A DNA stretch of 64,000 bases from Patescibacteria group bacterium. Its GTDB lineage: Bacteria > Patescibacteriota > SICC01. The notes beneath the pieces are model-generated. The model searched no databases and was not told the origin of the DNA. It was given only the letters and a program-made list of their open reading frames with translations. The stretch spans positions 194,219 through 258,218 of the forward strand of contig JBBDXB010000006.1 in NCBI GenBank assembly GCA_040902515.1. The letters run 5' to 3'. This document shows, one piece after another, positions 1-64,000 of this stretch. The number at the start of each line of letters is the position of its first letter. Positions within the stretch are counted from its first letter, which is position 1. The translations under genes were made by a program, and so were the position numbers.

Positions 1-440
1 GAATCCACCGAGTAATCGCCACGGATCGTGCCCATGTCGGCGAAGACGGGCAGCGTGTGGCCGGCGAGCTTGCGGACCATGTCGATGGCGTGGATGCCTT
101 CGATCACGACCGCCACCACCGGACCGCTGGCCATGTATTCGAACAGGCTTTCCTTCACGATCTTCCCGATCTCGACCTTGTCATCGGTGCCCATGTGCTC
201 CTTCACGTCGATCTTGTACTCGGCGAAGGTCTTGAGTCCCTTCTCACCGAGCCGGGCTACCCAGCTTTCCTCGCTCGGGAAATGCCCCTCCAGATGTTCG
301 CGGTCGACCTGCACCATCTTCAGCGCGATGACCTTCAGCCCGCGGCGCTCGATCCGCTGCAGTACCTCGCCGGTGAGCCCGCGCATCACTCCGTCCGGCT
401 TCACCAATACCAACGTCCGTTCCTGCTTGATCTCTTTCAT
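1..440 (-). CDS. ndk: nucleoside diphosphate kinase, N-terminal 146 aa; the C-terminus runs off the window start
   Basis: Minus-strand translation from the ATG at 438-440 gives MKEIKQERTLVLVKPDGVMRGLTGEVLQRIERRGLKVIALKM...GPVVAVVIEGIHAIDMVRKLAGHTLPVFADMGTIRGDYS (KPDGV and GTIRGD signatures); GGAG 3 nt upstream; absent from the ORF track because there is no stop inside the window. Confidence 0.8.
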   Translation of the reverse strand, partial: MKEIKQERTLVLVKPDGVMRGLTGEVLQRIERRGLKVIALKMVQVDREHLEGHFPSEESWVARLGEKGLKTFAEYKIDVKEHMGTDDKVEIGKIVKESLFEYMASGPVVAVVIEGIHAIDMVRKLAGHTLPVFADMGTIRGDYSVD

Positions 441-462
441 ACGCTCCAGTCTACCCGAACGC

Positions 463-1764
463 CTACTCGAACGTCAGCACGTCCTTGAACTTCCGATCCT
501 CGTGCGGACCGATCACCGCGGCGCTCAGGCCCCTGTCCGCGACGATCTCCTTCGCCAGATCGATCACCTGGTCCCGCGTGACCGCTGCGATCTCCTTGAG
601 CCGGTCCTTGGTGGTCTTCACGTCGCCGACCAGGAGCTGCTGTTCACCGTAGAATTCAGCCAGCGCCATCGAATCCTCCCACCTGAGCGCCAACCGGCCC
701 ATCTGGGAATCCTTGTGCATCGCGAGCTCGTCCGCCGGGAGGTCCCCGTCCCGTAGCCGCTTGAGTTCGGTGATGATCGCCTCCAGCGCGTCGTGCGCCT
801 GCTCGTTCTTCACGCCGGCCGCGACCACCAGCATGCCCGTGTCGGTCAACTGGTCGGGAAGCGCGCGGACGTAGTAGGCCAAACCGCGCTTCTCGCGGAC
901 TTCGGTGAACAGCCGCGAGCTCATGGTCCCGCCGAGGAGCTGTGCCAGTACCCCGAGCACTGGCGACGCGGCGCGGTCTTCCAGCGACGGCGCACGGAGC
1001 GTCAGGCCGATGTGGGTCTGTTCGGTCTGCTTGGTCTTCACCCGGAGTCGCGGCTCGGTCTGGGAAACGACCGCCCCTTCTGGCTGGACGTCGCTGGTGC
1101 CGGAGAACCGGCCGAGCAGTCCGTCGAGCTTCGCCTCGTCGAGCCCGTCCACCTTGCCGGCGATCACCAGCACGCAGCGGTCCGGCGTCTGGTGCCGCCG
1201 CTCGTACGCGCGGAAGTCGTCCGGCGTGAACCGGCGGATGTTCTCCTTCGGCCCGAGCGTGGACCGGCCGAGCGGATGGTCCGGGAACGTCACGGCTTCC
1301 AGTACCTGGTAGATGTCGGCGGCCGGGTCGTCCTCGTACATGTTGATCTCCTCGATGATCACGCCACGCTCCTTGTTGAGCTCGTCCGGATCGTACGCCG
1401 TGGCGGTGAGCACGTCGGAGAAGACGTCGGCTACGTCGAGGATGTGCGCGGCGCGGGTCTTCGCCCAGAAGCCGGTCACCTCCGCGCCGGTGAACGCGTT
1501 GGACACCGCGCCGATCTTGTCGAACGCCTGGGTCACCGCCCGGTAGTCCGGATACCGCTTGCCTCCCTTGAACGCCAAGTGTTCGTTGAAGTGCGCGATG
1601 CCGTTGGTCTCCGGCGTCTCGTACCGGCTGCCACCGCGGAACAGGAAGCTCACGGTCGCCGCCTCGGTGCCGGGCCGGGGAACGGTCACGACGGTCAGGC
1701 CGCTCGCGAGCGTCCGCGTCCGGAACGCCGGTCCCTGCCCTGCCTTTTGGCCGGCCTCACTCAT
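463..1764 (-). CDS. M16 family zinc peptidase (pitrilysin-like)
   Basis: 433-aa ORF; inverted zincin motif HFNEHLAFKG (HxxEH) near the N-terminus; M16 N and C domain-like composition. Confidence 0.8.
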   Translation of the reverse strand: MSEAGQKAGQGPAFRTRTLASGLTVVTVPRPGTEAATVSFLFRGGSRYETPETNGIAHFNEHLAFKGGKRYPDYRAVTQAFDKIGAVSNAFTGAEVTGFWAKTRAAHILDVADVFSDVLTATAYDPDELNKERGVIIEEINMYEDDPAADIYQVLEAVTFPDHPLGRSTLGPKENIRRFTPDDFRAYERRHQTPDRCVLVIAGKVDGLDEAKLDGLLGRFSGTSDVQPEGAVVSQTEPRLRVKTKQTEQTHIGLTLRAPSLEDRAASPVLGVLAQLLGGTMSSRLFTEVREKRGLAYYVRALPDQLTDTGMLVVAAGVKNEQAHDALEAIITELKRLRDGDLPADELAMHKDSQMGRLALRWEDSMALAEFYGEQQLLVGDVKTTKDRLKEIAAVTRDQVIDLAKEIVADRGLSAAVIGPHEDRKFKDVLTFE

Positions 1765-2161
1765 CGCCGCCCTCGGGAATCACAATGATCTGGCCGACGG
1801 CCAGGTTGTACGGATACGGAATGCCGTTGTATTCGGCGAGTTCCTCGAAATCCATGCCGTTCGCCTGGGCGATCGAGCTGATCGTATCGCCGGGCTGGAC
1901 CTCATACTGGCGGCCGGGCTGGACGGAGGCCTCGCTGTCGGATGGCACTTCGTCACCGTCCGAAGCCGGCGCGCCGCTCGGCGTGGGCACCGTTGCGGTC
2001 CGTTCTTCGGACCGGGGAAAGATCTCCTTCGAGAAGAGCGGTTGCTCGGAGAACCAGGCCAGGCCGTACCCGACGATGAAAAGCCCCATCGCGCTGACGA
2101 AGTAATAGAAAGAAAGCTTATTCCGGGATGCCACGGGAATTAGTGTATCATCCGGGCGCAT
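1757..2161 (-). CDS. membrane-anchored LysM domain protein
   Basis: Start trimmed to internal ATG (MRPDDTL...); one TM helix (MGLFIVGYGLAWF) then C-terminal LysM (YEVQPGDTISSIAQANGMDFEELAEYNGI...GQIIVIP); the upstream part of the 175-aa ORF is R-rich junk. Confidence 0.65.
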   Translation of the reverse strand: MRPDDTLIPVASRNKLSFYYFVSAMGLFIVGYGLAWFSEQPLFSKEIFPRSEERTATVPTPSGAPASDGDEVPSDSEASVQPGRQYEVQPGDTISSIAQANGMDFEELAEYNGIPYPYNLAVGQIIVIPEGGDE

Positions 2162-2573
2162 GGCAAGAGTTCCCAAAAGACGTGAGTTCGGGCTGGTGAA
2201 GCGCCTCCGATTGAGCCGGGTGAACCACCGGCAGCGCAGCAAGTTGGTCCGGGGGCTGACGATCGTAGCCGGGGCGTTGGTCACGAGCTGGGGGTTGTTG
2301 CTGCTGGCATTGCCCGGTCCCGCGTTCGCCGTGATTCCGATCGGCCTCTATCTGCTGGCGCTCGAGTTCCATTGGGCGGAACGGCTGCTCCAGCAGGCAC
2401 TCGAGCACGCCGACCGTGCCAGGGACAGCTCGTTCACCCGGGCCGTGGTCCGGTTCGTGCGCCGCCGCCCACGCCTCTCCGCGTTCCTACTGGCTCTGTT
2501 CCTGACGTTACTGGGCGCGTTCATCGCCTCGCTCTTCGCGCTCGACCTGATTCCCGACCGGTTCCGGCGGTAA
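2160..2573 (+). CDS. PGPGW-motif small transmembrane protein
   Basis: 137 aa, two TM segments, LLALPGPAF matches the PGPGW family motif; basic N- and C-termini. Confidence 0.55.
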   Translation: MARVPKRREFGLVKRLRLSRVNHRQRSKLVRGLTIVAGALVTSWGLLLLALPGPAFAVIPIGLYLLALEFHWAERLLQQALEHADRARDSSFTRAVVRFVRRRPRLSAFLLALFLTLLGAFIASLFALDLIPDRFRR

Positions 2574-2577
2574 GGAC

Positions 2578-4173
2578 TCAGACCGTCATCGCCGCGCCGC
2601 CGCGGCGGGTATCGCCATGGCCGGTCAACGTACCGGTCCGCGGATTCCGGGCGGCGGCCTGCACGCCGCCGAAGAACAGGTTCCGGTCCTTCCACAGGTT
2701 CACCTGGTAGCCGTCCGCGGTGAGGCGCTTGGCGTGTTTGGAATCGATACCGCCTTCGATCTCCGCCGAATCTCCCTCCACGTGCACCCGCGGCGCCTCG
2801 ACCGCTTCGTCCAGCGGCAGGCCGTCATCGAGCACCCCCAGGATCGTCTGCAGGATCGCGCTGCGGATCCGGTTGCTGCCGGCCGACCCGACCGCCAGGC
2901 GGACCTCGCCGCGATCCAGCACCAGCGTCGGGGCCATCATCGACGGGATCCGCGAACCGACCGGATGCTTGTGGAATCCCTGCGGGTTCAGGTCCTCCTC
3001 GCCGAGCATCGAGTTGAGCTGGATGCCGGTACCCGGCACCTGCACGCCAGAGCAGGCGCCGTTGGAGTTGGTCATGCTGACGGCATTGCCGTCGCCGTCG
3101 ATGACCACGCAATGGGTGGTATTGCCGAGTCGGTTGGTGATCCCTTGGTGGTCGTGGACGACCTGCTCCTCCGCCAATAGCCGCTCCAGCACGTCCTCGT
3201 CATGCCGGTGCGCGTCGAACCGGACACGGCGGACGGTGTTCGTCGCGAGCTGCGCCTCGACCACATGCCGAAGCCGTTCGTAGGAATCGCGCCCGAGTCT
3301 CGCCAAATCGAAGTGCGAAAGCAGCCTGAGCGTGTGGGCGATCAGCGCGCCGCCGGATGACGGCGGCGGGTTCCCCACGATCTCCGAACCGCGGTACTCG
3401 ATCCGGACGGGTTCACGCTCAATCACTTCGTACGCCGCCAGGTCCGCAGCGGTGATCCGTCCGCCACCGGCCGCCGATTCCCGGACGATCCGCTTCGTGA
3501 GCGCGCCACGGTAGAACGTGTCCGCGCCCCCGTCCGCGATCTCAGCGAGCGTTTCGGCCAGCTCCGGGTACCGGAACGTGTCGCCTTTCCGGTAGGGCCC
3601 GCCGTCCTTGGCGAACCGCCGTTTCGAATCCTCCGTAAGCGTCAGGATGTTGTGCAGCAATTCGAAAAGGTAGCTCTGTTGCTCGCCGACCAGCACGCCT
3701 TCCGTGGCGATCCGCTGCGCCGGTTCGAGAAGCCGCGCCATCGGGAGCGTCCCGGACCGTTCGTGTGCCGCGTACATCCCCGCCACGAATCCCGGCACGC
3801 CGTTGGCAGCATGGCCGGAGTGGAACATCTGCACGGTGCTACCGAAGTCGACCGGCGTCGGCGTGAGTTTTGCGAGTTTCCGGCGCTCCTTCTCGAGCCC
3901 CTCGCCCGGCATCGCCACGAAGTAGTCGAGCAACGTCTGCCGGCCGGTCGCGGCGTCGTGGGTCAGCATGAACCCGCCGGCCCCGAGCGCGATCAGGTGC
4001 GGCTCAGCGGCGCAGGCCGCGAAGGCGCAGGCGATCGCCGCGTCCACCGCCGTGCCGCCGGCTCGCAGGATCTCCGTACCGGCCCGGACCGTTTCCGGAC
4101 TGCCCGCCGCGACGACGCCTCGCGGGATCAGCTTTTCCGAGCTTCCTTTCGGACCGGTCACGTCTTTGAACAT
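2578..4173 (-). CDS. ggt: gamma-glutamyltransferase
   Basis: 531 aa; autocatalytic/catalytic Thr region TTHCVVIDGDGNAVSMTNSNG; GGT family features throughout. Confidence 0.85.
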   Translation of the reverse strand: MFKDVTGPKGSSEKLIPRGVVAAGSPETVRAGTEILRAGGTAVDAAIACAFAACAAEPHLIALGAGGFMLTHDAATGRQTLLDYFVAMPGEGLEKERRKLAKLTPTPVDFGSTVQMFHSGHAANGVPGFVAGMYAAHERSGTLPMARLLEPAQRIATEGVLVGEQQSYLFELLHNILTLTEDSKRRFAKDGGPYRKGDTFRYPELAETLAEIADGGADTFYRGALTKRIVRESAAGGGRITAADLAAYEVIEREPVRIEYRGSEIVGNPPPSSGGALIAHTLRLLSHFDLARLGRDSYERLRHVVEAQLATNTVRRVRFDAHRHDEDVLERLLAEEQVVHDHQGITNRLGNTTHCVVIDGDGNAVSMTNSNGACSGVQVPGTGIQLNSMLGEEDLNPQGFHKHPVGSRIPSMMAPTLVLDRGEVRLAVGSAGSNRIRSAILQTILGVLDDGLPLDEAVEAPRVHVEGDSAEIEGGIDSKHAKRLTADGYQVNLWKDRNLFFGGVQAAARNPRTGTLTGHGDTRRGGAAMTV

Positions 4174-4201
4174 CGGCGAGTACCCCTTTACGCTCCCTAC
4201 C

Positions 4202-4984
4202 TTACAAGAGCGTCAGCACGATCACGCCCGCCAGTGCCAGGCGGTAGTAGGCGAAGGCATCGAGGCGGTTCTGCTGGAGGAACCGGAGGAGATAGCGGAT
4301 CGTGAAGTAGCCGACGACCGCCGAGGTCGCGAGTCCGACCAGGGTGATGCCGATCACTCCGTCGCTTCCCTCGCTCAGGGTGTCGAAGAACTTCTTGCCA
4401 CCGGCCGCCACGACGATCGGCACGGAGAGTAGGAAGGCGAAACGGGCCGCTTCCGCCCGCTTGAGTCCGAGCAGCATGCCGACGACCGTGGTGGAGCCGG
4501 AACGGGATACGCCGGGAATCAGGGCGAACGCCTGGGCCAGGCCGATGATCAACGCGTCCAGGACCGAAGCGTCGCGGACATCTTTCCGCGCCGTCGCCAC
4601 CCGCTCGACGACCAGGAAGACGACTGCGCCGGCCGCCAGGGCCGTCGCGATCACCACCGGATCACGCAACGGTCCTTCGATCAGGTCCTCGAACGTGAGG
4701 CCGGCCAGGCCGGCCGGGATGCTCGCGATCACCAACGAATAGCCGAGTTTTCGTTCGGCGGGCTTGCGGAAACCGGTCACCACCCGCCAGAGGTCTTTCC
4801 GGAAAAACCCGACGACCGCCGCCGCGGTGCCGAGGTGGATCGCGGCGTCGAACTGCAGGCCGAACCGCGACTGGTCGAGCCCGAAGAGGTCCTGCGCCAA
4901 CGCCAGGTGCCCCGTCGAGGAGACCGGCAGGAACTCGGTAAGCCCTTGGATAATGCCGAGGACCGCGGCGTAGACGTACTCCAT
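4202..4984 (-). CDS. uppP: undecaprenyl-diphosphatase (BacA/UppP)
   Basis: 260 aa, polytopic; N-terminal GLTEFLPVSSTGHL signature of the UppP family. Confidence 0.9.
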   Translation of the reverse strand: MEYVYAAVLGIIQGLTEFLPVSSTGHLALAQDLFGLDQSRFGLQFDAAIHLGTAAAVVGFFRKDLWRVVTGFRKPAERKLGYSLVIASIPAGLAGLTFEDLIEGPLRDPVVIATALAAGAVVFLVVERVATARKDVRDASVLDALIIGLAQAFALIPGVSRSGSTTVVGMLLGLKRAEAARFAFLLSVPIVVAAGGKKFFDTLSEGSDGVIGITLVGLATSAVVGYFTIRYLLRFLQQNRLDAFAYYRLALAGVIVLTLL

Positions 4985-5095
4985 ACGGATTCCAGACTAC
5001 CGTATGCGATGGTTTCACGCGCAAGAAAAAGACGGCAACCCATCATCCGGTCGTTTCGAATCGTGAGATTGAAACGGGGATGACGGATCGCCGCC

Positions 5096-5293
5096 TTAAG
5101 AAGGTCCTTCGTCCAAGGCACGCCGGATCTGATCGTTGAAGAACAGGATCATCAGTACGATCGCGGCGAGCACGGAGACGCGGAGCAGGTTGAGCAGGAA
5201 CGCCGAACCGGTGAGGAGCGAGACGATTCCTGCGATGAACGCAAGCCCTGCCGGAACGAATGCCATCGGGATCAGGATTCCCCAGTCACGCAT
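5096..5293 (-). CDS. small hydrophobic membrane protein (65 aa)
   Basis: Internal start chosen (MRDWGILIPMAFVPAGLAFIAGIVSLL...); perfect SD AGGAGGG 6 nt upstream of the ATG at 5291-5293; two predicted TM helices. Confidence 0.55.
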   Translation of the reverse strand: MRDWGILIPMAFVPAGLAFIAGIVSLLTGSAFLLNLLRVSVLAAIVLMILFFNDQIRRALDEGPS

Positions 5294-5451
5294 GACTGCC
5301 CTCCTGTGACGTCTCAAGCGAGGCCGCGGGGGGAAGTCCCGCGCTGCCACGAACACAGACATAGACAACAGTAGAACGGGAGATGTCTCCGGGAACAGGC
5401 CGATGGTGGCACCCACCGTAGTGGCGAGACCGGTGATCCTTCGGAATCGCT

Positions 5452-5655
5452 TCATGAACCCTCCTTTAGGACGATCTCCGTCCGGGGTTTAGCGGGCCGG
5501 TCGTTGTCCTTCACGTCGCTCTGGATCAGCACGGCAAGGAACAGGATGAACGCGACGACCAGGACAATGAACCAGAATATGCCGAGCAGGCATCCCCTGG
5601 CGAAGCGCGACCCGAGCAGGGCCGCGATGATCAGCAACAGCAACAGAAGCTCCAC
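5452..5655 (-). CDS. small hydrophobic membrane protein (67 aa, GTG start)
   Basis: MELLLLLLIIAALLG...; GGAAGGAGGAG immediately upstream; two TM helices; tandem with 5096..5293. Confidence 0.5.
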   Translation of the reverse strand: MELLLLLLIIAALLGSRFARGCLLGIFWFIVLVVAFILFLAVLIQSDVKDNDRPAKPRTEIVLKEGS

Positions 5656-5708
5656 GGCTCCTCCTTCCGGTCGACAACGGTATGTGAAGGTGACCGGTCA
5701 GTGTACGC

Positions 5709-6266
5709 CTAGCGCATTTCCTTGGCCAGCCAACGGCTTTGCCAGGAGACGAGTTTGGCCAGCCCGAGACCGAGCAGTGCGCCCGCGATCACGTCGCTCG
5801 GGTAATGGACGCCAGCGACCACCCGGGCGATCGCAACGACCGCCGCGACGGTCAGCAGGGCGATGCCCCACTTCCGGTGGTTCCCGATGAAGTAGACCGT
5901 TCCCGCGAACGCGAAAAGGATTATCGCGTGGCCGCTCGGGAAGGACTGCTCGAGCGGGTCCACGAGTTCGACGTAGTTGAGTTGGTGCGTCACGAACGGC
6001 CGGTCGCGATGGAACACCTCGCCGATCAGCCAGTGCGTCCCGATCGCCAGCAGCATGGCGCCGACCGCGGCGATGACCGCATCCTGGCCCTTTTCCTTCT
6101 GCCGCTTGGTCCGGCCGCTAAGGAAGATCCAAACGGCGGCCGCGGTGAAGAAGTACGGGAGCAAATCGGCGGCGAAGTTCACTATCTCGGCACGGAGCGG
6201 GCCGGTTCCGCCGATCTCCGTGGCGGCCCGTGTCAGTTGGTAGTCGAGGTAGCCAAGGAAGTCCAC
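5709..6266 (-). CDS. PAP2 family lipid phosphatase (PgpB-like, candidate second undecaprenyl-PP phosphatase)
   Basis: 185 aa; PAP2 motifs KxxxxxxRP (HRDRPF), PSGH (FPSGHAI) and SRxxxxxHxxxD (ARVVAGVHYPSDV). Confidence 0.8.
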   Translation of the reverse strand: MDFLGYLDYQLTRAATEIGGTGPLRAEIVNFAADLLPYFFTAAAVWIFLSGRTKRQKEKGQDAVIAAVGAMLLAIGTHWLIGEVFHRDRPFVTHQLNYVELVDPLEQSFPSGHAIILFAFAGTVYFIGNHRKWGIALLTVAAVVAIARVVAGVHYPSDVIAGALLGLGLAKLVSWQSRWLAKEMR

Positions 6267-6381
6267 GTCACCAGCTTAGCGCGGCGGAGGCCGCTCCCCC
6301 ATCCCTATCTTGTAAAAACTGCTCAACTATGGTACTTTACTGCAGACGGCAGACGCTGTCTCGTACCCCAACAACAAGGAG

Positions 6382-6996
6382 GTGGGAGCTTTGGGCTCTC
6401 AGACCAAGATCGCATGCACCCTGCTCGGCCTCGCCGGGGTCGTCCAGCTCGTGCTGTTCGCGAGCATCGGGACGACCTGGGCCATGCAAATCGACAACGA
6501 CGGTGGCGCGGTCATCCCCGACTACTTGCGGGACACCACCGTGCTACTGCTCGACGTCGGCACAGTCGAGATGCTTCAGTGGGCCATGATCGGATTCCTG
6601 GCCATGGGCATCGTGATGGCGGTGGATGGTCGGAACTACGCGTTGGCACTTGGCAGCGGCGCAGTCGGGACCATCATGGGCGGCGGCCTCGGGCTGTTGC
6701 TCTACGAGTTCCAGGACACCATCCTGCCGTACAGCATCGTCTGGGCTGGCTTCTGGTCCGCCATCGTGTACATGATCGACCACGTCTTCGTGGCCAAGCG
6801 GAAGCGCAACCTGTCGCCAGAGGACGTCACCGGCCAGTCCGGGGAGGACACGGATCGGAACCGGTTCCGTGACGTACCGTCTTTCGACGTGCCGTCCACT
6901 GACGACCCCGCGCTCCTCGCCGAGCTCAACAGGCTCAGCCCCGAGGACCGCGCAGCGGTAAGGGATTTCGCCAGATCCTACAGTCCGCAGCGGTAG
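6382..6996 (+). CDS. hypothetical polytopic membrane protein
   Basis: 204 aa; AAGGAGGTG SD overlapping the listed GTG, so a TTG at 6391 is an alternative start; four hydrophobic segments and an acidic C-terminal tail. Confidence 0.5.
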   Translation: MGALGSQTKIACTLLGLAGVVQLVLFASIGTTWAMQIDNDGGAVIPDYLRDTTVLLLDVGTVEMLQWAMIGFLAMGIVMAVDGRNYALALGSGAVGTIMGGGLGLLLYEFQDTILPYSIVWAGFWSAIVYMIDHVFVAKRKRNLSPEDVTGQSGEDTDRNRFRDVPSFDVPSTDDPALLAELNRLSPEDRAAVRDFARSYSPQR

Positions 6997-7080
6997 CAAC
7001 TACCACCACGGCCCGTACCCCCGCACTCAACATTGAGTGGCCGCATCGCATCGGCGATGTCCCGGGCGGGGATTTACTCT

Positions 7081-7140
7081 GAAGAGAGAAACCAAATTCA
7101 TCATCCATGGATTTCTCCTCTCTTTTTTCTTTTGTCGCGA
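7081..7140 (+). terminator. candidate intrinsic terminator (imperfect hairpin plus T-tract)
   Basis: gaagagagaaa...tttctcctctc followed by ttttttcttttg, downstream of the 6382..6996 gene. Confidence 0.35.
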
Positions 7141-7214
7141 GAAATAAGGCAGCATCGATGCGGGTGCATGCCACCTGCTCGCTTTCCGTGACTAAATGTC
7201 GCACAATATAGTAC

Positions 7215-8243
7215 ATGGCAGAAAAAGCGACATCTGGCCGAGCCTCCTCCGCGGATGAAAAACAGCCTGACGCGAAAGTGCTTGCGAAGGCGGCATCAAA
7301 GCCCCCGCCCCGCCCGAAGACCGAGCTCGCGGAATACATCACGCAGTTCCTGGAGTACTGCGAAGTGGAACGGCAGCTCTCACGGCTCACGCTCCGGAAC
7401 TACGACCATTACCTCAGCCGGTTCGCACGCTGGGGCGCAAAGCACGGCGTGACCGCACCGAAGGACATCACGATCGACGCGGTCCGGAGCTTCCGGCTCT
7501 GGCTGAACCGCCAACCGAACCAGAACGGCGGCGAGCTCGGACGGCTCACGCAGAACTACCATGTGATCGCAATCCGAGCGATCCTCAAGTACCTGGCCCG
7601 CCGCGACGTGAAGACGCTCTCCGCCGACAAGATCGAACTCGGCAAGACCGAACGGCGGAGCGTCGAGTTCCTGACCGGCGAGGAGGTCGAACGGCTCCTC
7701 GAGGCGGCCGGCACCAAGGACACGTTCACGAGCCTCCGCGACCGGGCGATCCTGGAGCTCCTCTACTCCACGGGCCTTCGCGTGTCCGAGCTCTGCGCGC
7801 TCGATACCGACCAGGTGAACGCCGAGCGCGGCGAGTTCATGGTGCGCGGCAAGGGCGACAAGCCGCGGATCGTGTTCCTGAGTGAGCGCGCCGCGGGATT
7901 CCTGGCCGCCTATCTCGGCAAGCGCCGAGCCGCGATGCGGCCGCTCCTCACCCGCTCAGCCGAACCGGCCGGCCGCGAGGCGGACGGCAGCGACCTCCGG
8001 CTCACGTCCCGCTCCGTGCAGCGGATCCTGAAGAAGTACACGGCGGCGGCGGGCCTGGTGAAGGATGTGACGCCGCATACGCTCCGGCACTCGTTCGCGA
8101 CGGGGTTGCTCCGCAGCGGCGCCGACATCCGGAGCGTCCAGCAGATGCTCGGCCACGCCTCGATCACGACCACGCAGGTCTACACGCACGTCACCAACCC
8201 GCAGCTGCGGGAGGTGCATAAGAAGTTTCACGGGAAGTCATGA
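7215..8243 (+). CDS. xerD: tyrosine site-specific recombinase, XerC/XerD family, with a roughly 40-aa low-complexity N-terminal extension
   Basis: 342 aa; catalytic motifs LRVSELCAL, HTLRHSFAT, LGHASITTTQVYTHV; Lys/Ala-rich N-terminal extension (MAEKATSGRASSADEKQPDAKVLAKAASKPPPRP). Confidence 0.85.
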   Translation: MAEKATSGRASSADEKQPDAKVLAKAASKPPPRPKTELAEYITQFLEYCEVERQLSRLTLRNYDHYLSRFARWGAKHGVTAPKDITIDAVRSFRLWLNRQPNQNGGELGRLTQNYHVIAIRAILKYLARRDVKTLSADKIELGKTERRSVEFLTGEEVERLLEAAGTKDTFTSLRDRAILELLYSTGLRVSELCALDTDQVNAERGEFMVRGKGDKPRIVFLSERAAGFLAAYLGKRRAAMRPLLTRSAEPAGREADGSDLRLTSRSVQRILKKYTAAAGLVKDVTPHTLRHSFATGLLRSGADIRSVQQMLGHASITTTQVYTHVTNPQLREVHKKFHGKS

Positions 8244-8770
8244 GAATCACGATTCTCGGCCACACCGGTAGTGGCAAGACGACATTAGCGAAAGCGATTT
8301 CCAAACAGTACGGCATCCTGCACATCCAGATTGACCGGTTCTGGTTCCGGCACGGTGGCGGAAAACTCGAGCCCGGTGATAACTGGGCGGAGGTCAGGAA
8401 AAAGGTCCACGCCGATGTACGAAAGGCGATTCACCAAAAGGACTGGGTAAGTGACGGCATTTACCGACGCGCGCAGCCGGAAATCCTAAAGAGAGCGGAT
8501 GTCGTAATCTACATGGATGTGCCATTACGAGCTCGGTTAGTGAATCACGCGAAGCGGATCACCAAGAGACATAATCGTCATGGCGAGGTTTCGTTTACGG
8601 ATGACTTAAAACATTTCGTAACGATCATTAAAAAGACCCCAAAACATCGGAGTACAATCCAATCACTAATCAAAAACCATCCCCAGATCATCCTATTGCG
8701 TGGGCGAAAAGAAGTTTCCAGATTTCGCGAAAAACTTCCTGAGAGTTTGGATAGAACCCTATCCAGTTAG
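8240..8770 (+). CDS. P-loop NTPase (adenylate/shikimate-kinase-like AAA family, topology-modulation-protein-like); visibly lower GC than the flanks
   Basis: 176 aa; Walker A ILGHTGSGKTTLAK; ATGA start/stop overlap with xerD; sequence is A/T-rich (many aaa/att codons), by eye about 45-50% GC versus >60% nearby. Confidence 0.7.
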   Translation: MRITILGHTGSGKTTLAKAISKQYGILHIQIDRFWFRHGGGKLEPGDNWAEVRKKVHADVRKAIHQKDWVSDGIYRRAQPEILKRADVVIYMDVPLRARLVNHAKRITKRHNRHGEVSFTDDLKHFVTIIKKTPKHRSTIQSLIKNHPQIILLRGRKEVSRFREKLPESLDRTLSS

Positions 8771-8774
8771 GACC

Positions 8775-9107
8775 TTAGTACACCTTCCCACCCAACGGCA
8801 CGTCCGCGTCGGGCGTGAGCAGCACGCATTCGCCCTGCGCGTCCGGCACGCCGAGGGTCAGGACCTCCGAGACCGCCGGACCGATCTGCCGCGGCGGGAA
8901 GTTCACTACCGCCAGCACGCGTTTGCCCGCGAGCGACTCCCGCGGGTAGTTCGCCGTGAGCTGCGCGCACGACCGCTTGGTGCCGAGTTCCGGCCCGAAG
9001 TCGATCGTCAGCTTGTAGCTGGGCCTGCGCGCCTCCGGAAACGCCTCCGCCGAGACGATCTCGCCAACCCGGATGTCGATCCGCTGGAAGTCGTCGAAAG
9101 AAACCAT
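8775..9107 (-). CDS. csaA: tRNA-binding protein (CsaA/EMAP-II-like OB-fold domain)
   Basis: Start trimmed to MVSFDDFQRIDIRVGEIVSAE...; about 110 aa, typical of stand-alone tRNA-binding domain proteins. Confidence 0.7.
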   Translation of the reverse strand: MVSFDDFQRIDIRVGEIVSAEAFPEARRPSYKLTIDFGPELGTKRSCAQLTANYPRESLAGKRVLAVVNFPPRQIGPAVSEVLTLGVPDAQGECVLLTPDADVPLGGKVY

Positions 9108-9169
9108 GCGTTCAGTGTACGATAAACCTGCTGCTTCACATTTCGTTTCGCTCCCGACCAAAGGAAGCG

Positions 9170-9367
9170 ATGTCCGTATCGTCGATCAAACCGAAGTACC
9201 AAAGGTTGCTGATCCTGACCTATGGCCTCTTGGCGGCAGTGTTCTACACGTTCGCTACCGCGGCTGTAGCGTGGGATATGCCTCAAATCGGCATTCCCTG
9301 CCTCATCCTGGCATTCATCTGCCTCTACCGGAGCGGCCTGGAATCCGGCAGGTATCGCAGCCGGTAA
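9170..9367 (+). CDS. small membrane protein (65 aa)
   Basis: Two TM helices; AGGAAG upstream; first of a tandem pair. Confidence 0.4.
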   Translation: MSVSSIKPKYQRLLILTYGLLAAVFYTFATAAVAWDMPQIGIPCLILAFICLYRSGLESGRYRSR

Positions 9368-9391
9368 GCGTCCCCGATCGAAAGGAGCGCC

Positions 9392-9670
9392 ATGCGCTCA
9401 CTGCCGCTGTTTTCCGTACCGGAGTACCGCGCGGTGCTCTGGAACGGGTTCTGCTGCCTCGGCCCCCTGCTGGGATCAGCGATCGCCATCCTGCTGTTAC
9501 CGCTGATCTTTCCCGAGACGCCGACAGGTGCCGGATTCCTGCTCGTCTTCGGTTCCCTCATCGCTCTCGGCAGCATCGTGCTTTCCGCCATCAACCTGAT
9601 CGCGTTCAGCGAGGCGGTGGGAAACGCGATTGGCCATTACCGCCGTTACGGCTACGACCTGCGGGAATGA
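9392..9670 (+). CDS. small membrane protein (92 aa)
   Basis: AAAGGAG SD 5 nt before the ATG; two to three TM helices; second of a tandem pair. Confidence 0.5.
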   Translation: MRSLPLFSVPEYRAVLWNGFCCLGPLLGSAIAILLLPLIFPETPTGAGFLLVFGSLIALGSIVLSAINLIAFSEAVGNAIGHYRRYGYDLRE

Positions 9671-9739
9671 AGACCAAACGGGCCGGACCCTTCCTCGATA
9701 CTCGATGAAGACCGGCCCGTTTTTCCTATCCACCGATTG

Positions 9740-10762
9740 CTACTTCCGCTCCACCGTCCAGCTCGAATGAGGAGCCTCGCATTCACCCGGGGATTCGCTG
9801 TTGCTGTACATGATGGAGTCCTTCTGCGGCGAATGACAGAACCCCAGATTGTGGCCGATTTCATGCTCGGTAATAGTGGTCAGGCGTTCATCCGAACTCC
9901 CCTTGATCTCGTCAATCCGATATTCGATATAGCACGGTTCAGACAATTCCGGTGACAGCGGAGCTACCGCGGCGGCTTTCGGGCTGGACAGCCGATTGGA
10001 GCCCCAGAGCTCGATGTCACCGCCGCACGGAGGGTCGTAGCCGCGTTCCTGCCATCGCTCAAGCGCCTCGCTGACCGCCCGCTCCACTCTCGGAGATCCC
10101 TCCAGCCGGGTGGAAACCGTAGGAATCTGCGCCCGTTTCTGCGGATCGACAGGCAGAGGCGTGGGCCCGTAGATCTCTTCGGCGATGATCTCCGCCTGGA
10201 GCATCGCCGCCTCACGTTCCCGGTCCAAACCCTCCAGGTAATCCAGCTCCAAGTGGCTGAGTCCGTGCATGATTTCCGGTAGCGGGAGAGGCTCGTCGGC
10301 CATCTCAGCGCTCATCCGCCAGCCCAGGTAGTCGATCACGGAATATCGCGGAAAGCCTTTGCTGAGAAAGAATTCCTCGATTCGCAGCTCGGCATCCACG
10401 GACGCTTCGAGGGGGCCACGCAACTCGGCAGGCACCAGCGGAAATCCCAGTTGGTCCAGGTCCCATTGGTCGATTTCCCGTTCGATCTCGAATCCGCGCG
10501 CGATCCTGGCATCTTCGAACAGCTCCCGGCCAATCCTGTTGACCCTCATGGATCGATACGACGACAGGCCGCCGTAGTGCTCGACCGGGCGGCTCTCGGC
10601 TACGTGTGGAAGCTCGGGAGCAGCCGGAACGGGCGGCTCGAATACCGGGCGCGGCGACCGGACTTCATTCATCTCGGGTGGTGCCGAGGGGCCGCCACAC
10701 TTCGAGAGAGCACCCGCACACGCGAGGCCCAAGACGGCTTTCGTGACCCGCGAGGACCGCAT
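9740..10762 (-). CDS. secreted or lipoprotein zinc metalloprotease, metzincin-like (HExxHxxGxxH plus Met-turn)
   Basis: C-terminal HEIGHNLGFCHSPQKDSIMY (zincin/metzincin motif with SIMY Met-turn); signal peptide MRSSRVTKAVLGLACAGALSKCGG at the chosen start; the alternative ATG at 10822 lies 8 nt after the ribozyme; the 620-aa ORF-track version has a 280-aa R/P/G-rich junk N-terminus that I reject. Confidence 0.6.
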   Translation of the reverse strand: MRSSRVTKAVLGLACAGALSKCGGPSAPPEMNEVRSPRPVFEPPVPAAPELPHVAESRPVEHYGGLSSYRSMRVNRIGRELFEDARIARGFEIEREIDQWDLDQLGFPLVPAELRGPLEASVDAELRIEEFFLSKGFPRYSVIDYLGWRMSAEMADEPLPLPEIMHGLSHLELDYLEGLDREREAAMLQAEIIAEEIYGPTPLPVDPQKRAQIPTVSTRLEGSPRVERAVSEALERWQERGYDPPCGGDIELWGSNRLSSPKAAAVAPLSPELSEPCYIEYRIDEIKGSSDERLTTITEHEIGHNLGFCHSPQKDSIMYSNSESPGECEAPHSSWTVERK

Positions 10763-10829
10763 GCGATCAAGGACCGAGAACTCGGGCTGCGAATCGTGAT
10801 GGGAACTGGCTTCGCTGTGCATTGTTGAT

Positions 10830-10880
10830 ACCGTTTCGACCCGAACTTCCCGGATCTCATCAGGCGCTAGGCGCGACGGC
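10830..10880 (-). ncRNA. type III hammerhead ribozyme, copy A (in the 5' leader of the metalloprotease gene)
   Basis: Minus-strand RNA gucgcc-GUC^GCGC-CUA-GCGC-CUGAUGAG-AUCCGGGAAGUUCGGGUC-GAAA-CGGU. All invariant core nucleotides present (C3 U4 G5 A6 N7 G8 A9, G12 A13 A14, A15.1-U16.1, H17=C); G10.1-C11.1 closes stem II; stem I is a 4-bp hairpin, stem II 7-8 bp, stem III 5 bp and open. Cleavage predicted after C17, between 10875 and 10874. Confidence 0.75.
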
Positions 10881-10941
10881 GACCGACGGGGTGTTACGAA
10901 AAGTGATTTCATAACAGGCCCGTCGGTCAACCGGGATGCAG

Positions 10942-11508
10942 CTAGGCGGCGGCGAGGACGAGGTCCTGCGCGGACGTCTGGTCGGTCATGGTCGCAGGCG
11001 GGGTCTCGTACCGGCGCCAGCGGCCGCGTACCAGTCTCTCCAGGCGGTAGTCCGCCTGCATCTGGCTGCCGCGAAGCTCCTTGGTGGACTGGCCGGTGCG
11101 GGAGCTGGGCCGGAGCCTGATCCCAATCAGTCGGTCCAGCTCGCGGAGGTCCTTCCCCTGCCAGAAGGGCTCGGGGCTGAACGTCATCTGGCGACCGCCG
11201 TCGCGGACCGTCAGCACGCGTACGGCCCTGACCTCGGGGAGTGTGGCGAGGGCCTCGTCGTAGGCCTTCGTGTACCCCCAGCACGTCGCCGTCAGTCCCT
11301 TCTCGTTCTGCTCGACCTCGAGGACCAGCCCATCGCCGGGTCGCGGCAGCTTCAGCTGCGGCCAGTCCGTTCCGACCACGACCACGCCGTCCTGGATCAG
11401 GACCTGACCGCCGGCGGCGAGGCGGAAGAAGACCTTCCGTCCGTTGTGGATTTCGGCGAAGCCGTACAGACCCTTCTTCTTGTAGTACTTGACGATGCCT
11501 CGCAGCAT
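10942..11508 (-). CDS. cold-shock domain protein with a roughly 120-aa C-terminal extension
   Basis: Start trimmed to MLRGIVKYYKKKGLYGFAEIHNGRKVFF (CSD RNP motifs); AAGGAG SD; the C-terminal 120 aa is of unknown function. Confidence 0.7.
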   Translation of the reverse strand: MLRGIVKYYKKKGLYGFAEIHNGRKVFFRLAAGGQVLIQDGVVVVGTDWPQLKLPRPGDGLVLEVEQNEKGLTATCWGYTKAYDEALATLPEVRAVRVLTVRDGGRQMTFSPEPFWQGKDLRELDRLIGIRLRPSSRTGQSTKELRGSQMQADYRLERLVRGRWRRYETPPATMTDQTSAQDLVLAAA

Positions 11509-11809
11509 GACGATCACTCCTTGGTTGTTGCGATTGCGGCGTACCTTGTGGCAGCCGATCCACCCGCCACCGACGGGCATATCGGCTACCACAAGACTGC
11601 ATCCCGGAATGGTAATGAACCGTGCCGCGGGCATTCCGCAGCCTGACTTTATACCACGGTTAAGGTATTTTATCAAGCTCCGGAGAGTCCAGCGCAGAAG
11701 AAAAAGGCCACCAGATATCAAAAGTAAGATATATGATGGCCGCTCCCGCGACATGACTGGGTTCAGCCACACGGACCACAAGGCGCGGGTTCGGGGTCCG
11801 TTAAATGTT

Positions 11810-12127
11810 TCAAATGTCTGCTGGCGTGCGTTGGCGATGAAGCGCCTTAAGCAGAAGGGTCGCGATCAGGCCGAAGTATCCCCCGACCACTCCTCCTACC
11901 AGAACAGCAGCTCCGATCTCCTCACGGCGTTGATCCGGAGGTATCCGCTTCCAGCCGTCAGACGTGGCGGCCAGTGTCGCCAGGGCTGTTCCTGCCGGAA
12001 TGCCGCCCATGACGGCGCCTCGCAGTGCCGCACGGACGACCGATGCAGGCCGGTTGATCCACCCCAGCAGCACCACGGGTACAGCGATGATCAAGCCGAT
12101 CAACGTGCGTTCGGCGTTTATCTTCAT
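11810..12127 (-). CDS. small membrane protein, GlsB/YeaQ/YmgE (transglycosylase-associated) family-like
   Basis: 105 aa; Gly-rich TM segments (GAAVLVGGVVGGYFGLIATLLL). Confidence 0.5.
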   Translation of the reverse strand: MKINAERTLIGLIIAVPVVLLGWINRPASVVRAALRGAVMGGIPAGTALATLAATSDGWKRIPPDQRREEIGAAVLVGGVVGGYFGLIATLLLKALHRQRTPADI

Positions 12128-12158
12128 GCATCCTCCTTGTGTTGTGGTTGGTCGCCGC

Positions 12159-12524
12159 TCAACGGGTTCTGAGCCTGTTAGGGGCCGGGAGTGACCATCG
12201 GCGCGTGAATGCCGCGATGACGATGCAGAGCAACCCGAGAATCGTCATCATGTACGGCCCTTGCAGCTCGATCGCGATGCCGGTGAACACCAGGCCGCAG
12301 TAGGTGAACAGCGCCCACAGATACTTCGGCGCGATGATCAGGCCGCCCACCAGCACGCTGAGCGCCAGGATGCCCCAAATGTCTGCATCCTTTGATGCGG
12401 CGGCCCAGATGCCGAGGCCGACGATCGACATCAGGACCACGGCAAGTGTCGCGGTCCGCGTAAGCGGGTTCTTGCAGTCCATGGTCATCGAACGGATGAC
12501 ATCGCTGTCGTAGATCCGTTGCAT
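12159..12524 (-). CDS. hypothetical membrane protein (121 aa), immediately downstream of ribozyme copy B
   Basis: AGGGGG SD 6 nt before the ATG; three to four TM helices. Confidence 0.55.
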   Translation of the reverse strand: MQRIYDSDVIRSMTMDCKNPLTRTATLAVVLMSIVGLGIWAAASKDADIWGILALSVLVGGLIIAPKYLWALFTYCGLVFTGIAIELQGPYMMTILGLLCIVIAAFTRRWSLPAPNRLRTR

Positions 12525-12607
12525 GTGAACCCCCTGATGGGTCGTGTTTTCCGGAAACGGTAAGGTGCGGCAGACTTAGGTAAATCATACCAGTCCGCCG
12601 CACGGAA

Positions 12608-12658
12608 CCCCTTTCGACCCGAACTTCCCGGGTCTCGTCAGTCGCTAGGCGAGAGGGA
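12608..12658 (-). ncRNA. type III hammerhead ribozyme, copy B
   Basis: Minus-strand RNA cucccuC-UC^UCGC-CUA-GCGA-CUGACGAG-ACCCGGGAAGUUCGGGUC-GAAA-GGGG. Same architecture and length as copy A. Differences are compensatory: 1.1/2.1 U-A versus G-C, 10.3/11.3 C-G versus U-G, 15.2/16.2 G-C versus C-G, 15.5/16.5 G-U versus U-G; the unconstrained N7 is C versus U. Confidence 0.75.
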
Positions 12659-12755
12659 GCCGAGAATGAAAACTGGAGTTACCAGAAACTATTCTCGGCG
12701 GGCAAGCAGAAAGGATGATATGTCCTGATTCTTGCCGTGGTTTTTTAGGGTGGTG

Positions 12756-13298
12756 CTACGGGTGGATTCTCACCAGCTTTCTTGCCACCTTGCACCAGTC
12801 GTTCTGTGGTCCGGGCATAGCGGCCCTGTAGAAAGGTACCGTTCTCGGATATCCCTTCGGCCCGACCAGCCGTGCCTCGAACAGATTCTGCTGGCGGCGG
12901 TTGTACTCCGCACGGATATTGCGGAACGTTGATGAGTACGCGATCGCCGTATCCTCTACGAGGGTCGGATCCACCGACGTGCGCTCACCGCCGTCACCTA
13001 CCTGGCAAGCCGTCTCGGCTGCTGAGATCATATCCTCCCAGGTGCCGATGATCGCCGTGTGCTGGTCCCGGACGTTGTCCGGTCCGGTGATGCGCTGGGC
13101 CTCGCCGCCCCAGAGGGAGATGAAGCCGATGGCCTGACCGAGCAGCCCGATCGCGAGGACCAGGGCCAGTAGGGACACGAACCACTTGAACAGCGTGCGC
13201 CCCGGTCGGTCGGCCAGGTTTCCTGCCTGCCGCTCCCCGAAACTCGAGGTGCGGCGCTCTAGACGGTCGTAGCCGTCCGGATCCCGATCTCGTGACAT
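12756..13298 (-). CDS. hypothetical single-pass membrane protein
   Basis: 180 aa; charged N-terminus, one TM (WFVSLLALVLAIGLLGQAIGFISLW), C-terminal domain. Confidence 0.45.
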   Translation of the reverse strand: MSRDRDPDGYDRLERRTSSFGERQAGNLADRPGRTLFKWFVSLLALVLAIGLLGQAIGFISLWGGEAQRITGPDNVRDQHTAIIGTWEDMISAAETACQVGDGGERTSVDPTLVEDTAIAYSSTFRNIRAEYNRRQQNLFEARLVGPKGYPRTVPFYRAAMPGPQNDWCKVARKLVRIHP

Positions 13299-13339
13299 AG
13301 TTACCTTTCTCTGCGTCGTGAGGTGGTTCGGTCCGCGGG

Positions 13340-14002
13340 TTACCCCGTGGCGCCAAGCGCCCCCTCAAGGATTCGCTGCGCCTCCTGACGTGCCGCCCGG
13401 CACTCGCCGGACTCGGGATCGTCAGCGCAACCGCCAGCCTGCAGTGCCTCCTGGGCCTGACCCTGCGCCGTCCTGACGCCTGAGTCTATGCTCAGGGACA
13501 CCTGGGTGACTTGCCGCTGGAACTTCGTGAGTGCGGTGGTGCAGAACGTCGGCATGTTGAAGAAGTCGACGTACTGCCCGCCGGGTGTGAAACCGTACCG
13601 GTACGGCGGCGGTGATCCGTGGAACATCCCGTCCACTGACGGAAGCTCTGGGTAGTAGGTGCCGCTATTGGAGTACTGCTTCACTACCTGATTCGGGAAG
13701 AAGCTCACGCTGGAGCTGGTCAGCTTGCCGGCCACCGGGACGGTGACGATCGGCGCTGACGCGTTACCCCAGGTCGTCGAGCACCAGATGATGGTGTTCG
13801 GCGAATCATAGAGCTTCTGCGCCCGGTTGTAGTTGTTGTACTCGACGTCGTTCTTGGGCTCGTAGGCCGTGCGGTTCTGCCGCTTCCGATCGAGCTTGCT
13901 GAACTGCTGGTCCTGCTTGGTCGTCTCACCGCCGCAGGCCGCGAGACCCACGATCAGGCTAATCGCCAGGAGACCGACGAGCAGCTTTTGTACGAAGGAC
14001 AA
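13340..14002 (-). CDS. hypothetical lipoprotein
   Basis: 220 aa; signal peptide with lipobox VGLAAC; Asn/Tyr/Ser-rich mature domain. Confidence 0.55.
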   Translation of the reverse strand: MSFVQKLLVGLLAISLIVGLAACGGETTKQDQQFSKLDRKRQNRTAYEPKNDVEYNNYNRAQKLYDSPNTIIWCSTTWGNASAPIVTVPVAGKLTSSSVSFFPNQVVKQYSNSGTYYPELPSVDGMFHGSPPPYRYGFTPGGQYVDFFNMPTFCTTALTKFQRQVTQVSLSIDSGVRTAQGQAQEALQAGGCADDPESGECRAARQEAQRILEGALGATG

Positions 14003-14242
14003 GGGTACCCCCTTCTCTCGATTTCCTGGTGATGGGTATCACCAAGGCCGTTTCCGGCGCCCTGAAGTCATCTGCTCTGATAACTCCGTGGCGCCGGAAA
14101 CGTCACTGACTTGTTAAGGTCGCTCTTGTGGCACAAAAGCTTGTAACCATAGCATTTTTTAATAATCTGCGTCAATGGCGCCATAAAATCCTACCACATC
14201 AAAACGGCCGGTAGTGACGTTGTGCTCTGCTACGCTATTTAC

Positions 14243-15352
14243 ATGTCCCTCTCCATCGGTATCGTCGGGCTTCCGAACGTCGGCAAGTCCACGCTCTTCA
14301 ACGCCCTGCTCGAACGGGCGCAAGCCGAGAGCGCCAACCGGCCGTTCACCACGATCGAGCCGAACGAGGGCGTGGTCGACGTCCCTGATCCGCGGCTCGC
14401 GAAGCTCGCCGAGCTGGTGCAGCCGGAGAAGACCATCCCGGCCACCGTGACGTTCACCGACATCGCGGGGCTGGTCGGCGGTGCGAGCAAGGGCGAGGGC
14501 CTCGGTAACAAGTTCCTGTCCCACATCCGCGAGACCAGCGCGATCGCGCTGGTGGCCCGCTGCTTCGAGGACCCGCAGGTCACCCACGTGGCGGGACGGC
14601 TCGGTCCGGTGGACGATCTGCGCACCGTCCTGCTCGAGCTGATCCTCGCCGACCAGCAGACGTACGAGAAGCTCCTCGGCTCGCTGGAGAAGGAGGCCAA
14701 GGGTAATCCCGATACCGCCGAACGGCTGGAACTGTTGAAGCGGATCGGCGCGGCGTTCGACGCCGAGAAGCCGGCACACAGCGTGACCTTCGACGCCGAC
14801 GAACGGAAGGCGCTGGCAAAGGGCGCTCCGCTTCCCTTCATCACCGCCAAGCCGATGCTGGTGGTGGCGAACGTCGGGGAAAACGACGTAGCCAAACCCG
14901 GGACCAGTTCCTTCTACCAGGAGGCCGAGCGCTGGGCCGAGGAGCAGGGCTTCGGCATCGTCGCCGTCTCCGCGAAGATCGAGGCGGAGATCGGCGTGCT
15001 CCCGCCGGAGGAACGCGCGGCGTTCCTGGAGTCGGTCGGCCTCAAGGAGCCGAACCTGAACCGCTTCATCCGCGCCGGCTACGACCTGCTCGACCTGATC
15101 ACCTTCTACACCGCCGGACCGAAGGAGGTCCGCGCCTGGCCGATCCGTCGCGGCAGCAGTGCCCCGCAAGCCGCCGGCACCATCCACGGCGATTTCCAGG
15201 ACAAGTTCATCCGCGCCGAGGTGATCGCCTACGACGACTTCGTGACCGCCGGCAGCGAGTCAGCCGCCCGCGATGCCGGTAAACTCCGCGCCGAGGGCAA
15301 GGACTATACCGTGCGGGACGGCGACGTCATCCACGTCCGGCATGGGGCTTAG
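14243..15352 (+). CDS. ychF: redox-regulated ATPase YchF (Obg-like GTPase family)
   Basis: Start trimmed to MSLSIGIVGLPNVGKSTLFNAL; G-domain motifs; C-terminal TGS-like region. Confidence 0.9.
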   Translation: MSLSIGIVGLPNVGKSTLFNALLERAQAESANRPFTTIEPNEGVVDVPDPRLAKLAELVQPEKTIPATVTFTDIAGLVGGASKGEGLGNKFLSHIRETSAIALVARCFEDPQVTHVAGRLGPVDDLRTVLLELILADQQTYEKLLGSLEKEAKGNPDTAERLELLKRIGAAFDAEKPAHSVTFDADERKALAKGAPLPFITAKPMLVVANVGENDVAKPGTSSFYQEAERWAEEQGFGIVAVSAKIEAEIGVLPPEERAAFLESVGLKEPNLNRFIRAGYDLLDLITFYTAGPKEVRAWPIRRGSSAPQAAGTIHGDFQDKFIRAEVIAYDDFVTAGSESAARDAGKLRAEGKDYTVRDGDVIHVRHGA

Positions 15353-16626
15353 CGGCGTCCGGCGGTATCGGGATCGATCAGCCCCGCCCGCAACCCGTAT
15401 GCGACCAGCTCGGCCCGAGCATCTACTCCGGCTTTCCGTTTTGCTTCAACCAGGTGGTGCACGACCACGGACGTGCTGATACCCAGCGCTGCGGCGATCT
15501 CGTCATTATCGTCCATGAGCCGCTCGACGACTTGCCGTTGCCGCCGCGAGAACACGTCCGCAAAGCGGGGATCGATCCGGTTGTCGATGTACCCCTCCCT
15601 GAACGTGTACGCCACCAGCTCGTTCATGTTCGAGAGTCCGAGCGTTTCATACAGACGCACATACCGGTTTGAGATCGTGCTCTTGCTGTCCCCGCTCTGC
15701 GCCACGATGGTGCCGTACGAGCGGTCGGCCATCGCCAACATCTCTTGCTCGAGCGGGGTGAGCACGGGTTCCATTTCCGGTGTCGGCAATTCATCCAAAT
15801 GGCACTGGCCGTTGGCCAACCCGACCAAGACCAGTTCTCCACGAGTCCGGGCACCGGTCTTCCGGTAGCACTGGGAAAGGGCGTTATTGGCAGATTTGAT
15901 CTCTATTCCCAACTCTCGAGCCATGGGCGCTATCTTGAGATGTGCCAAGCGCAATACGGAGGACTGCAAAGGTGAAAGCCTGACGTCCGGACGACGCCAT
16001 GTTTCCAGGTCGGGATCCAGGAATCCCTCCTTGAGCCCCAAGACCAGAAGCTCCGTTCGGTTGGCCAAGCGGCGTGGACGTAGGACGTCCGTTATCTTTG
16101 TGCTTATATGACCAGCACTGATTCCTAAAGCTTCTCCGATCTCGGCACTCGGCAGCCAGATGCGGTCGACGAACACCAGCTCGTCGTCCGAGAAGTCACG
16201 GCGCGTGATCCGGCCGCGGCCACGCAGCGCGGACTCGATCCGCGGGAGCGTGCCGAGTTCATCCGAATGCACGTCACGAAGCACTAGGTAGGTCAGGCGC
16301 ATTTCACCGTCAGTCTCACCGATGCCCAGCGCGTGACGGTGGTTCTGGTAATCCGCCGGATCGATCCGCATCGATTCAAGCAGCGAGACCGGACGGGCGA
16401 AGACGTGTGCGGTCCCGGCGTTCGTATCATGGCGGCGATAGTCCCAGTGGGTGTCAGCCAACACCCGTTCGATCGTCTCGTGCTCCACTACGCCGCCCGC
16501 TACTTCCTCGAGCATGTCGGGCGTCACTGGCCGCGACATGGTTTCGCGTTCGGAATCCATAAGGGAAGTCATAAGGAGGTTCTCCGAAGAGCCCATTATC
16601 TTCGCAGAGCGGGTCGGGTTTGACAA
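15349..16626 (-). CDS. transcriptional regulator with four tandem LuxR/GerE-type HTH domains
   Basis: 425 aa; four repeats matching the LuxR HTH pattern (LSPLQSSVLRLAHLKIAPMARELGIEIKSANNALSQCYRKTGARTRGELVLVGLANG; LTPLEQEMLAMADRSYGTIVAQSGDSKSTISNRYVRLYETLGLSNMNELVAYTFREG; FSRRQRQVVERLMDDNDEIAAALGISTSVVVHHLVEAKRKAGVDARAELVAYGLRAG; LPSAEIGEALGISAGHISTKITDVLRPRRLANRTELLVLGLKEG); exact start uncertain. Confidence 0.65.
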   Translation of the reverse strand: MSNPTRSAKIMGSSENLLMTSLMDSERETMSRPVTPDMLEEVAGGVVEHETIERVLADTHWDYRRHDTNAGTAHVFARPVSLLESMRIDPADYQNHRHALGIGETDGEMRLTYLVLRDVHSDELGTLPRIESALRGRGRITRRDFSDDELVFVDRIWLPSAEIGEALGISAGHISTKITDVLRPRRLANRTELLVLGLKEGFLDPDLETWRRPDVRLSPLQSSVLRLAHLKIAPMARELGIEIKSANNALSQCYRKTGARTRGELVLVGLANGQCHLDELPTPEMEPVLTPLEQEMLAMADRSYGTIVAQSGDSKSTISNRYVRLYETLGLSNMNELVAYTFREGYIDNRIDPRFADVFSRRQRQVVERLMDDNDEIAAALGISTSVVVHHLVEAKRKAGVDARAELVAYGLRAGLIDPDTAGRR

Positions 16627-16664
16627 ACGCCACTTAGCAAGCTACCATATCAATACGCCGCTCC

Positions 16665-16693
16665 TTGACGCTCCGGGATCGCGACCGTAGACT
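16665..16693 (+). promoter_or_regulatory. candidate sigma-70-like promoter of the rpsF operon
   Basis: TTGACG - 17 nt - TAGACT about 55 nt upstream of rpsF; a second TTGACA-N17-TACCAT candidate lies 45 nt further upstream. Confidence 0.4.
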
Positions 16694-16745
16694 CAGAGTT
16701 ACGAGCTTTTCTCCCGGGCGACCGGGACGATAGTCCACGAGAAGC

Positions 16746-17282
16746 ATGAGAAGTTACGAATTACTCTTCGTCGTCGCCGGTGACAAGACCGAACAGGAGG
16801 CCGCCAAGGTCGCCGATGCGGTCGGTGCCGTGCTGCTTGAGCTCGGCGGCAAGGCCAAGGAGCAGAACCCGCTCGGCCGCCGCAAGCTGGCCTACGATAT
16901 CGCCAAGCAGGATCACGGCTGGTACACGCTCCTCCACTGCGAACTCCCGGCCGACCAGGTGAATGAACTCACCCGGCGGCTGAACGTGATGGACGAGATC
17001 GTCCGCACCGTGCTCCTGGCCGCGGAAGAAGTCCCGGAGCCGGGACAGGTCACCCAGGTGACGACGGCCGTCGAGGAAAGCAAGGAGGCCGCCAAGGTGA
17101 AAGTACCCGAAGAGATGCGGAAGACGGCCAAGCCCTCGGTGAAACCGGCTGCGAAGCAGGACACCCCTGCCGACACGGACAAGGACGCAGGGACCACGGA
17201 GCGGAAGCCCGCCAAGAAAGCGGCGACCAAACAGGAACTTGAAGCCGCGCTTGAAGCGCAACTCAAGGATCAAGAGGATTAA
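16746..17282 (+). CDS. rpsF: 30S ribosomal protein S6 with a Lys/Ala/Glu-rich C-terminal extension
   Basis: MRSYELLFVVAGDKTEQEAAKVADAV...; gene order S6-SSB-S18. Confidence 0.9.
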   Translation: MRSYELLFVVAGDKTEQEAAKVADAVGAVLLELGGKAKEQNPLGRRKLAYDIAKQDHGWYTLLHCELPADQVNELTRRLNVMDEIVRTVLLAAEEVPEPGQVTQVTTAVEESKEAAKVKVPEEMRKTAKPSVKPAAKQDTPADTDKDAGTTERKPAKKAATKQELEAALEAQLKDQED

Positions 17283-17297
17283 TTAATCGGAGGCACC

Positions 17298-17828
17298 ATG
17301 GCCAAAGATCTCAACAAGGCGATGATCATCGGGAACCTGACGCGGGACCCCGAACTGCGCAGCACCCCGAACGGGCAGCAGGTAGCGAACTTCGGCGTCG
17401 CGACCAACCGCCAGTGGAAGAACCAGCAGGGCGAAACGCAGGAGGCGGCGGAGTTCCACAACGTCGTCGTCTGGGGCAAGCTTGCCGAGATCTGCAACCA
17501 GTACCTCGCCAAGGGCCGACGCGCCTACTTCGAGGGACGGCTGCAGACGGATACCTGGGAAGCCCAGGACGGCTCGAAGCGTTCGAAGACGCAGATCGTC
17601 GCCGATGACATGATCCTGCTGGATTCGCGCGGCGGACAGGGTGGCCAAGGAGGCGGCGCGGCGGCGGGCGACGCGGCGGCCAGCCAAGCCCCGGCCCAGC
17701 CCACCGAGGCTGAGGCATCGCAGGCGGATGGTTCCGGCAAGGACGACGGCAAGCAGGCCGCCAAGAAAGACAAGGACGCTAAGGATGCGTCGGGCGAGGA
17801 CCCGTCGCTGGATGACATTCCCTTCTAA
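17298..17828 (+). CDS. ssb: single-stranded DNA-binding protein
   Basis: OB-fold N-terminus, Gly-rich linker, acidic C-terminal tail ending DDIPF. Confidence 0.9.
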   Translation: MAKDLNKAMIIGNLTRDPELRSTPNGQQVANFGVATNRQWKNQQGETQEAAEFHNVVVWGKLAEICNQYLAKGRRAYFEGRLQTDTWEAQDGSKRSKTQIVADDMILLDSRGGQGGQGGGAAAGDAAASQAPAQPTEAEASQADGSGKDDGKQAAKKDKDAKDASGEDPSLDDIPF

Positions 17829-18049
17829 TGGCAGCCGAACGACCGAAGCATAAGCGCTGCTTGTTTTGCAGCAAAGGACTGGACGTCATCGACTACAAGG
17901 ACGTCCGGCTGCTGTCGCGGTTCGTGAGTCCGTACGGGAAGATCGATTCCCGCCGGCGCTCCGGCAATTGCGCCAAGCACCAGCGCATGGTCGCGCGGGC
18001 GATCAAGCGCTCACGCCTGGCCGCGCTGATGCCGTACACCTCGCGCTGA
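17828..18049 (+). CDS. rpsR: 30S ribosomal protein S18
   Basis: 73 aa; MAAERPKHKRCLFCSKGLDVIDYKDVRLLSRFVSPYGKI. Confidence 0.9.
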   Translation: MAAERPKHKRCLFCSKGLDVIDYKDVRLLSRFVSPYGKIDSRRRSGNCAKHQRMVARAIKRSRLAALMPYTSR

Positions 18050-18606
18050 TGCTCGGAATCACCGACCTCAAGACGAATACCAAGATCGAGCTCGACGGCG
18101 AGCCGTACGTGGTGCTGTCCTACCAGCACTCCAAGATGGGACGGGGCGGGGCGATCGTCCGGACCAAGCTCAAGAACCTGAGGACCGGAGCGACGCTCCA
18201 GAAGACGTTCCAAGGCAGCGAAAAGGTGAAACCGGCCGTACTCTCCACCCGGGCCGGACAGTTCCTCTTCCGCCGGGGCGATATGCTGACCTTCATGGAC
18301 ACCGGCTCCTACGAGCAGCATGCCGTGCCGGCCGAGACGCTCGGCAAACAATCCGAGTTCCTCACCGAAGGTATGGATACCGAACTGCTGGTCCACGGCG
18401 ATTCGGTGATCGGCGTGGAGCTGCCGATCAAGGCGACGTTCGCCGTAACGGAAACCGATCCGGGCCTGAAGGGCGATACGGCCAGCGGCGGATCGAAGCC
18501 GGCGACGCTCGAAACCGGCGCCGTCGTGAACATCCCGCTCTTCGTACAGCCGGGTGACCGGATCCGCGTCGACACCCGCACCGGCACCTACGTCGAACGC
18601 GCGTAA
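18049..18606 (+). CDS. efp: elongation factor P
   Basis: Start trimmed to the ATG overlapping the rpsR stop (tgATG); MLGITDLKTNTKIELDGEPYVVLSYQHSKMGRGGAIVRTKLKNL...; 185 aa. Confidence 0.85.
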   Translation: MLGITDLKTNTKIELDGEPYVVLSYQHSKMGRGGAIVRTKLKNLRTGATLQKTFQGSEKVKPAVLSTRAGQFLFRRGDMLTFMDTGSYEQHAVPAETLGKQSEFLTEGMDTELLVHGDSVIGVELPIKATFAVTETDPGLKGDTASGGSKPATLETGAVVNIPLFVQPGDRIRVDTRTGTYVERA

Positions 18607-18671
18607 CGGGACCGGCTGCCAGCGCGTGTAGTCCGAGCCGCTCCCGCGTAGAATGAACCTGCGAGGGGCAT

Positions 18672-20063
18672 ATGACACACAGAGAATTACCGCGCTGGAA
18701 GAAAGTCATGTATGGGATACTGGCTGCTTTGGTGCTAGCGGCGATCATCGCCGGCATCCTCTACCTGCGCGGCCGTCAGCCTGAACCGGTGCCAACACCA
18801 ACCCCTGCACCGGAAAGCACCGAAACGCCGCGCGGTCTTTCGAATGAACGGTTCGGGCAACGTGCCCGGCCGCTGGCCACGGCCAACGTGGACGTCGGGG
18901 TTCTCACCGTCCGGATCAGGGAGCAGACCCCCGGACCGTCTCCGGCCGGCCGGACCGACCTCCGGAACCGGCTCGGACCGATCGCCCAGCTGGCGCCGCC
19001 GGAGTCCGTCCAATACCCGTCTCCCGTCGCGACGGCGGAGAGCGAATCGTTGCGATCGGTCCCGACCGCCCTGCCGTCTGCTACGCCGACTCCCGAACCG
19101 CTGCCGTCCTTCGAACCGCCCCCTGACGCCCCCGCACCGGAAACCCGCGAGTTCGCGATCGCGTACGCCAAGGGCGACATCGGCAAGCGGCAGATCTACC
19201 TCCGCTCCGTCGAGCGTGACCGGGACGACCAGCTTGTCAGCTCCGTCTTCGACGACTACGGGGTGGCGTTCTCCAGCGCCACCCAGAAGATTGCCTTCTA
19301 TTCCAACGAGGAAGGCGCTTCCGACGAGACGCGCAACCGTTCCAAGCTGAAGGTCGTGGACATCGCGACCCGGAAGGTCGTCACCATCGCCTCGAACCTC
19401 CCCGGCACCTGGCCGGCGGCCTGGTCGCCGGACGGAAAGCGTCTGGCGATTCCGGCCGAACGGTCGATCTTCGTCGCCGATACCACGAGCGGCGACGTGC
19501 AACGGATTGCGGTACCGGAAGGTCCCGGCGGGCTGGTCTGGGCGCCGGACGGGGTCACGCTCTATTTCCAGATCGAGGTCGCGGAGGGTAATCACGACAT
19601 CCACGCCGCCAACGCGGTCACCGGCGAGGCGAAAGCCGTCGTGAGCACGCCACGCAACGAGTATGATGCCTCCCTTTCCCTGGACGGCTCCCGGCTGAAC
19701 TTCCTCCGCGCGCAGGATCGCGGTGGCGCGCTGCTGGTCATGCGGACGCTGGAGAACGATGAGGAACAGAGCTTCGCCCAGACGCAGCCGGCCCATTCCT
19801 ACCTCGTGAACCGGGACTCTGACGCGACGGTGTTGGTGCGGGGCAGTAAGCCCGCGCTCGTACTCTTCAAGGACGGTACGGTGAAGACCTTCGGTTCGCT
19901 CAAGAATCCCGTCCTCGCCGGATGGGATCGCGATTACGGACACGTCCTGGTAATCGCGGACGACGACCGCGGCCGGGCGCTGTTCTCGGTCGAGCTGGGA
20001 AGCGGCGACACCCAGAAACTCAAGGCCGGCGTGTCCGATACCGTCCCCGTCTCCCGCCGATGA
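18672..20063 (+). CDS. membrane-anchored TolB-like beta-propeller protein with a Pro/Thr-rich linker
   Basis: 463 aa; N-terminal TM; PD40/WD40-like repeats (AWSPDGKRLA, VWAPDGVTLYF). Confidence 0.6.
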   Translation: MTHRELPRWKKVMYGILAALVLAAIIAGILYLRGRQPEPVPTPTPAPESTETPRGLSNERFGQRARPLATANVDVGVLTVRIREQTPGPSPAGRTDLRNRLGPIAQLAPPESVQYPSPVATAESESLRSVPTALPSATPTPEPLPSFEPPPDAPAPETREFAIAYAKGDIGKRQIYLRSVERDRDDQLVSSVFDDYGVAFSSATQKIAFYSNEEGASDETRNRSKLKVVDIATRKVVTIASNLPGTWPAAWSPDGKRLAIPAERSIFVADTTSGDVQRIAVPEGPGGLVWAPDGVTLYFQIEVAEGNHDIHAANAVTGEAKAVVSTPRNEYDASLSLDGSRLNFLRAQDRGGALLVMRTLENDEEQSFAQTQPAHSYLVNRDSDATVLVRGSKPALVLFKDGTVKTFGSLKNPVLAGWDRDYGHVLVIADDDRGRALFSVELGSGDTQKLKAGVSDTVPVSRR

Positions 20064-20794
20064 AGAAGCGCCGGGCCGATGCACACGTCGCGGAAACGCT
20101 CGGTGTCAGCCGTACCAAGGCCCAGGCGTTGATTATGGCCGGTTCCGTGCGGGTCGGTGATGCACCGGTCCGCAAGCCCGGGCAGCCCGTCGACGCGACG
20201 GCACCCGTGGCCAGTGACGAAAAACGTCCGTACGTGAGCCGTGCGGCCGGCAAGCTGGCCGCCGCCCTGGACGCCTGGCCGATCAGGATCGAAGGGCGCA
20301 TCATGCTCGATGTCGGTGCCTCGACCGGCGGCTTCACCCAATTGGCGCTCGAACGCGGCGCCCGGAAGGTCGTGGCCGTGGATGTGGGTACCGGGCAACT
20401 CGACTGGAAGCTCCGGAAGGATCCCCGCGTGACCGTGCTGGAAGGAACCGACATCCGGAATCTCCGAGAGCTGCCGGAAGCGGCGGACCTGGCCGTCATC
20501 GACGTCAGTTTCATCGGCCTTCGCGGCGTGCTGCCGGCCACGGCCGCCCTGCTGCCGCCGCAAACCCCCGTGGTCGCTCTTTTCAAACCGCAGTTCGAGG
20601 TCGGGCGGGCGGAGGCCAGCCGCGGCAAGGGAGTGATCAGGAATCCGGACACGATCATGACCGCACTCGGAGACCTGACGGCGTGGCTGTCGGAGCATGG
20701 TTGGACCGTCGAGGAGACCATGCCGTCCCCGGTCCGGGGCACCAAGGGAAACCGGGAACAGCTGCTCCGATTGGCGACACCGGGCGGATCCTGA
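20060..20794 (+). CDS. tlyA: TlyA family rRNA 2'-O-methyltransferase (S4 domain plus FtsJ-like methyltransferase)
   Basis: Start trimmed to MKKRRADAHVAETLGVSRTKAQALI (S4 domain), ATGA overlap with the upstream gene; SAM-binding LDVGASTGGFTQ. Confidence 0.8.
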   Translation: MKKRRADAHVAETLGVSRTKAQALIMAGSVRVGDAPVRKPGQPVDATAPVASDEKRPYVSRAAGKLAAALDAWPIRIEGRIMLDVGASTGGFTQLALERGARKVVAVDVGTGQLDWKLRKDPRVTVLEGTDIRNLRELPEAADLAVIDVSFIGLRGVLPATAALLPPQTPVVALFKPQFEVGRAEASRGKGVIRNPDTIMTALGDLTAWLSEHGWTVEETMPSPVRGTKGNREQLLRLATPGGS

Positions 20795-20837
20795 TCCGGA
20801 TGGCTGCCCCGGCCACCGTAACCGATACAATAAGGGC

Positions 20838-21347
20838 ATGCTGTTCCTGCTTACCGACATCATCGGACGGCCGGTAATCGCGATGCCGGACGGTACGCCG
20901 CTCGGCACGATCGACGAGCCTGTCTTCGACGCCGCACGCGGCAAGATCGTGGCATACCGTTTGAAGGGACGGCCGAAGCACTTGCTCTCGACCGTGGATG
21001 TCTCCTCGTATCCCGAGGACGCGGTCGGTGCCAGTGGTGCGGATGTCGCACAGACCGCCGATGACCTGCCGGCGATCAAGCCGCTGCTCGAACGACCGGT
21101 ACGGCTGCTCGGCACCACCGCGGTCTCGGAGTCCGGCAAGCGGCTGGGACGGGTCAAGGAATGCACGGTCGAAACCGAGGGCCACTTCCTGGCAAAACTG
21201 CACATCGTGCCGCCGCTATGGCGCCCCGCGGCACGGGAGCTGATCCTTCCCCGCGAGGCGGTGCTCCGGTTCGAACGGAAGCGGGTCATCGTGCGATATG
21301 ATGGAAAAGTTCGGCCGGCCGAATTCGAGCCGGAAACCGCGCCGTAA
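20838..21347 (+). CDS. PRC-barrel domain protein (two PRC repeats)
   Basis: Start trimmed to MLFLLTDIIGRPVIAMPDGTPLGTIDE...; second repeat LLGTTAVSESGKRLGRVKECTV. Confidence 0.6.
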   Translation: MLFLLTDIIGRPVIAMPDGTPLGTIDEPVFDAARGKIVAYRLKGRPKHLLSTVDVSSYPEDAVGASGADVAQTADDLPAIKPLLERPVRLLGTTAVSESGKRLGRVKECTVETEGHFLAKLHIVPPLWRPAARELILPREAVLRFERKRVIVRYDGKVRPAEFEPETAP

Positions 21348-21349
21348 CC

Positions 21350-21748
21350 ATGAACATCGCCATGCTGACCCAGGACCGACACGCCCGCCAGTTCGTGAAA
21401 TTCGTACTGGTCGGCCTGATGACCACCGCCATCAACTTCGCGGTGTACGGTGCTCTGCTCTGGTTCGGCGTCTTCTATATCGTCGCGGCGATTATCGCCT
21501 TCGTCGTCGCCACGCTGAACAGCTATACGCTGAACCGGATCTGGACGTTCCGGGCGGGGGTCCACCGCGTCCGGAAGCTCGCCAAGTTCACGGCGGTACA
21601 GACGATCGGACTCTCGCTCAACCTGGCCGGACTGGTGTTCCTGGTCGAGGTCGTCGGACTGCACGCGTTTCCCGCGCAGGTGATCGCCAACGGCCTGGTC
21701 GTGCTCTCGAACTTCGCCGGCAACAAGTTCTGGACGTTCCGCATATGA
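21350..21748 (+). CDS. GtrA family membrane protein (polysaccharide biosynthesis/flippase-associated)
   Basis: 132 aa; four TM helices; GtrA-like FVKFVLVGLMTTAINFAVY and NKFWTFR motifs. Confidence 0.75.
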   Translation: MNIAMLTQDRHARQFVKFVLVGLMTTAINFAVYGALLWFGVFYIVAAIIAFVVATLNSYTLNRIWTFRAGVHRVRKLAKFTAVQTIGLSLNLAGLVFLVEVVGLHAFPAQVIANGLVVLSNFAGNKFWTFRI

Positions 21749-22326
21749 ACCGCTGGCCACGCCGGATCACCCTGATATTCGTCGTCTTCGCCACCACGGT
21801 CATGCTGGCAACGGTCGGGCTGGGCTGGTTCATCGCGCCGCGCGACGAGCTGCGAAGGACGGACGCGATCGTCGTGGTATCCGGCGGAGAAACGGAATCG
21901 CGGGCGGAGACCGGCATCTCGTTGTGGCACCGGGGACTGGCGCCGCGGCTGGTCTTCTCCGGCGCCGCTGCCGACCGCGGGACCTCGAACGCCAGGGTGA
22001 TGCAGCAACTGGCGGTCGAGTCCGGAGTTCCCCCGTCCGCGACGATCATCGAAGAGCAGTCGAGCACGACGAAAGAGAACGCCGAGTTCCTGAAGCCGAC
22101 GTTCGAAGCGCAGAACATCCGTTCCGCGATCCTGGTCACGTCGCCATACCATGCCCGACGGGTGAAGGTAACGTTCGAGGATACGTTCGGTGATGAGATC
22201 TCATTCCTGACCTATCCGGCGACCGACAGCCGCTGGGCCCGGCGTTCCTGGTGGCACCATCCCGACACGATCCGGCTGACGCTGTCGGAGGCCGGTAAGA
22301 CATTCTACGCCACGTTCCTCGATTAA
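21745..22326 (+). CDS. DUF218/YdcF-like (SanA/ElyC family) membrane-anchored protein
   Basis: Start trimmed to MNRWPRRITLIFVV... (ATGA overlap with gtrA); DAIVVVSGGETESRAETGISLWHRG and SPYHARR motifs. Confidence 0.7.
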   Translation: MNRWPRRITLIFVVFATTVMLATVGLGWFIAPRDELRRTDAIVVVSGGETESRAETGISLWHRGLAPRLVFSGAAADRGTSNARVMQQLAVESGVPPSATIIEEQSSTTKENAEFLKPTFEAQNIRSAILVTSPYHARRVKVTFEDTFGDEISFLTYPATDSRWARRSWWHHPDTIRLTLSEAGKTFYATFLD

Positions 22327-22376
22327 CCTGGGCTCGAAGAAGCTGCCGGGTATAATAATGAGGTTCGTCGCACCTC

Positions 22377-22450
22377 GGGCAATTAGCTCAGTCGGCTAGA
22401 GCGCCGCATTCACATTGCGGAGGTCGCTGGTTCGAGTCCAGCATTGCCCA
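22377..22450 (+). tRNA. tRNA-Val (anticodon CAC); CCA not encoded
   Basis: GGGCAAT acceptor, D-arm GCTCAGTCGGCTAGAGC, anticodon arm CCGCA-TTCACAT-TGCGG, T-arm GCTGG-TTCGAGT-CCAGC; a TATAAT box lies 20 nt upstream. Confidence 0.9.
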
Positions 22451-22486
22451 CACCGGAACACACCGGAACCGCTCGAAAAGAATAAA

Positions 22487-22528
22487 GGCCCGGAAGGTAT
22501 GGCTGCATGTGCAGACACCTTCCGGGCC
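22487..22528. terminator. bidirectional GC-rich hairpin between tRNA-Val (+) and the desaturase gene (-)
   Basis: ggcccggaaggt ...loop... accttccgggcc, with the inner palindrome ctgcatgtgcag in the loop. Confidence 0.55.
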
Positions 22529-22542
22529 TTATGATAGGTCGA

Positions 22543-23523
22543 CTAGGCAGCGGATGTTCCGGAGAGCTGCCCGGCATCTTCGGTGACGACCGAAGTCTCA
22601 GCCAACCATTGCCGGATTTGCTCCTGGCTCGGCTCCTGTACGTCCCAGACGAATCCGAGTTTCTCGAACGCCTTGATGACGTACCACGAGAAGTCGAGCT
22701 GCCCGGGAAATATGCCGTGCCGGGCAGACCGGGAATCCTGGTGATGGTTATGATGCCATCCCTCCCCCCAGGCCAGCAGGCCGACCACCCAGTTGTTGGT
22801 GCTCCATCCGGTCTTCCGGTTGATTCCGAACGGACGGCTGCCGAACACGTGGCAGACCGAGTTCACCGACCAGGTGATGTGCTGGGTAAGCGCCAACCGT
22901 ACCGGACCGGCCCAGAACGCCGTCCGCAGCCCGCCGCGCACGGAGCGCTTACGCAACGCTCCCACCGTGAACGGGATGGCGAAGAGGCTCAGGAACGAGA
23001 TCTTTCCGAAATGGCGATCGACTGCCATCACCTCCTCATCCTTCAGGATGTCCGGAGCGTGCTTCTCGATCGACGACTGGTCCATCGAAAAGAGCCAGCC
23101 GACATGGGCATGACCCATTCCGGCCGCCTTGCCCAGGATGCCCGGGAACGAAGAGAGGTGCGGACTGTGCGGATCCCCCTCCCGGTCCGTGAATGCATGG
23201 TGCTTCCGATGATCACCGACCCAGTGGCTGGGTTGTCCCTGGACGGCCATCGAACCCATCACGGTGAAGAGATTCCGTAGCCAGGGACGTGCCTTGAAGC
23301 CCTGATGAGTCAGCATGCGGTGATAGCCGACGGTGATTCCCAGTGAGCCGATCACGTGCATGACCGCCAGCATGGCGAGGTCCGTACCGCCGATCTTCTC
23401 CCGTTTCCAAAGCCTTCGGATACCGGTAGCGAGGGCGACCGGGGGTGCGACGACGAATACCGTCAGCGCTGCCCGGTCCGCGGACGTTTGATCCCCGGCC
23501 AGCCCATGGTCCTGTGTCTGCAT
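22543..23523 (-). CDS. acyl-CoA/acyl-lipid desaturase (membrane fatty-acid desaturase)
   Basis: Start trimmed to MQTQDHGL... (AGGAGG SD 5 nt upstream); His boxes HRMLTH, HRKHH and HNHHQ. Confidence 0.85.
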   Translation of the reverse strand: MQTQDHGLAGDQTSADRAALTVFVVAPPVALATGIRRLWKREKIGGTDLAMLAVMHVIGSLGITVGYHRMLTHQGFKARPWLRNLFTVMGSMAVQGQPSHWVGDHRKHHAFTDREGDPHSPHLSSFPGILGKAAGMGHAHVGWLFSMDQSSIEKHAPDILKDEEVMAVDRHFGKISFLSLFAIPFTVGALRKRSVRGGLRTAFWAGPVRLALTQHITWSVNSVCHVFGSRPFGINRKTGWSTNNWVVGLLAWGEGWHHNHHQDSRSARHGIFPGQLDFSWYVIKAFEKLGFVWDVQEPSQEQIRQWLAETSVVTEDAGQLSGTSAA

Positions 23524-23678
23524 ATGCTCCTCCTTGTGAGCCGGCCGAACGGCCGCGATGAACGAAGAGTTAAGCTGCATCTCCAAACTAGCCTGACGCT
23601 GAAGGTTAGGCCAGCATTCGATGATACTATTGATGCATCCGGCGACCAACCTACGATTGACGGCCGGTACTTTGCATC

Positions 23679-24233
23679 ATGAGAAAGCCCCGGGCAAATC
23701 TTCGGCAGATGTTTAGAATAAACGGTGACCAGGCGCGCGCGGTCGGGCGTCGGACGCTTCGCAATCCGGTCATCACCGCCGCGTTGATTATCCTGGCCGC
23801 AGCATTGATTACCCTGATTACCGTGATACTCACCACCCCTCCCGAACTTACCGACGAAGCCCGGGTAACGGTCCGGATAGACCGCGCCGAGGTACTGGCC
23901 GAGGTCGCCGCCTCGGCGGAAAAACAGGCGCGAGGACTTGGTGGACGGGAATCGCTCGGCAACGGCGAAGGCATGCTGTTCGTGTATGCCGAGGCCGATA
24001 CCCCGAGTTTTTGGATGAAAGGGGTGACGTTTCCGATCGACATCGTATGGATCCGGAGAGACACGGTTACGGACGTGACTGCCGAAGTGCCGCCCCCGAA
24101 ACCCGGTACGCCGGATGCGGAACTACCAAGATACCGTCCGCCGGGACCGGTGGATCGGGTACTCGAAGTGAACGCCGGATGGGCCGAGGAGCATTCGATC
24201 CAGCCGGGCGATCCGGTCAGGATCACTCGCTGA
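23679..24233 (+). CDS. DUF192 domain protein (membrane-anchored)
   Basis: 184 aa; EGMLFVY...FWMKGVTFPIDIVWI DUF192 core; N-terminal TM. Confidence 0.65.
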   Translation: MRKPRANLRQMFRINGDQARAVGRRTLRNPVITAALIILAAALITLITVILTTPPELTDEARVTVRIDRAEVLAEVAASAEKQARGLGGRESLGNGEGMLFVYAEADTPSFWMKGVTFPIDIVWIRRDTVTDVTAEVPPPKPGTPDAELPRYRPPGPVDRVLEVNAGWAEEHSIQPGDPVRITR

Positions 24234-24837
24234 CCACCAGCTCGTCCAACACCGTACGCACCGTAGCGTAGTCGTAGCCGCGGCGGGTCAGGAACGCGCC
24301 CACCTTTCGCCGTGCCTCGTCGGGCGGGATGCCGCGGAACCGATCCAGCCTCCGCCGAGCGAGGGTGGCGGCGGTTTCCGTCTGGTCGGATCCATGCGCA
24401 CCGAGCGCTTCCGTGATAATCTCGTCGGCAACACGGCGCTGCCGGAGTTCGGCCGTAAGCAGGCGCGGGCCGCGGGAGATACCCCTGAAGGCTATCCACT
24501 GCCGGGCGAATGACCGGTCGTCGAGGTAGCCCAGTCTTTGAAGGTGGACACAGACTTCCCCGACAAGCGCGGGCGTGAATCCACGTTCTTTCAGTTTGCG
24601 GGCAAGCTCTCCCGTGCTGTGCGAGCGACGTATCAACAACCGGTATGCCCGGGTCAGTGCTTTGGCAAAACGGTCGCGCTGCTCAAGGTCTGTTAACGCC
24701 TTCTTCGTCAGGATGTCGCCTTCGGAAAGCCCCGCTTCGGTCACCACTCCGGCATCGACCGCAATCAGGAATTTCCCGTCGGCATGCAGATTGTACCGGT
24801 CCCGCTTCTCCTGCTTCTCGATCTTCGTTATTTGCAT
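24223..24837 (-). CDS. recX: regulatory protein RecX
   Basis: 204 aa, immediately downstream of recA; RecX three-repeat helical pattern. Confidence 0.85.
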   Translation of the reverse strand: MQITKIEKQEKRDRYNLHADGKFLIAVDAGVVTEAGLSEGDILTKKALTDLEQRDRFAKALTRAYRLLIRRSHSTGELARKLKERGFTPALVGEVCVHLQRLGYLDDRSFARQWIAFRGISRGPRLLTAELRQRRVADEIITEALGAHGSDQTETAATLARRRLDRFRGIPPDEARRKVGAFLTRRGYDYATVRTVLDELVVSE

Positions 24838-24946
24838 ACCCAGACCCTCGGACCATCCTACCGAAAACGCTTTCTCCCGGGTTTTCCAAAAGAGCGAGTC
24901 GCTGATTCCTGGATCCTAAGCGTTTTCATGCAGGAGGTCCGAGGGT

Positions 24947-26014
24947 TCAGCCTGCAGAAGAACTCGCGGCATCGTTGCGGATTTTCTTCTCGATCTCGGC
25001 GGCAACCTTCGGGTTGTCCTTCAGGAACTGCTTCGCGGCTTCGCGGCCCTGTCCGAGCTTCTGCCCGGCATACTCGAACCAGGAGCCGGACTTGGCGACG
25101 ATTTCCTGGTTCACGCCGAGGTCGAGGATGTCTCCTTCGCGGGAGATGCCGGCTCCGTACATGATGTCGAACTCGGCCATCTTGAACGGCGGAGCCACCT
25201 TGTTCTTCACGACCTTCACCCGCGTTCGGTTTCCGATCACGTTCTCCCCGTCCTTGATCTGTGAGATGCGACGAATGTCGAGCCGGACCGATGAGTAGAA
25301 CTTGAGCGCGTTGCCGCCGGTCGTGGTCTCGGGGCTCCCGAACATGACACCGATCTTCATCCGGATCTGGTTGATGAAGATGACCGTGGTGTTCGAACGG
25401 GAGATCACGCCGGTGAGCTTACGGAGCGCCTGGCTCATCAGCCGGGCATGAAGCCCCATGTGGGAATCGCCCATGTCGCCTTCGATCTCGGCGCGTGGCG
25501 TAAGCGCGGCTACCGAGTCGACCACGATCACGTCCACACCGCCGCTCTTCACAAGCGTCTCGGCGATGTCGAGCGCTTGCTCGCCGGCATCCGGTTGGGA
25601 AATCAGAAGGTCATCGATGTCGACTCCCAGTTTCTTGGCATATTCCGAATCGAACGCGTGCTCCGCGTCGATGAAGGCCGCCTGACCGCCGGTCTTCTGT
25701 ACCTGCGCGATCATATGGCTGGCCAGCGTGGTCTTGCCGCTGGACTCGGGTCCGTAAATCTCGATGATCCGACCCTTGGGAATGCCGCCGACCCCGAGTG
25801 CCAGGTCGAGCGCGAGGGAGCCGGTGGGGATGGTCTCGACGACTATCTTGGAATGCTCGTCGAACCGCATGATCGCGCCCTTGCCGAACTGCTTCTCGAT
25901 CTGCGCCAACGCCATATCCACCGCCTGCGCCTTTTCCTTACGCAGCGCGTCGTCGGTTCCGGGTTTGGCGTCTTTCATCTTGGGGGTGGGCTTCTCAGCG
26001 GCAACTGTTGCCAT
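24947..26014 (-). CDS. recA: recombinase RecA
   Basis: 355 aa; Walker [11 protein letters not shown]1/L2 loop regions, typical RecA sequence throughout. Confidence 0.95.
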
Positions 26015-26108
26015 GATACCGTGCTCCTTTCAGTCGGTTATTGTTGGTTTCTAGCATACTATGGTCGGTCGCTTACTGCAAGCAGCCATAGCGCTATCGG
26101 CTTGTATG

Positions 26109-26142
26109 GATAGATAGTATACAGATGTATACTATCTGTCAA
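26109..26142. promoter_or_regulatory. palindromic operator overlapping the recA promoter (candidate SOS/LexA-like box)
   Basis: TAGATAGTATAC-AGAT-GTATACTATCTG (12-bp arms, 11/12 match). On the minus strand TTGACA (26137-26142) - 17 nt - TACTAT reads as the -35/-10, so the palindrome covers the spacer and -10; a half-site-like CATACTATGG lies at about 26055. Confidence 0.55.
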
Positions 26143-26160
26143 GGATGGCGGAACCGAGCG

Positions 26161-27156
26161 TCAATCCGCTTGGGGGCGCGGGGACGGCGAGGACTTCACG
26201 AAGTCGCTGACCAGGAACTGCACGCCGCGCCGGAATTGTCCTTCTTCGCCGAGCGTACCCCGATCTTCGCCGTTCACGACCATTCGGGTACTGCCGCCAT
26301 TCGAGGTGGTCACGAGCACCCGCTCGCGCGCGGTGAACGTCTGGGTGGTATTGGGCGTCAGCAACCCGCTGAACGTGTTCTTACCGTCGACCTGGAGCTC
26401 CACGAACGCACTGTTCGGGCCGACCCGGAGGATGAACAGCGCCCCGGCGACCTCCGGAGACGAAGTGGGGTTCGGTCCGGGGGACGCCGCCGCGACCACC
26501 ACGGACCGTACTTCCACCCGCTCGCGGCCGTTCGGATCGCGGGCGACGATCCGGAGCGAGTTGGTGCCGGTCGGAAGCGTCACGATCTCGTTAAAGGAGC
26601 CGTCGGTGTCGGTGGGGATCGGCTGGTCGTTGATGAAGACCTGCGCGTCCGGCTCGGTCTGGCCGCGGACTTCCACGCGTTCGTCGTCGACCCGGGCGTC
26701 GACGGCCGGCGCAGCCACCTCCAGGTTCGGCGGCGACGCGAATCCCGTGATCTGCGAGATCAGGTAGCCGACCACGGAGAACAATAGCACCGCGGCAGCG
26801 GCATACCCCAAGGTGCGCGGCGTGATCGTGACCCGCGGCTGCTCGACCGACCGCTTCGGCAACGACAATGCCGGCGGCTGCCGCCCCGAGATACCCCGCT
26901 CCCGTTTGTACTGCGTCAGGACCTCGTCCTCGGGGAATCCCAGGAACTTGGCGTAGTTCTCAAGGAAGCCACGGACATAGACCTCCGCCGGCAGCTCCTC
27001 GTACCTGCCGTTTTCCAGCGCCTTCAGGTACTTCTGCGGGATTTTCGTCTCGCGCGCGATCTGCTCGAACGTCAGCCGGCTCGTCCGCCGGACGGCCTTG
27101 ATCTGCTCCGAGAGCGACTGGTCGCTTTTGAGTTCCCGTTTCTTGAATTGCGGCAT
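26161..27156 (-). CDS. rodZ: RodZ-like cytoskeleton protein (XRE HTH - TM - DUF4115)
   Basis: N-terminal HTH (LSEQIKAVRRTSRLTFEQIARETKIPQKYLKALENG), single TM, Pro-rich linker, C-terminal DUF4115-like domain. Confidence 0.8.
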   Translation of the reverse strand: MPQFKKRELKSDQSLSEQIKAVRRTSRLTFEQIARETKIPQKYLKALENGRYEELPAEVYVRGFLENYAKFLGFPEDEVLTQYKRERGISGRQPPALSLPKRSVEQPRVTITPRTLGYAAAAVLLFSVVGYLISQITGFASPPNLEVAAPAVDARVDDERVEVRGQTEPDAQVFINDQPIPTDTDGSFNEIVTLPTGTNSLRIVARDPNGRERVEVRSVVVAAASPGPNPTSSPEVAGALFILRVGPNSAFVELQVDGKNTFSGLLTPNTTQTFTARERVLVTTSNGGSTRMVVNGEDRGTLGEEGQFRRGVQFLVSDFVKSSPSPRPQAD

Positions 27157-27221
27157 ACATCACTAGGATATCGCATTCCACAGTGGCGACCGCTAGGCCG
27201 CTTGGTTCGCGTCGTGGTACT

Positions 27222-27286
27222 TCACGAAAAAGGAAAGGCCCGGCGAACGTTGGCTGTGAAATGAATCACGGTAACGTCCGCCGGGC
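27222..27286 (-). terminator. intrinsic terminator after P1
   Basis: Minus-strand GCCCGGCGGACGUU...AACGUUCGCCGGGC followed by CUUUCCUUUUUCG; near-identical in architecture to the terminator after P3. Confidence 0.6.
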
Positions 27287-27295
27287 ACATGGTGG

Positions 27296-27705
27296 TCAGG
27301 GATTTCGGTATACAAGAACCGAGAAAGGGGCCTCGGGTGGGGTCCGCTCATCGACGAGCTCCGACACAACGAAGAGCAGGATGAGGCCCCCGATGCAGGT
27401 GCCGACGAGTCCCATCAACTTCAGGACCCAGGGATCCGTGAGAATCTGGCCGACCCAAACGACCCGATGATCAAGTATGAACTCCCCGATGGCCATGAAG
27501 GTTGTCGCGATGCCCACGACAGCCGCCACCGCCACCATGCCGACGATGAACGGAGCAACGACGTTCGTCACCACGTTCACCATCCAGGCGAAGACGTTCC
27601 AGATCGAGTTTCGGATCGACCTCTTGCCAAACAACTTGTACGCCCCCACGGCGACCGCATAGGCGTACACGCCGAGAAGGGCGGACCCGGCTCAGGGCTC
27701 AGCAT
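27296..27705 (-). pseudogene. P1: frameshifted, or error-containing, paralog of a small membrane-protein family (WDTFAWMVN core)
   Basis: The conserved leader plus ATG at 27703-27705 opens a 42-aa frame (MLSPEPGPPFSACT...); the homologous membrane domain (ALLGVYAYAVAVGAYKLFGKRSIRNSIWNVFAWMVNVVTNVVAPFIVGM...) is in another frame (ORF 27296..27670, GTG). The frame switch falls in the GC homopolymer stretch near 27675-27690. Confidence 0.5.
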
Positions 27706-28145
27706 AACTTCCTTTCTGTCGAAGGTCCCTGGCGTTTCTCGTTCGAGTACTTCAGGACTGAGAAGTTCCAGACCTCCCAACCATCGAGCCAGTAAGCGAC
27801 CTCAGAACAAAGGCTAAGGACGCTGAAGAAGAGGCCGAAACCCGCAAAGACAGCCAAGTAACCCCAGGGGTCGGCGTAAAATTCACCCAATGTGGTGAAC
27901 TCCTGGTGAATCGCGAGATCTACGACGCTCATCAGGCCCAGTGCTCCGAAAACCCCGATCATGAGAACCCAGAAGGTTATATAGAGCGTCGGCACAATGA
28001 CGTTCGCCGCCGCGTTAACCATCCAAGCGAAGGTGTCCCAGGCCGCCTCCCGAAATTCTTTGCTGAAAAGCAGCAGTCCTGCGAGAATCGCGAGAATGAA
28101 CAGCACGGGACCGGTCGGCCACTGCACGACGTCCAGTACATCCAT
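27699..28145 (-). CDS. P2: small membrane protein, paralog of P1 and P3
   Basis: Start trimmed to MDVLDVVQWPTGPVLFILAILAGLLLFSKEFREAAWDTFAWMVNAAANVIVPTLYITFWVLMIGV...; conserved leader ...ACCUUCGACAGAAAGGAAGUC-AUG; its reading frame runs through the P1 leader, so the stop overlaps the P1 ATG. Confidence 0.6.
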   Translation of the reverse strand: MDVLDVVQWPTGPVLFILAILAGLLLFSKEFREAAWDTFAWMVNAAANVIVPTLYITFWVLMIGVFGALGLMSVVDLAIHQEFTTLGEFYADPWGYLAVFAGFGLFFSVLSLCSEVAYWLDGWEVWNFSVLKYSNEKRQGPSTERKLC

Positions 28146-28261
28146 GACTTCCTTTCTGTCGAAGGTGCGATCGCTAACGAGCAAACACCAAGCCTGGAAT
28201 CGCTAGCCCACAATCGTACCCTTGATTGTACTCGTGCGGTACCGGGCTGAGGAAAACGCCT

Positions 28262-28321
28262 GAAGAAAAAACGCCCGGCGAATGTCGGCTGTGTGATGAG
28301 CACAGTGATATTCGCCGGGCG
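28262..28321 (-). terminator. intrinsic terminator after P3
   Basis: Minus-strand CGCCCGGCGAAU...AUUCGCCGGGCG followed by UUUUUUCUUC. Confidence 0.65.
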
Positions 28322-28358
28322 CAGTTACCGCTGAACCCGCAAGGGTTTCCCTTGGCGC

Positions 28359-28799
28359 TCAGTCGGGTTGAGAACCGAAAGCATGAGACAACGCCAGGGC
28401 GAACAGTGCGGCAGTGGCTATCAGGAGCGTTCCCAGGAGCCAATTCGCGAGCCAACCGCCGGTGTCCCAGTCGCTACCGGCGAGACTTTGCCCCAGCAGG
28501 TACCCCATTCCCAGGGCTACGGCCGAGCAGACGAGGGCGACGGACAGTCGCCACGAAAACCTCCGTCGCGCCGTGCGCTGCTGGTGTACCCTGAGCTCAT
28601 TGGCACTCAGGGTGTGGCCGCAGTCGATGCACCAGGGCTGCTCCTCGCGACCGGCATAACCATCGATAGTGCGGACGTCCCCACCGCCACGCTCGAGGCG
28701 CCGTGCTACGTCCTTGCTAATCGTGGTGGTCGTGGGATGAGCGCACGGTTGTGCGCCTCTGGCCCGGGTCTCCCGGAGAACCGCCCGATCGATACCCAT
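28359..28799 (-). CDS. P3: membrane protein with an N-terminal Cys/His cluster (zinc-ribbon-like), paralogous core to P1 and P2
   Basis: 146 aa; PCAH...WCIDCGH cluster, then TM helices containing SDWDTGGWLANWLLGTLLIATAA (compare P2 AWDTFAWMVNAAANVIVPTLYI); same leader GACAGAAAGGAAC...AUG. Confidence 0.55.
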   Translation of the reverse strand: MGIDRAVLRETRARGAQPCAHPTTTTISKDVARRLERGGGDVRTIDGYAGREEQPWCIDCGHTLSANELRVHQQRTARRRFSWRLSVALVCSAVALGMGYLLGQSLAGSDWDTGGWLANWLLGTLLIATAALFALALSHAFGSQPD

Positions 28800-28853
28800 T
28801 CAGTGTTCCTTTCTGTCGAAGGTGCGTTCGCTAGTCGAGACTAACAGGTCATT

Positions 28854-30929
28854 TTATTCCGACTCATCGGTATCCACCAGCACCTGGCGCGGCTTGGCGC
28901 CCTCGCCGGGGCCGATCACGCCGTTCTCCTCGAGCGCGTCGATCAGCCGGGCGGCCCGGCCGTAGCCGATCCGGAGTCGCCGCTGCAGGTATGACGTCGA
29001 GGCCTTCTTCGCCCGGACCACCTCCGCCTTGGCCTCCTCGTACATCGGATCGTCGGAACCCTCGCCGTCCCCGCCGCTCTCGGCTCCGGCCGCCGGACGC
29101 TCCGTCACCGATTCCTCGTATACCGGCTTGCCCTTGCCCTTCAGGAAGTCGGTCAGCTGGTTCGCCTCGCGGGTCTCGACGTACGCCCCCTGTACCCGGA
29201 CCGGCTGCGGCGTGCTCGCCGTCATCATCAACGAGTCGCCTTTGCCAAGCAGCTTATCCGCGCCACCGGAATCCAGAATCACCCGCGAGTCCACCAGCGA
29301 GCTCACCGCGAACGCGATCCGGCTCGGGAAATTCGCCTTGATCACGCCGGTGATCACGTTCGTGCTCGGGCGCTGCGTCGCGATGATCAGGTGGATTCCG
29401 GTCGCCCGCGCCAGCTGCGCGATTCGCGTGACGGCGCCCTCCACCGCCTTGCCCGAGACCTGCATCAGGTCCGCCAGCTCGTCGATCACGATCACCAGGT
29501 ACGGCATCTCCTCCTTCTTGTGCGCCTTGTTGTATTCGATGATGTTCCGCGCGCCAGCCTCCTGGAACACCTGGTAACGGCGTTCCATCTCGGACACCAC
29601 CCACTTCAGCGCGTTGACCACCTTCGGCGGGTCGACGATCACCGGGGCAAGCAGGTGCGGGATGTCGTTGTAGTTGGTAAGTTCCACGCGTTTCGGGTCG
29701 ACCAGCAACAAGCGCAGGTGCTTCGGTGAGTGCGTGAAGAGCAGGCTCATCAGGATCGCGTTGATCGCCACGGACTTCCCCGAACCGGTCTGTCCGGCGA
29801 TCAGGAGGTGTGGCATCGCCGAGAGGTCCGTTACCACCGGCTGGCCGGACACGTCGAGGCCGAGCGCCAGCGGCAGCGCGCCGCCCTTCTTGAACTGATT
29901 CGTCTCGAAGAGCTGGCGCAGCCGTACCGTCGCGGCCTTCCGGTTCGGCACCTCCACGCCGACCGACGACTTGCCGGGAATCGGTGCCTGGATCCGGATC
30001 GGATGGGCCGCCAGGGCCAGGGCCAGGTCGTTGGTGCGCTGCGTGATCTCGGTGACCTTCACGCCGGGTGCCGGCCGGAGCTCGAACTGCGTGACGGTCG
30101 GACCGATCCGGGCACCCTCGACCTTCGCTTCGATGTTGAAGTTCGCGAGCGTTCGCTCGACGATCGTCGCCATGTGCCGGGTATCGCCGGCATCCGCCTC
30201 CGAGGTGTCGTCCGAGAGCAGCGAGAGCGGGGGCGGTTCCCAGGCCGCGTCCACGACCCGCGGCGTGAAATCCGCCGCCGGCGCGGGATCCCCGGCCGAG
30301 CGCGGTTTCGGCGCCGGAGGCGCCGCCGAAGAGCGGACCGACTCACGGCGCGGGAGAACGGCGGGTTCTGAGCGCTGGGGAATCACCGAATCGTCGGCGC
30401 GCTTACGGTTGGTCATCACGAGCAGCCCTACCGCGAACAGCGCCGCGAAGACGATCAGCGTCACCAGACCGCCGACCGCGTAGGCCGCGGTCTCGGTCAA
30501 CGCGTAGCCGAGAAGACCGCCGAACTCGCCGCGCAGCGCGACTTCGAGCTCGTCCACTTTCACGAAGAGATGCAGCAATGCGGCCAGCGCGACGAGCGAT
30601 ATCACGAATCCGACGACCGTATGCCGCGGGAGCGACTCATGCCGGTACAGCCGGTAACCGGCGTACGCCGCGGCCGGCGGCAGCAGCCAGGCCGAGACGC
30701 CGATCGCCTGCGTGCCCCAAAGCGCCAACGCGGAGCCGGCGGGACCACCGGTCCCTATCAAGGCGAACGCGAGTACCGCCGCGAAAGCCAGCAGCAGCAC
30801 GCCGGTCACCCGGCGGGCCGTTTCCGGCTCCAGGAGCGGCTGCCTCGGTTCCGGCTTCGTGCGGCGGGATCGCGAGCGGGCCGGCTTCCTGCTTCGTGTA
30901 CGTTTTGCGGTTCTCCGTGCCATGGGCAT
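28854..30929 (-). CDS. ftsK: DNA translocase FtsK/SpoIIIE
   Basis: 691 aa; N-terminal TM helices, Pro-rich linker, motor domain with Walker A GQTGSGKSV, C-terminal gamma domain. Confidence 0.9.
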   Translation of the reverse strand: MPMARRTAKRTRSRKPARSRSRRTKPEPRQPLLEPETARRVTGVLLLAFAAVLAFALIGTGGPAGSALALWGTQAIGVSAWLLPPAAAYAGYRLYRHESLPRHTVVGFVISLVALAALLHLFVKVDELEVALRGEFGGLLGYALTETAAYAVGGLVTLIVFAALFAVGLLVMTNRKRADDSVIPQRSEPAVLPRRESVRSSAAPPAPKPRSAGDPAPAADFTPRVVDAAWEPPPLSLLSDDTSEADAGDTRHMATIVERTLANFNIEAKVEGARIGPTVTQFELRPAPGVKVTEITQRTNDLALALAAHPIRIQAPIPGKSSVGVEVPNRKAATVRLRQLFETNQFKKGGALPLALGLDVSGQPVVTDLSAMPHLLIAGQTGSGKSVAINAILMSLLFTHSPKHLRLLLVDPKRVELTNYNDIPHLLAPVIVDPPKVVNALKWVVSEMERRYQVFQEAGARNIIEYNKAHKKEEMPYLVIVIDELADLMQVSGKAVEGAVTRIAQLARATGIHLIIATQRPSTNVITGVIKANFPSRIAFAVSSLVDSRVILDSGGADKLLGKGDSLMMTASTPQPVRVQGAYVETREANQLTDFLKGKGKPVYEESVTERPAAGAESGGDGEGSDDPMYEEAKAEVVRAKKASTSYLQRRLRIGYGRAARLIDALEENGVIGPGEGAKPRQVLVDTDESE

Positions 30930-30995
30930 TCCCTACCATGGTAGCCGAAAGCGTCACGATGGCCGAACGGTCGGCGCCCGCGGCGGCCAGGGAGC

Positions 30996-32639
30996 CTAGT
31001 AGTCGTCCGCGGAGAGCGGGTGACGGGCACGGAGGATCAGCAGCCGGGCCTCGGGCAGCTTCAGCGCGAAGGCGAGCATTAGGTAGACGCTGGCGCCGAC
31101 CAGTGAGGCCAACGACGCCTGGATCAGGAAGAAGGCCACGGTCTGGGTGCTTTGGATGTCCTCGATCAGGTAGGCCACCCCGTACAGCGTGCCGTAGATC
31201 GCCGCGCCGGCCACGAGTGAACAGAACACGATCCGGGTGATGGCCGACAGCATCGCCCGATCCTCGATCGCCGGGATCTTGCCGGAAAGGAAGAAGAACA
31301 GCAGCGCCAGCTGGATGATCGACGCGAACGAGAACGCGACCGCCAGGCCGACCACCCCGAGCTGCGCGGCCAGCGGGAACGCCAGGGATACGTTCACGAG
31401 CATCGAGATACCGGCGATCACTACCGGCGTCTTGGTGTTCCGGATCGCGTAGAACGCCTTCGAGAGCAGCGGGATCAGCGCCTGGGCGAACAGGCTCACG
31501 GCCAGGATACCGAGGATGCTGGTCACGAACCGCGTGTCCTCGAAGTCGAACTGCCCGGCGCCGTAGACCAGGCGGACGATCTGGGCGCGGAGCAGCATGA
31601 TCGCGATGCTCACCGGGATGATCACGAAAAGGATCTTCCGGATCACCGTCACCAGGCTCTCCACGTAGAGGCCCGTCTGCCTGGTCGAGGCCGCTTTGGC
31701 CAATACCGGGAAGACGGCCGTGGCGAAGCTCGCACCGACCACCGAGACCGGCACCATCGAAAGGCTGGTCGCGAGGAAGAATTGTGAGAGTGCGCCGTGC
31801 TGGAGCGTGGAGGCGACGATCGTCTCCACCAGGTAGTTGATCTGGAGGATCCCTGCGCCGATCGTGGTCGGGATCATCAGCCAGAAGATACGGCGTACGC
31901 CGGGATGGCGGAGATGCAGCGACGGCCGGAACGAGAAGCCGGTGCGGAGCCCGGCGATCAGCTGGATCAGCATCTGGAGGAACGCGCCGGCCGCGACACC
32001 CCAGGCAAGGTAGATCAGGCCCAGCTCCGGCGCTACGATCGCACCCCCGATGATGCCGAGGTTATAGAGGAGCGGCGCGGTCGCATAGGCGAGGAACCGC
32101 TGGTGCGAGTGGAGGACGCTCCCGAAGATGCCGCCGATCCCGAAGAAGATCGGCGAAAGGAGCATCACGCGGGTGAGGTCGGTGACCTGGCCGAGTTGCT
32201 CGCCGGTGAAGCCGGGCGCCACGAGCGGCGCTATCTGCGGCGCGAAAATCCAGGCGAGGCCCGCCGTGACGAGCAGCAGGATGGTCGCCGCGGTCAGTAC
32301 TGTCGATCCGACTCGGTCGGCGACCCGCTTCTGTCTCTTCGCCAGGTAGCCGGCGAAGACAGGAATGAACGCGGCCGAGATCGCGCCGAAGATCAGGACG
32401 TTGAACAGGAAGTCGGGGATCCGGAACGCGGCGAAGTAGACGTCGAGCTCCGCCGAGGCACCGAAGCCGGTGGCCAGGATGCGGTCGCGGACCAGGGCCA
32501 GAAGGCGGCTCACGAAGTACGCGATGCCGAGTAGCGCCGCCGCGCCGCCGACGCTGGCGGAAAACCCGAAGAACCGCCGGATCGTACTCCGGACCTGTCG
32601 GCTGACGTGATTAGCGGTTTGTAGTGTTGATGTGACCAT
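30996..32639 (-). CDS. murJ: lipid II flippase MurJ (MviN)
   Basis: 547 aa, 14 TM helices, MOP-superfamily MurJ pattern. Confidence 0.85.
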   Translation of the reverse strand: MVTSTLQTANHVSRQVRSTIRRFFGFSASVGGAAALLGIAYFVSRLLALVRDRILATGFGASAELDVYFAAFRIPDFLFNVLIFGAISAAFIPVFAGYLAKRQKRVADRVGSTVLTAATILLLVTAGLAWIFAPQIAPLVAPGFTGEQLGQVTDLTRVMLLSPIFFGIGGIFGSVLHSHQRFLAYATAPLLYNLGIIGGAIVAPELGLIYLAWGVAAGAFLQMLIQLIAGLRTGFSFRPSLHLRHPGVRRIFWLMIPTTIGAGILQINYLVETIVASTLQHGALSQFFLATSLSMVPVSVVGASFATAVFPVLAKAASTRQTGLYVESLVTVIRKILFVIIPVSIAIMLLRAQIVRLVYGAGQFDFEDTRFVTSILGILAVSLFAQALIPLLSKAFYAIRNTKTPVVIAGISMLVNVSLAFPLAAQLGVVGLAVAFSFASIIQLALLFFFLSGKIPAIEDRAMLSAITRIVFCSLVAGAAIYGTLYGVAYLIEDIQSTQTVAFFLIQASLASLVGASVYLMLAFALKLPEARLLILRARHPLSADDY

Positions 32640-32752
32640 GCGCTCCCGGGGTCATCACAAGTATACATTCTGTCTAAAACGCCTTTACATAGCTATTTTC
32701 ATATGATACGGTCGCACGTTCGCGATACAACCGACCAAGGGGGTCATTAACA

Positions 32753-33103
32753 ATGAGAATGCGAATAGTGGTGCTCGTCGTGCTGGCCCTGATGGCCTCC
32801 TTCGTGACGACCGGATGTGGTGACGATCCCGATGAGCTTGAGACACGGATCGGCAAGATCGCCGATACGCTAGAGCGTGCCTGCACCGCCAAGCTTGCGA
32901 ATAATCGCAAGGCGGTGATCAAGGCGCGCAAAGACTACGCCAAACAGGCACTCAGCTACAACGGTTTCTGGGGTGCTGCAGACGAGTACGATCGGGCATC
33001 GTTCCCCCGATCCTTCGAGTCGTTCGACAGGGAGGTGCAATTCATCTGCCCGGGATCTTTTCCCACGCCGGTGCTGCCTCCGCCTTCACGAAAGAACGAC
33101 TGA
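32753..33103 (+). CDS. small hypothetical lipoprotein
   Basis: 116 aa; signal peptide plus lipobox VTTGC; AAGGGGG SD. Confidence 0.5.
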   Translation: MRMRIVVLVVLALMASFVTTGCGDDPDELETRIGKIADTLERACTAKLANNRKAVIKARKDYAKQALSYNGFWGAADEYDRASFPRSFESFDREVQFICPGSFPTPVLPPPSRKND

Positions 33104-33207
33104 CGAACACCGATCAGCTTGCGATCATTCGGCTACCAGCCATCCGGCCTGTCCAGCAAGCATCTCATCACGAGATTGGACAGGCCTTTTTTCTTGCTCC
33201 GGTGTCA

Positions 33208-35085
33208 CTATCGTACCCGGCGGGCTGCTTTCCGCTTGGCGGCGCCCTTCGCTTTCTTCGCTTCCTTCATCCGCGGAGCGTCGGGAAAAAGCTTGTCGTA
33301 TTCCGCGCCCTCGATCGTCTCCTCCTTGATCAGCTTCTCGGCGAGCATGTCCAGCTTCTTGCGATGTTTGCGGATGGTGGACTGTGCCATGGCATAGCCG
33401 GCATCGATCAGTTTCTTCACCTCGGCGTCGATCTCCGCCGCGACTTTCTCGGAGTAATGCTTCTGCTCATGGAGCTCGCGTCCGAGGAAGACCATCTCCT
33501 CCTTCTCCCGGTAGGCGACCGGGCCGAGCTTGTCGCTCATGCCGTAATCGACGACCATCCGGCGGGCAAGGTCGGTCGCCTTCTGGATGTCGCTGGACGC
33601 GCCGGTGGTAATTTCCTTGAAGACCTCCCGCTCCGCGGCGTTACCGGCCAGCATTGCCGCGAGCTGGTCTTCGAAGTCCGGCTTGGCATTGAGCAGGCGG
33701 TCCTCGTCCGGCAGGTACCAGGTGTAACCGCCGGCCGACCCGCGGCTGACAATACTCACCTTGTGCACCGGGTCGGTCCGCGGGAGGTAGGTCGCGACCA
33801 GCGCGTGTCCCGCCTCGTGGTAGGCGGTGACCCGCTTTTCACGGTCGCTCATCACGCGGCTCCGGCGTTCGGGACCGAGCATGACCTTCTCGATGCTCGC
33901 GGTCAGCTCATCCTGGCCGACCTTCTTCTTGTCGCGTCGGGCCGTCAGGATCGCCGCTTCGTTGAAGAGGTTCTTGAGATCCGCCCCGGCGAACCCGGGC
34001 GTCTGTTTGGCGACGGTCTGCAGGTCCAAGCCCTTCTCGAGGGGCTTGCCCTTGGCATGGACCTCCAGGATCTGCTTGCGTTCCTTCACGTCCGGGCGGT
34101 CCAGGAGGACCCGCCGGTCGAACCGGCCGGGCCGGAGCAGCGCCGGGTCGAGCACGTCGGGCCGGTTGGTCGCCGCCATCACGATGACATTGGTGCCCTG
34201 CTCGAAGCCGTCCATCTCGGTGAGGATCTGGTTGAGCGTCTGCTCACGTTCGTCATGGCTGCCGCCGAGACCGGCGCCACGCTGGCGGCCGACCGCGTCG
34301 ATCTCATCCACGAAGATGATGCAGGGCGCGTTCCGTTTGGCCTTGGCGAAGAGGTCCCGGACCCGGCTGGCACCGACGCCCACGAACATCTCCACGAACT
34401 CCGAGCCGGAGATCGAGAAGAACGGCACGTCCGCCTCTCCGGCGACCGCCCGGGCCAGCAGGGTCTTGCCGGTACCCGGGGGACCCACCAGTAGGACGCC
34501 CTTGGGAATCTCTGCGCCGAGCTGCGAGAACTTGGCGGGGTACTTCAGGAACTCGACGACCTCCTCAAGCTCCACCTTGGCCTCCGATACCCCGGCCACG
34601 TCCTTGAACGTCACCTTCGACTTCCGCTCGGCGTTGAAGAGCCGCGCCTTGCTCCGCCCGAACGAAAGCGCCTGGTTGTTGCCGGACTGCGCTTGCCGGA
34701 GCATGAAGAACAGGAAGAAGCCGATCAGCAGCAGCGGTATCATGAAGCTCGCCAGGTTGATCCAGACGGAATAGTCGGATGCGCTCTCTTCCTCGATCTC
34801 GACCCGGGCCAACTGGCTTTCCGTCACGCCGAAGCTGGCGAAGTATTCGGGCAGCGATTGGCCGGTATACTGCGATTTCACCGTTGAACCGTCGGTCAGC
34901 TTGACCGTCAGTTCACGTCCGCTGGTTTCGATACGATCCGCCTGCCCGGTCTTCACCTGTTCGACGACCCGCGTAATCGGCACCTCCTCGGTAGCGGTCT
35001 GGCCCGCCCCGGAAGCCGAGTACACCAGGGCGACGATCATCACCGCCCCGATCAGGTAAAACAGACTGCGCAGGCTTCGATTCAT
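33208..35085 (-). CDS. ftsH: ATP-dependent zinc metalloprotease FtsH
   Basis: 625 aa; two N-terminal TMs, AAA module ([11 protein letters not shown]), HEAGHAL zinc site. Confidence 0.95.
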
Positions 35086-35174
35086 ACTTTCCTAGCGTAC
35101 CGCAGGCGCTGGCGTGCTGCACTGGAACATGCCCCTGAGGATACTGCTGGGGCGAAAAGAACCTGCACTGCCGA

Positions 35175-35597
35175 TCACTCCGGTTCGGTTACGGCAAGGT
35201 GTTCGAGATTCGGAGACCCGCCCGGATGGACCACGTCGAACAAAGCGTCATACGCAGGACTGCCGTCCACGCCACGCCCGCTGCCGACGAATCCGATTTG
35301 CGGCGGTACCGGCTGTCGTACGTCCACGAGATGGCCGAACGTATCGAACGGCAGGGTTACGGTTTCCGCGCCGTCCGGTCCGTAGTAAGACACCGTCAAG
35401 GTCTCCCAGCCATCGGCCTTCCCGAACCCGGCGAACTCGATCGGAACTACCTGGACGGCTCCTGACTCGCTCTCCGGATCCCGCACCCAGAGGAAGAGCT
35501 CCGCTTCTCGCTCCGCATGCTCGGGCAGCACCATTCCATATTGCCCCAGCAAATCCGGGTGCTTCATGGCTAATTCGAATGCATGTTCCTCGCTCAT
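35175..35597 (-). CDS. hypothetical protein
   Basis: Start trimmed to MSEEHAFELAMKHPDLLGQYGM...; acidic soluble protein of about 140 aa. Confidence 0.4.
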   Translation of the reverse strand: MSEEHAFELAMKHPDLLGQYGMVLPEHAEREAELFLWVRDPESESGAVQVVPIEFAGFGKADGWETLTVSYYGPDGAETVTLPFDTFGHLVDVRQPVPPQIGFVGSGRGVDGSPAYDALFDVVHPGGSPNLEHLAVTEPE

Positions 35598-35745
35598 AGG
35601 ACTGCTCACTATAGCATGTAGGGCAACGCACAGAGGCGCCAAACAAAGAAGCACCCAGAAAGGGTGCTGCCGGGGCGAAAAGAATCTCAGATGAGATTAA
35701 AGAACTCGTGGTTCCCCAGTTCAGTGCTACGAATTCGCTACCTCC

Positions 35746-35967
35746 TTACATGTCCGGCTTTCTAGTACACGCAGCTCGCGACCCACGGATTTCGGCTAGG
35801 GTCGCGCCTCCGACAACAAGGAAAAAACCAGCGGCAAGGAAAACAACGGGGAGGGCGCCGAACGTCGACTCGGCGAGTACGACGGAAAAAGGGGCGCAGA
35901 TCATCAGCAGAAAACCCAGCACCACGACGTACGCACTTCTCCCCAGGATCTCGACAAGGACACGCAT
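35746..35967 (-). CDS. small membrane protein (73 aa)
   Basis: Internal ATG with AAGGAG SD 7 nt upstream; MRVLVEILGRSAYVVVLGFLLMICAPF...; two TM helices. Confidence 0.5.
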   Translation of the reverse strand: MRVLVEILGRSAYVVVLGFLLMICAPFSVVLAESTFGALPVVFLAAGFFLVVGGATLAEIRGSRAACTRKPDM

Positions 35968-36034
35968 CGCATAGCTCCTTAAGGTGCGAGGGCAGAAAGA
36001 CCTTTGCATGGTACCGCCTTGAACCCAACAATTG

Positions 36035-37390
36035 CTACAGAAGCCGCAGCACGACCCGGGCATCGCCCCGTTTCGGTACGAATCGCCGGTCCGCGCGGTA
36101 GCCGGCAACCCAAACGACTTCTCCGCGGCGGCCCCGGCCGCCCGGCTTCACGACCACCGGCACCCAAGGCCGCTCGTCGCGCGGCACCTTGGCATCGGTG
36201 AGCAGGTCCGAGACGAGCTTGCTGCCGCGCATGCCGACCGGCTTGAACCGGTCGCCTGCCCGCGGTGGCCGTACGATCAGCCGCGATCCTGTCGCCGGAG
36301 CGCCCACGACCGCCGTCCGGTTCGTATGCTCCGGCCGGGCGCGCGAGACCGTCTTCGCCGACACGACCCTGTCTCCGAACCGGATTTCGCCGGGAACCCG
36401 CAACGTCACCTGCTTCGGCGGAGCGGTCGGGGCACCCGTACGGAGGATGATCTCATCATACTGCCGGGTCGCCGTCGCGCCACGCGGCAAGTGTGCCCGG
36501 CTGCCGGTCTGCCGGCCGAGCAGGTCGTCGAGCTGCTCGAAGTGCCGGAGCGCGAAACCCCGGAGACCCCCGGCGAACAGCCGGAGCGCCTCGCGCCACA
36601 CCAGGTGCCGGACCGCCCGGTCCAGCTTCAGCAGTTTCCGACGGGACAGTCCCCGTTCCGTACCGGTGACCTTCGTGGTCACCTGGGTAAGCTCCCGCGC
36701 CGCCAGCAGCCGGACCACCTCATACTCGTTCGAGAACACGCGCATCGACTGGCTGACCGTCTCGACGAGCTGGGGATTGATCTTCCGGAGGCTCCGGACG
36801 ACCTGATGGCGGATCCGGTTCCGGGCATGCCGGACGCTCCGGTTCGACGGATCACGACGGTAGCGGAGCTTCCGGCGGCGGACGTAGCGGGCCAGGTCTT
36901 TCCGTGGCACGTGAAGGAGCGGACGAAGGATCCGGCCGGACAGCAGCTGCATGCCGGTCAGGCCGGTCAGGCCGGTGCCGCGGGTGAGGTGAAGGAAGAG
37001 CGTCTCGACCTGGTCGTCGGCCTGGTGGGCCGTGACGATGAAGTCGGCATTCCGGCGTTTCCGGACACGCTCGAGCCAGCGGTACCGGGCCTCCCGGGCG
37101 CGGGCTTCCTCGTTCGGGCCGGGCTTCAGCGCCAGCTTCGTCGCGGCAAAGGGAAGACCGTGTCCCGCCGCGAGCTCCCCTACGAACTTCGCATCCCCGG
37201 CGCTCCCGCGCCGGAGGCCATGGTCGGCATGAGCCACGACGAGCTTCAGCTCCAGCGCGTCCCGCAATCCGACCAGCAGGTCGAGCAAGGCTGCCGAGTC
37301 GAGGCCGCCGGAGACCGCGACGATCAGCTTCTTACCGGCGAACGGCCGGAGCGTCTCGCGCAGTCTCGATTCCAGCGCACCGCGCGGCAT
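36035..37390 (-). CDS. tilS: tRNA(Ile)-lysidine synthetase TilS
   Basis: Start trimmed to MPRGALESRLRETLRPFAGKKLIVAVSGGLDSAALLDLL (PP-loop SGGxDS); about 451 aa with a C-terminal tRNA-binding region; the 578-aa ORF-track version has a junk N-terminus. Confidence 0.85.
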   Translation of the reverse strand: MPRGALESRLRETLRPFAGKKLIVAVSGGLDSAALLDLLVGLRDALELKLVVAHADHGLRRGSAGDAKFVGELAAGHGLPFAATKLALKPGPNEEARAREARYRWLERVRKRRNADFIVTAHQADDQVETLFLHLTRGTGLTGLTGMQLLSGRILRPLLHVPRKDLARYVRRRKLRYRRDPSNRSVRHARNRIRHQVVRSLRKINPQLVETVSQSMRVFSNEYEVVRLLAARELTQVTTKVTGTERGLSRRKLLKLDRAVRHLVWREALRLFAGGLRGFALRHFEQLDDLLGRQTGSRAHLPRGATATRQYDEIILRTGAPTAPPKQVTLRVPGEIRFGDRVVSAKTVSRARPEHTNRTAVVGAPATGSRLIVRPPRAGDRFKPVGMRGSKLVSDLLTDAKVPRDERPWVPVVVKPGGRGRRGEVVWVAGYRADRRFVPKRGDARVVLRLL

Positions 37391-38340
37391 CAGCCCGTGA
37401 ACTCCTGCGAGAACATCTTGCCGCGGATCCCGGCGTCGGCACAGCCGATCCCGAGACGGGTGAAGTCGGACTTGAGGATGTTGGCACGGTGGCCAGGTGA
37501 GTTCATCAGCCCCGTATGCGCGATCTCCACGTTCGGCGCGAATGCCAGGTTCTCGCCGGCGACCGTGTACCTGATGCCGGCCTGGGCCATCCGATCGAAC
37601 GGATCCTCCCCGTCGGGATTCACGTGCGAGAAGTAACCCCGCGCCAGCATGTCCCGGGAGTGCCGAAGCCCGACGGCCCGAAGCGCATCGTCCCAGGTGA
37701 GCAGGCCGAGGCCGCGTTCGGCGCGTTCCTCGTTGGCCCGGTCGAACAGCGCCCGGGCATCGTCCAGGCATTCCGGCCCGGACGTGTCCGTGAAGCCCAG
37801 TTCCGCTGTTTCCGTACTGTCGGTCTTCACCGTCTTGAACGCTAGGGTGTCGCGGAGCGCCTCGCCGAAGAGCCCGTTCACCTGTTGCTGGAACGTGGTG
37901 CCGAGTGCCAGGAACGTCTTGCCGAACCGCGACTCCGTGAACGGTTCCTTGGCACTGGCGGGAATCGGGGCGGTCGCCACGATCAGCAGCACGATCACGA
38001 CCAGGGTGATGCCCTTGGATACCGCCGGCGCGATGCCGGTCAGCCGATTAGCGGGATGCGCCGAGAGGTCGGCGGGAATGCGGGGGGACAGCTTCTTCCA
38101 CCCGAACGCGATCGCGAATTCGATCAGGCTCCAGATGATCAGGAACGCCCCGAGGTCCAGGAGGCCGCGGGGAAGCTGGAGGAATCCGGCGGCCACACCG
38201 CCGAGCGGTTCGGAGAGCAGGAACGCGACCGCCAGGCCGAGCAACAACCCGAGCAGCTCAGCCGTACTGCTGATGAACCCGCGGCGGTACCCGACCGCGG
38301 CATACGCCAGCAGGATGATGACAATCAATGCGTCGATCAC
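37390..38340 (-). CDS. CvpA-family membrane domain fused to a CAP/SCP (cysteine-rich secretory protein-like) domain
   Basis: Four N-terminal TM helices resembling CvpA (MIDALIVIILLAYAAVGYRRGFISS...); C-terminal CAP-domain motifs (YTVAGENLAF, HTGLMNSPGHRANIL). Confidence 0.65.
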   Translation of the reverse strand: MIDALIVIILLAYAAVGYRRGFISSTAELLGLLLGLAVAFLLSEPLGGVAAGFLQLPRGLLDLGAFLIIWSLIEFAIAFGWKKLSPRIPADLSAHPANRLTGIAPAVSKGITLVVIVLLIVATAPIPASAKEPFTESRFGKTFLALGTTFQQQVNGLFGEALRDTLAFKTVKTDSTETAELGFTDTSGPECLDDARALFDRANEERAERGLGLLTWDDALRAVGLRHSRDMLARGYFSHVNPDGEDPFDRMAQAGIRYTVAGENLAFAPNVEIAHTGLMNSPGHRANILKSDFTRLGIGCADAGIRGKMFSQEFTG

Positions 38341-38400
38341 GCTTCCAGTGTACCTGCCCGGGACCCGGGTTGAGTATGGAGAGGCGGGACTGCCGGCCGG

Positions 38401-40863
38401 TCAGTCCGTGACGGTCACGTCGGTGTAGATGCCGTAGTCCTTCAGCCAGTACCACCGTTCGGCGACCAGGCGGAAGTATTCACGATAGGTGCCGGGCGCG
38501 ACGTCCCGGGCATCGAACGCCACGGTGAACCGGGCGACTTCGCCGGGCGCGATCGCCGTCGCGGTCTTGTCGAGCGTGCCGCCATCCAGAACCTTGCCGA
38601 CGAACGAACCGGTACGGTTCGCGGCCAGCCAGTTGTCCGTGTCCTGAGGCAGCGCCGGCGTACTTCCGCCGCTCAACCCGAACGTCGCGAAGGCGCTGGC
38701 CCGGTCGCGGTCACGCTCGGTGCCGAGCCGGACCACGTCACCGGCGTACCAGTTGAAAGTGCCGGTGTTCCGGAGATCCACATGGAACGATCCGACCGGG
38801 TTATCGGACTTGTCGATGGTCGGGTGCGGCGCCTGCCCGACCCAGGCCGCCTGGTAGCCGCTGCCGAGCACGACCGGCCAGTAGATGCCCACGTCGTTCA
38901 TCCAGGCCAGGCCTTCGGCGAGCGGCCGGACGTATTCCTTGATGTTGATCCGGCGGTCCGGCATATGCGCGGTGAAACTGAACCGGGCGGTCTCGTTCGG
39001 CTCGACCGTATGGACGTTGCCATCCGCACCGCCGCCGGACTGGTCATCGAAGGTGGTGATCCGGTTCGGGCCGATCCAGGAGCTATGGTAGAGGCTGCCG
39101 CCGCGGTCCTGCGGACGATCCGTGCCGAGCCGGACGGGATTCGCGCCGTCGTTCCGCCAGGCGATGTTCCCCACGTTCTTGATGTCGAGCGTCAGGTCAG
39201 CGGTCCGGTTGGGGTCGGTCGGGAGATCGTTACTCTGCGTGACCCACTGGTACCGGTAAATGTCCGGCTCCACCGTGATCCGCCAGTAGACGCCGATGTC
39301 GCGCGGGAACCAGGCGATGCCTTCGGCGACCGGTAGGAAGTATTCCTTGTAGATACCCGACTTGGTCGGTGCCGTCACCGTGAAGCTGAATCGGGCGGTC
39401 TCGTTCGGCTCGACCGTGTGGACGTTGCCGTCCGCACCGCCGCCGGACTGGTCATCGAAGGTGCCGGTCCGGCTCGGTGCCAGCCAGGTCGCGGCGAACC
39501 CGCTGGCGCGGTCTTTCGTGCGGTTCGTGCCGAGCCGGACGGGATTCGCGCCGTCGTTCCGCCACGTCTTCTCCCCCTGGTTCTTCAGATCGAGATAGAG
39601 CTCGGCCGTTTCGCCCGGACGGAAGCTCACGCTGCCGCCGGACGATCCGTCCACGCCCTGGCCGACGTGCGAGTAATCCCACTGGCTCTGCAGGCCGTAG
39701 AGGATCGCATAGACGTCGGCGCGGTCACGCACCGAACCCAGCGCATTGTAGAGGTTGCCGCCGGGACAGCTCGTGCTGGTGTAATTGCGGTGCCCCGCCA
39801 GCCGCCGCTGCGCCCTTCCTGCTTCGTCGGTATACCAGGACCAGGGCCTTAGGTTCCGCTGGCCCAGGTTGTAGCCGGCGATCTTCCCGATGTTCTCGAT
39901 CAATGAGCTCGACGGGCCGTGAAAGCGGAAGTCACCGAGTGCGGCGATCCCGATACTGCGGTCGTTGTAGCCGAAAGTATGCCCCGCTTCGACCACTACC
40001 TTGTTTTCCTCGACGTAGTTCTTGTCGAAGTAACGGCCCTGGAAGATGTGGCCCGACTGGTCGACCAGATAATTGTAGCCGATGTCACCCCATCCCAGCG
40101 TGTTGGTATGGTAATCCCAGATCGCCCGCACATTCGCCGCGCTGCCGGAGAACGACGTGGTCGCGTTCGAGACGGTGTGGTGCACCATCACCCGGTCGAG
40201 CTTGTAGTACCGGGCATGCCAGCCCGGCGAGTTGCTCGGGCCGCCCCATTCGGTGCGTGAATACACGCGGGGATCGGAGATCGCCGACGCCGTTCCGCCG
40301 AAGAGCCTGCCGAGCAGGGTGCGCTTCGTCGGGTCCGGACCGACGGTCGCGTCGATCGCAGTCAGCCGGGGCTTCGAGAGCTTCACCGTACCGTCCTCGG
40401 CCTCGACGATGAACCGGTACTGTGCTCCCGTGGCCTTCGCCGTCAGGAGAATCGCGCTATGCACGGCCGGGTCGGCAGTATCCTTCTTATCTTCGGCGCC
40501 GGGCACGGTCACCCAACCGCTCCAGCCGTCATCGTGCTTGGTCCGCACCTGCAGGACAGCGGCATGGTCATGGTCGTGTCCGCCGCCTTCCTGCCGCCAG
40601 GAGATGCCGATCGCGTTCGTGCGCGGCAGGCCGGTTTCCAGCTGCGCTGATTCGTACGTCAGGAAGGAGTCGGTCGCCAGCGCGTCACCTGGTGCGGTAT
40701 CCTTTCCGGCCACTACCGTGCCACCTGAGAACGTCGTAGCGAGATCCGCGGTCTTGATCTCGGTCTCCGGCTGGCGCGTATCCTGCCAGAGGAGCATGCC
40801 CCCGCCGAGCATGAACAGCGCGGCCAGGGCCGGCTTGAGTTTCGATGTGTGTTTTCCCTGCAT
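38401..40863 (-). CDS. N-acetylmuramoyl-L-alanine amidase (Amidase_2/PGRP domain) with three C-terminal repeats of about 160 aa
   Basis: 820 aa; amidase_2 motifs (HHTVSN..., EAGHTFGYNDRSIGIA, AGHRNYTSTSCPG); three repeats of a WRNDGANPVRLGT...TFDDQSGGGADGNVHTVEPNETARFSFT module, two of them near-identical at nucleotide level; N-terminal TM anchor. Confidence 0.8.
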   Translation of the reverse strand: MQGKHTSKLKPALAALFMLGGGMLLWQDTRQPETEIKTADLATTFSGGTVVAGKDTAPGDALATDSFLTYESAQLETGLPRTNAIGISWRQEGGGHDHDHAAVLQVRTKHDDGWSGWVTVPGAEDKKDTADPAVHSAILLTAKATGAQYRFIVEAEDGTVKLSKPRLTAIDATVGPDPTKRTLLGRLFGGTASAISDPRVYSRTEWGGPSNSPGWHARYYKLDRVMVHHTVSNATTSFSGSAANVRAIWDYHTNTLGWGDIGYNYLVDQSGHIFQGRYFDKNYVEENKVVVEAGHTFGYNDRSIGIAALGDFRFHGPSSSLIENIGKIAGYNLGQRNLRPWSWYTDEAGRAQRRLAGHRNYTSTSCPGGNLYNALGSVRDRADVYAILYGLQSQWDYSHVGQGVDGSSGGSVSFRPGETAELYLDLKNQGEKTWRNDGANPVRLGTNRTKDRASGFAATWLAPSRTGTFDDQSGGGADGNVHTVEPNETARFSFTVTAPTKSGIYKEYFLPVAEGIAWFPRDIGVYWRITVEPDIYRYQWVTQSNDLPTDPNRTADLTLDIKNVGNIAWRNDGANPVRLGTDRPQDRGGSLYHSSWIGPNRITTFDDQSGGGADGNVHTVEPNETARFSFTAHMPDRRINIKEYVRPLAEGLAWMNDVGIYWPVVLGSGYQAAWVGQAPHPTIDKSDNPVGSFHVDLRNTGTFNWYAGDVVRLGTERDRDRASAFATFGLSGGSTPALPQDTDNWLAANRTGSFVGKVLDGGTLDKTATAIAPGEVARFTVAFDARDVAPGTYREYFRLVAERWYWLKDYGIYTDVTVTD

Positions 40864-40933
40864 CCCGAGTATCCGTAAAATTATGTCAACTTAGCACTTT
40901 TTTATGCGTTTGTCAAGCCCCGGGCGGACTGTG

Positions 40934-41005
40934 TGGCAGTGGCAGGATTCGAACCTGCGACCAACAGCTTATGAGTCTGCTGCTCTACCGCTGAGCTACA
41001 CTGCC
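40934..41005 (-). tRNA. tRNA-Met (anticodon CAT), elongator-type with G1-C72 paired
   Basis: GGCAGUG acceptor, anticodon loop CUCAUAA, T-arm GCAGG-UUCGAAU-CCUGC; no encoded CCA. Confidence 0.8.
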
Positions 41006-41235
41006 GGAGGCTCGCATACAGTATACGAGTAACAGGCATGGCGGGTACATGCGGCACGAGCATCAATCGGATTGTCGCACACCCGCCCGGAAGCACAACG
41101 AAGCGACTACAGGAAACGACGTCCGGAATCGTCCCTCTCCCTCAATGCACCTCGGCGAGATGCGCTCAGGGGGTGCCTACTCTCAATCCTGATGCGCTGA
41201 TACGCGGATCAAGAGTAGGCTTGGTCAGCAATCCG

Positions 41236-41655
41236 TCAGCCAGAAGCCATTGCCTCCTCCCAGTTGTACAGTGTTGGCTGGTACGGCGAGCACTCCTCAG
41301 TGAAGAGGAGAGTCATGAACGTGATGACCGTGAACGCCAGTGGCATCGTGATCGACGAGAAAACAGCGATTTGCGCGCCGGAAGGATTCTCTTGGGCGAT
41401 CATCGGAATGCTGCAAAGCCAAACGATCACCCCGATTACGAGGAACATGATGATGCTGCCGACAAGCCAATTATCCGGGCGGGCGTGCCACTGGAAGAGC
41501 ACCGATACGACGAAAACCCACAGGCCGGCTTGGAACAAAAGGACGGGGAGCTCCCACGTGACGCCAACCGAGACACAGATGCTGGCCGCGATCCAAAAGC
41601 CCAAGCAGAACCAACCCGAAACCTCCACTGCCCGATTGAGGGCTGTTTTGCTCAC
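41236..41655 (-). CDS. hypothetical polytopic membrane protein; lower GC, located between two tRNA genes
   Basis: 139 aa; four TM helices; by eye lower GC than the surroundings. Confidence 0.45.
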   Translation of the reverse strand: MSKTALNRAVEVSGWFCLGFWIAASICVSVGVTWELPVLLFQAGLWVFVVSVLFQWHARPDNWLVGSIIMFLVIGVIVWLCSIPMIAQENPSGAQIAVFSSITMPLAFTVITFMTLLFTEECSPYQPTLYNWEEAMASG

Positions 41656-41747
41656 GACCTACCTCCTGTGGTTTGTAGTGTGCCGCGTGATTTGAACGTG
41701 CTGGCTCCAATCTAACAAACTGCCCCGTCCGTGACAGGGCATCCTTG

Positions 41748-41819
41748 TAGCGGGGGCAGGATTCGAACCTGCGACCTCGTGGTTATGAGCCACGCGAGCT
41801 GCCACTGCTCCACCCCGCA
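41748..41819 (-). tRNA. tRNA-Met (anticodon CAT), initiator-like
   Basis: UGCGGGG-UG-GAGC... closely resembles bacterial tRNA-fMet (CGCGGGGUGGAGCAGC...); unpaired 1-72 position (U1/U72); anticodon arm CGUGG-CUCAUAA-CCACG with two G-C pairs next to the loop; no encoded CCA. Confidence 0.75.
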
Positions 41820-41857
41820 ATGCAAGTAATAAGTATAGGTTCCGATCCGAGGGACGG

Positions 41858-42760
41858 TCAAGGCGCGATGGCCACGGCAGCTGCACCTACCACACCGGCC
41901 TGTTCCAGCTTGCTCACGGATACGGTCACTTTCTCCCACGGCCCCTGCATCGCGCGGCGACCGGCTTCCTGCATCGCCAGGTCGAGGTACAGGTCGGCTT
42001 CTTCGGCCAGCCCGCCGCCGAGCACGAGCTGCCGGGGTTGGAACGTATTGACCGCATTGGCGATTCCCACGCCCAGCCTGACGGCGAAACGCTCGAAGAC
42101 CGTCACGGCCGTCCGATCTCCCGAGCGGGCGGCCCGGGCCACGTCCAACGCGGTGATCGAACCCTGTCGCTCGAGCAGACCGGCCAGGTACTCCTCCGCT
42201 TCCGGCGCCGCTGCCGCGGCGGTAGCCTCGGCCACCAGGCCGTTTCCGGACACGAGATCATGCAGCCGCCCCGGATTGTAGCTGGCCGCCGGACCCTCGT
42301 AGTCATAGTCGATGGCGCTGTTACCAAACTCGGAACCGAGACCGTCGGCACCGCGGAACAAGGCCCCGTCGATCACTACGCCCGTCCCGAAGCCGGTGCC
42401 GAGCGTGAACATCACGAGGTGCCTGGCCCGGCGCGCGCGGGCTTCGCCGAAAGCCGCGCAGTTCGCGTCGTTCTCAAGCCGCACCGTACCGCCGAGTTTC
42501 TTCTTGAGATCCGGGAGTAGGGCCGGGCCGGAATGCGGTAAATTGCTTATTCCGTACGGCATGCCGATCCCGACAGCGGACGGGGCGACTCCCGGAGCGG
42601 CAGCCGTCACGGCTTCGGCGATGGCATCCACCAGCGCTTTCTTCGTCTCGTGCGGAGTAGCCCGGACGGTCAGGTTCCGGATCCGGGTACCGGTCACCGT
42701 GCCGGCCGCGATCTTCGTCGCCCCGACGTCCACGCCCACGACCGGTCTCCTAGGCGTCAA
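41858..42760 (-). CDS. ROK family sugar kinase (glucokinase/N-acetylglucosamine kinase-like)
   Basis: 300 aa; N-terminal ATPase motif VGVDVGATKIAAG; ROK family pattern. Confidence 0.8.
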   Translation of the reverse strand: MTPRRPVVGVDVGATKIAAGTVTGTRIRNLTVRATPHETKKALVDAIAEAVTAAAPGVAPSAVGIGMPYGISNLPHSGPALLPDLKKKLGGTVRLENDANCAAFGEARARRARHLVMFTLGTGFGTGVVIDGALFRGADGLGSEFGNSAIDYDYEGPAASYNPGRLHDLVSGNGLVAEATAAAAAPEAEEYLAGLLERQGSITALDVARAARSGDRTAVTVFERFAVRLGVGIANAVNTFQPRQLVLGGGLAEEADLYLDLAMQEAGRRAMQGPWEKVTVSVSKLEQAGVVGAAAVAIAP

Positions 42761-43139
42761 AGAAATGCTCCCACCACTGCTCCGGATTCGAGGGCGGCGT
42801 TTCCGGCCGCGCCCGCTCCCCCGGTTGGGTGATGCTTACCAACTCCTCGCTCGGCGGCTTCGGCACCACCACGACCCGCTCCCCGGGCCGCTGGTATCCG
42901 AGACGGGCCCGCGCCTCCTTTTCCTTGTACGCATCGGTCCGGTAGTACGCGAGCAGACTCCGGAGCTCGAGATTCCGCTGCTCCAGCTCGTCCAGTTCGG
43001 CGGACAGCAGCTTCTGGTCCTGGTGGACGCGGTAGTTCTCGTAGATCAGCTTCCCGGACCCCAGCAGGAGATACCCGAACACGAAGAGGCCGAACACCAC
43101 GATGGTGCGACGCTTGACCCATTCCATACGATCCGTCAT
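42750..43139 (-). CDS. ftsB: septum formation initiator FtsB/DivIC family protein
   Basis: 129 aa; N-terminal TM then coiled coil (LLSAELDELEQRNLELRSLLAYYRTDAYKEKEARARLGY). Confidence 0.75.
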   Translation of the reverse strand: MTDRMEWVKRRTIVVFGLFVFGYLLLGSGKLIYENYRVHQDQKLLSAELDELEQRNLELRSLLAYYRTDAYKEKEARARLGYQRPGERVVVVPKPPSEELVSITQPGERARPETPPSNPEQWWEHFFDA

Positions 43140-43190
43140 GTCCCCAGCTTACCGCTAGTAGCGGCACCCTAGTAGCGATAGGCTGAGACG

Positions 43191-43266
43191 GGGCCCGTAG
43201 CTCAGCGGTTAGAGCACCCGGCTCATAACCGGGCGGTCCTAGGTTCGAATCCTAGCGGGCCCACCA
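43191..43266 (+). tRNA. tRNA with CAT anticodon; candidate tRNA-Ile2 (lysidine-modified) by its acceptor-stem pairs; CCA encoded
   Basis: GGGCCCG acceptor with C4-G69 and C5-G68, as in E. coli tRNAIle2; anticodon arm CCCGG-CUCAUAA-CCGGG; the three CAT tRNAs in this window would then be fMet, Met and Ile2; tilS is 6 kb away. Confidence 0.7.
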
Positions 43267-43268
43267 GG

Positions 43269-43553
43269 CTATTCTTTCTCCGGTACCATGCGTGGCCGCG
43301 CTTCCGATTGCGCCACGACAGAGGCGACGAGCCCAGTGAGCAGGGAGACGAGCAGGATGCCCCAGGTTACCGCACCGCGGGCGATATCGGTGCCGGTGGC
43401 ATTCGAAATCACGTATCCCCCGGCCGTGGCACCCGCGATTCCGATCACCACGTTAGTCAGCAGACCGCCGGGAAGCCGTTTTTTCGAGAACAGATACGTC
43501 AGCAGGCCGGCAAGACACCCGGCCACGACCCAGCTGATCGTGAGCTCCGACAT
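43269..43553 (-). CDS. GlsB/YeaQ/YmgE family stress-response membrane protein
   Basis: 94 aa; Gly-rich TM segments (IGIAGATAGGYVISN..., GILLVSLLTGLVASVV). Confidence 0.7.
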   Translation of the reverse strand: MSELTISWVVAGCLAGLLTYLFSKKRLPGGLLTNVVIGIAGATAGGYVISNATGTDIARGAVTWGILLVSLLTGLVASVVAQSEARPRMVPEKE

Positions 43554-44086
43554 CAGGAGACGTCCTCGGCCTCGATGAAGATGGTTTCCTCACGCAGCCG
43601 CGAACTCAGCGTAGTATCGTTCTCGGGCCATCCCGGCTCGTTCTTCCAGGTCGCCAGCTGGTCCTGCAGCTCGGTCACCGTGCCCTTCACGGTCGCGGTC
43701 CCGGACGGGATCTCCGCATCCGTGTGCACCCACAGGAAGCTGCCGTCGGCATCCACGATGACGAAGCCGACGCCCTGGTGCTCGCTGGAAACCTTACCCG
43801 TCAGCTCGACCGTCTGGCCGACATACGCTTCGGGATCCTCGTTGACCCCGCTGATCGTCAGCGACTGAGGGGCCGCACTCGGCTCGGGGGTCGGCTCGGG
43901 GGTCGCCAGGCGCTCTTCGATCGCGGCCAGCCGTTCTTCCACCCGCTGCAGGTCACCGCTACCGGCCACGTCGCCGCGGATCAGGACGCCCAGCAGGAGC
44001 GCACCCACGACGCCGAAGCCGGCTCCGATCAGGAACGCGTTCCTGATCCGGTTGGGTGATTGGTGCAATACGGGATTGACGGCCAT
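43553..44086 (-). CDS. hypothetical membrane-anchored protein with a coiled-coil/linker and a C-terminal beta-rich domain
   Basis: 177 aa; N-terminal TM, Pro/Glu-rich linker; TGA/ATG overlap with the downstream gene. Confidence 0.45.
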   Translation of the reverse strand: MAVNPVLHQSPNRIRNAFLIGAGFGVVGALLLGVLIRGDVAGSGDLQRVEERLAAIEERLATPEPTPEPSAAPQSLTISGVNEDPEAYVGQTVELTGKVSSEHQGVGFVIVDADGSFLWVHTDAEIPSGTATVKGTVTELQDQLATWKNEPGWPENDTTLSSRLREETIFIEAEDVS

Positions 44087-44271
44087 CGTTGCTCACTATA
44101 CCCAACCAAAGATTGCCCGCAACAGTTCCGGGCCTTTCCGGCCGTTTTCAGGCGCGGTGGGATGTCCTGCCGGGCCGTCCGCGATCTATACACAGGAACA
44201 TTCCACATTTTGTGGAAAAACTGTGGATTGACCCACTATATGTTGATGGCTAGAGTGTACCTAAGCTTGCC

Positions 44272-44844
44272 TTGTTTTTTATGGAGATAAGCACGGTCAC
44301 GTTCTTCCCCAGGCACACCCGGCTCACGGTCAGATTCCGCCACTCGCTCTACAGCTCCCAGGTCCAGCGTCTCCGCACCAACCTCCTCGACATGCTCCCC
44401 TCCCTCCGGGAGCATATTTGCGAGAACCGGAACGGGCTTTCTTTCCCAGAGGAGCTGGAAAACACGGAACTCGGCCACGTCTTCGAACACGTGATGCTGG
44501 CCGTGCTGGAACAGCGCGGCCTTCGGACCAGCGGCCAGACGACGTGGAACTGGCACCGGGACCCGATCGGGACGTTCCACGTGACGATCAGCACCGGGAA
44601 GAAGTCGCTGGTCAAGGAAAGCCTGCTCGTCGCCCAGGTGATCCTGACGAACCTGCTCGTGGGTCCGGTGCTTCCGATCCGGATCGCCGGCGACGGGAAA
44701 CCGGCGTCGCAGCAACCGCTTCCGGTCTACCGCCTCACGCCGGTACGGAACGGCGCGCCTTCGGACCGGCTGCTCTTCGCGGCGGAACCGGCCCACGCCG
44801 CACCGGCTCCGATATCCTCGGAGCCTCGTCGTGCGGCTGACTGA
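44272..44844 (+). CDS. hypothetical protein (low confidence); no SD, low-GC 5' region
   Basis: 190-aa ORF with protein-like composition (ELGHVFEHVMLAVLEQRGLRTSGQTTWNWHRDPIGTFHVTISTGKK...); the overlapping minus-strand ORF is R-rich junk. Confidence 0.3.
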   Translation: MFFMEISTVTFFPRHTRLTVRFRHSLYSSQVQRLRTNLLDMLPSLREHICENRNGLSFPEELENTELGHVFEHVMLAVLEQRGLRTSGQTTWNWHRDPIGTFHVTISTGKKSLVKESLLVAQVILTNLLVGPVLPIRIAGDGKPASQQPLPVYRLTPVRNGAPSDRLLFAAEPAHAAPAPISSEPRRAAD

Positions 44845-45096
44845 TGGAGTCCCGTAGGTGCAAAGCCCTATAGTGTCCAAGGTGGTCCCTGCCCCGGCAT
44901 CCCACGGGATGACGGGAGCAATGGGCCTAATGTGGTGAGACTGTTGGAGGTGCCCTCGGTGACTCGTTGTGAATGGGTCGGTCGTGTGACCGGACTTACA
45001 CGATAGCCCCCGGGAACGGCCGCGACGATGGAGGAACCGCCAAAAGCGCCCGGGGGCGTGCGCCGGGGCTTGGACAATCCGCTAACCGGACGGGGA

Positions 45097-45354
45097 TTAC
45101 TGGGACTGGCGTCGGGGACGCCGGGCCGTGACATGCGGCCGGGCCGGGCCACGCTTGCCGGCCTTGCCGCCGAGCCGGCCGATCCGAGCGAAGTAATCGC
45201 TGCCGCGTTGGGCGGTCGCCTTGCCGCCGGACTGGCCGATCATCGCCATGTCGTGGGTCCGGGCGGTCTTCTGACCACCACGGCTCGCGACCTGACGGAC
45301 CCGGGTGGGGCTCATCGAAGCAAAACCTCGTCGTGATGTACCTTTTTTAACCAT
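45097..45354 (-). CDS. KGG-repeat general stress protein (YciG/GsiB-like)
   Basis: Start trimmed to MVKKGTSRRGFASMSPTRVRQVASRGGQKTARTHDMAMIGQSGGKATAQRGSDYFARIGRLGGKAGKRG...; the repeated GG(Q/K) plus basic motif is characteristic of KGG stress proteins. Confidence 0.6.
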   Translation of the reverse strand: MVKKGTSRRGFASMSPTRVRQVASRGGQKTARTHDMAMIGQSGGKATAQRGSDYFARIGRLGGKAGKRGPARPHVTARRPRRQSQ

Positions 45355-45445
45355 AATCCTTGAAGCAGTCGAGTGTGATGCGAATGCAACAATACCATAG
45401 CACGGCATCGCGAGCGAGCATTGGATAAAGATACAAAAATGACGG

Positions 45446-46585
45446 TCAGGAGAGGTCGAGCAGCGTCAACGCCATCTTGAGCTGCACCGCGTCGTCAAAC
45501 GTCTCGGGGTCGAGGCCGATCAGATCCTTGATCTTCCCCAACCGGTAGATCAGCGTATTGCGATGCACGTGCAACGCCTTGGCCGCCTGGGTCAGGTTGA
45601 GGTTGGCATCGAAGTAGGCTCGGAGCGTCTTGGTGAGGTGTTCGTCCTGCAGCAACGGCGCCAGTTTCCGCTTGGCGAACATCACCTGACGGTCGCGCGG
45701 GACGTTCCCGAAGACCACGTACAGTCCCAGGTCCGCGACCTCGTAGACCTTGCCCGGTCCCTGGAGTCTCCGGCCCAACCGAAGCGCCGACTCCGCCTCG
45801 GAGTATGACGTCTGCAGTCCGGACACGCCAAGGTAGAGCCCTCCGATGCCGGCCGTGACATCACCACTGTCGAGATTGCTGAGGATCCGGTCGCTCTTCT
45901 TCCGGAAGAGCTCGAGCGTCTCCGCCCCCCGGGACGCGTCCTTGAGGATCAGGAAGTCGTCATGACCGAAGTAGGTGACCGCGTTGTCGCCGGTGGTCGG
46001 GAACATCGCCGTCAGCTCGCGGTCCAGGCGCTGACGGATCCGCTCGATCAGCACCTCCTTGTCCTTGGCAGCGGCCAGCTGGTCCGCGAATCCCGTGACT
46101 GAGACCAGCACCACGAACCGCGGCTTGGTCAGGTCGAGACCGAGCAGGTTCGCTTCTTCGATCAGCCGTTCCCGTTCGGCGTCGCTGGCGGCGTTGAAGA
46201 ACTGCCAGAGCAGCTGGTCGAGGTTGCCGGAAAGCCCCTGGTCCGCCTCGCGGCTGATCAGCAGCTCCACGAGGCTGCGGGTCATCGGGATGAACTCGCT
46301 GACCGAAGCCGGCTCGGCATGGAGGATCACCACGCCGACCGGTTGGCCGTCGTACTGTACGGCGAACGCCACTCCGTCCTCAAGCTGTACCGAATCGGTC
46401 GTCTCCGCCGCCTTACCGACCTCGACCGTATCCGACACCCGACCCGGATCGAACGAGGCCAGGACGGTCCCCGCCGTATCGGCCAAGGTCACGTCGCGAC
46501 CGAGCAGGCTCATCACCTGGTTGACGATGTTCCGCGCGAACGGCGGCGAGAAGCTGAACGGAGCAGGCATGGTACCTGACATCAT
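45446..46585 (-). CDS. CdaR/PucR family transcriptional regulator (sugar diacid regulator-like)
   Basis: 379 aa; C-terminal PucR-type HTH (LTQAAKALHVHRNTLIYRLGKIKDLIGLD). Confidence 0.75.
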   Translation of the reverse strand: MMSGTMPAPFSFSPPFARNIVNQVMSLLGRDVTLADTAGTVLASFDPGRVSDTVEVGKAAETTDSVQLEDGVAFAVQYDGQPVGVVILHAEPASVSEFIPMTRSLVELLISREADQGLSGNLDQLLWQFFNAASDAERERLIEEANLLGLDLTKPRFVVLVSVTGFADQLAAAKDKEVLIERIRQRLDRELTAMFPTTGDNAVTYFGHDDFLILKDASRGAETLELFRKKSDRILSNLDSGDVTAGIGGLYLGVSGLQTSYSEAESALRLGRRLQGPGKVYEVADLGLYVVFGNVPRDRQVMFAKRKLAPLLQDEHLTKTLRAYFDANLNLTQAAKALHVHRNTLIYRLGKIKDLIGLDPETFDDAVQLKMALTLLDLS

Positions 46586-46654
46586 ACGCCTGGTCGCCCC
46601 CTCGACAACTTGTCAGAAACGGCATTGACGATTCACCAGGAGTCCCTATCATAG

Positions 46655-47083
46655 GTGGTTATGTCAGAAGCATCCGGCCGTATCCTCCTGATCGAAGACG
46701 ATCCGATGCTCACCGAGCTCTACCAGGCCAAGCTTGAGCTTGAGGGATTCGACGTGGATATCTGCACCGACGGCAAGGAGGGATTGGCCCGGACCAAGCG
46801 ATTGAAACCCGATCTGATCCTGCTCGATATCATGCTGCCGGAGATGAACGGGTTCGAAGTACTCAGGAAACTCCGCGAGAATGCCGCCACCCGCCGGATC
46901 CCGGTCATCGTGCTGACCAACCTCGGCGGCGAGCAGGCCGACAACGACAAGAAGCTGGCCCTGTCGCTCGGTGCCAAGGAATTTCTCGTGAAGACGTTCC
47001 ATCTGCCGGACGACATCGTCGGGAAGATCAAGGCGGTCCTCAAGAACCAGGCGGCACACGTGAAATCCGCCCCCTCAAAGTAG
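46655..47083 (+). CDS. single-domain response regulator (CheY-like receiver only)
   Basis: 142 aa; LLIEDD...DLILLDIMLPEMNGFEVL...VIVLTNLG...AKEFLVK; no output domain. Confidence 0.8.
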   Translation: MVMSEASGRILLIEDDPMLTELYQAKLELEGFDVDICTDGKEGLARTKRLKPDLILLDIMLPEMNGFEVLRKLRENAATRRIPVIVLTNLGGEQADNDKKLALSLGAKEFLVKTFHLPDDIVGKIKAVLKNQAAHVKSAPSK

Positions 47084-47111
47084 CGCCGCCGGGCATGCCG
47101 GGCAGCGCCCC

Positions 47112-47139
47112 TTGACACGGCCGGCAAGCGGCCTATAAT
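47112..47139 (+). promoter_or_regulatory. near-consensus sigma-70 promoter (TTGACA - 16 nt - TATAAT)
   Basis: cTTGACAcggccggcaagcggccTATAATt, about 30 nt downstream of the response-regulator stop. Confidence 0.55.
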
Positions 47140-47171
47140 TCGGCTCACCCCTCTTTGGAGGGCCGAAGGGA

Positions 47172-47198
47172 AACAGACACATCCGTGTCTGTTTTTTT
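47172..47198 (+). terminator. intrinsic terminator (AACAGACAC-AUCC-GUGUCUGUU plus UUUUUUU)
   Basis: Perfect 9-bp stem, 4-nt loop and 7-U tract only about 30 nt downstream of the predicted TSS of the promoter above. Confidence 0.7.
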
Positions 47199-47207
47199 GT
47201 CTCCATC

Positions 47208-47390
47208 ATGAAGACGATCTACGTCCAGCATCTGCTCAAGGTCCTCCTCGAAGAATACGAGGATATTGATTACATGCTGGAGACCGTCGCCGCGGAAAAT
47301 CCGACGCGGCGCGAATCGGAGAAGATACGACGCCTCCTGAACCGTCTTTCCCAGCAAAACGAAAAGCTGCTGCACCGCTTCGAGGGCTGA
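47208..47390 (+). CDS. small hypothetical protein (60 aa); doubtful
   Basis: ORF begins 10 nt after the terminator with no SD; helical, charged composition. Confidence 0.25.
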   Translation: MKTIYVQHLLKVLLEEYEDIDYMLETVAAENPTRRESEKIRRLLNRLSQQNEKLLHRFEG

Positions 47391-47572
47391 AGCCGGCCGG
47401 GTTGTCGGCGAAGTCGTCACGTCATCCTTTTTGTTGACAACCGTAGTGTTTCTTGCTACGCTGGCTGGCTTCTGGAAATCGCACACTTCCAGAGGCACCC
47501 GCAGCGAGCGATCGGACTTGCCCCCTTGGCCCGGTCGCTTGTTGCTATATGGAGGCAGCGTATAGTGAACGC

Positions 47573-48715
47573 ATGAAGCGAGCGTTGCTGGCACTGGTCA
47601 TCTTGCTGCTCGGCAGCTTCCTGGCGGCACCGTCGGCTTACGCGGCAACCGCCCGGGCCGGCGATGCGATCACCGTCCGCGAGAACCAGGTGATCCGTGA
47701 CGACCTCTACAGCGCCGGGGAAACCGTGACGGTCTCCGGCACGGTGGAAGGCGATGTGGTCGCTGCCGGCGGTGAGGTACTCATTGCCGGCCGGGTGACC
47801 GGGAGCGTCTGGGTGGCCGGCGCCACGGTCCGCATCACCGGCGAGGTCGGCGGCTCGCTCCGTACCGCCGCGTCCGAGATAACCGTAGGCGGGCGGGTCG
47901 GCGGTGACGTGATCGCTTTCGCCGGCACCGTGGAGCTGACCGAAAGAGCGGCCATCGGGCGCGACCTCGCGGCGGCGGCTTCCGAGATCACCGCCGAAGG
48001 AAACGTCGGTCGGAACGTCTGGTTCAGTGCGGATCAAACAATCGTGGACGGGCGTGTCGGCGGTGATATCCGCGGCAGCGCAGGCAGCGCGTTCCGCCTC
48101 GGGTCAGCCGCGCGGGTCACCGGAGACATTCGTTACTCGGGGTCCCGGGAGCTGAGCCAGGCGGACGGTGCGGCCGTCGGCGGTACCATTGACTTCACCC
48201 GGCAGACCGAACAGCGCGAAGACTCCTTCACCGACCGGTTGAACGGGCAGGTCTACTGGTTCCTGGCTTCCCTCCTGCTGCTCCTCGGCATCCTCCTGTA
48301 CGCCCGGCGCGGCGCGATACGGGCGGGCGAGCTGATCAGGCAACGGCCTGGCATGAGCCTGCTGGCCGGCATCGCCTTCCTGCTGGTCGTGCCGTTCGTG
48401 GCCGGCATCCTCCTGATCTCGGTGGTCGGCATCCCGCTCAGCCTCTTCACGCTCTTCGGGTATGCGCTTGTCCTGTACACCGCCAAGATCTTCGTCGCGT
48501 TGACGGTAGGCTTGTTCGTGATTCGAAGGGCTTCGGGCGCCTTCTGGCCGACGCTCGGGGCGGGAACTCTCGGGCTGGCGCTCTACTATGTGCTCGCGAT
48601 CCTGCCTGTCGTCGGGCCGATCGTCACGATCGCTACGCTGCTGACCGGTACCGGCGCCCAGCTCCTGCTCTTCCGCGAAGTCTACCAGGTGAATCGCAAG
48701 AAGTACGGTTCCTAA
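47573..48715 (+). CDS. secreted polymer-forming (bactofilin-like repeat) protein with a C-terminal multi-TM domain
   Basis: Start trimmed to MKRALLALVILLLGSFLAAPSAYAA (signal peptide); Gly/Val-rich beta-helical repeats (VTGSVWVAGATVRITGEVGGSLRTAA...); three to four C-terminal TM helices. Confidence 0.6.
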   Translation: MKRALLALVILLLGSFLAAPSAYAATARAGDAITVRENQVIRDDLYSAGETVTVSGTVEGDVVAAGGEVLIAGRVTGSVWVAGATVRITGEVGGSLRTAASEITVGGRVGGDVIAFAGTVELTERAAIGRDLAAAASEITAEGNVGRNVWFSADQTIVDGRVGGDIRGSAGSAFRLGSAARVTGDIRYSGSRELSQADGAAVGGTIDFTRQTEQREDSFTDRLNGQVYWFLASLLLLLGILLYARRGAIRAGELIRQRPGMSLLAGIAFLLVVPFVAGILLISVVGIPLSLFTLFGYALVLYTAKIFVALTVGLFVIRRASGAFWPTLGAGTLGLALYYVLAILPVVGPIVTIATLLTGTGAQLLLFREVYQVNRKKYGS

Positions 48716-48724
48716 GAAGCCCGG

Positions 48725-49858
48725 CTACAGCAGGTGCGCGTAGAGGGTAATCAGCCCGTCGGCGTGACGGATCATCACGTAGTGCCCGAAGCCCGATCCA
48801 TCGTTCTGGGTATCGCGGATGATCGTACCGTCGGCGGCCGCCCGAACCGGCTTGCCGCAGCCCTGCACCACGTCGATGCCGTTGTGGATGTTACCGCCGT
48901 AGACGCCCCGCTTGGCCCACGCCGTCCAGCCGTACGGTTGCACCAGGGAGCCGTCCGGCTTCTTGAGCTTCGTCCAGAATACTTCGGGGTTGTGCCAACG
49001 GCCGTCCTTGATCACTGAGAAGTGGGTGTGGCACCCGGTGGAGAAGCCGGTGGAGCCCTCGAAGCCGATCACGGCGCCTTGCTTCACGCGCGCGCCGTCC
49101 GAGAAACTGCCCCAGATCGCATTGCCGCCGGCCTCATCGAGCAGCTGGCTTTGGACCAGCTTGGCACGTGCGATCTTTTCCTGGAGATACGCCGCTTCCC
49201 GGGCCCGGTTCTCGAGCAGTTCTTTGAGTTCGTCCCGCTGCGCGGTGATCGAACGGTTCAGTGATTCGACCTGCCGTTCGAGCAGCTCCAGCGAACCCTG
49301 CCGCGATTCGAGGGCGGCCCCCCGTTCCTGGAGCGTATCGTACGCCGCGTCGGCCTCGCGGGCCAGGATGTCGAGGTGCTCCTCCAGCACCGCCGAGTAC
49401 TTCAGTTTGGCGAAGGCATCCGAGACGGAGCCACTGGCGGCCAGCAGTTCGATCGTTTCGGGAGCCGTGCTGCGGTAGTCCTCACCGATACTGGCGGCCA
49501 GCAGTTCCTGCTTCCGCTCATAATCGGCGCGGGCCGCTTCGAGCGCGGGCAGGAGCCGCCGCATGTCCTCCCGGACCCCTGCGAGTTCGCCCCGGACGGA
49601 GGCCTGCTTCTGCCTCGCTTCTTTCAGTTGCGACTCGACCTGCGGGATCCGCTCCGCGATGGACGTCAGTTCGCCGTCGAGAGCATGGAGGCGCGATTCA
49701 TCTTCGGCGGTGTCGTGCGCATGAACCGGGCTTTCCTCGGCCCGGACGGACGACACCGGCAGGATTCCCGCGCCGGTGACCAGGACCGCCAGCAGCAGTG
49801 CGCCAGCCTTACTTTTTATATGTTCGTGTTGCATTTCAAGCGTCCGGGCGATTTCCAA
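48725..49858 (-). CDS. M23 family metallopeptidase with an N-terminal coiled coil (EnvC-like); the M23 domain appears circularly permuted
   Basis: 377 aa; signal/TM, about 200-aa coiled coil, then the HxH-containing segment (GFEGSTGFSTGCHTHFSV) preceding the HxxxD/...AHL segment (NIHNGIDVVQGCGKPVRAAADGTII...GHYVMIRHADGLITLYAHLL), the reverse of the canonical order. Confidence 0.7.
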   Translation of the reverse strand: MEIARTLEMQHEHIKSKAGALLLAVLVTGAGILPVSSVRAEESPVHAHDTAEDESRLHALDGELTSIAERIPQVESQLKEARQKQASVRGELAGVREDMRRLLPALEAARADYERKQELLAASIGEDYRSTAPETIELLAASGSVSDAFAKLKYSAVLEEHLDILAREADAAYDTLQERGAALESRQGSLELLERQVESLNRSITAQRDELKELLENRAREAAYLQEKIARAKLVQSQLLDEAGGNAIWGSFSDGARVKQGAVIGFEGSTGFSTGCHTHFSVIKDGRWHNPEVFWTKLKKPDGSLVQPYGWTAWAKRGVYGGNIHNGIDVVQGCGKPVRAAADGTIIRDTQNDGSGFGHYVMIRHADGLITLYAHLL

Positions 49859-49911
49859 AAATTAGGAAAGCATAGCAAAAAACGCCCTTCGTGTCAAGGT
49901 TGGGGGTGGAC

Positions 49912-51297
49912 CTACCGGTTGACGACGATGCCCTTCGGGCGGCTCATCGCCTCGAGGGCGAACCGGATGCCTTGCGCGCCGATGCCGGAGGCCTTGTGCC
50001 CGGTGAACATGAAGTTGTCCGGCGCCCGCTGGTCGGGGCCGTTCAGGTGAACGCCGCCCGCTCCGAGCCGCGCTCCAATCTCCCGACACCGTTTCTCATT
50101 CCGCGAGAAGACGGAGGCTTGGAGTCCGTACTCGGAATCGTTGGCGAACCGCACGGCCTGCTCGGCGTCCCGGACACGGACGACCGGCAGGATCGGACCG
50201 AACTGTTCCTCGCGGACCACGCGGGCCGAATGCGGTACGCGATCGAGCACCGTCGCCTCGACGTGCCGACCGCGGACCGTCCCGCCACGGATGACCCGGA
50301 CCCCACGGCGTTTGGCATCGGCCAGGAGTGTCCGCAGGTACTTGGCCTGGTTGTCGCTGATCACCGGGCCGACCGGGTGCTCCCGGGGATCGCCGACGGT
50401 CCCGAACGTTTCTTCTACCTGTGACGCGATCTTCTTGACCAGCCGGTCCGCGACACGGTCCATCACGTACACCCGCTTCACCGCGGTGCAGCGCTGGCCC
50501 GCCAGCTTGAACGCCCCGCCGGTGATGTGCTTCGCCGCCAGATCGAGGTCGGCATCGGCCAGGACGACTGCCGGATCGTTGCCACCGAGCTCGAGTAGCA
50601 GTGGGATCATCCCGGTCCGGGCGGCGATCCGCTGCCCGACCGCGGTGCTTCCGGTCATCGCCACCATCGCGCACCGCGGGTGCGTCACCAGATAGTCGCC
50701 GATCTCGGATGACTTGCCGGTGACCATCCGCAGGAGGTCGCGCGGGAATCCCTCGGCATAGAGCAGCTGGAGCAGCCGACGGCAGGTGACGGCACCCTGC
50801 GTCGGCGGTTTCCAGAGGACGGTGTTCCCGAGCGCCAGCGCCGGAGCCACCTTGCTGATCGAAAGGTTCACCGGATAGTTGAACGGCCCGATTGCCAGCA
50901 CCACGCCAAGCGGCGTCCGTTCGACGATCTGCGCGCGGCCGCGCGGGAAGCCGGGAAAGTCCTCCGCACGGATCCGCTCCGGCTTCAGGCGACGGGCCTC
51001 CCGGACCGTCTCCTCGACCAGTTCGGCCGTCCGGACGATCTCCCCCTCCGCCTCGCCGGGGGTCTTTCCGATTTCCCGGATCAGCAGGTCCGCGAGCTCC
51101 CGGCGGTGGCGGCGCAGCACCTTCGCGATCAGGCCGACCGTACGGATCCGCTCGCGGAACGGGGCGGTCGCCCACTCCTGCTGGGCCGTGGCCAGACGCT
51201 TGTAGGCGGCATCCACGTCGGAACGCCGCTGACGCGGGATACGGCCGACCTCCCGGTCATCGATCGGGGAACGGACGCTGATGGGTCGGGAAGGCAT
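49912..51297 (-). CDS. NAD(P)-dependent aldehyde dehydrogenase (GapN-like non-phosphorylating family)
   Basis: 461 aa; ELGGNDP and catalytic Cys FKLAGQRCTAVKR. Confidence 0.85.
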   Translation of the reverse strand: MPSRPISVRSPIDDREVGRIPRQRRSDVDAAYKRLATAQQEWATAPFRERIRTVGLIAKVLRRHRRELADLLIREIGKTPGEAEGEIVRTAELVEETVREARRLKPERIRAEDFPGFPRGRAQIVERTPLGVVLAIGPFNYPVNLSISKVAPALALGNTVLWKPPTQGAVTCRRLLQLLYAEGFPRDLLRMVTGKSSEIGDYLVTHPRCAMVAMTGSTAVGQRIAARTGMIPLLLELGGNDPAVVLADADLDLAAKHITGGAFKLAGQRCTAVKRVYVMDRVADRLVKKIASQVEETFGTVGDPREHPVGPVISDNQAKYLRTLLADAKRRGVRVIRGGTVRGRHVEATVLDRVPHSARVVREEQFGPILPVVRVRDAEQAVRFANDSEYGLQASVFSRNEKRCREIGARLGAGGVHLNGPDQRAPDNFMFTGHKASGIGAQGIRFALEAMSRPKGIVVNR

Positions 51298-51300
51298 CGT

Positions 51301-52140
51301 TCAGTTTTGTTTCCGCGTACTTTTCTGCATTGTAGCACCGCGGCGGCGGGCCGCGACCGGCCGGCTGCGCGCGAACGACACGATCACCGTCGTTCCTTCT
51401 CCACGTCGGGACCTCACCTGGAGCGTCCCGCCCTGCCGCTCGACCAACTGCTTGGTAATGAAAAGTCCGAGGCCGGTGCCGCCGGCCGCGGCGGAAAGCT
51501 CCGTGTATTCGCGAAAGAACTTATCGAAGATCTTATCCAGGTTCTCGGCATCGATCCCGATGCCCCAATCGCGGATCCGCACCTGGACCATCCGGTCCCG
51601 CGCCCGGGTGGTGACCGCCACGCGCCCTCCGGTGGGCGTGTACTTGATTGCGTTGTCGAGGATATTCCGGAGCACCTGGCAGAACTTCGTCCGGTCGACG
51701 CGGATGACATCGCGCTTGGTGAGCTCGCCCTTCAGAGTCATGCGTATCTGCTTCCGATCGACGGCCGTGCGCAGGTCATCGAGGATTTCCTGGATGGCTT
51801 CGTCCGGATGGACCACGGTCGGATGGAACGGCGTACGGTCTTCCTCGATGCGGGCCACCTGGAGCAGGTCCTCGACGAGCGTGGTGAGCCGTCGGGATGC
51901 TTTGTAGGCCCGGTCCACGAACTCCCGGCTCTGCTCGGGATCATCCGTGCTCGTGGCCAGAGCAAGGTAGCCGGTCAGGGCGGTAAGCGGCGTACGGAGT
52001 TCGTGCGAGGCGATCGAGATGAACTCGCGCTGGCGCCCCTCGACCGAATCCCTGAGCTGGTCGGAGGTGCTGCGGGAGCGGCTCGTCCGCGTGGTCCTTC
52101 CCCCGGCTCCGGCACTTCGCTTGGATGGTTTCCTAGCCAT
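51301..52140 (-). CDS. cytoplasmic sensor histidine kinase (HisKA plus HATPase_c, no TM or sensor domain)
   Basis: 279 aa; H-box SIASHELRTPLTAL; N, G1 and G2 boxes (LRNILDNAIKYT, DWGIGID, GGTGLGL); TGTATAAT lies 10 nt upstream of the ATG. Confidence 0.8.
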   Translation of the reverse strand: MARKPSKRSAGAGGRTTRTSRSRSTSDQLRDSVEGRQREFISIASHELRTPLTALTGYLALATSTDDPEQSREFVDRAYKASRRLTTLVEDLLQVARIEEDRTPFHPTVVHPDEAIQEILDDLRTAVDRKQIRMTLKGELTKRDVIRVDRTKFCQVLRNILDNAIKYTPTGGRVAVTTRARDRMVQVRIRDWGIGIDAENLDKIFDKFFREYTELSAAAGGTGLGLFITKQLVERQGGTLQVRSRRGEGTTVIVSFARSRPVAARRRGATMQKSTRKQN

Positions 52141-52332
52141 ATGAGGCCGGCATTATACAACTGGAAAATCGCACTGTCTAGGTATAAAACGCGTAATGGA
52201 CACCCTCCGGGCGACATCATGGGCGGTGTCGTCGGGAGGGCGGGGAAGGTTCGTCGTAAAACGAAGGTCTTCCCCTTTGCCCGCACCCTGCATGCCGAAA
52301 GCAACCGGTGATTCGTAGGATTGCCGCAGCGA

Positions 52333-52500
52333 TTACTGCAACCGACGGAAATTCCTGGGATCGATGGCGATGCGGACGGTCTTGGTCGGCATAACCTTTG
52401 AACGACCCCATTGCAACGCACGCGGTGGTCGACCCATCAGACGACGGAACAGGTTACCGAGCTTCCAGGTGCCCAGACGGATACCGTGACGCAGTGCCAT
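52333..52500 (-). CDS. small basic protein (55 aa), unassigned (ribosomal-protein-like composition)
   Basis: Start trimmed to the ATG with GAAAGGAA SD 5 nt upstream; MALRHGIRLGTWKLGNLFRRLMGRPPRALQWGRSKVMPTKTVRIAIDPRNFRRLQ; immediately downstream of tRNA-Pro. Confidence 0.35.
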   Translation of the reverse strand: MALRHGIRLGTWKLGNLFRRLMGRPPRALQWGRSKVMPTKTVRIAIDPRNFRRLQ

Positions 52501-52593
52501 GGCGATTCCTTTCGTTGGTGCCACAAAGCGTTAAGGCGCACGTCCACCATGCGCCCCGCCATTCACGTGGTCAACGTGTCCGTCTCCAAACTG

Positions 52594-52667
52594 TCGGGGC
52601 GGCGGGATTTGAACCCACGACCTCATCGTCCCGAACGATGCGCGCTACCAGGCTGCGCCACGCCCCG
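52594..52667 (-). tRNA. tRNA-Pro (anticodon CGG); CCA not encoded
   Basis: CGGGGCG acceptor, anticodon arm CAUCG-UUCGGGA-CGAUG, T-arm GUGGG-UUCAAAU-CCCGC. Confidence 0.85.
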
Positions 52668-52711
52668 ATGCCCTATACACTAGGTACTGTTACATTCTAC
52701 GGGGGAACTCC

Positions 52712-54202
52712 ATGAAATTTCACGTCTCACCGACATATCCCAAGAACCTCGACGCCCTGGTGCTGCACGTGGCCAAAGGGCAGCGTCCGCTGCCGCCGGC
52801 CACACTGGAAGCCGACAAAAAGCTGAAAGGGTTCCTGAGGAAGGAAATCGCCGCCGCCAAGTTCAAAGGAGACCTCGGCCAGACCCTGGTCGTCCATAAC
52901 CACGACGCGCGGGCCCTGCCGGTCCGGAAAGTCATCCTGGCCGGGCTCGGCGCCGAGTCGATCGAGCCGGAGGCGATTCGAAAATCGATCGCGGCGGCGG
53001 TGCAGCAGGCCCAATCCTGCCACATGACCAGGCTGGCCCGGCCTGTGCCGGACGGGCGACGACTGGATCCGGAAACGGTCTCGCGCGCGATCGCCGAAGG
53101 AGCGCTCCTGGGATCGTACCGTTTCACCAAGCATAAGTCGGAAGACAAGACGGCCGCTCTCTCCTTGACGTTGGTCGGCGGCGGTGCTCCCGTGCGTCGG
53201 AAGGTCACGGCGGGCCTGCGTCAGGGCCAGGCGGCCGCGGAAGCCCAGATCCTCGCCCGCGACCTCGCCAACGAACCGCCCTCGCATCTCACGCCGAAGC
53301 AGTTCGCCAAGGAGGCCCGGACCGTGTCCCGGAAGAACGGGCTTGGCATTTCGGTGCTCGGTCCGGCCGAAATCCGGCGGGCTGGCCTTGGAGCGCTGCT
53401 CGCCGTCGCCCGCGGTTCCGACGAGCCACCGCAGTTCATCAAGCTCACGTACCGCCCGCGGAAGACCGGTCGCGGCACGCAGAAGCACATCGTCCTGGTC
53501 GGCAAGAGCATCACGTACGACTCCGGCGGACTCAACCTGAAGCCTTCCCGCGGCGGGATGCTTGAGGAGATGAAGCTCGACATGTCCGGCGGCGCCGCGG
53601 TGCTCGGCGCGATGAGCGCCCTGAAACGACTCGGCGTGAAGCACAAGGTCACCGGCTACCTCCCGGCGACCGAGAACCTGCTCGGCGGTTCCGCATACAA
53701 GCCGGGAGATGTGGTCCGGATATACAACGGCAAGACCATCGAGGTCGGCAACACCGACGCGGAAGGGCGGCTCACGCTGGCGGACGCGCTCGCGTACTCG
53801 ACCGACAGGGACAAGCCGGACGAAATCATCGACTTGGCGACCCTGACTGCCACCGACATCAGCCTCGGGCCGGCATATGCCGCGATCTTCGCCAGTCAGC
53901 CACGGATGGAAGCACGGTTCAAGGAGGCCGGCGAACATGTCGGCGAAAAGGTCTGGCCGTTGCCGTTCCCCGAAGAGTACGACGAGATGACGAAGAGCGC
54001 GGTCGCGGACTTCTCGAACATCGTATCCGGCCGTGCATATACGCTCTCCGGCCCGCTGCTGCTCAAGCATTTCGTGGGTAAGGTCCCGTGGGTCCACCTC
54101 GACATCGGCGGACCGGCGATAGCCGGCAAGGACAGCGGGTATACCCGGAAGGGCGGGTCTGGTTTCGGTGCCCGGCTGCTGCTCGAATACCTTTCGGATT
54201 GA
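52712..54202 (+). CDS. pepA: leucyl aminopeptidase (M17 family)
   Basis: 496 aa; M17 catalytic motif NTDAEGRL; metal-binding residues conserved. Confidence 0.9.
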   Translation: MKFHVSPTYPKNLDALVLHVAKGQRPLPPATLEADKKLKGFLRKEIAAAKFKGDLGQTLVVHNHDARALPVRKVILAGLGAESIEPEAIRKSIAAAVQQAQSCHMTRLARPVPDGRRLDPETVSRAIAEGALLGSYRFTKHKSEDKTAALSLTLVGGGAPVRRKVTAGLRQGQAAAEAQILARDLANEPPSHLTPKQFAKEARTVSRKNGLGISVLGPAEIRRAGLGALLAVARGSDEPPQFIKLTYRPRKTGRGTQKHIVLVGKSITYDSGGLNLKPSRGGMLEEMKLDMSGGAAVLGAMSALKRLGVKHKVTGYLPATENLLGGSAYKPGDVVRIYNGKTIEVGNTDAEGRLTLADALAYSTDRDKPDEIIDLATLTATDISLGPAYAAIFASQPRMEARFKEAGEHVGEKVWPLPFPEEYDEMTKSAVADFSNIVSGRAYTLSGPLLLKHFVGKVPWVHLDIGGPAIAGKDSGYTRKGGSGFGARLLLEYLSD

Positions 54203-54213
54203 GGTACGGGACC

Positions 54214-54546
54214 ATGTCCACACAGCCTATGCCGGAACAGTCGTTCCGTAGTCAGGTCGAAGCCATCGTTGCGCGGATTCCGCGCGGCCGGGTAATGACG
54301 TACGGCCAAGTCGCGACGCTACTTGGCCACCCGCGGCGGGCGCGGGCGGTAGGGTTCGTAGCGCACTACGGCGACGCCTCGATCCCCTGGCACCGGGTCG
54401 TGAACCGCCACGGCCGGGTCGCGCCCGGGTACCCCGGCGGCATGCCGGCGCACCGCGCGGAGCTGGCGGCCGAAGCAGTCGAGATCGGAGACGACTTCAC
54501 CTGCGACCTCGGCCGCTACCAGTGGTGGCCGCCGGATTCGCGCTAG
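54214..54546 (+). CDS. alkyltransferase-like protein (MGMT DNA-binding domain with the active-site Cys replaced by Trp)
   Basis: Start trimmed to MSTQPMPEQSFRSQVEAIVARIPRGRVMTYGQVA...; PWHRVV where PCHRVV is canonical. Confidence 0.7.
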   Translation: MSTQPMPEQSFRSQVEAIVARIPRGRVMTYGQVATLLGHPRRARAVGFVAHYGDASIPWHRVVNRHGRVAPGYPGGMPAHRAELAAEAVEIGDDFTCDLGRYQWWPPDSR

Positions 54547-54941
54547 CTATCCAGGGCTTCCGCGAAAGCTTCCGTCAAATAGTCAGCGTCGTGAGTCTGA
54601 CCGATCAGATCCCGCACTTCTGTGGCGTCAACATGCTCAAGGATCCGATGCATCCCGTCCACCGCCAGACCCTGTTCCCTACCCTGGCCACTTAAAGTAG
54701 GCAGTATTTTGAGTGCCCGAATCCCTTTGCCGTTTTGTGCCCAGGCTTCTGCCATATCAAGCACCAGGGCATCACGACGCGCGACCGATTCAGTGGCCTC
54801 CGGCTTAAAGCCGATATGGGAAAGTCGGTAGTCGGCCCGAGCCATTTTCGTGCGATCGCCGCTTCGGATCTCGGATGCGATCAAGTCGAGAACGGTTACC
54901 GGTCGTTCCGATTCAGGGGTGGAAGATTCTGCTCTGCTCAT
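54543..54941 (-). CDS. hypothetical protein
   Basis: 132-aa acidic protein; TGA/ATG overlap with the upstream gene. Confidence 0.4.
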   Translation of the reverse strand: MSRAESSTPESERPVTVLDLIASEIRSGDRTKMARADYRLSHIGFKPEATESVARRDALVLDMAEAWAQNGKGIRALKILPTLSGQGREQGLAVDGMHRILEHVDATEVRDLIGQTHDADYLTEAFAEALDS

Positions 54942-54968
54942 GCGAGTAGTGTAGGACAGTTAGGCCGA

Positions 54969-56186
54969 TCAAGCCAGTGTACTGAGGGATTTTTTAAGCC
55001 CATCGACCAGCCGGTCGATGTCTTCGGTATCGGTGTAAACACCCCAGCTCGCCCGCGCCGAAGCGGGAATGCCGAGCCGTTCGTGGAGCGGCTGCGCGCA
55101 GTGGTGACCGGAACGAATCGCGATGCCTTCCTGGTCGAGCAATGTGGCGAGGTCGTGCGGGTGGACGTCCTCGACAGTGAACGAGACCAGGCCGACCCGG
55201 GCCGCCGGGTCGGCCGGCCCGAGTACCCGCAGCCCCCAGATGCCGGCTAGCCGCTCCAGCACATAAGTATTGAGCGACCGCTCATGCGCGGCGACCTGCT
55301 CCATCCCGATCTTTTCCATATACCGGACCGCCGCTTCGAACCCCACCGCCTCCACGACCGGCCGCGTGCCGGGCTCGAACCTCCCCGGCGGATCAGCAAG
55401 CGACGCGTCCTCGAACGAGACCTGCTTTACCGCGCCGCCGCCGCCGAGGACAGCGTCCATCTCTTCGTATACCGACCGACGCGTCCAGAGCGCGCCGATG
55501 CCGGTCGGACCGTACAGCTTGTGAGCCGAGCAGACGTACCAGTCGGCACCGAGTGCGTTCACGTTCACCGGTAGCCGGGCCGCGGCCTGTGCGCCGTCCA
55601 CCAGCACTTTCGCACCGGTATCGTGTGCCATGTTCGCCAGATCGGTGACCGGATTGATCGTTCCCAACACGTTCGAGGCATGCGCCAAAGCGACGAGCCG
55701 CGCGCCGTCCAGCTTCCGTTCGAAGTCCCCGCGGTCCAGCATGCCTGCCTCAGTAATTTTCGCGAACCGGAGTTCGAGTTCCCGCTCCTTCGCCAGCATC
55801 TGCCAGGGCACCAGGTTCGCGTGATGTTCCATTTCGGTCAGTAGGACGGCATCACCCTTCCGCAGGTTCCGGCGGCCCCATCCCATCGCCACCAAGTTGA
55901 TGGCCGCCGTAGCGTTTCCCGTGAAAACAATCTCGGAGGGATGGGCCGCGCCAAGGAATGATGCGACCTTCTCCCGCACTCTTTCGTACCGCTGCGCCGC
56001 CTGCTCCGCGAGTGCATAGATACCCCGGCCGACCGATGCGTATTCCTTCCGGTAGAACCGATCCATCGCCTCCAGTACTGGGGCCGGCTTTTGCGCCGTG
56101 GCCGCCGAGTCGAGATACGTCAACGGCTCTTCGCCGGGCGCGCGAACGAGCAAGGGGAAGTCGTCACGCGAAACGAGCGGATCCAT
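54969..56186 (-). CDS. cysteine desulfurase (SufS/NifS-like class V aminotransferase)
   Basis: 405 aa; PLP-lysine region SAHKLYGPTGIGAL; catalytic Cys region RSGHHCAQP. Confidence 0.9.
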   Translation of the reverse strand: MDPLVSRDDFPLLVRAPGEEPLTYLDSAATAQKPAPVLEAMDRFYRKEYASVGRGIYALAEQAAQRYERVREKVASFLGAAHPSEIVFTGNATAAINLVAMGWGRRNLRKGDAVLLTEMEHHANLVPWQMLAKERELELRFAKITEAGMLDRGDFERKLDGARLVALAHASNVLGTINPVTDLANMAHDTGAKVLVDGAQAAARLPVNVNALGADWYVCSAHKLYGPTGIGALWTRRSVYEEMDAVLGGGGAVKQVSFEDASLADPPGRFEPGTRPVVEAVGFEAAVRYMEKIGMEQVAAHERSLNTYVLERLAGIWGLRVLGPADPAARVGLVSFTVEDVHPHDLATLLDQEGIAIRSGHHCAQPLHERLGIPASARASWGVYTDTEDIDRLVDGLKKSLSTLA

Positions 56187-56482
56187 CAGCGGGTCCCGTG
56201 CCTATCGTCGAACGGCTCCTCCGGCACCACCGGCCGCCCCACACCGGGTGCCGGCTCCCTTGCATCGGTCAGGAACGTGAAGTGCATCTCCGGCTCGGAC
56301 CACTCGCCGAGCAGCTCGGACGAGTTCCATCCTTCCACCTTGAGATCCACGGAGCCGTCGTTCCCCCCTTCGTATCCACCCATGAATACCAGAGAGAGCA
56401 GCTCCGCGGTTTCCCGGATGTCTCCCGGTGCGTACTCCGATCCGGGATAGAAGGCGACCGGGACCTCAGCTTGTGATGCCAT
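56186..56482 (-). CDS. hypothetical small acidic protein coupled to the cysteine desulfurase gene
   Basis: Start trimmed to MASQAEVPVAFYPGSEYAPGDIRETAELL...; stop overlaps the desulfurase start. Confidence 0.4.
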   Translation of the reverse strand: MASQAEVPVAFYPGSEYAPGDIRETAELLSLVFMGGYEGGNDGSVDLKVEGWNSSELLGEWSEPEMHFTFLTDAREPAPGVGRPVVPEEPFDDRHGTR

Positions 56483-56590
56483 GTCTCGATGCGGTTGCCA
56501 TGTTCCCATCCTACCAGTGGCGAAATAAAACATGCGCCGCTGTCTCGATGCGGCGCATGTCAGACTGACGATTTCAGGTCAGGCGGGTTG

Positions 56591-57289
56591 TTACTCCTGG
56601 TAGAACTCGGGATACTCGCGCTCGAGCTGCTGCTGGACGTCTTCCAGCTCATTCTCGCTCTGCTGCAAGCCGACCGCGGCCAGGATCGCCGCACCGAGTA
56701 CCAGCACCTGGATGATACCAAGCACGACCCCGGCGACGACCACGCCGGCTTCACCGCCGGTGAACTGGGCGCCCGTCGCCGTCCCACCGGTCTTCTTGTC
56801 CCAGTACTCGTTCAGCTTGTTTACCACGATGCCGTAGATGACGAATCCGGCGAGCGAGGCCAGCAGGCCGAGCGGCGGGACGAACGCCAGCACGATACCA
56901 GCGATGATCGGACCGAGCACGTACCACACGGCGGGGAATCCCGGGAGGCCCGCCTTGGTGCGAACCGTCGAGATGTCCTTGAACAGATAGTAAATGACGA
57001 CGACCCCGAGGACCGCTGCCGCGATCAGGATCGGGATGCCGATCAGGATGATTGAAAGCAACGCACCGACGATGCCGAGACCGATCGGGCCGAACAGCTG
57101 GAGGCCCGGCGTCTGCTTCAGGGACCGTTCAGCACCGAGTTCCTCGTCGACCGCCTTCCGGGTGACGTAGAACCAGTACAGGTTGTAGAGCCCGAAAGTG
57201 ATGACGCTCAGTCCGAGTACCCTGAGTACGCTGCGTTTGACGGCCGGTCCGTTAGTTTGTGACGACGTGTTGGGAGTGGTTTCCGCCAT
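56591..57289 (-). CDS. hypothetical polytopic membrane protein
   Basis: 232 aa; about six TM helices; charged C-terminal tail. Confidence 0.5.
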   Translation of the reverse strand: MAETTPNTSSQTNGPAVKRSVLRVLGLSVITFGLYNLYWFYVTRKAVDEELGAERSLKQTPGLQLFGPIGLGIVGALLSIILIGIPILIAAAVLGVVVIYYLFKDISTVRTKAGLPGFPAVWYVLGPIIAGIVLAFVPPLGLLASLAGFVIYGIVVNKLNEYWDKKTGGTATGAQFTGGEAGVVVAGVVLGIIQVLVLGAAILAAVGLQQSENELEDVQQQLEREYPEFYQE

Positions 57290-57352
57290 GGAACCTCCGA
57301 GTTAGTTATCCTGCGGTCACGATACCGTCCGAAGCAAGCGTGCGCAACCGGG

Positions 57353-57949
57353 TCAGCGGCCGCGGACCGCCGCGAACCGATCCTCGACCGCCTGCCAGTC
57401 CATGTTGGCGAGGAACGCCTCGATGTACTTGGGCCGCGCGGTCGAGAAGTCGGCGACGTACGAGTGTTCGTACACGTCGAGCGCGACCACGGGGAACGCG
57501 TTCCAGACGGGGAACGTGTTCTGGGCATCGCCGATCACGTTCATCAGCGTGCCGAAGTCCGTATCCCAGGCCGTCCACGCCCAGCCGCGTGCCGCCATGC
57601 CGGCAGCCGTGAGGTCGGCGATATAGTCGTCCCAGGAACCGAAGTCCTGCTCGACCTGTTTGCTGAACGCGCCGTCCACCGGCGAACCGTCGCCACCGAG
57701 ATGGCCGAAGTAAATCTCGTGGTTCTTGATGCCGCCGATCGCGAACGTGAGGTCCGCCGCCGCCGCACGATAGTCGGAGAAGATCTGGTTCGCCTTCGAC
57801 TTGTCGGCTTCCGCCAACCGCGCGGAGGCCTCGTTGTACTTGTTGCAGTACGCCTCGTAGAGCTTGTAATGCGCCTGGACGGATTCCTCCGAAAACCCCT
57901 TCAAGTCATCGAGTCGCGGGTCGTACGGCTTAGGCTGATAATCGGCCAT
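57353..57949 (-). CDS. Fe/Mn superoxide dismutase
   Basis: 198 aa; C-terminal DVYEHSY and the NH...FGH region; N-terminal helical domain. Confidence 0.85.
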   Translation of the reverse strand: MADYQPKPYDPRLDDLKGFSEESVQAHYKLYEAYCNKYNEASARLAEADKSKANQIFSDYRAAAADLTFAIGGIKNHEIYFGHLGGDGSPVDGAFSKQVEQDFGSWDDYIADLTAAGMAARGWAWTAWDTDFGTLMNVIGDAQNTFPVWNAFPVVALDVYEHSYVADFSTARPKYIEAFLANMDWQAVEDRFAAVRGR

Positions 57950-58066
57950 GTGGTCTCCTTGGTTACTCTGCTTTCCAGTGTAACCCGTAGCTGCCTGCGT
58001 TCATCGGCGGAATGCCCAAACGAAAGCTCCCGCCGGAGCAGGAGCTTCCATGGCGTGACGAAAGGC

Positions 58067-58492
58067 TTATACCGGCCAGCCGCCGATGATGCCTCCCGCC
58101 ACCAGGAACACCAGGAGGATGTAGCCTGTGTCGATGGCGTAGAACTGCAGGCTCTTCTGCTGATACAGGTAGTTGATGCCGGTCACGGTCGCGACGAAAC
58201 CAAGCCACATCCACAGTCCGGCCAGGATGCCCTCGGTCACGTTGGCCACCTCGGCCAGCGCGGCCACATGGGCTAGCACATAGAAGGCCAGCAGGAACGC
58301 CAGGAACGATACGAAGTACGTCGAGGGGTCGGCCTTTTCGGCGTCTTTCTTGGTCAGGCCCGCGCCTTTCATCCACGGCTTGGCGAAGCTGCCGTACCAC
58401 ACGGCACCGATGACCATCGCCACGATACCGGATACCAGCACGGCCCAGTAGTTCACGTCGAGTTGATCGAGCACGAATTCCATTGCGATCAC
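58067..58492 (-). CDS. DUF1761 family membrane protein
   Basis: 141 aa; four TM helices; DUF1761-like. Confidence 0.6.
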   Translation of the reverse strand: MIAMEFVLDQLDVNYWAVLVSGIVAMVIGAVWYGSFAKPWMKGAGLTKKDAEKADPSTYFVSFLAFLLAFYVLAHVAALAEVANVTEGILAGLWMWLGFVATVTGINYLYQQKSLQFYAIDTGYILLVFLVAGGIIGGWPV

Positions 58493-58542
58493 CCCCTTTC
58501 GGCGAGATTCGCCGTCAGTATGCTCTCTCGCTTCGTTCCCGT

Positions 58543-59097
58543 CTACTTGCGCCAGGTCTGTTCGGGAACGCCGGCCCGATGGTTGACCGCCCGGGCAAGG
58601 ACGAACAGCAGGTCGGACAGGCGGTTGAGGTACATCAGGCTCGCCGGGTTCACGGTCTCTTCCTCACCAAGCGCGGAAAGGCGCCGTTCGGCGCGGCGAC
58701 AGACGGCCCGGGCCAGGTGCAGCTGGGCGCCGGGCCCGGAGCCACCCGGCAAGATGAACGCATTGAGCGGCTCGAGCTCCTGTTCGAACGCGTCGATCCA
58801 GCGTTCCAGCTTGGCGACCTGCATCGGCCCGACGCGGAGCGCATCGTCGATCATCTTCTTCGCCTTCGTGCCCCCTTCGGCCGCTTCGGCGCCGATGTTA
58901 AAGAGCGTGTTCTGGATCTCGAGCAACGTCTTTTGGATGTCTTCGTCGGTGATTCCCGACAGCGCCACGCCGAGACTCGCGTTCAGTTCGTCGAGCGATC
59001 CGAACACCGCCACCCGCGTCTTGAACTTCGGAACACGCTGGCCGCCGTACAGGCTGGTCAGCCCCTTGTCGCCGGTACGGGTATAGATGCGGGTCAT
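58543..59097 (-). CDS. ATP:cob(I)alamin adenosyltransferase (PduO-type / MMAB)
   Basis: 184 aa; MTRIYTRTGDKGLTSLYGG N-terminal signature. Confidence 0.85.
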   Translation of the reverse strand: MTRIYTRTGDKGLTSLYGGQRVPKFKTRVAVFGSLDELNASLGVALSGITDEDIQKTLLEIQNTLFNIGAEAAEGGTKAKKMIDDALRVGPMQVAKLERWIDAFEQELEPLNAFILPGGSGPGAQLHLARAVCRRAERRLSALGEEETVNPASLMYLNRLSDLLFVLARAVNHRAGVPEQTWRK

Positions 59098-59333
59098 GCC
59101 CCCAGTGTAACGCCGGTCATGCTTCGTGAGGAAACGACCGTCACGGCGTCTTGAAGAAGGAACGATGCGGGACTAGGATGGCACCGTGAGAAACGTTTCG
59201 CAGCTCCTGCTCCTCCTTAGCCCGCCCACCCCGGCGGCCGGGATGCGCTAGCGCGAAAACGCTTCGAACCCACCGACCGCCGGGAGGCGGTTTTTTCGTA
59301 TCCATAAGTAACGCAAGGAAGGAGGTGAGAGAA

Positions 59334-59624
59334 ATGGCACGACCACACCCGGAATTATTCGGTCCGTCGTCGGTCGAGCGGAACGTCGATCAGACGAAGG
59401 CCGCTGCCGAGGCATGCATGACCGGACAGGCCGGAACAATGAGTCCTGGCACCATCCGGGCGCTGGACCGATACGCGGTTGACAACCTGGGACACGGCAT
59501 CCCGCGGGAAGTCCTGACCGTCTTGGAACAGCACGCCGCACACCAGCATGGCCACGCGGACACCGGCGAGCCGGAGGACGTCCCGGACACGGCCGATCCC
59601 GAGCCCGAAGCCGCGGTATACTAG
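59334..59624 (+). CDS. hypothetical protein
   Basis: AAGGAGGTGA SD 6 nt upstream of the ATG at 59334; acidic C-terminus. Confidence 0.45.
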   Translation: MARPHPELFGPSSVERNVDQTKAAAEACMTGQAGTMSPGTIRALDRYAVDNLGHGIPREVLTVLEQHAAHQHGHADTGEPEDVPDTADPEPEAAVY

Positions 59625-59630
59625 TCCGGT

Positions 59631-60428
59631 ATGGACGCGCTCGCGATCAGCGGACTGGTGAAGCAGTATCGTAAGGGACCCGAGGCTCTCAAGGGCGTCG
59701 ACCTGACGGTCGGCAAGGGCGAATTCTTCGGGTTGCTCGGACCGAACGGTGCCGGCAAGTCGACGATGATCCATTGCATCACCGGACTGGCCGTACCGAC
59801 CGCCGGCGAGATCAAGGTCTTCGGCAAGGATGCGGTGAAGCAATACCAGCAAGCGCGGCAAGCCGTGGGACTCAGTCCGCAGGAAGTGATGAGCCTCGAC
59901 TGGTTCCTTACGGTCGAAGAAACGCTTGATTACCATGGCGGCTACTATGGCATGCCACGACAGCGGAGAGAGCGACGAATCAAGGAACTGCTCAAGGCGT
60001 TCTCGTTGGAGGATAAGCGGAAAGCCAGCGTGCGGGCGCTGTCCGGCGGCATGCGCCGCCGGCTGGTGATCGCGCGGGCGCTGATGCACAAGCCGAAGCT
60101 CCTGATCCTGGACGAACCGACCGCTGGCGTGGACGTGGAACTCCGGCTCGAGCTCTGGCACTACATGAAGCGGGTCAATCGCGCCGGCACGACGATCCTG
60201 CTCACCACCCACTACATCGAGGAGGCGGAACAGCTGGCCAGCCGGATCGCCCTGATCAACCAGGGGCAGATCGTCGAGCAAGGCACTGTCCGGGAACTCA
60301 AACGGAAGTTCAAGAAGAAGACCCTGGAAGATGTGTACCTTTCGGTGGTCGGACGGGAAGAGCTCGGACGGAACGGTGCCAAGGCCGGGGTCGCCAGTAA
60401 GCCAGGCACCGCGGGGGCTTTCAAATGA
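59631..60428 (+). CDS. ABC transporter ATP-binding protein (ABC-2 exporter type)
   Basis: Walker A GPNGAGKST, signature LSGGMRRR, Walker B LLILDEP. Confidence 0.9.
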   Translation: MDALAISGLVKQYRKGPEALKGVDLTVGKGEFFGLLGPNGAGKSTMIHCITGLAVPTAGEIKVFGKDAVKQYQQARQAVGLSPQEVMSLDWFLTVEETLDYHGGYYGMPRQRRERRIKELLKAFSLEDKRKASVRALSGGMRRRLVIARALMHKPKLLILDEPTAGVDVELRLELWHYMKRVNRAGTTILLTTHYIEEAEQLASRIALINQGQIVEQGTVRELKRKFKKKTLEDVYLSVVGREELGRNGAKAGVASKPGTAGAFK

Positions 60429-61192
60429 GCGCCTGGCAGACCCGGTTCGGACTCGGTTTCCGCCGTGAGTTCACGCGGTACTGGAGCATCAAGCGGCAGA
60501 CGATCCTCACGCCGCTCCTTGAGACATACCTCTACATCTCCGTGTTCGGTGCGGCGCTCGGCAGCCGGGTCGGTGAACTCGAGGGTGTGCCGTACATCAC
60601 GTTCATCCTGCCGGGCCTGGTGATGATGGCCTTCGCCCTGAACGCGTTCGAGAACAACGCGAGCTCGCTGTTCCAGCAACGGTTCATGCGGGCGATCGAG
60701 GACCAGCTGGCCTCGCCGCTCCACAACCTGGAACTGCTCGGGGCGTACACGCTCGGCGGATTCGTGCGCGGCGCGATCATCGCCGGCGTCACGCTATTCA
60801 CCGCGGGATTCCTCGTCGGTTTGCCGGTGGCCGATCCGCTGCTTCTCCTCTGGAGCTTCGCATCGATCGGCCTGTTCTTCGCGCTGTTCGGCGTGCTGGT
60901 CGGGGTGTTCGCCGAGGCGTTCGATAACATCAGTCTCTACCGCAGCTTCGTGCTCCAGCCGCTAATCTTCATCGGTGGCGTGTTCTATTCCGCGGAGCTA
61001 CTGCCCGAACCCTGGCAGACGGTCGCCCACTTCAATCCGGTCTTCTACATGATCAACAGCGTACGGCACGGGTTCCTCGGGTACTCGGACGTGAACCCGT
61101 ACCTGTCGCTGGGAGTCGTCACCGGTGGCGTGCTGGTGTTGTTCGCCGTCGTCTACTGGATCTTCCGCAAGGGCTATAAGCTGCGGTTCTGA
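60425..61192 (+). CDS. ABC-2 type transporter permease
   Basis: 255 aa; six TM helices; ATGA overlap with the ATPase gene. Confidence 0.85.
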   Translation: MSAWQTRFGLGFRREFTRYWSIKRQTILTPLLETYLYISVFGAALGSRVGELEGVPYITFILPGLVMMAFALNAFENNASSLFQQRFMRAIEDQLASPLHNLELLGAYTLGGFVRGAIIAGVTLFTAGFLVGLPVADPLLLLWSFASIGLFFALFGVLVGVFAEAFDNISLYRSFVLQPLIFIGGVFYSAELLPEPWQTVAHFNPVFYMINSVRHGFLGYSDVNPYLSLGVVTGGVLVLFAVVYWIFRKGYKLRF

Positions 61193-61199
61193 TCGCCCG

Positions 61200-61601
61200 C
61201 TACGCTTTCACCGGAAGTGTCGTCACCACCACCGTCCGTTCCCGCGGGCCGTCGAACTCGTAGAGCACCACGCGTTGCCAGGTGCCGAGCACGAGCTTGC
61301 CGCTGCGGACGGGCACGCTTTCACTGGTCCCGATCAGCGAGCTCAGGATGTGGTCCCCGACGTGCGACGGATCGTGGGGATGCCGGTAATCGAGCTCCGG
61401 AACCAGTGCACGGTACGCCTCAAGCAGATCCTGATCGGTGCCGGGATCAAGGTCGGCGGTAGAAAGCGCCGCGGTGGTATGCGCGACCGACAGATGTACC
61501 ACGCCGTCCTCCAGGCCGGCGGATTCCGCGACCTGCTGTACTCGATCGGTGATGTCGATGACTTCGCTCTTGGCCGTGGTCGATATGGTCAAGTCGGGCA
61601 T
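61200..61601 (-). CDS. yjbQ: YjbQ/UPF0047 family protein (secondary thiamine-phosphate synthase-like)
   Basis: 133 aa; characteristic VVHLSVAHTTAAL...GDHILSSLIGTSESVPV. Confidence 0.8.
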   Translation of the reverse strand: MPDLTISTTAKSEVIDITDRVQQVAESAGLEDGVVHLSVAHTTAALSTADLDPGTDQDLLEAYRALVPELDYRHPHDPSHVGDHILSSLIGTSESVPVRSGKLVLGTWQRVVLYEFDGPRERTVVVTTLPVKA

Positions 61602-61629
61602 GCCCTGATTCTACAAGAGAAACGCGCCG

Positions 61630-63078
61630 CTACCGCGCCGGGTTCGTGGCCGGTTTACGGGAAGCTGAGGTGCGTTCCGGCGCCATCTTGTCCTCGATCC
61701 GGAGGCGGCCGAAGTACCGGATGCCGAGCACGAGCCAGGTCGTGAAAATGACCCCGCACACCGCCGTAAACACGGGCAGTCCCCAGGCGACGATCAACGG
61801 CATCGAGAGCGCCGTCACGAATCCGCCGCCCACGAACGGCTCGAACAGGAGCTGCTTGTAACCGTATCCTTCGACCGCGTTGGTCTTGTCCTCGGGATCG
61901 ACCTGGTACAGGAACAGGAGTCCGGTGGCCGTCGTACCCATGGATTGGCTGGAGTCCACCAGGCCGCGCTGGAACCAATGCTCATGGAACATACGCGGGG
62001 CCAGGAAGAAGAAGGCGAAGAGGATCCAAACGATACCGGAGACGGCCAGGAGCGTGAACGTCGTCATGTGATTGGCGATGTACCCGAGCGACATCGTGCC
62101 GACCGCCGTGGCGATCAGCACACTGAGCGACACGGCGCTGATGATGTCGACGAGCGGTCGCGAGACGGTCAGCCCGCTCCACTTCCAGAGCGTATGCGCG
62201 ATCATGCCGCCGAACATACAGAGCGGGAAGAGCGGGACGTAGCGGAAGACGCTCAGACCGACTTCCCGGGCCAAGGGCGTTTCCTCGACCGCGATCAGTC
62301 CCTGGTGCAGGATCCAGCCGATGCCCACCGCCATCGCCACGAGCAGCAGGTGACTGAGCAGCCGTCGCGGCGTCACCTGGTCACGGACCCGGACGCCTTC
62401 CTTGCGCAGATCCGTGAGGATCCGCCGATGGTAGGCGAGATTACGCGCCGTCCGGCGGGGCGCCTGGACGTGATGCTTCCGCCTTCCCCAGTTGACCACC
62501 AGGATCCCGCTGACCAGCGCGACGACCATGCTGGTCGTCGCCAGGCCGACCGCCAGGTCGCGGCCTTCGGAAAATCCCAGCTGGTCGAATACCGGCGCCA
62601 GGCCGGCCGCGGTGCCGTGACCGCCTTCGAAGCTGATTTCGATCAGGGCGGCGGTAAGCGGCGACATTCCCAGCAGCGGGACCAGCACGAAGAGTGCCAG
62701 CAGACCACCGATGACGTACTGACCCCAGGCGATCGTCTGCCCGAAGGCGACCTGTGGCCCGGCCAACGACCACATCCGCTTGAGGGGCAGGATCGGGCGG
62801 GCCAGGAACAGGCAGGCGAACACGATGTTAATCAACAGTCCGGGAAGCACCCGCCAGTCGTCGTAGTAGAGGCCCGGCAACTGCACGTCGGGGAAATGGA
62901 TGCCCGCCACCTGCGGACTGAAGGCCAGCAGGAGCGCGCCGGCCGCCAAGGAGCCCGGCAGGAACAGCGAACGGACCAGCGGAATTCGGACCGCCGCGAA
63001 CCCGGCGACGAGGAAAGCCCCGAGAAGCAGGAGCGAGTATCCGTAGTAACCGGCCGTCTGTACAAGACTTTCCAACAT
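61630..63078 (-). CDS. gltS: sodium/glutamate symporter GltS
   Basis: 482 aa; GltS family polytopic transporter. Confidence 0.8.
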   Translation of the reverse strand: MLESLVQTAGYYGYSLLLLGAFLVAGFAAVRIPLVRSLFLPGSLAAGALLLAFSPQVAGIHFPDVQLPGLYYDDWRVLPGLLINIVFACLFLARPILPLKRMWSLAGPQVAFGQTIAWGQYVIGGLLALFVLVPLLGMSPLTAALIEISFEGGHGTAAGLAPVFDQLGFSEGRDLAVGLATTSMVVALVSGILVVNWGRRKHHVQAPRRTARNLAYHRRILTDLRKEGVRVRDQVTPRRLLSHLLLVAMAVGIGWILHQGLIAVEETPLAREVGLSVFRYVPLFPLCMFGGMIAHTLWKWSGLTVSRPLVDIISAVSLSVLIATAVGTMSLGYIANHMTTFTLLAVSGIVWILFAFFFLAPRMFHEHWFQRGLVDSSQSMGTTATGLLFLYQVDPEDKTNAVEGYGYKQLLFEPFVGGGFVTALSMPLIVAWGLPVFTAVCGVIFTTWLVLGIRYFGRLRIEDKMAPERTSASRKPATNPAR

Positions 63079-63237
63079 GTGGGTGTTCGGTTTCCGTTAA
63101 ATTAAGAAAAAGTACCACATTTAAGGTACTTTTTCAAGGGTTACGGCAAAGTAAAAACTGCACACGTGTCCGGGTCTCTTGCGAGTCGGGCTTGGCGGAC
63201 CAATCCAAGCGTGTGCAGTTTCAAAAGTCCGGTGCGT

Positions 63238-63672
63238 TCAGTAGTGCGCCACGAGGGCTTTCCGGATGGCGGCAAGGACGATATCGGGAGCGGCGTCCGC
63301 CGAAACCACGATGCCTCCGAGGAGCTTGCGCGAATCCACCAACTCGCCGTCCAGGGCGAACGCGTTGCAAGTGATGACCTCGAACGCGTAGGTGCCCCCG
63401 CTGATGTGAAGCCGGTCGACCGAGACCCCCGGCGGCATGCGCGGCCGGTCGAACTCGCCGAGCCGGGTGCCGTCGGTGATCCACTCGTTCGAGTCGTCCG
63501 GCTGGTGTCGCCGGGAGCCGGATACCTTGCCGTGGGCAAACCACCGGACCTCGGTCACCGGCAGCTCCAGCTGGTCCTGCAGGACAACGCCTTGGCGCGC
63601 GTTGACCTGGATACCAGCCTCCTCGAGCTGGTTCCAGAGATGCTCGTCTACCGAAATTGTCGTCGGGGTCAT
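63238..63672 (-). CDS. hypothetical protein
   Basis: Start trimmed to MTPTTISVDEHLWNQLEEAGIQ...; about 144 aa. Confidence 0.4.
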   Translation of the reverse strand: MTPTTISVDEHLWNQLEEAGIQVNARQGVVLQDQLELPVTEVRWFAHGKVSGSRRHQPDDSNEWITDGTRLGEFDRPRMPPGVSVDRLHISGGTYAFEVITCNAFALDGELVDSRKLLGGIVVSADAAPDIVLAAIRKALVAHY

Positions 63673-63776
63673 CGACCCTCCTCGGTACGCGGTGCGGATG
63701 CTGCCGACCCAGGTCACCGTCTGGAACGGGACACCTCTTTATAGCACTAGCAACGGCTTTTTTGAACCGCCTACTC

Positions 63777-64000
63777 GCGATTCAGACGAGTCCCGTGGAA
63801 CAGCGCGCTCTCGTAGCGGCCGATTTCCGTCACCGCATCCCAGTAGGGGTGCGCCGTCCGCCGGTAATACACGGAGCGCGGGTCGGAAGTGCCGGGTTCG
63901 TCCTCGGCACGAACGACCAGGCCTGCTTCCTCAAGACGAAGCAGGATGCCCCTGGCCTGCGGCCGGGCTGTCGAACGCTCCTGGCGGCCGGGCTGATCGA
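63777..64000 (-). CDS. PadR-like winged-helix transcriptional regulator (C-terminal part; the N-terminus runs off the window end)
   Basis: ...GILLRLEEAGLVVRAEDEPGTSDPRSVYYRRT... recognition helix and wing. Confidence 0.5.

Follow-up and report, generated by a model that had tools for sequence, protein, structure and literature searches.

Two type III hammerhead motifs on a Patescibacteria chromosome belong to a compact Saccharibacteria subfamily that may cut transcripts between genes

Genes and regulatory signals at the locus

The window, a 64,000-nucleotide stretch of contig JBBDXB010000006.1 from a Patescibacteria group bacterium, carries two minus-strand elements, copies A and B, among genes on the same strand (Table 1). 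In the direction of transcription, a 180-aa ORF, for which no family was found in Pfam, NCBIfam, or PHROGs, is followed by copy B and a small hydrophobic/membrane-protein gene; further along, a 190-aa gene is followed by copy A and a matrixin-type metalloprotease gene. The gap between the end of copy B and the ATG at 12524 is 83 nt, close to the earlier estimate of about 85 nt, and that between copy A and the protease ATG at 10822 is 8 nt, exactly as in the original prediction. The protease, which has an alternative start at 10762, is 100% identical to the NCBI protein 'MAG: matrixin family metalloprotease [Patescibacteria group bacterium]' and 83% identical to protein P0002. ORF 14159..15187(-) runs antisense to ychF (14222..15352, +) and was not retained among the upstream genes.

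A consensus promoter and terminator scan of positions 9500-13500 reported no promoter and no relevant terminator. A terminator-like hairpin and a promoter-like site between the membrane-protein gene and the 190-aa gene are putative, because they are visible only by alignment with the related genome L001. The hairpin went unflagged because the simple scan allows no mismatch or large loop, and the promoter-like site was unreported because its -10 position 6 is A. The extended -10-like motif TGGTATGAT downstream of copy B, which was also not reported by the consensus scan, may be an independent promoter, possibly providing the membrane-protein gene with its own start.

The two copies are 1778 nt apart in the window and 681 nt apart in L001. 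The 190-aa gene is absent from L001, corresponding to an indel of ~734 nt (about 10885-11618) with CGGT on both sides.

The window is syntenic chromosome (S6, YchF, BacA, GGT) in two genomes. An integrase (tyrosine recombinase) gene lies about 2.6 kb from copy A. PHROGs matched only this integrase and a P-loop kinase in the window and no other phage family, 8 kb compared with phage records by megablast matched nothing, and three pattern scans of viral contigs found nothing except one locus (L002), which is AT-rich, lacks stem II, and was dismissed as a chance match. On these grounds, a phage origin was judged unlikely despite the nearby integrase.

Table 1. Positions of ribozyme parts, neighboring hairpins, genes, and signals in the window
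Feature	Position	Strand	Sequence, basis, or remark
Hammerhead copy A, type III	10830..10880	-	Read 10882->10827, with flanking UC (5') and AUC (3'); sequence, Rfam Hammerhead_3 28.8 bits on 81-nt slice, R1 73.6 bits, family covariation
Copy A stem III	10880-10876 / 10834-10830	-	GCCGU / ACGGU; sequence
Copy A C17	10875	-	Predicted cleavage between 10875 and 10874
Copy A stem I; loop I	10874-10871 / 10867-10864; 10870-10868	-	GCGC / GCGC; CUA
Copy A core strands	10863-10857; 10837-10835	-	CUGAUGA; GAA
Copy A stem II; loop II	10856-10851 / 10843-10838; 10850-10844	-	GAUCCG / CGGGUC; GGAAGUU
Hammerhead copy B, type III	12608..12658	-	Read 12660->12605, with flanking GC (5') and UUC (3'); sequence, Rfam Hammerhead_3 23.2 bits, R1 75.9 bits, MFE fold
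Copy B stem III	12658-12654 / 12612-12608	-	UCCCU / AGGGG
Copy B C17	12653	-	Predicted cleavage between 12653 and 12652
Copy B stem I; loop I	12652-12649 / 12645-12642; 12648-12646	-	UCGC / GCGA; CUA
Copy B core strand	12641-12635	-	CUGACGA (GAA after stem II)
Copy B stem II; loop II	12634-12629 / 12621-12616; 12628-12622	-	GACCCG / CGGGUC; GGAAGUU
Helper hairpin A	10881..10928	-	GACCGACGGG...CCCGUCGGUC; 48 nt; last base adjoins copy A stem III
Helper hairpin B2	12659..12699	-	GCCGAGAAU...AUUCUCGGC; 0 nt before copy B stem III; fold
Hairpin B1	12701..12736	-	GGCAAG...CUUGCC; fold and four-genome alignment
Class 2 module	12608..12760	-	Stop codon region, hairpin B1, hairpin B2, hammerhead B
Upstream ORF, 180 aa	12756..13298	-	Stop codon 97 nt before copy B; ORF list
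Small hydrophobic/membrane-protein gene	12159..12524	-	Downstream of copy B; orthologue at L001 9409-9765
Extended -10-like motif	12584..12592	-	TGGTATGAT; between copy B and membrane-protein gene; also in L001
Terminator-like hairpin (putative)	11701..11741	-	GGCCAUCAUAUAUC...GAUAUCUGGUGGCC, then UUUUU; kept in L001 (alignment)
Promoter-like site (putative)	11648..11676	-	TTGATA-17 nt-TATAAA; TTGATT-17-TATAAA in L001 (alignment)
190-aa gene	10942..11514	-	Between promoter-like site and copy A; ORF list, L001 alignment
Matrixin-type metalloprotease gene	9740..10822	-	Downstream of copy A; Pfam Peptidase_M10, E = 5.7e-7

Structure of the two hammerhead motifs

In both copies, C3, U4, G5, A6, N7, G8, A9, G12, A13, A14, and C17 are present, as are the pairs A15.1-U16.1 and G10.1-C11.1, and all three helices can be read in the sequence; the original prediction of two complete type III hammerheads, with cleavage at 10875/10874 and 12653/12652, agrees with this reading. 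Stem I consists of 4 bp with a CUA loop, stem II of 6 bp plus a G.U pair, and stem III of 5 bp. The topology is that of type III, with stems I and II closed by loops and stem III open to the flanks, and the Hammerhead_3 alignment spans model positions 1-54. For a natural hammerhead that cleaves fast, a 4-bp stem I capped by a triloop would be exceptionally small.

Copies A and B have 20 nt in common, CCGGGAAGUUCGGGUCGAAA, as had been described. The differences between them are also those listed earlier, but the change from U.G to C-G at 10.3/11.3 is one-sided rather than a double change. The minimum free energy (MFE) fold of copy B is the hammerhead fold, and that of copy A is an alternative (-19.2 kcal/mol versus -17.1 kcal/mol for the hammerhead fold, a difference of 2.1).

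Detection with covariance models

Hammerhead_3 (RF00008) was the sole Rfam match on 81-nt slices, with 28.8 bits for copy A (E=6.6e-5) and 23.2 bits for copy B (E=0.0025), both below the gathering score of 48.5 bits; scaled to 64 kb, these E-values become about 0.05 and about 2. Because of speed filters, Rfam gave no hammerhead match on the whole window at gathering or on 2.1 kb at E<=10. The covariance scan suggested with the original prediction thus matched both copies, but only on slices and below gathering, and is indecisive when taken alone. Rfam would leave copies A and B unannotated, which is a property of the Hammerhead_3 seed and not of the ribozyme class. A 30-nt degenerate pattern matched only copies A and B in the window and nothing in 100 shuffles. 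The family model R1, whose training set included the two copies themselves, gave 75.9 bits for copy B and 73.6 bits for copy A, with the next best match in the window at 10.7 bits.

Relatives and covariation

Pattern scans of genomes and metagenomes recovered about 55 relatives, 45 of them distinct, with up to 6 per genome; many are closely related, so that copy counts overstate independent events. All relatives with a paired stem II came from Saccharibacteria/Patescibacteria or otherwise unclassified metagenome-assembled genomes (MAGs). The non-Saccharibacteria matches (12 of the 34 genome-scan loci) were without a paired stem II, resembled coding or gene-junction sequence, and were rejected as chance; they came from Pontiellaceae, Chromatiales, Clostridia, Fibrobacter, Alphaproteobacteria, Parasutterella, Sorangium, Sphingomonadaceae, Hallerella, and Caulobacter.

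The residues C3 U4 G5 A6 N7 G8 A9 and G12 A13 A14 are intact in the window copies, in both L001 orthologues, and in all 45 distinct relatives, most of this conservation being by construction, as the search patterns required the core. The L001 orthologues, which were located via the protease protein without an RNA pattern, keep the entire core while their flanks have diverged or been replaced. In columns left free in all search patterns, U16.1 was present in 45/45 sequences and position 17 was C in 29, U in 15, A in 1, and G in none.

Covariation analysis of the 45 distinct relatives found 97.8% of paired cells intact as pairs, with changes on both sides in 11 of the 15 pairs (3/4 in stem I, 4/6 in stem II, and 4/5 in stem III). 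The covariation score of 0.535 was reached in none of 500 shuffles (0.170 ± 0.013), and a control in which the partners were slid gave at most 0.127. One-sided changes were G-U wobbles; therefore, the structure is that of an RNA on this strand. The strong covariation in all three stems and the preserved core in L001 bear out the earlier reading of the elements as functional RNA, and the search for further copies that accompanied it was productive. According to Perreault et al. 2011 (PMC3088659), acceptance as a hammerhead calls for N1.1-N2.1, N10.1-N11.1, and A15.1-U16.1 without mispair, and such core-adjacent mispairs are absent from copies A and B and from the whole set: the 1.1/2.1 pair was UA in 20, GC in 13, AU in 8, CG in 3, and UG in 1, 10.1/11.1 was GC in 45, and 15.1/16.1 was AU in 45.

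The loops are nearly as constant. Loop II was invariant as GGAAGNU in a scan with stem II left free, and loop I was NUA in all but one copy in a scan with stem I left free. Stem I is indeed short, with 4 bp in nearly all members, but the doubt originally attached to loop I-loop II contacts sits poorly with these loops, whose near-invariance argues, if indirectly, for a specific contact through which they could dock.

The sub-gathering Rfam scores, the very short stem I, and the slightly more stable alternative fold of copy A would suit a non-catalytic repeat that is hammerhead-like by chance or as a decayed relic, its role being, for instance, that of a DNA-level site or a protein-binding RNA. 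We consider this highly improbable, given a core that is preserved in all copies, among them the two orthologues recovered without an RNA pattern, the invariant U16.1, the lack of G at position 17, and covariation that matches all three helices of the hammerhead, whose G-U wobbles would mismatch on the other strand. Copies A and B are very probably real self-cutting hammerhead RNAs, as judged from sequence comparison.

The members of this subfamily have a stem I of 4 bp with an N-U-A triloop, a stem II of 6 bp with a G-G-A-A-G-N-U loop, and an open stem III of 4-6 bp whose 5' strand is abutted by the 3' end of a long stable hairpin. A literature search returned no paper joining hammerheads with Saccharibacteria, TM7, Patescibacteria, or CPR, and nothing was found in the available part of the supplements of Perreault et al. 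2011 (PMC3088659). Copies A and B are a variant of a known ribozyme class and belong to a previously uncatalogued, multi-copy family that, in the scans, is nearly confined to Saccharibacteria.

Hairpins and modules upstream of the ribozymes

Copies A and B are each preceded directly by a hairpin, and the region 10826-10930(-), comprising copy A and its hairpin, folds with an MFE of -50.6 kcal/mol (z = -5.66). Hairpin B2 is kept at three further loci (L011, L015, and L029), and hairpin B1 is the first domain of a conserved ~100-nt element upstream of copy B. Together they form the class 2 module (~150 nt), which has copy B as its 3' end and is 91-96% identical to sequences in three other Saccharibacteria MAGs from -107 to +44 relative to the cleavage site (blastn, alignment); at L011, the protein encoded upstream is unrelated to that in the window. 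Across the family, 39/45 copies have an MFE structure in the 80 nt upstream that stops within 0-2 nt of stem III, 24 of them with no gap (0 nt), whereas the rate in shifted or shuffled controls is 36-47%. Mean upstream MFE was -27.2; shuffles averaged -16.1, and coding windows about -22.

The conserved upstream units at 17 loci matched no Rfam family at gathering, slices searched at E<=10 gave nothing credible, and the class 2 module matched no family, so identity with a known RNA was rejected. An integron attC-like cassette, suggested by a post-gene hairpin near a tyrosine recombinase, was also rejected, because the recombinase is convergent, 2.6 kb away, and position-conserved in both genomes, and because the structure is strand-specific RNA with G-U pairs. 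The structured ~100-nt units, conserved in front of some copies as class 1 and class 2, may be small RNAs with ribozyme-made 3' ends.

Another reading takes the modules for a dispersed repeat of mainly selfish or recombinogenic nature, such as a small non-autonomous mobile element, which spreads to gene 3' ends and whose ribozyme benefits the element and not the host genes. Units of ~152 nt (-108..+44) are identical at L053 and L064 with different flanks, two loci of one MAG (L022 and L023) are identical over the 127 nt available, and units that are 91-96% identical stand behind unrelated genes. Several contigs (L022, L023, L031, and L014) end just upstream of a copy, as repeats would cause; an rRNA operon was rejected as the reason, with no rRNA matches in the loci. 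Homology between genomes breaks exactly at the ribozyme edges, and one copy, recurring on four contigs, lies 151 nt after a DDE transposase gene. However, the alignments are without terminal inverted repeats or target duplications, and most loci have no associated transposase or reverse transcriptase. In divergent genomes, copies that differ in their hairpins are retained behind genes of the same families (purC, Band_7), and hairpin sequences vary widely while their position is fixed, which looks like selection on function. The breakpoints could be explained by homologous recombination between 50-nt repeats. We therefore think a selfish repeat improbable.

Gene context of the family

In 37 of 42 copies, the gene upstream shares the strand of the ribozyme, as judged from crude gene calls (greedy longest ORFs), and upstream genes are diverse housekeeping genes (purC, topA, rpoA, Band_7). 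The original prediction placed the ribozymes in the 5' leaders of the protease and membrane-protein genes, whose mRNAs would gain a 5'-OH end with a structured cap that may affect stability or translation. Elements that process leaders in this way would remove the triphosphate end and upstream context and would be a natural parallel to engineered ribozyme insulators. L001 copy A' fits this placement. It lies ~35 nt after the promoter-like TTGATT-17-TATAAA that is kept in the window and 8 nt before the protease ATG, the same distance as in the window, and it is preceded by only a 4-bp hairpin in a genome without the 190-aa gene. Its position indicates that copy A' is a true 5' leader and that a 3'-end role does not fit every copy. 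Window/L001 homology begins at -5 for copy B (to about +459) and at -11 for copy A and runs into the downstream genes, so that in this lineage the ribozyme kept its downstream gene and its upstream partner was exchanged, and 29/41 downstream genes in the family are on the same strand.

In the window itself, support for the leader placement is partial. Window copy A is intercistronic, separated from the promoter-like site by the 190-aa gene of the same transcription unit and the 48-nt hairpin, and copy B follows a same-strand ORF and has the conserved TGGTATGAT downstream of it. In the family, 12 of the 41 downstream genes are convergent, and at 6/48 copies an intrinsic terminator comes within the next 16 nt, leaving no gene to lead. 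The gap to the downstream start varies from 4 to more than 150 nt, whereas the upstream hairpin keeps a constant spacing of 0-2 nt. With a fixed upstream partner and such downstream neighbors, leader function is not general, and we regard it as a rather unlikely account of the two window copies. Cutting between genes is more likely than mere trimming of 5' leaders.

Proposed mechanism and implications

Copies A and B are probably genuine self-cleaving type III hammerheads of a compact Saccharibacteria subfamily, in which a module placed after a same-strand gene cuts transcripts between cistrons. From the observed motif, covariation, hairpin adjacency, and gene orientation, we infer self-cleavage, stacking, loop docking, and an effect on RNA stability or expression. 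The region would be co-transcribed with the upstream gene, and the ribozyme would fold, with the helper hairpin probably stacking on the short stem III and the two conserved loops docking. Self-cutting after C17 (10875|10874 and 12653|12652) would leave the upstream RNA with a hairpin and a ~6-nt tail bearing a 2',3'-cyclic phosphate, as a protected 3' end, and the downstream RNA would begin with a 5'-OH and the ribozyme body. Copy B would split ORF 13298..12756 from two small membrane-protein genes, and copy A would split the 190-aa gene from the protease gene.

Genomic hammerheads are known in thousands. The present copies resemble those of Hammerhead_3 (RF00008; viroid/satellite and genomic type III) in the CUGANGA ... 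GAAA core, G10.1-C11.1, A15.1-U16.1, the NUH cleavage triplet, and a three-way junction in which stems I and II are capped and only stem III is open. They differ in scoring 23-29 bits against a gathering score of 48.5, in the 4-bp stem I with a fixed NUA triloop, in the 6-bp stem II with a fixed 7-nt GGAAGNU loop, in the hairpin abutting stem III, and in their Saccharibacteria chromosome hosts.

Like glmS and twister ribozymes in mRNA untranslated regions, the modules would yield a downstream 5'-OH, an upstream 2',3'-cyclic phosphate, and fragments of differing stabilities. In Bacillus subtilis, the 5'-OH glmS product is degraded by RNase J1. The folds differ, however, and glmS is ligand-dependent and located in the 5' untranslated region, whereas a ligand-sensing domain is not evident in the present elements. 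In RiboJ-type insulators, a type III hammerhead between promoter and ribosome binding site (RBS), with a hairpin next to the ribozyme, strips upstream context. This is the arrangement of L001 copy A', but in RiboJ the RBS is served by a hairpin that follows the ribozyme, whereas the present hairpin precedes it and would stay with the 5' fragment.

Bacterial and prophage hammerheads, as described in the available part of PMC3088659, are similar in that same-strand ribozymes bracket one to three genes, in the tyrosine recombinase gene within about 2.6 kb of copy A, and in the suggested role of polycistronic RNA processing. In contrast to those elements, the window is chromosomal with no phage proteins aside from the integrase, no copy was found in viral collections, and the upstream genes are housekeeping genes. 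That part of the paper describes pseudoknot loop contacts and no hairpin abutting stem III. A 2019 review (PMC6765202) notes 3'-untranslated region and polycistronic roles as suggestions only and considers the function of bacterial hammerheads still undefined.

The subfamily is an unusually regular case, a fixed minimal ribozyme with a helper hairpin that occurs several times per ~0.6-1 Mb genome behind ordinary housekeeping genes in a reduced-genome lineage. This regular design, recurrence, and context make ribozyme-made, hairpin-protected mRNA 3' ends and the uncoupling of cistrons testable. We tentatively suggest, as a possibility, that Saccharibacteria use such modules genome-wide to form mRNA 3' ends and punctuate operons after housekeeping genes; the hairpin-capped 2',3'-cyclic phosphate end would replace or top an intrinsic terminator end, and the fate of the downstream RNA would be uncoupled. 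CPR genomes are under-annotated for ribozymes because the current Rfam model misses such elements. The tiny stem I and loop I with the conserved loop II may define a compact tertiary docking solution that is useful in ribozyme engineering. Saccharibacteria are ultra-small episymbionts, and the 3'-end device, if true, would be a defined cellular hammerhead function outside phages.

Two hammerhead elements in the window

Reading of the minus strand found copies A and B, the two predicted hammerhead elements, where the original prediction had placed them, with every position of the invariant core present in both, together with G10.1-C11.1, A15.1-U16.1 and C17. The differences between the copies listed in that prediction proved correct, and its putative cleavage sites (between 10875 and 10874 in copy A and between 12653 and 12652 in copy B) and spacings to the downstream ATGs agreed with the reexamined sequence. 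A 30-nt degenerate pattern matched only these two elements in the window and nothing in 100 shuffles. They were also the sole matches in the window to R1, a covariance model derived from the aligned sequences of 45 distinct family members, the window copies included. The computed minimum free energy (MFE) structure of copy B was the hammerhead fold; for copy A, it was a different structure, computed to be 2.1 kcal/mol more stable than the hammerhead.

Features of the hammerhead loci (window positions unless a contig is named)
Feature	Position	Strand	Sequence or basis
Copy A	10880-10830	minus	GCCGU-C / GCGC-CUA-GCGC / CUGAUGA / GAUCCG-GGAAGUU-CGGGUC / GAA / ACGGU
Copy B	12658-12608	minus	UCCCU-C / UCGC-CUA-GCGA / CUGACGA / GACCCG-GGAAGUU-CGGGUC / GAA / AGGGG
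Helper hairpin of copy A	10881-10928	minus	fold
Helper hairpin of copy B	12659-12699, second hairpin 12701-12736 before it	minus	fold
Class 2 unit upstream of copy B	12659-12760	minus	
TGGTATGAT motif downstream of copy B	12584-12592		conserved in window and L001
Segment of ~734 nt	about 10885-11618	minus	absent from L001
Promoter-like TTGATA-17-TATAAA	11676-11648	minus	conserved in L001 alignment
Terminator-like hairpin	11741-11701	minus	conserved in L001 alignment
Class 1 unit	L001:9150-9262; also L024, L027, L035, L053, L064, L062, L038, L022, L023, L031		

The Rfam scan proposed with the original prediction gave a divided answer. No hammerhead was matched in the whole window at the gathering threshold or in a 2.1-kb slice at E ≤ 10. 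In 81-nt slices, Hammerhead_3 (RF00008) was the sole family matched, by copy A with 28.8 bits (E = 6.6e-5) and by copy B with 23.2 bits (E = 0.0025), both below the RF00008 gathering score of 48.5 bits; scaled to the whole window, these E values become ~0.05 and ~2, respectively. The copies otherwise have the features by which published work accepts hammerheads (Perreault et al. 2011, PMC3088659), with type III topology, the gathering score being the sole exception.

Relatives in Saccharibacteria

The protease gene downstream of copy A encodes a Peptidase_M10 protein that is 100% identical to a protein of a Patescibacteria metagenome-assembled genome (MAG) and 83% identical to P0002, the protease of a Candidatus Saccharibacteria MAG. 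The contig encoding P0002, L001, shares synteny with the window and has two ribozymes at the corresponding places, reached through the protease protein and thus independently of any RNA pattern. Their cores are intact, with loop I AUA rather than the CUA of the window copies and one change in loop II.

Further copies came from pattern scans of a genome collection, with stem I fixed and stem II free, and of metagenomes, with the stem II family fixed and stem I free, so that core conservation among these relatives is mostly by construction. Combined, the scans gave ~55 copies, which represent 45 distinct sequences. Those in which stem II pairs came from MAGs that are classified as Saccharibacteria, Saccharimonadia or Patescibacteria or that have no classification, and one MAG (CAYZCS01) contained as many as six. 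No family copies were found in viral contigs by the pattern scans. Twelve genome-scan matches in other phyla lacked stem II and were regarded as chance. Matches in Clostridia and Parasutterella (L007:1615-1659, L013:1189-1230 and L036:7284-7321) were rejected as chance matches to the stem I pattern; their common sequence, GGGGGAGCUGUCGC(R)UAGCG(R)CUGA(K)GAGG, reads as a protein C terminus followed by a stop codon and a Shine-Dalgarno sequence. A search of 364 kb of related loci with R1 added one divergent hammerhead, on a Saccharibacteria contig (L025:3306-3365, plus strand; 20.9 bits). It is type III-like (UCCGGA-CAA-UCCGGA / CUGAUGA / ... / GAAA); its stem I has 6 bp, and G10.1-U11.1 is a wobble.

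Covariation and fixed loops

When the hammerhead structure was imposed on the 45 distinct sequences, many of which are close kin, 97.8% of cells held standard pairs and 11 of the 15 pairs had changes on both sides. Pair 1.1/2.1, for example, occurred as U-A, G-C, A-U, C-G and U-G. The covariation score was 0.535, compared to 0.170 ± 0.013 for shuffled alignments (0 of 500 shuffles reached 0.535), and fell to ≤0.127 when partners were slid by 1 to 3 columns. One-sided changes were G-U wobbles, which indicates that the structure is that of an RNA on the ribozyme strand. Two columns that no search pattern constrained also behaved as in hammerheads: U16.1 was present in 45/45 sequences, and position 17 was C, U or A but never G. 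Comparison of these sequences shows that the motif is under strong structural selection. A noncatalytic look-alike is very unlikely, given this covariation and the existence of relatives, among them the L001 copies found without a pattern. Thus, comparative evidence strongly supports copies A and B as hammerhead ribozymes, with catalysis predicted, and they are best classified as a new subfamily, a variant within a known ribozyme class.

Loop II was essentially invariant (GGAAGNU) in the scan that left stem II free, and loop I was NUA, with the single exception of ACA, in the scan that left stem I free. Such constancy suggests that loops I and II make a specific contact with each other, which would make up for the 4-bp stem I.

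A hairpin and a gene upstream of the ribozyme

With the flanks of all copies side by side, the constant feature was on the upstream rather than the downstream side. In folds of the 80 nt preceding stem III in the 45 copies, a structure ended 0 to 2 nt before stem III in 39 (0 nt in 24), compared to 36 to 47% in controls with windows shifted by 15 to 300 nt or shuffled. The mean MFE of these 80 nt was -27.2 kcal/mol, whereas shuffled sequences averaged -16.1 and coding windows about -22. The helper hairpins were 27 to 80 nt long and very diverse in sequence.

According to crude greedy open reading frame (ORF) calls, the upstream gene was on the ribozyme strand in 37 of 42 copies; of 41 downstream genes, 29 shared that strand and 12 were convergent, and the distance from ribozyme to downstream start was scattered (4 to >150 nt). 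A canonical intrinsic terminator began ≤16 nt after the ribozyme in 6 of 48 copies. The upstream genes were ordinary and varied, coding for Band_7 proteins (two copies), purE/purC (two copies), topoisomerase I, the rpoA C-terminal domain, a sugar transferase and a DDE transposase; many others had no family match. On contig L014, a family member (69-119) lies 34 nt upstream of a tRNA gene (153-225) that heads a run of tRNA genes.

Copies A and B in their genomic setting

The window is chromosomal sequence syntenic with L001 (S6, GerE-family protein, ychF, the ribozyme locus, integrase, BacA and gamma-glutamyl transpeptidase), and no phage families other than the integrase were found in it. Three tRNA-Met (CAU) genes, two on the minus and one on the plus strand, lie within 2.3 kb at 40933-43266. 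The ORF at 14159-15187 (minus) was rejected as spurious because it is antisense to ychF (14222-15352, plus; MMR_HSR1 and YchF-GTPase_C), which places the start of the minus-strand unit of copy B after 14222, in divergent orientation to ychF. Downstream of copy B, the TGGTATGAT motif could be an extended -10 promoter of the membrane-protein gene.

The original prediction held that both ribozymes process the 5' leaders of the genes downstream. This is partly supported. In L001, the ribozyme orthologous to copy A (copy A') lies ~35 nt past the promoter-like site and thus in a true 5' leader, and the 8-nt gap between copy A and the protease ATG also fits. However, in the window, the ~734-nt segment, with CGGT at both ends, sits between the promoter-like site and copy A; it contains the 5' half of the helper hairpin as well as a gene for a 190-aa protein, so that copy A is intercistronic. 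Because some copies are followed by convergent genes or directly by terminators, leader processing is not general.

Portable modules

Copy B forms the 3' terminus of a module of ~150 nt (-107 to +44 relative to cleavage), and three other MAGs have modules 91 to 96% identical to it. The upstream part of the module, a class 2 unit, begins at the stop codon of the ORF before it. In the other MAGs the preceding gene is purE/purC, and the PurE/PurC protein encoded upstream of the L011 module has no relation to the window protein; therefore, the module is portable between genes. In L001, a class 1 module occupies the orthologous position instead, and homology to the window starts only at -5. The class 1 unit, ACGGCCCCAUAGUCUGGCCUCUCACGAGGUGGCC...GGGGGAUUCCGGCAUG..GAGAUACCCAUCUC..CAUGCCGCCCCC, occupies ~108 nt directly 5' of the hammerhead, with sharp edges at about -113 and +44 and compensatory changes in its hairpins. 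Copies at different loci can be 100% identical. It had no family match in Rfam and may be a small RNA with a ribozyme-made 3' end.

Such modules might instead spread as selfish or mobile repeats, as suggested by identical ~152-nt units at different loci, homology breakpoints at ribozyme edges and contigs that terminate at modules, which is expected if dispersed repeats break assemblies. However, alignments showed neither terminal repeats nor target duplications, and the same gene families keep modules with different hairpins. Contigs L022, L023 and L031 end 50 to 85 nt upstream of a hammerhead, and L014 starts 68 nt upstream of one. On L052, 151 nt separate a hammerhead (2270-2320) from the DDE transposase gene (DDE_Tnp_1_4; 808-2118) upstream of it; the same hammerhead sequence on L054, L055 and L061 brings the occurrences to four metagenome contigs, and this type is possibly inside an IS element.

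Proposed function

We infer that the module is cotranscribed with the upstream gene and cut after C17. The 5' product would end in the hairpin and merely 5 to 6 nt of stem III with a 2',3'-cyclic phosphate, a compact 3' end that is probably exonuclease resistant; the hairpin may stack on the short stem III and aid folding. The 3' product would carry the ribozyme body and a 5'-OH, whose effect on downstream RNA, stabilizing or destabilizing, would depend on host RNases. With a same-strand gene downstream, as for both window copies, cleavage would uncouple two cistrons.

Previous studies describe gene-flanking bacterial hammerheads, often near prophage integrases (Perreault et al. 2011, PMC3088659), and suggest a role in polycistronic RNA processing (PMC3088659; PMC6765202). 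The Saccharibacteria elements differ in host lineage, nonphage housekeeping context, minimal fixed stem I/loop design and the hairpin adjoining stem III. A limited literature search, which is no proof of novelty, returned nothing connecting hammerheads with Saccharibacteria, TM7, Patescibacteria or CPR. The regular layout of gene, hairpin and ribozyme makes the long-standing question of what bacterial hammerheads do a testable one.

Follow-up and report, generated by a model that had tools for sequence, protein, structure and literature searches.

What are the small membrane-protein genes that lie between ftsK and rodZ in this Patescibacteria genome: young copies of a single duplicated cassette, as a sequence-only reading had proposed, or long-standing residents of the interval? 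We analysed the whole stretch of 64,000 nucleotides around them (the window) together with related assemblies, and found an ORF cluster of small membrane-protein genes on the minus strand, in the gene order murJ, ftsK, slot, rodZ, recA and recX. The neighbouring genes encoded FtsH, MurJ, FtsK, a RodZ-like protein, RecA and RecX, and the placement between ftsK and rodZ-recA was borne out, with FtsK on one side of the slot and on the other an HTH_25/RodZ_C-like gene, beyond which lie recA and recX. The GenBank MAG and three independent Logan assemblies agreed over the locus at 100% identity; since the same sequence was present in four independent assemblies, an assembly artefact of a single gene is ruled out. 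No characterised family was matched, and the description of an accessory membrane-protein cluster stood as well. The locus is of the ordinary lineage-specific accessory kind rather than a recent duplication. More fully, it is probably a lineage-restricted, fast-evolving accessory islet in a conserved slot of a small Patescibacteria clade, organised in two transcription units and carrying a shared leader that is under selection.

The first of these putative units would consist of gene P3 alone, from a -10-like box overlapping the ftsK stop codon to a terminator, T1, and the second would be a P2-P1 bicistron, from a conserved TACAAT region to a terminator, T2. P2 (27699..28145, minus strand) was an intact ORF as originally drawn, encoding 148 aa with about three predicted transmembrane helices. 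It had also been described as lacking a terminator and reading through the leader of P1, and this was what we found: the P1 leader supplies its last 13 codons (EKRQGPSTERKLC), and it ends at a TGA (27701-27699) within ATGCTGA, the 7 nt in which it overlaps the start of P1. P1 may be translationally coupled to P2 through this overlap, which precedes an intact 136-aa P1 gene in a sister genome (L005, 6235-6645); in the window the ATG is out of frame.

The gene drawn as P1 at 27296..27705 (minus strand) has to be given up in that form, as these 410 nt are not a multiple of 3, contain no ORF over that span and were drawn across a frameshift. The leader-linked ATG (27703-27705) reads a 42-codon ORF in another frame than the conserved core, as one nucleotide is missing here in comparison with the intact sister gene. 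The deletion lies near 27686-27687, with its exact site ambiguous within 27671-27697. A TGA at 27692-27694 precedes the open part of the core frame (27296-27691), in which the first start codon is a GTG at 27670. The frameshifted sequence was identical in all four assemblies. Programmed -1 frameshifting was considered and rejected, as the ATG frame has neither an X-XXY-YYZ heptamer nor a homopolymer run, and the intact sister gene simply has one nucleotide more.

P3 (28359..28799, minus strand) was likewise intact as drawn, encoding 146 aa, and it has no gene call in the GenBank MAG. Its ortholog in the sister genome is 69% identical and aligns without gaps. The N-terminal basic domain of about 83 aa carries a C19/H21...C57-x2-C60-x-H62 cluster, and hydropathy and charge analysis predicted a two-helix transmembrane hairpin in the C-terminal part, with WDTGGWLANW in the connecting loop. 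The Cys/His cluster pointed out in the sequence-only reading was confirmed, the sister ortholog having kept all of C19, H21, C57, C60 and H62 unchanged; the domain is probably zinc-binding. Against Pfam, the N-terminal domain reached zf-LYAR at E 0.08 at best, below the cutoff. The AlphaFold2 model, built from 2 sequences, had a pLDDT of 62 (42-60 in the N-terminal Cys/His domain); a Foldseek search of the PDB with it gave nothing significant (best E-value 2.2), and neither did PDB sequence searches with the islet proteins. Membrane-anchored zinc-binding (ZAS) anti-sigma factors are a known class, and P3 resembles them in having an N-terminal, predicted cytoplasmic Cys/His cluster followed by transmembrane segments. 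We rejected this assignment, as P3 has C-x-H...C-x2-C-x-H instead of the H-x3-C-x2-C signature, has no Pfam zf-HC2 match, and has no sigma-factor gene adjacent to it or elsewhere in the neighbourhood.

Comparisons among the three proteins supported one half of the claim that they are paralogues. P1 and P2 are homologous, with 27–30% identity, a BLASTP E of 4e-8 and an alignment over the full length, and they share the family hallmarks of a W-x-x-F-A-W-[MV]-V-N...N-[VL]-x-x-P block and a C-terminal F-S-V-L-x-Y-x-N motif (FSVLxYxN). For P3 the claim failed: BLASTP against P1 and P2 gave E 0.001–0.03, hhalign gave a probability of 2.8% (E 0.016, 33 columns), and the HMM of the P1/P2 family scored P3 at E 7.1. 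Only a motif of about 10 residues, W-D/N-x-x-x-W-[LM]-[AV]-N, is common to all three, and by the predicted topology it would lie on the opposite side of the membrane in P3. P3 would then be a protein unrelated to P1 and P2, a basic cytoplasmic Cys/His domain anchored by a transmembrane hairpin.

An exhaustive HMMER search of 1.84 billion protein representatives, in which the sister-genome copies of P1 and P2 are folded into the same 50% clusters, returned only P1 and P2 of the window and one outside relative, P0007 (E 5e-5). The gene for this relative occupies the same slot, immediately before rodZ, in a distant genome (L128) whose RodZ is 59% identical to that of the window. The protein is about 25–35% identical to P1 and P2, and as similar to P2 as P1 is. 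Since both P1 and P2 are present in the sister genome and the L128 member is 25–35% identical to them, the P1/P2 duplication is about as old as the L128 split. The proposal of a recent cassette duplication did not survive these comparisons. P1 and P2 are instead old paralogues, and the new family to which they belong would consist of integral membrane proteins, each with about three transmembrane helices. Neither Pfam nor Rfam gave a significant match for the islet genes. The closest approach was Pfam DUF2062, an uncharacterised bacterial membrane protein of similar size that also has several transmembrane helices; the C-terminal half of its model was the best weak Pfam match of 3/5 family members, the only ones with E below 10. 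We did not assign the family to DUF2062, as the best family score was 15 bits (E 0.024) against a gathering score of 27.4, which is compatible with compositional similarity of transmembrane helices. The AlphaFold2 model of P2 (4 sequences) was of low confidence, with a pLDDT of 55.

We compared the islet with its flanks in the sister genome. Nucleotide identity was 95% in the flanks and 80–86% in the islet, which diverged about 3 times faster, and the alignments of P2 and P3 were free of indels. The dN/dS of ftsK and rodZ was 0.06–0.07, and that of the islet genes was 0.25–0.51, i.e. 4–8 times higher. Purifying selection was nevertheless significant: dN/dS was 0.25 for P2 (p=9e-7), 0.51 for the P3 sense frame (p=0.007) and 0.40, significantly below neutral, for the core frame of P1, in each case the lowest among the six frames. 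In P3 the third-position bias of substitutions was not significant. Long antisense ORFs on the plus strand, such as 28368-28844, were rejected as real genes, their dN/dS of about 0.95 being neutral. The elevated dS of the islet could come from weaker codon bias instead of recombination. The array had been described as lower in GC than its flanks, which was the case for P2 (0.548) and P1 (0.595) and did not hold for P3 (0.651, compared with 0.678 in ftsK and 0.659 in rodZ); GC3 was lower in all three (0.69–0.80 versus 0.87).

A check of copy number among relatives had been suggested, and gene content indeed varied between the window, L005, L128 and a fourth locus, L129. In L005 the slot additionally contains an 85-aa membrane gene, P4, preceded by the same leader, and a 150-aa gene. 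L128 and L129 have RodZ proteins that are 92% identical, yet different genes precede rodZ, and in L129 no gene of the P1/P2 family stands before rodZ; this locus is represented by one informative contig from a metagenome scan with a RodZ alignment, the other contigs being short. The content of the slot thus differs even where the flanking proteins are 92–98% identical; turnover rates and the direction of indels rest on four loci from two sub-lineages. Weak evidence suggests that the 3′ end of the 150-aa gene is still present in the window. Relative to the sister genome, the copy in the window would be eroding, having lost P4 and the 150-aa gene and acquired the frameshift in P1.

The surroundings raise the possibility that the islet proteins work with FtsK and RodZ, as small accessory subunits or as regulators of the division or elongation machinery. 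In three genomes the genes run in the same direction as murJ, ftsK and rodZ and keep a conserved order with them, a gene of the P1/P2 family lies directly upstream of rodZ in the window, L005 and L128, and small fast-evolving membrane proteins are common among divisome accessories. We consider this role unlikely: strong terminators set the units apart from rodZ, the family is missing before rodZ in L129 despite the close similarity of its RodZ to that of L128, P1 is frameshifted and P4 deleted in the window, and genes that are dispensable, rapidly replaced and evolving at several times the dN/dS of ftsK and rodZ are a poor fit to a core function.

The feature that ties the islet genes together is the leader, and its presence before each of P1, P2 and P3 was confirmed. 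An exact repeat search found the 18-mer ACCTTCGACAGAAAGGAA three times in the 64 kb, always on the minus strand (28806-28823, 28149-28166 and 27709-27726, before P3, P2 and P1), against a chance expectation of 0.01. Before P2 and P3 the repeat reaches 28 nt with 96% identity and, as had been noted, takes in TAGCGA(T/A)CGCACC. In the region upstream of P3 (28800..28856, minus strand), a -10-like TAAAAT (28851-28856) shares nucleotides with the ftsK stop codon. The region also includes a small hairpin, GTTAGTCTCGACTAGC (28830-28845), and the 28-nt leader (28806-28833), with a ACCTTCGAC box and the Shine-Dalgarno sequence GAAAGGAA, before the ATG at 28799; the same layout precedes P4 in the sister genome. 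The putative promoter region and 5′ UTR of P2 (28146..28236, minus strand) contains TACAAT (28225-28230), followed by a hairpin GCTAGCGA...TCGTTAGC and the leader box (28149-28176). By manual count this region and L005 agree at about 91% of 101 nt, and TACAATCAAG within it is also conserved upstream of a 138-aa gene in L128. A promoter scan of the locus found no sigma-70 consensus. The P1 leader (27706..27744, minus strand; box 27709-27726) lies within the 3′ end of P2.

A Shine-Dalgarno region is expected to have a purine-rich GGA/GGAG core some 5–9 nt ahead of the start codon, and we regard the leaders as such regions, with GAAAGGAA standing 3–6 nt before each ATG. rRNA genes were absent from the window and from the related loci compared. 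The same core precedes recA, which has only CGACTGAAAGGAG in common with the leader; related boxes, GCACCTTCAAGCGAAAGGA and GTACCTATCGAAAGGAG, occur in L128. Leader variants in L005 are changed only at the two central positions of the box, and the P1 leader differs from the sister genome at 1/39 positions, beside a dS of 0.44 in P2. As the 18-mer is identical in paralogues with saturated coding sequences, and as so little has changed next to a dS of this size, the identity of the leaders is better explained by selection than by recency, and gene conversion of the short leader may have taken place. The leader would be an extended translation-initiation region that combines the GAAAGGA Shine-Dalgarno sequence usual in the lineage with an islet-specific upstream ACCTTCGAC box, and selection may keep it so that the islet genes are initiated or regulated alike. 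Beyond this lineage, a degenerate leader 17-mer gave single chance matches in unrelated phyla across the genome-contig collection, and the exact leader gave two single matches in IMG/VR, at chance level. TAGCGRNCGC was also considered as an operator common to rodZ and was rejected, as its 3 matches in the window, all in this locus, compare with 1.7 expected, and the copy near rodZ is not kept in L005.

The same leader could be read as a cis-regulatory RNA with a defined structure that hides the Shine-Dalgarno sequence and controls all islet genes; a riboswitch, an RNA thermometer and an operator for a protein or sRNA would be examples. Pairing is possible between AAGG and the CCUU of the ACCTTCGAC box, which precedes the Shine-Dalgarno sequence; the L005 variants are confined to the would-be loop, the sequence before the P1 ATG is conserved beyond coding needs, and arms of GTTAGY/RCTARC hairpins are found again close to the presumed 5′ ends. 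We nevertheless rate such an element as improbable, to about the same degree as the role in division. The predicted hairpins are weak and the leaders fold no better than shuffled sequence (z 0.05, -0.59 and -0.53), and Rfam gave nothing at the gathering score, with three unrelated sub-threshold matches at E up to 5. Because the folding energy is like that of shuffled sequence, regulation shared through the leader is something that we infer.

As a direct repeat, the leader may in addition be a substrate for homologous recombination by which whole genes are deleted or added. The junction of the P4 deletion lies in it, the window having the L005 sequence upstream of P4 on the left and the L005 P3 sequence on the right. 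A more far-reaching proposal, which we consider slightly less probable than either the role in division or the regulatory RNA, is that the slot is a dedicated locus of cassette exchange, in which the leader and perhaps the terminator are portable adaptors that give expression signals and short homology for swapping, deleting or capturing whole small-protein genes without a recombinase gene, and that continually diversifies envelope proteins for host attachment or phage exclusion in an episymbiont. Integron cassette arrays likewise consist of small same-strand genes in tandem, with a repeat at the boundary where whole genes are gained and lost. The islet was rejected as such an array: IntI is absent among the neighbours, the repeat is an 18–28 nt ribosome-binding leader 5′ of the genes without significant folding, in contrast to the structured 3′ attC, and every unit carries expression signals and a terminator of its own.

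A general concept of bacterial pangenomics is that of flexible genomic islets, or hotspots of horizontal transfer, between conserved core genes. The islet resembles them in that the core flanks are conserved (95% nucleotide identity) and the accessory content is quickly replaced between close relatives, with mobility genes absent and indel junctions in short repeats. It differs in being very small (1.7–2.7 kb), in containing only small orphan membrane or Cys/His proteins, and in having one family resident across deep divergence and a common leader before most genes. In the literature on comparable loci we found nothing relevant. Variable content, lower GC3, lower GC in P1 and P2, and rapidly evolving small orphan membrane and Cys/His proteins would also be seen if a mobile element, a prophage, or a module for anti-phage defence or toxin immunity had inserted at a hotspot and left a remnant. 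This origin is quite improbable. No integrase, transposase or phage genes were found in the neighbourhood, PADLOC gave zero significant matches, PHROGs matches were sub-threshold only (E at least 0.1, the best being 0.11), relatives of the islet proteins were not found in IMG/VR, and the borders have no tRNA or attachment-site repeat. The persistence of the slot and of one family across deep divergence points to vertical inheritance with local turnover.

Terminator T1, after P3 (28265..28322, minus strand), has a two-tier hairpin (28271-28322) and a UUUUUU tract, and T2, after P1 (27228..27286, minus strand), has a two-tier hairpin (27238-27286) and a CUUUCCUUUU tail. They fold at -33.4 kcal/mol (z -6.5) and -32.0 kcal/mol (z -6.1), and are 94.8% and 94.1% identical to their counterparts in the sister genome, where the P3 CDS is 80% identical. 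Like Rho-independent terminators in general, both have a stable GC-rich hairpin and a U tract directly after the stop codon; they differ in the long two-tier stem, the inner mini-hairpin and a conserved 3′ bulge (CAGCC-R-AC). A simple terminator scanner missed them because their loops exceed 8 nt. They had been called near-identical, and both are real and related, with 19/21 positions matching in the 3′ arms; over the whole length the identity is about 75% by manual count. The same two-tier design follows an unrelated gene at 22484-22526, and T1 and T2 would thus represent the habitual intrinsic terminators of the clade.

The matching 3′ arms of the terminators, the threefold identity of the leader and the true paralogy of P1 and P2 are what recent duplication or gene conversion of one gene-leader-terminator cassette into three young paralogues would leave behind, and we regard this as very doubtful, given P1 and P2 that are diverged from each other and both present in the sister genome, an L128 member equally similar to P2 as P1 is, a P3 whose homology is not demonstrable, a terminator design found clade-wide, and a leader whose Shine-Dalgarno part is common to recA. 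Equally doubtful is that the islet genes are decaying, non-functional remnants, for which the losses of P4 and the 150-aa gene, the frameshift in P1 and the high dN/dS and missing codon-position bias of P3 would speak, against purifying selection in all three frames, intact P2 and P3, a family kept over deep divergence, and strongly conserved leaders and terminators.

The locus is a compact, well-delimited case of a conserved slot with quickly turning-over small membrane-protein genes, which diverge several-fold faster than their housekeeping flanks and yet are under purifying selection and have a conserved leader. Two orphan protein families have been defined, the P3 gene has been shown to be missed in GenBank and P1 flagged as frameshifted; the value is mainly one of annotation, and the finding would not surprise a specialist. 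As to function, we can offer a guess, held with rather less than even confidence, that the islet proteins are non-essential envelope components whose value shifts with pressure from the host or from phages. The genomes of Patescibacteria are small and rich in unannotated small membrane proteins, and the locus bears on which of these matter for the epibiotic lifestyle. Should the products turn out to act at the cell surface or in interaction with the host, the slot would serve as a useful marker of adaptation at the strain level.

The islet lies between ftsK (28854-30929) and a RodZ-like HTH gene (26161-27156, with recA and then recX beyond), and all of its features, including both flanks, are on the minus strand. 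Two of its small membrane-protein genes, P3 (28359-28799, 146 aa) and P2 (27699-28145, 148 aa), are intact ORFs whose coordinates agree exactly with those of the sequence-only reading, and P2 corresponds to locus tag WD603_01155 in the Patescibacteria MAG GCA_040903945.1. A 1751-nt region was 100% identical between this GenBank MAG and three independent Logan assemblies from different sequencing runs, which rules out that the array is an assembly artefact of one gene or a collapsed repeat. P3 (5347-5787 on the contig of this MAG) was not called as a gene when GCA_040903945.1 was annotated in GenBank, and only Logan assemblies record its exact protein; an ortholog is called in the sister genome GCA_964476895.1, and P3 looks like a missed gene. 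Most likely, P3 alone and a P2-P1 bicistron are the two transcription units of the islet.

Comparisons between the window and this sister genome, L005, showed that the islet evolves much faster than its flanks while remaining under constraint. The flanks share 94-95% nucleotide identity (FtsK and RodZ proteins 97-98%, dN/dS 0.06-0.07), whereas the islet shares 80-86% (proteins 69-81%). Relative to the flanks, dN in the islet is elevated 8-19-fold and dS roughly doubled, and GC3 drops from 0.87 to 0.69-0.80. The dN/dS values were 0.51 for P3, 0.25 for P2 and 0.40 for the P1 core (p = 0.007, 9e-7 and 0.003 below neutrality), each the lowest of six frames, and all three are functional genes or were so until recently. 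Long antisense ORFs over the islet genes (plus strand; 27906-28250, 28368-28844 and 27467-27817; 114-158 aa) are open in the sister genome too; they were rejected as genes on their neutral substitution pattern (dN/dS 0.95 for the one across P3) and are by-products of high GC content.

P1 cannot be retained as the gene drawn at 27296-27705, a span of 410 nt in which the leader-linked ATG is out of frame with the conserved core and opens an ORF of 42 codons. Upstream, the conserved frame runs into a TGA at 27692-27694, and the earliest start it offers is a GTG at 27670 that lacks a Shine-Dalgarno sequence. In L005, P1 is intact (411 nt, 136 aa) and starts at the equivalent ATG, and the nucleotide alignment places a 1-nt gap in the window near 27686-27687, where neither a canonical slippery heptamer nor a homopolymer run was found. 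The simplest reading is a fixed 1-nt deletion, which would make P1 of the window either a pseudogene or a poorly initiated allele with a truncated N-terminus.

P1 and P2 are paralogous over their whole length (27-30% identity, E 4e-8), with a common W-x-x-F-A-W-M-V-N...N-V-x-x-P block and a C-terminal FSVLxYxN motif. The likeness of P3 to them is limited to the short motif WDTGGWLAN (pairwise E 0.001-0.03), with a profile-profile probability of 2.8% over 33 columns and an E of 7 for the family HMM. Based on hydropathy and charge, the first 83 residues of P3 form a basic N-terminal domain (15 K+R), and the two-helix hairpin behind it carries the motif in its short acidic connecting loop; in P1 and P2 the motif lies beyond the first transmembrane helix and the basic loop that succeeds it. 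With homology this weak and the motif in a different topological setting, the proposed three paralogues are therefore reduced to two paralogues plus an unrelated neighbour. The Cys/His cluster noted in P3 (C19, H21, C57, C60, H62) is invariant at all five positions in the 69%-identical ortholog, which fits a putative metal site; fold and sequence searches gave no match, and AlphaFold confidence was low.

Word-indexed searches of 5.8 billion protein clusters found P1, P2 and P3 solely in the window's genome and L005. When 1.84 billion cluster representatives were searched exhaustively with HMMER and the P1/P2 profile, only one further protein emerged (P0007, 144 aa, E 5e-5), located directly upstream of rodZ in the same slot of a distant relative, on contig L128 (murJ, a 180-aa gene, ftsK, five small genes, rodZ). 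No significant match to the islet was found in Pfam, PADLOC, PHROGs, Rfam, PDB or IMG/VR; Pfam DUF2062 was weakly touched by three of five P1/P2-family members (best E 0.024, far below cutoff). The shared core thus matched no characterised family: P1/P2 are a new orphan membrane-protein family and P3 is an orphan Cys/His membrane protein. The slots of L128 (5975-8435) and of a second distant relative, L129 (45-686), hold further orphans. One soluble family of 139 aa is common to both (39% identity). The others are a membrane protein of 78 aa and a soluble one of 200 aa; a four-helix membrane protein of 138 aa in L128, whose internal repeat has a GGW loop motif weakly like the P3 hairpin (E 0.002); and, in L129, a soluble Cys/His protein of 101 aa with an RLERGG segment weakly like the P3 N-terminal domain (E 0.015).

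The duplication had been taken as recent, but P2 and the L128 member are 29-35% identical, about the distance that separates P1 from P2, and RodZ is 59% identical between the two lineages. The P1/P2 duplication is therefore old, and the leader identity is not a by-product of recency. The claim of a conserved leader before each gene held: the 18-mer ACCTTCGACAGAAAGGAA occurs three times in 64 kb (chance expectation 0.01), with no further copy even with three mismatches, and between P2 and P3 the match lengthens to 28 nt (96% identity). P2 indeed lacks a terminator and reads through the P1 leader, which encodes its C-terminal residues EKRQGPSTERKLC, and its stop is the TGA of ATGCTGA, overlapping the P1 start. 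A comparison of 60-nt upstream stretches from every slot gene and from neighbouring genes distinguished two leader components. One, GAAAGGA(G/A), is the Shine-Dalgarno region usual in the clade (recA version CGACTGAAAGGAG); the other, the upstream ACCTTCGAC box, is islet-specific and stands before each of the four membrane genes found in the window and L005, with recognisable variants in L128 (GCACCTTCAAGCGAAAGGA, GTACCTATCGAAAGGAG, GTACCTTCGAAAA) and two L005 variants whose changes are confined to central positions. Within the P2 coding sequence, whose dS is 0.44, the 39 nt leading up to the P1 ATG carry just 1 change, which points to selection on the leader at the nucleotide level. Since its folding was no better than that of shuffled sequence (z 0.05 to -0.59) and no Rfam family matched, we infer that the leader is not a structured, riboswitch-like element but an extended translation-initiation region, which may have a binding partner that recognises its sequence.

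No full sigma-70 consensus promoter was found by a sigma-70 scan. Five slot promoters in three genomes have a -10-like hexamer, such as TAAAAT (overlapping the ftsK stop codon) or TACAAT, then GTTAGY...RCTARC arms. These arms lie a few nt downstream of the hexamers in the window (28830-28845 and 28167-28215, minus strand) and recur with variable spacing in L005 (4763-4779) and L128 (5882-5925, 6752-6800, 7500-7520); they could form 5'-terminal mRNA hairpins. YGTTAGY is under-represented in the window (4 observed versus 12 expected). In the segment before the rodZ-like gene (window 27157-27176, minus strand; L005 7231-7250; L128 8513-8532; L129 794-813), a Shine-Dalgarno sequence is absent, and all four genomes have in its place a conserved TATCCT/TATTCT hexamer that stops 8 nt short of the ATG, which suggests a leaderless mRNA.

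Long hairpins with U-rich tails follow P3 (T1, -33.4 kcal/mol, z -6.5 versus shuffled) and P1 (T2, -32.0 kcal/mol, z -6.1). They are each other's closest relatives, and their near-identity holds for the 3' arm (19/21) but falls to roughly 75% overall. Their two-tier design (GCCCGG..., an inner mini-hairpin, CAGCC-R-AC, then ...CCGGGC-N-TTT) recurs in all four terminators seen in L128 and L129 and after a fatty-acid desaturase gene (22484-22526, minus strand; CCCGGAAGGTGTCTGCACATGCAGCCATACCTTCCGGGCCTTT; GCCCGG...CAGCC..CCGGGCNTTT; -35.5 kcal/mol, z -7.9), so the form is habitual in the clade rather than cassette-specific. T1 and T2 are 94-95% conserved in L005, far above the coding regions.

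Gene content varies among relatives. L005 carries P4 (4805-5062), an 85-aa membrane protein with three hydrophobic segments directly after ftsK, preceded by the leader variant ACCTTCGAAAGAAAGGAA, and a 150-aa soluble gene (6762-7214) after the P1 terminator, lacking both leader and Shine-Dalgarno sequence; neither matched any family. Compared with L005, the window lacks P4 and the 150-aa gene and has lost the reading frame of P1, three losses in all. In a three-way alignment, the window matches the L005 sequence between ftsK and P4 up to the leader, and L005 P3 sequence from the leader on, which places the P4 indel junction inside the leader repeat, as expected if two direct copies of the leader had recombined homologously. 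A stretch lying between T2 and the promoter of rodZ (window 27190-27215, minus strand; ACCAAGCGGCCTAGC...) bears a loose resemblance to the final codons and stop of the L005 150-aa gene (ACCAGGCGGCGTAAC...) and may be what is left of a deleted gene. L128 and L129 have 92% identical RodZ proteins, but the genes before rodZ differ, with 138-aa and 144-aa membrane genes in L128 versus 103-aa and 101-aa soluble genes in L129. With content differing in both sub-lineages, the small ftsK-rodZ slot is hypervariable in each. Although the 144-aa gene of L128 and the 101-aa gene of L129 are unrelated, their 3' ends (8380-8435, ...HEEKLPTFVPFA, and 640-686, ...WEKLEPEIAPA) align as nucleotides, as do the terminators after them, which hints that replacement junctions can fall inside the 3' end of a resident gene.

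The sequence-only reading thus described a genuine, neatly organised locus and erred on the three paralogues, the recent duplication and P1. P2 and P1 would be translationally coupled and P3 transcribed separately, the shared, selected initiation leader would harmonise expression of the islet genes, and the strong terminators would insulate them from ftsK and rodZ. The products would be non-essential integral membrane proteins, with the islet probably evolving by rapid substitution and recombination at short repeats. The products sit in the membrane, and the genes evolve fast, vary in presence between genomes and still show some purifying selection. This combination is best matched by accessory envelope components for which selection changes, for example with host contact or pressure from phages, a tentative reading that we hold somewhat short of probable. 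A role as divisome or elongasome accessories, suggested by the gene neighbourhood, is weakened by the dispensability of the genes and the intervening terminators, and a mobile-element or defence origin has no positive support. The locus is a small variable islet, an ordinary kind of feature for a Patescibacteria genome.
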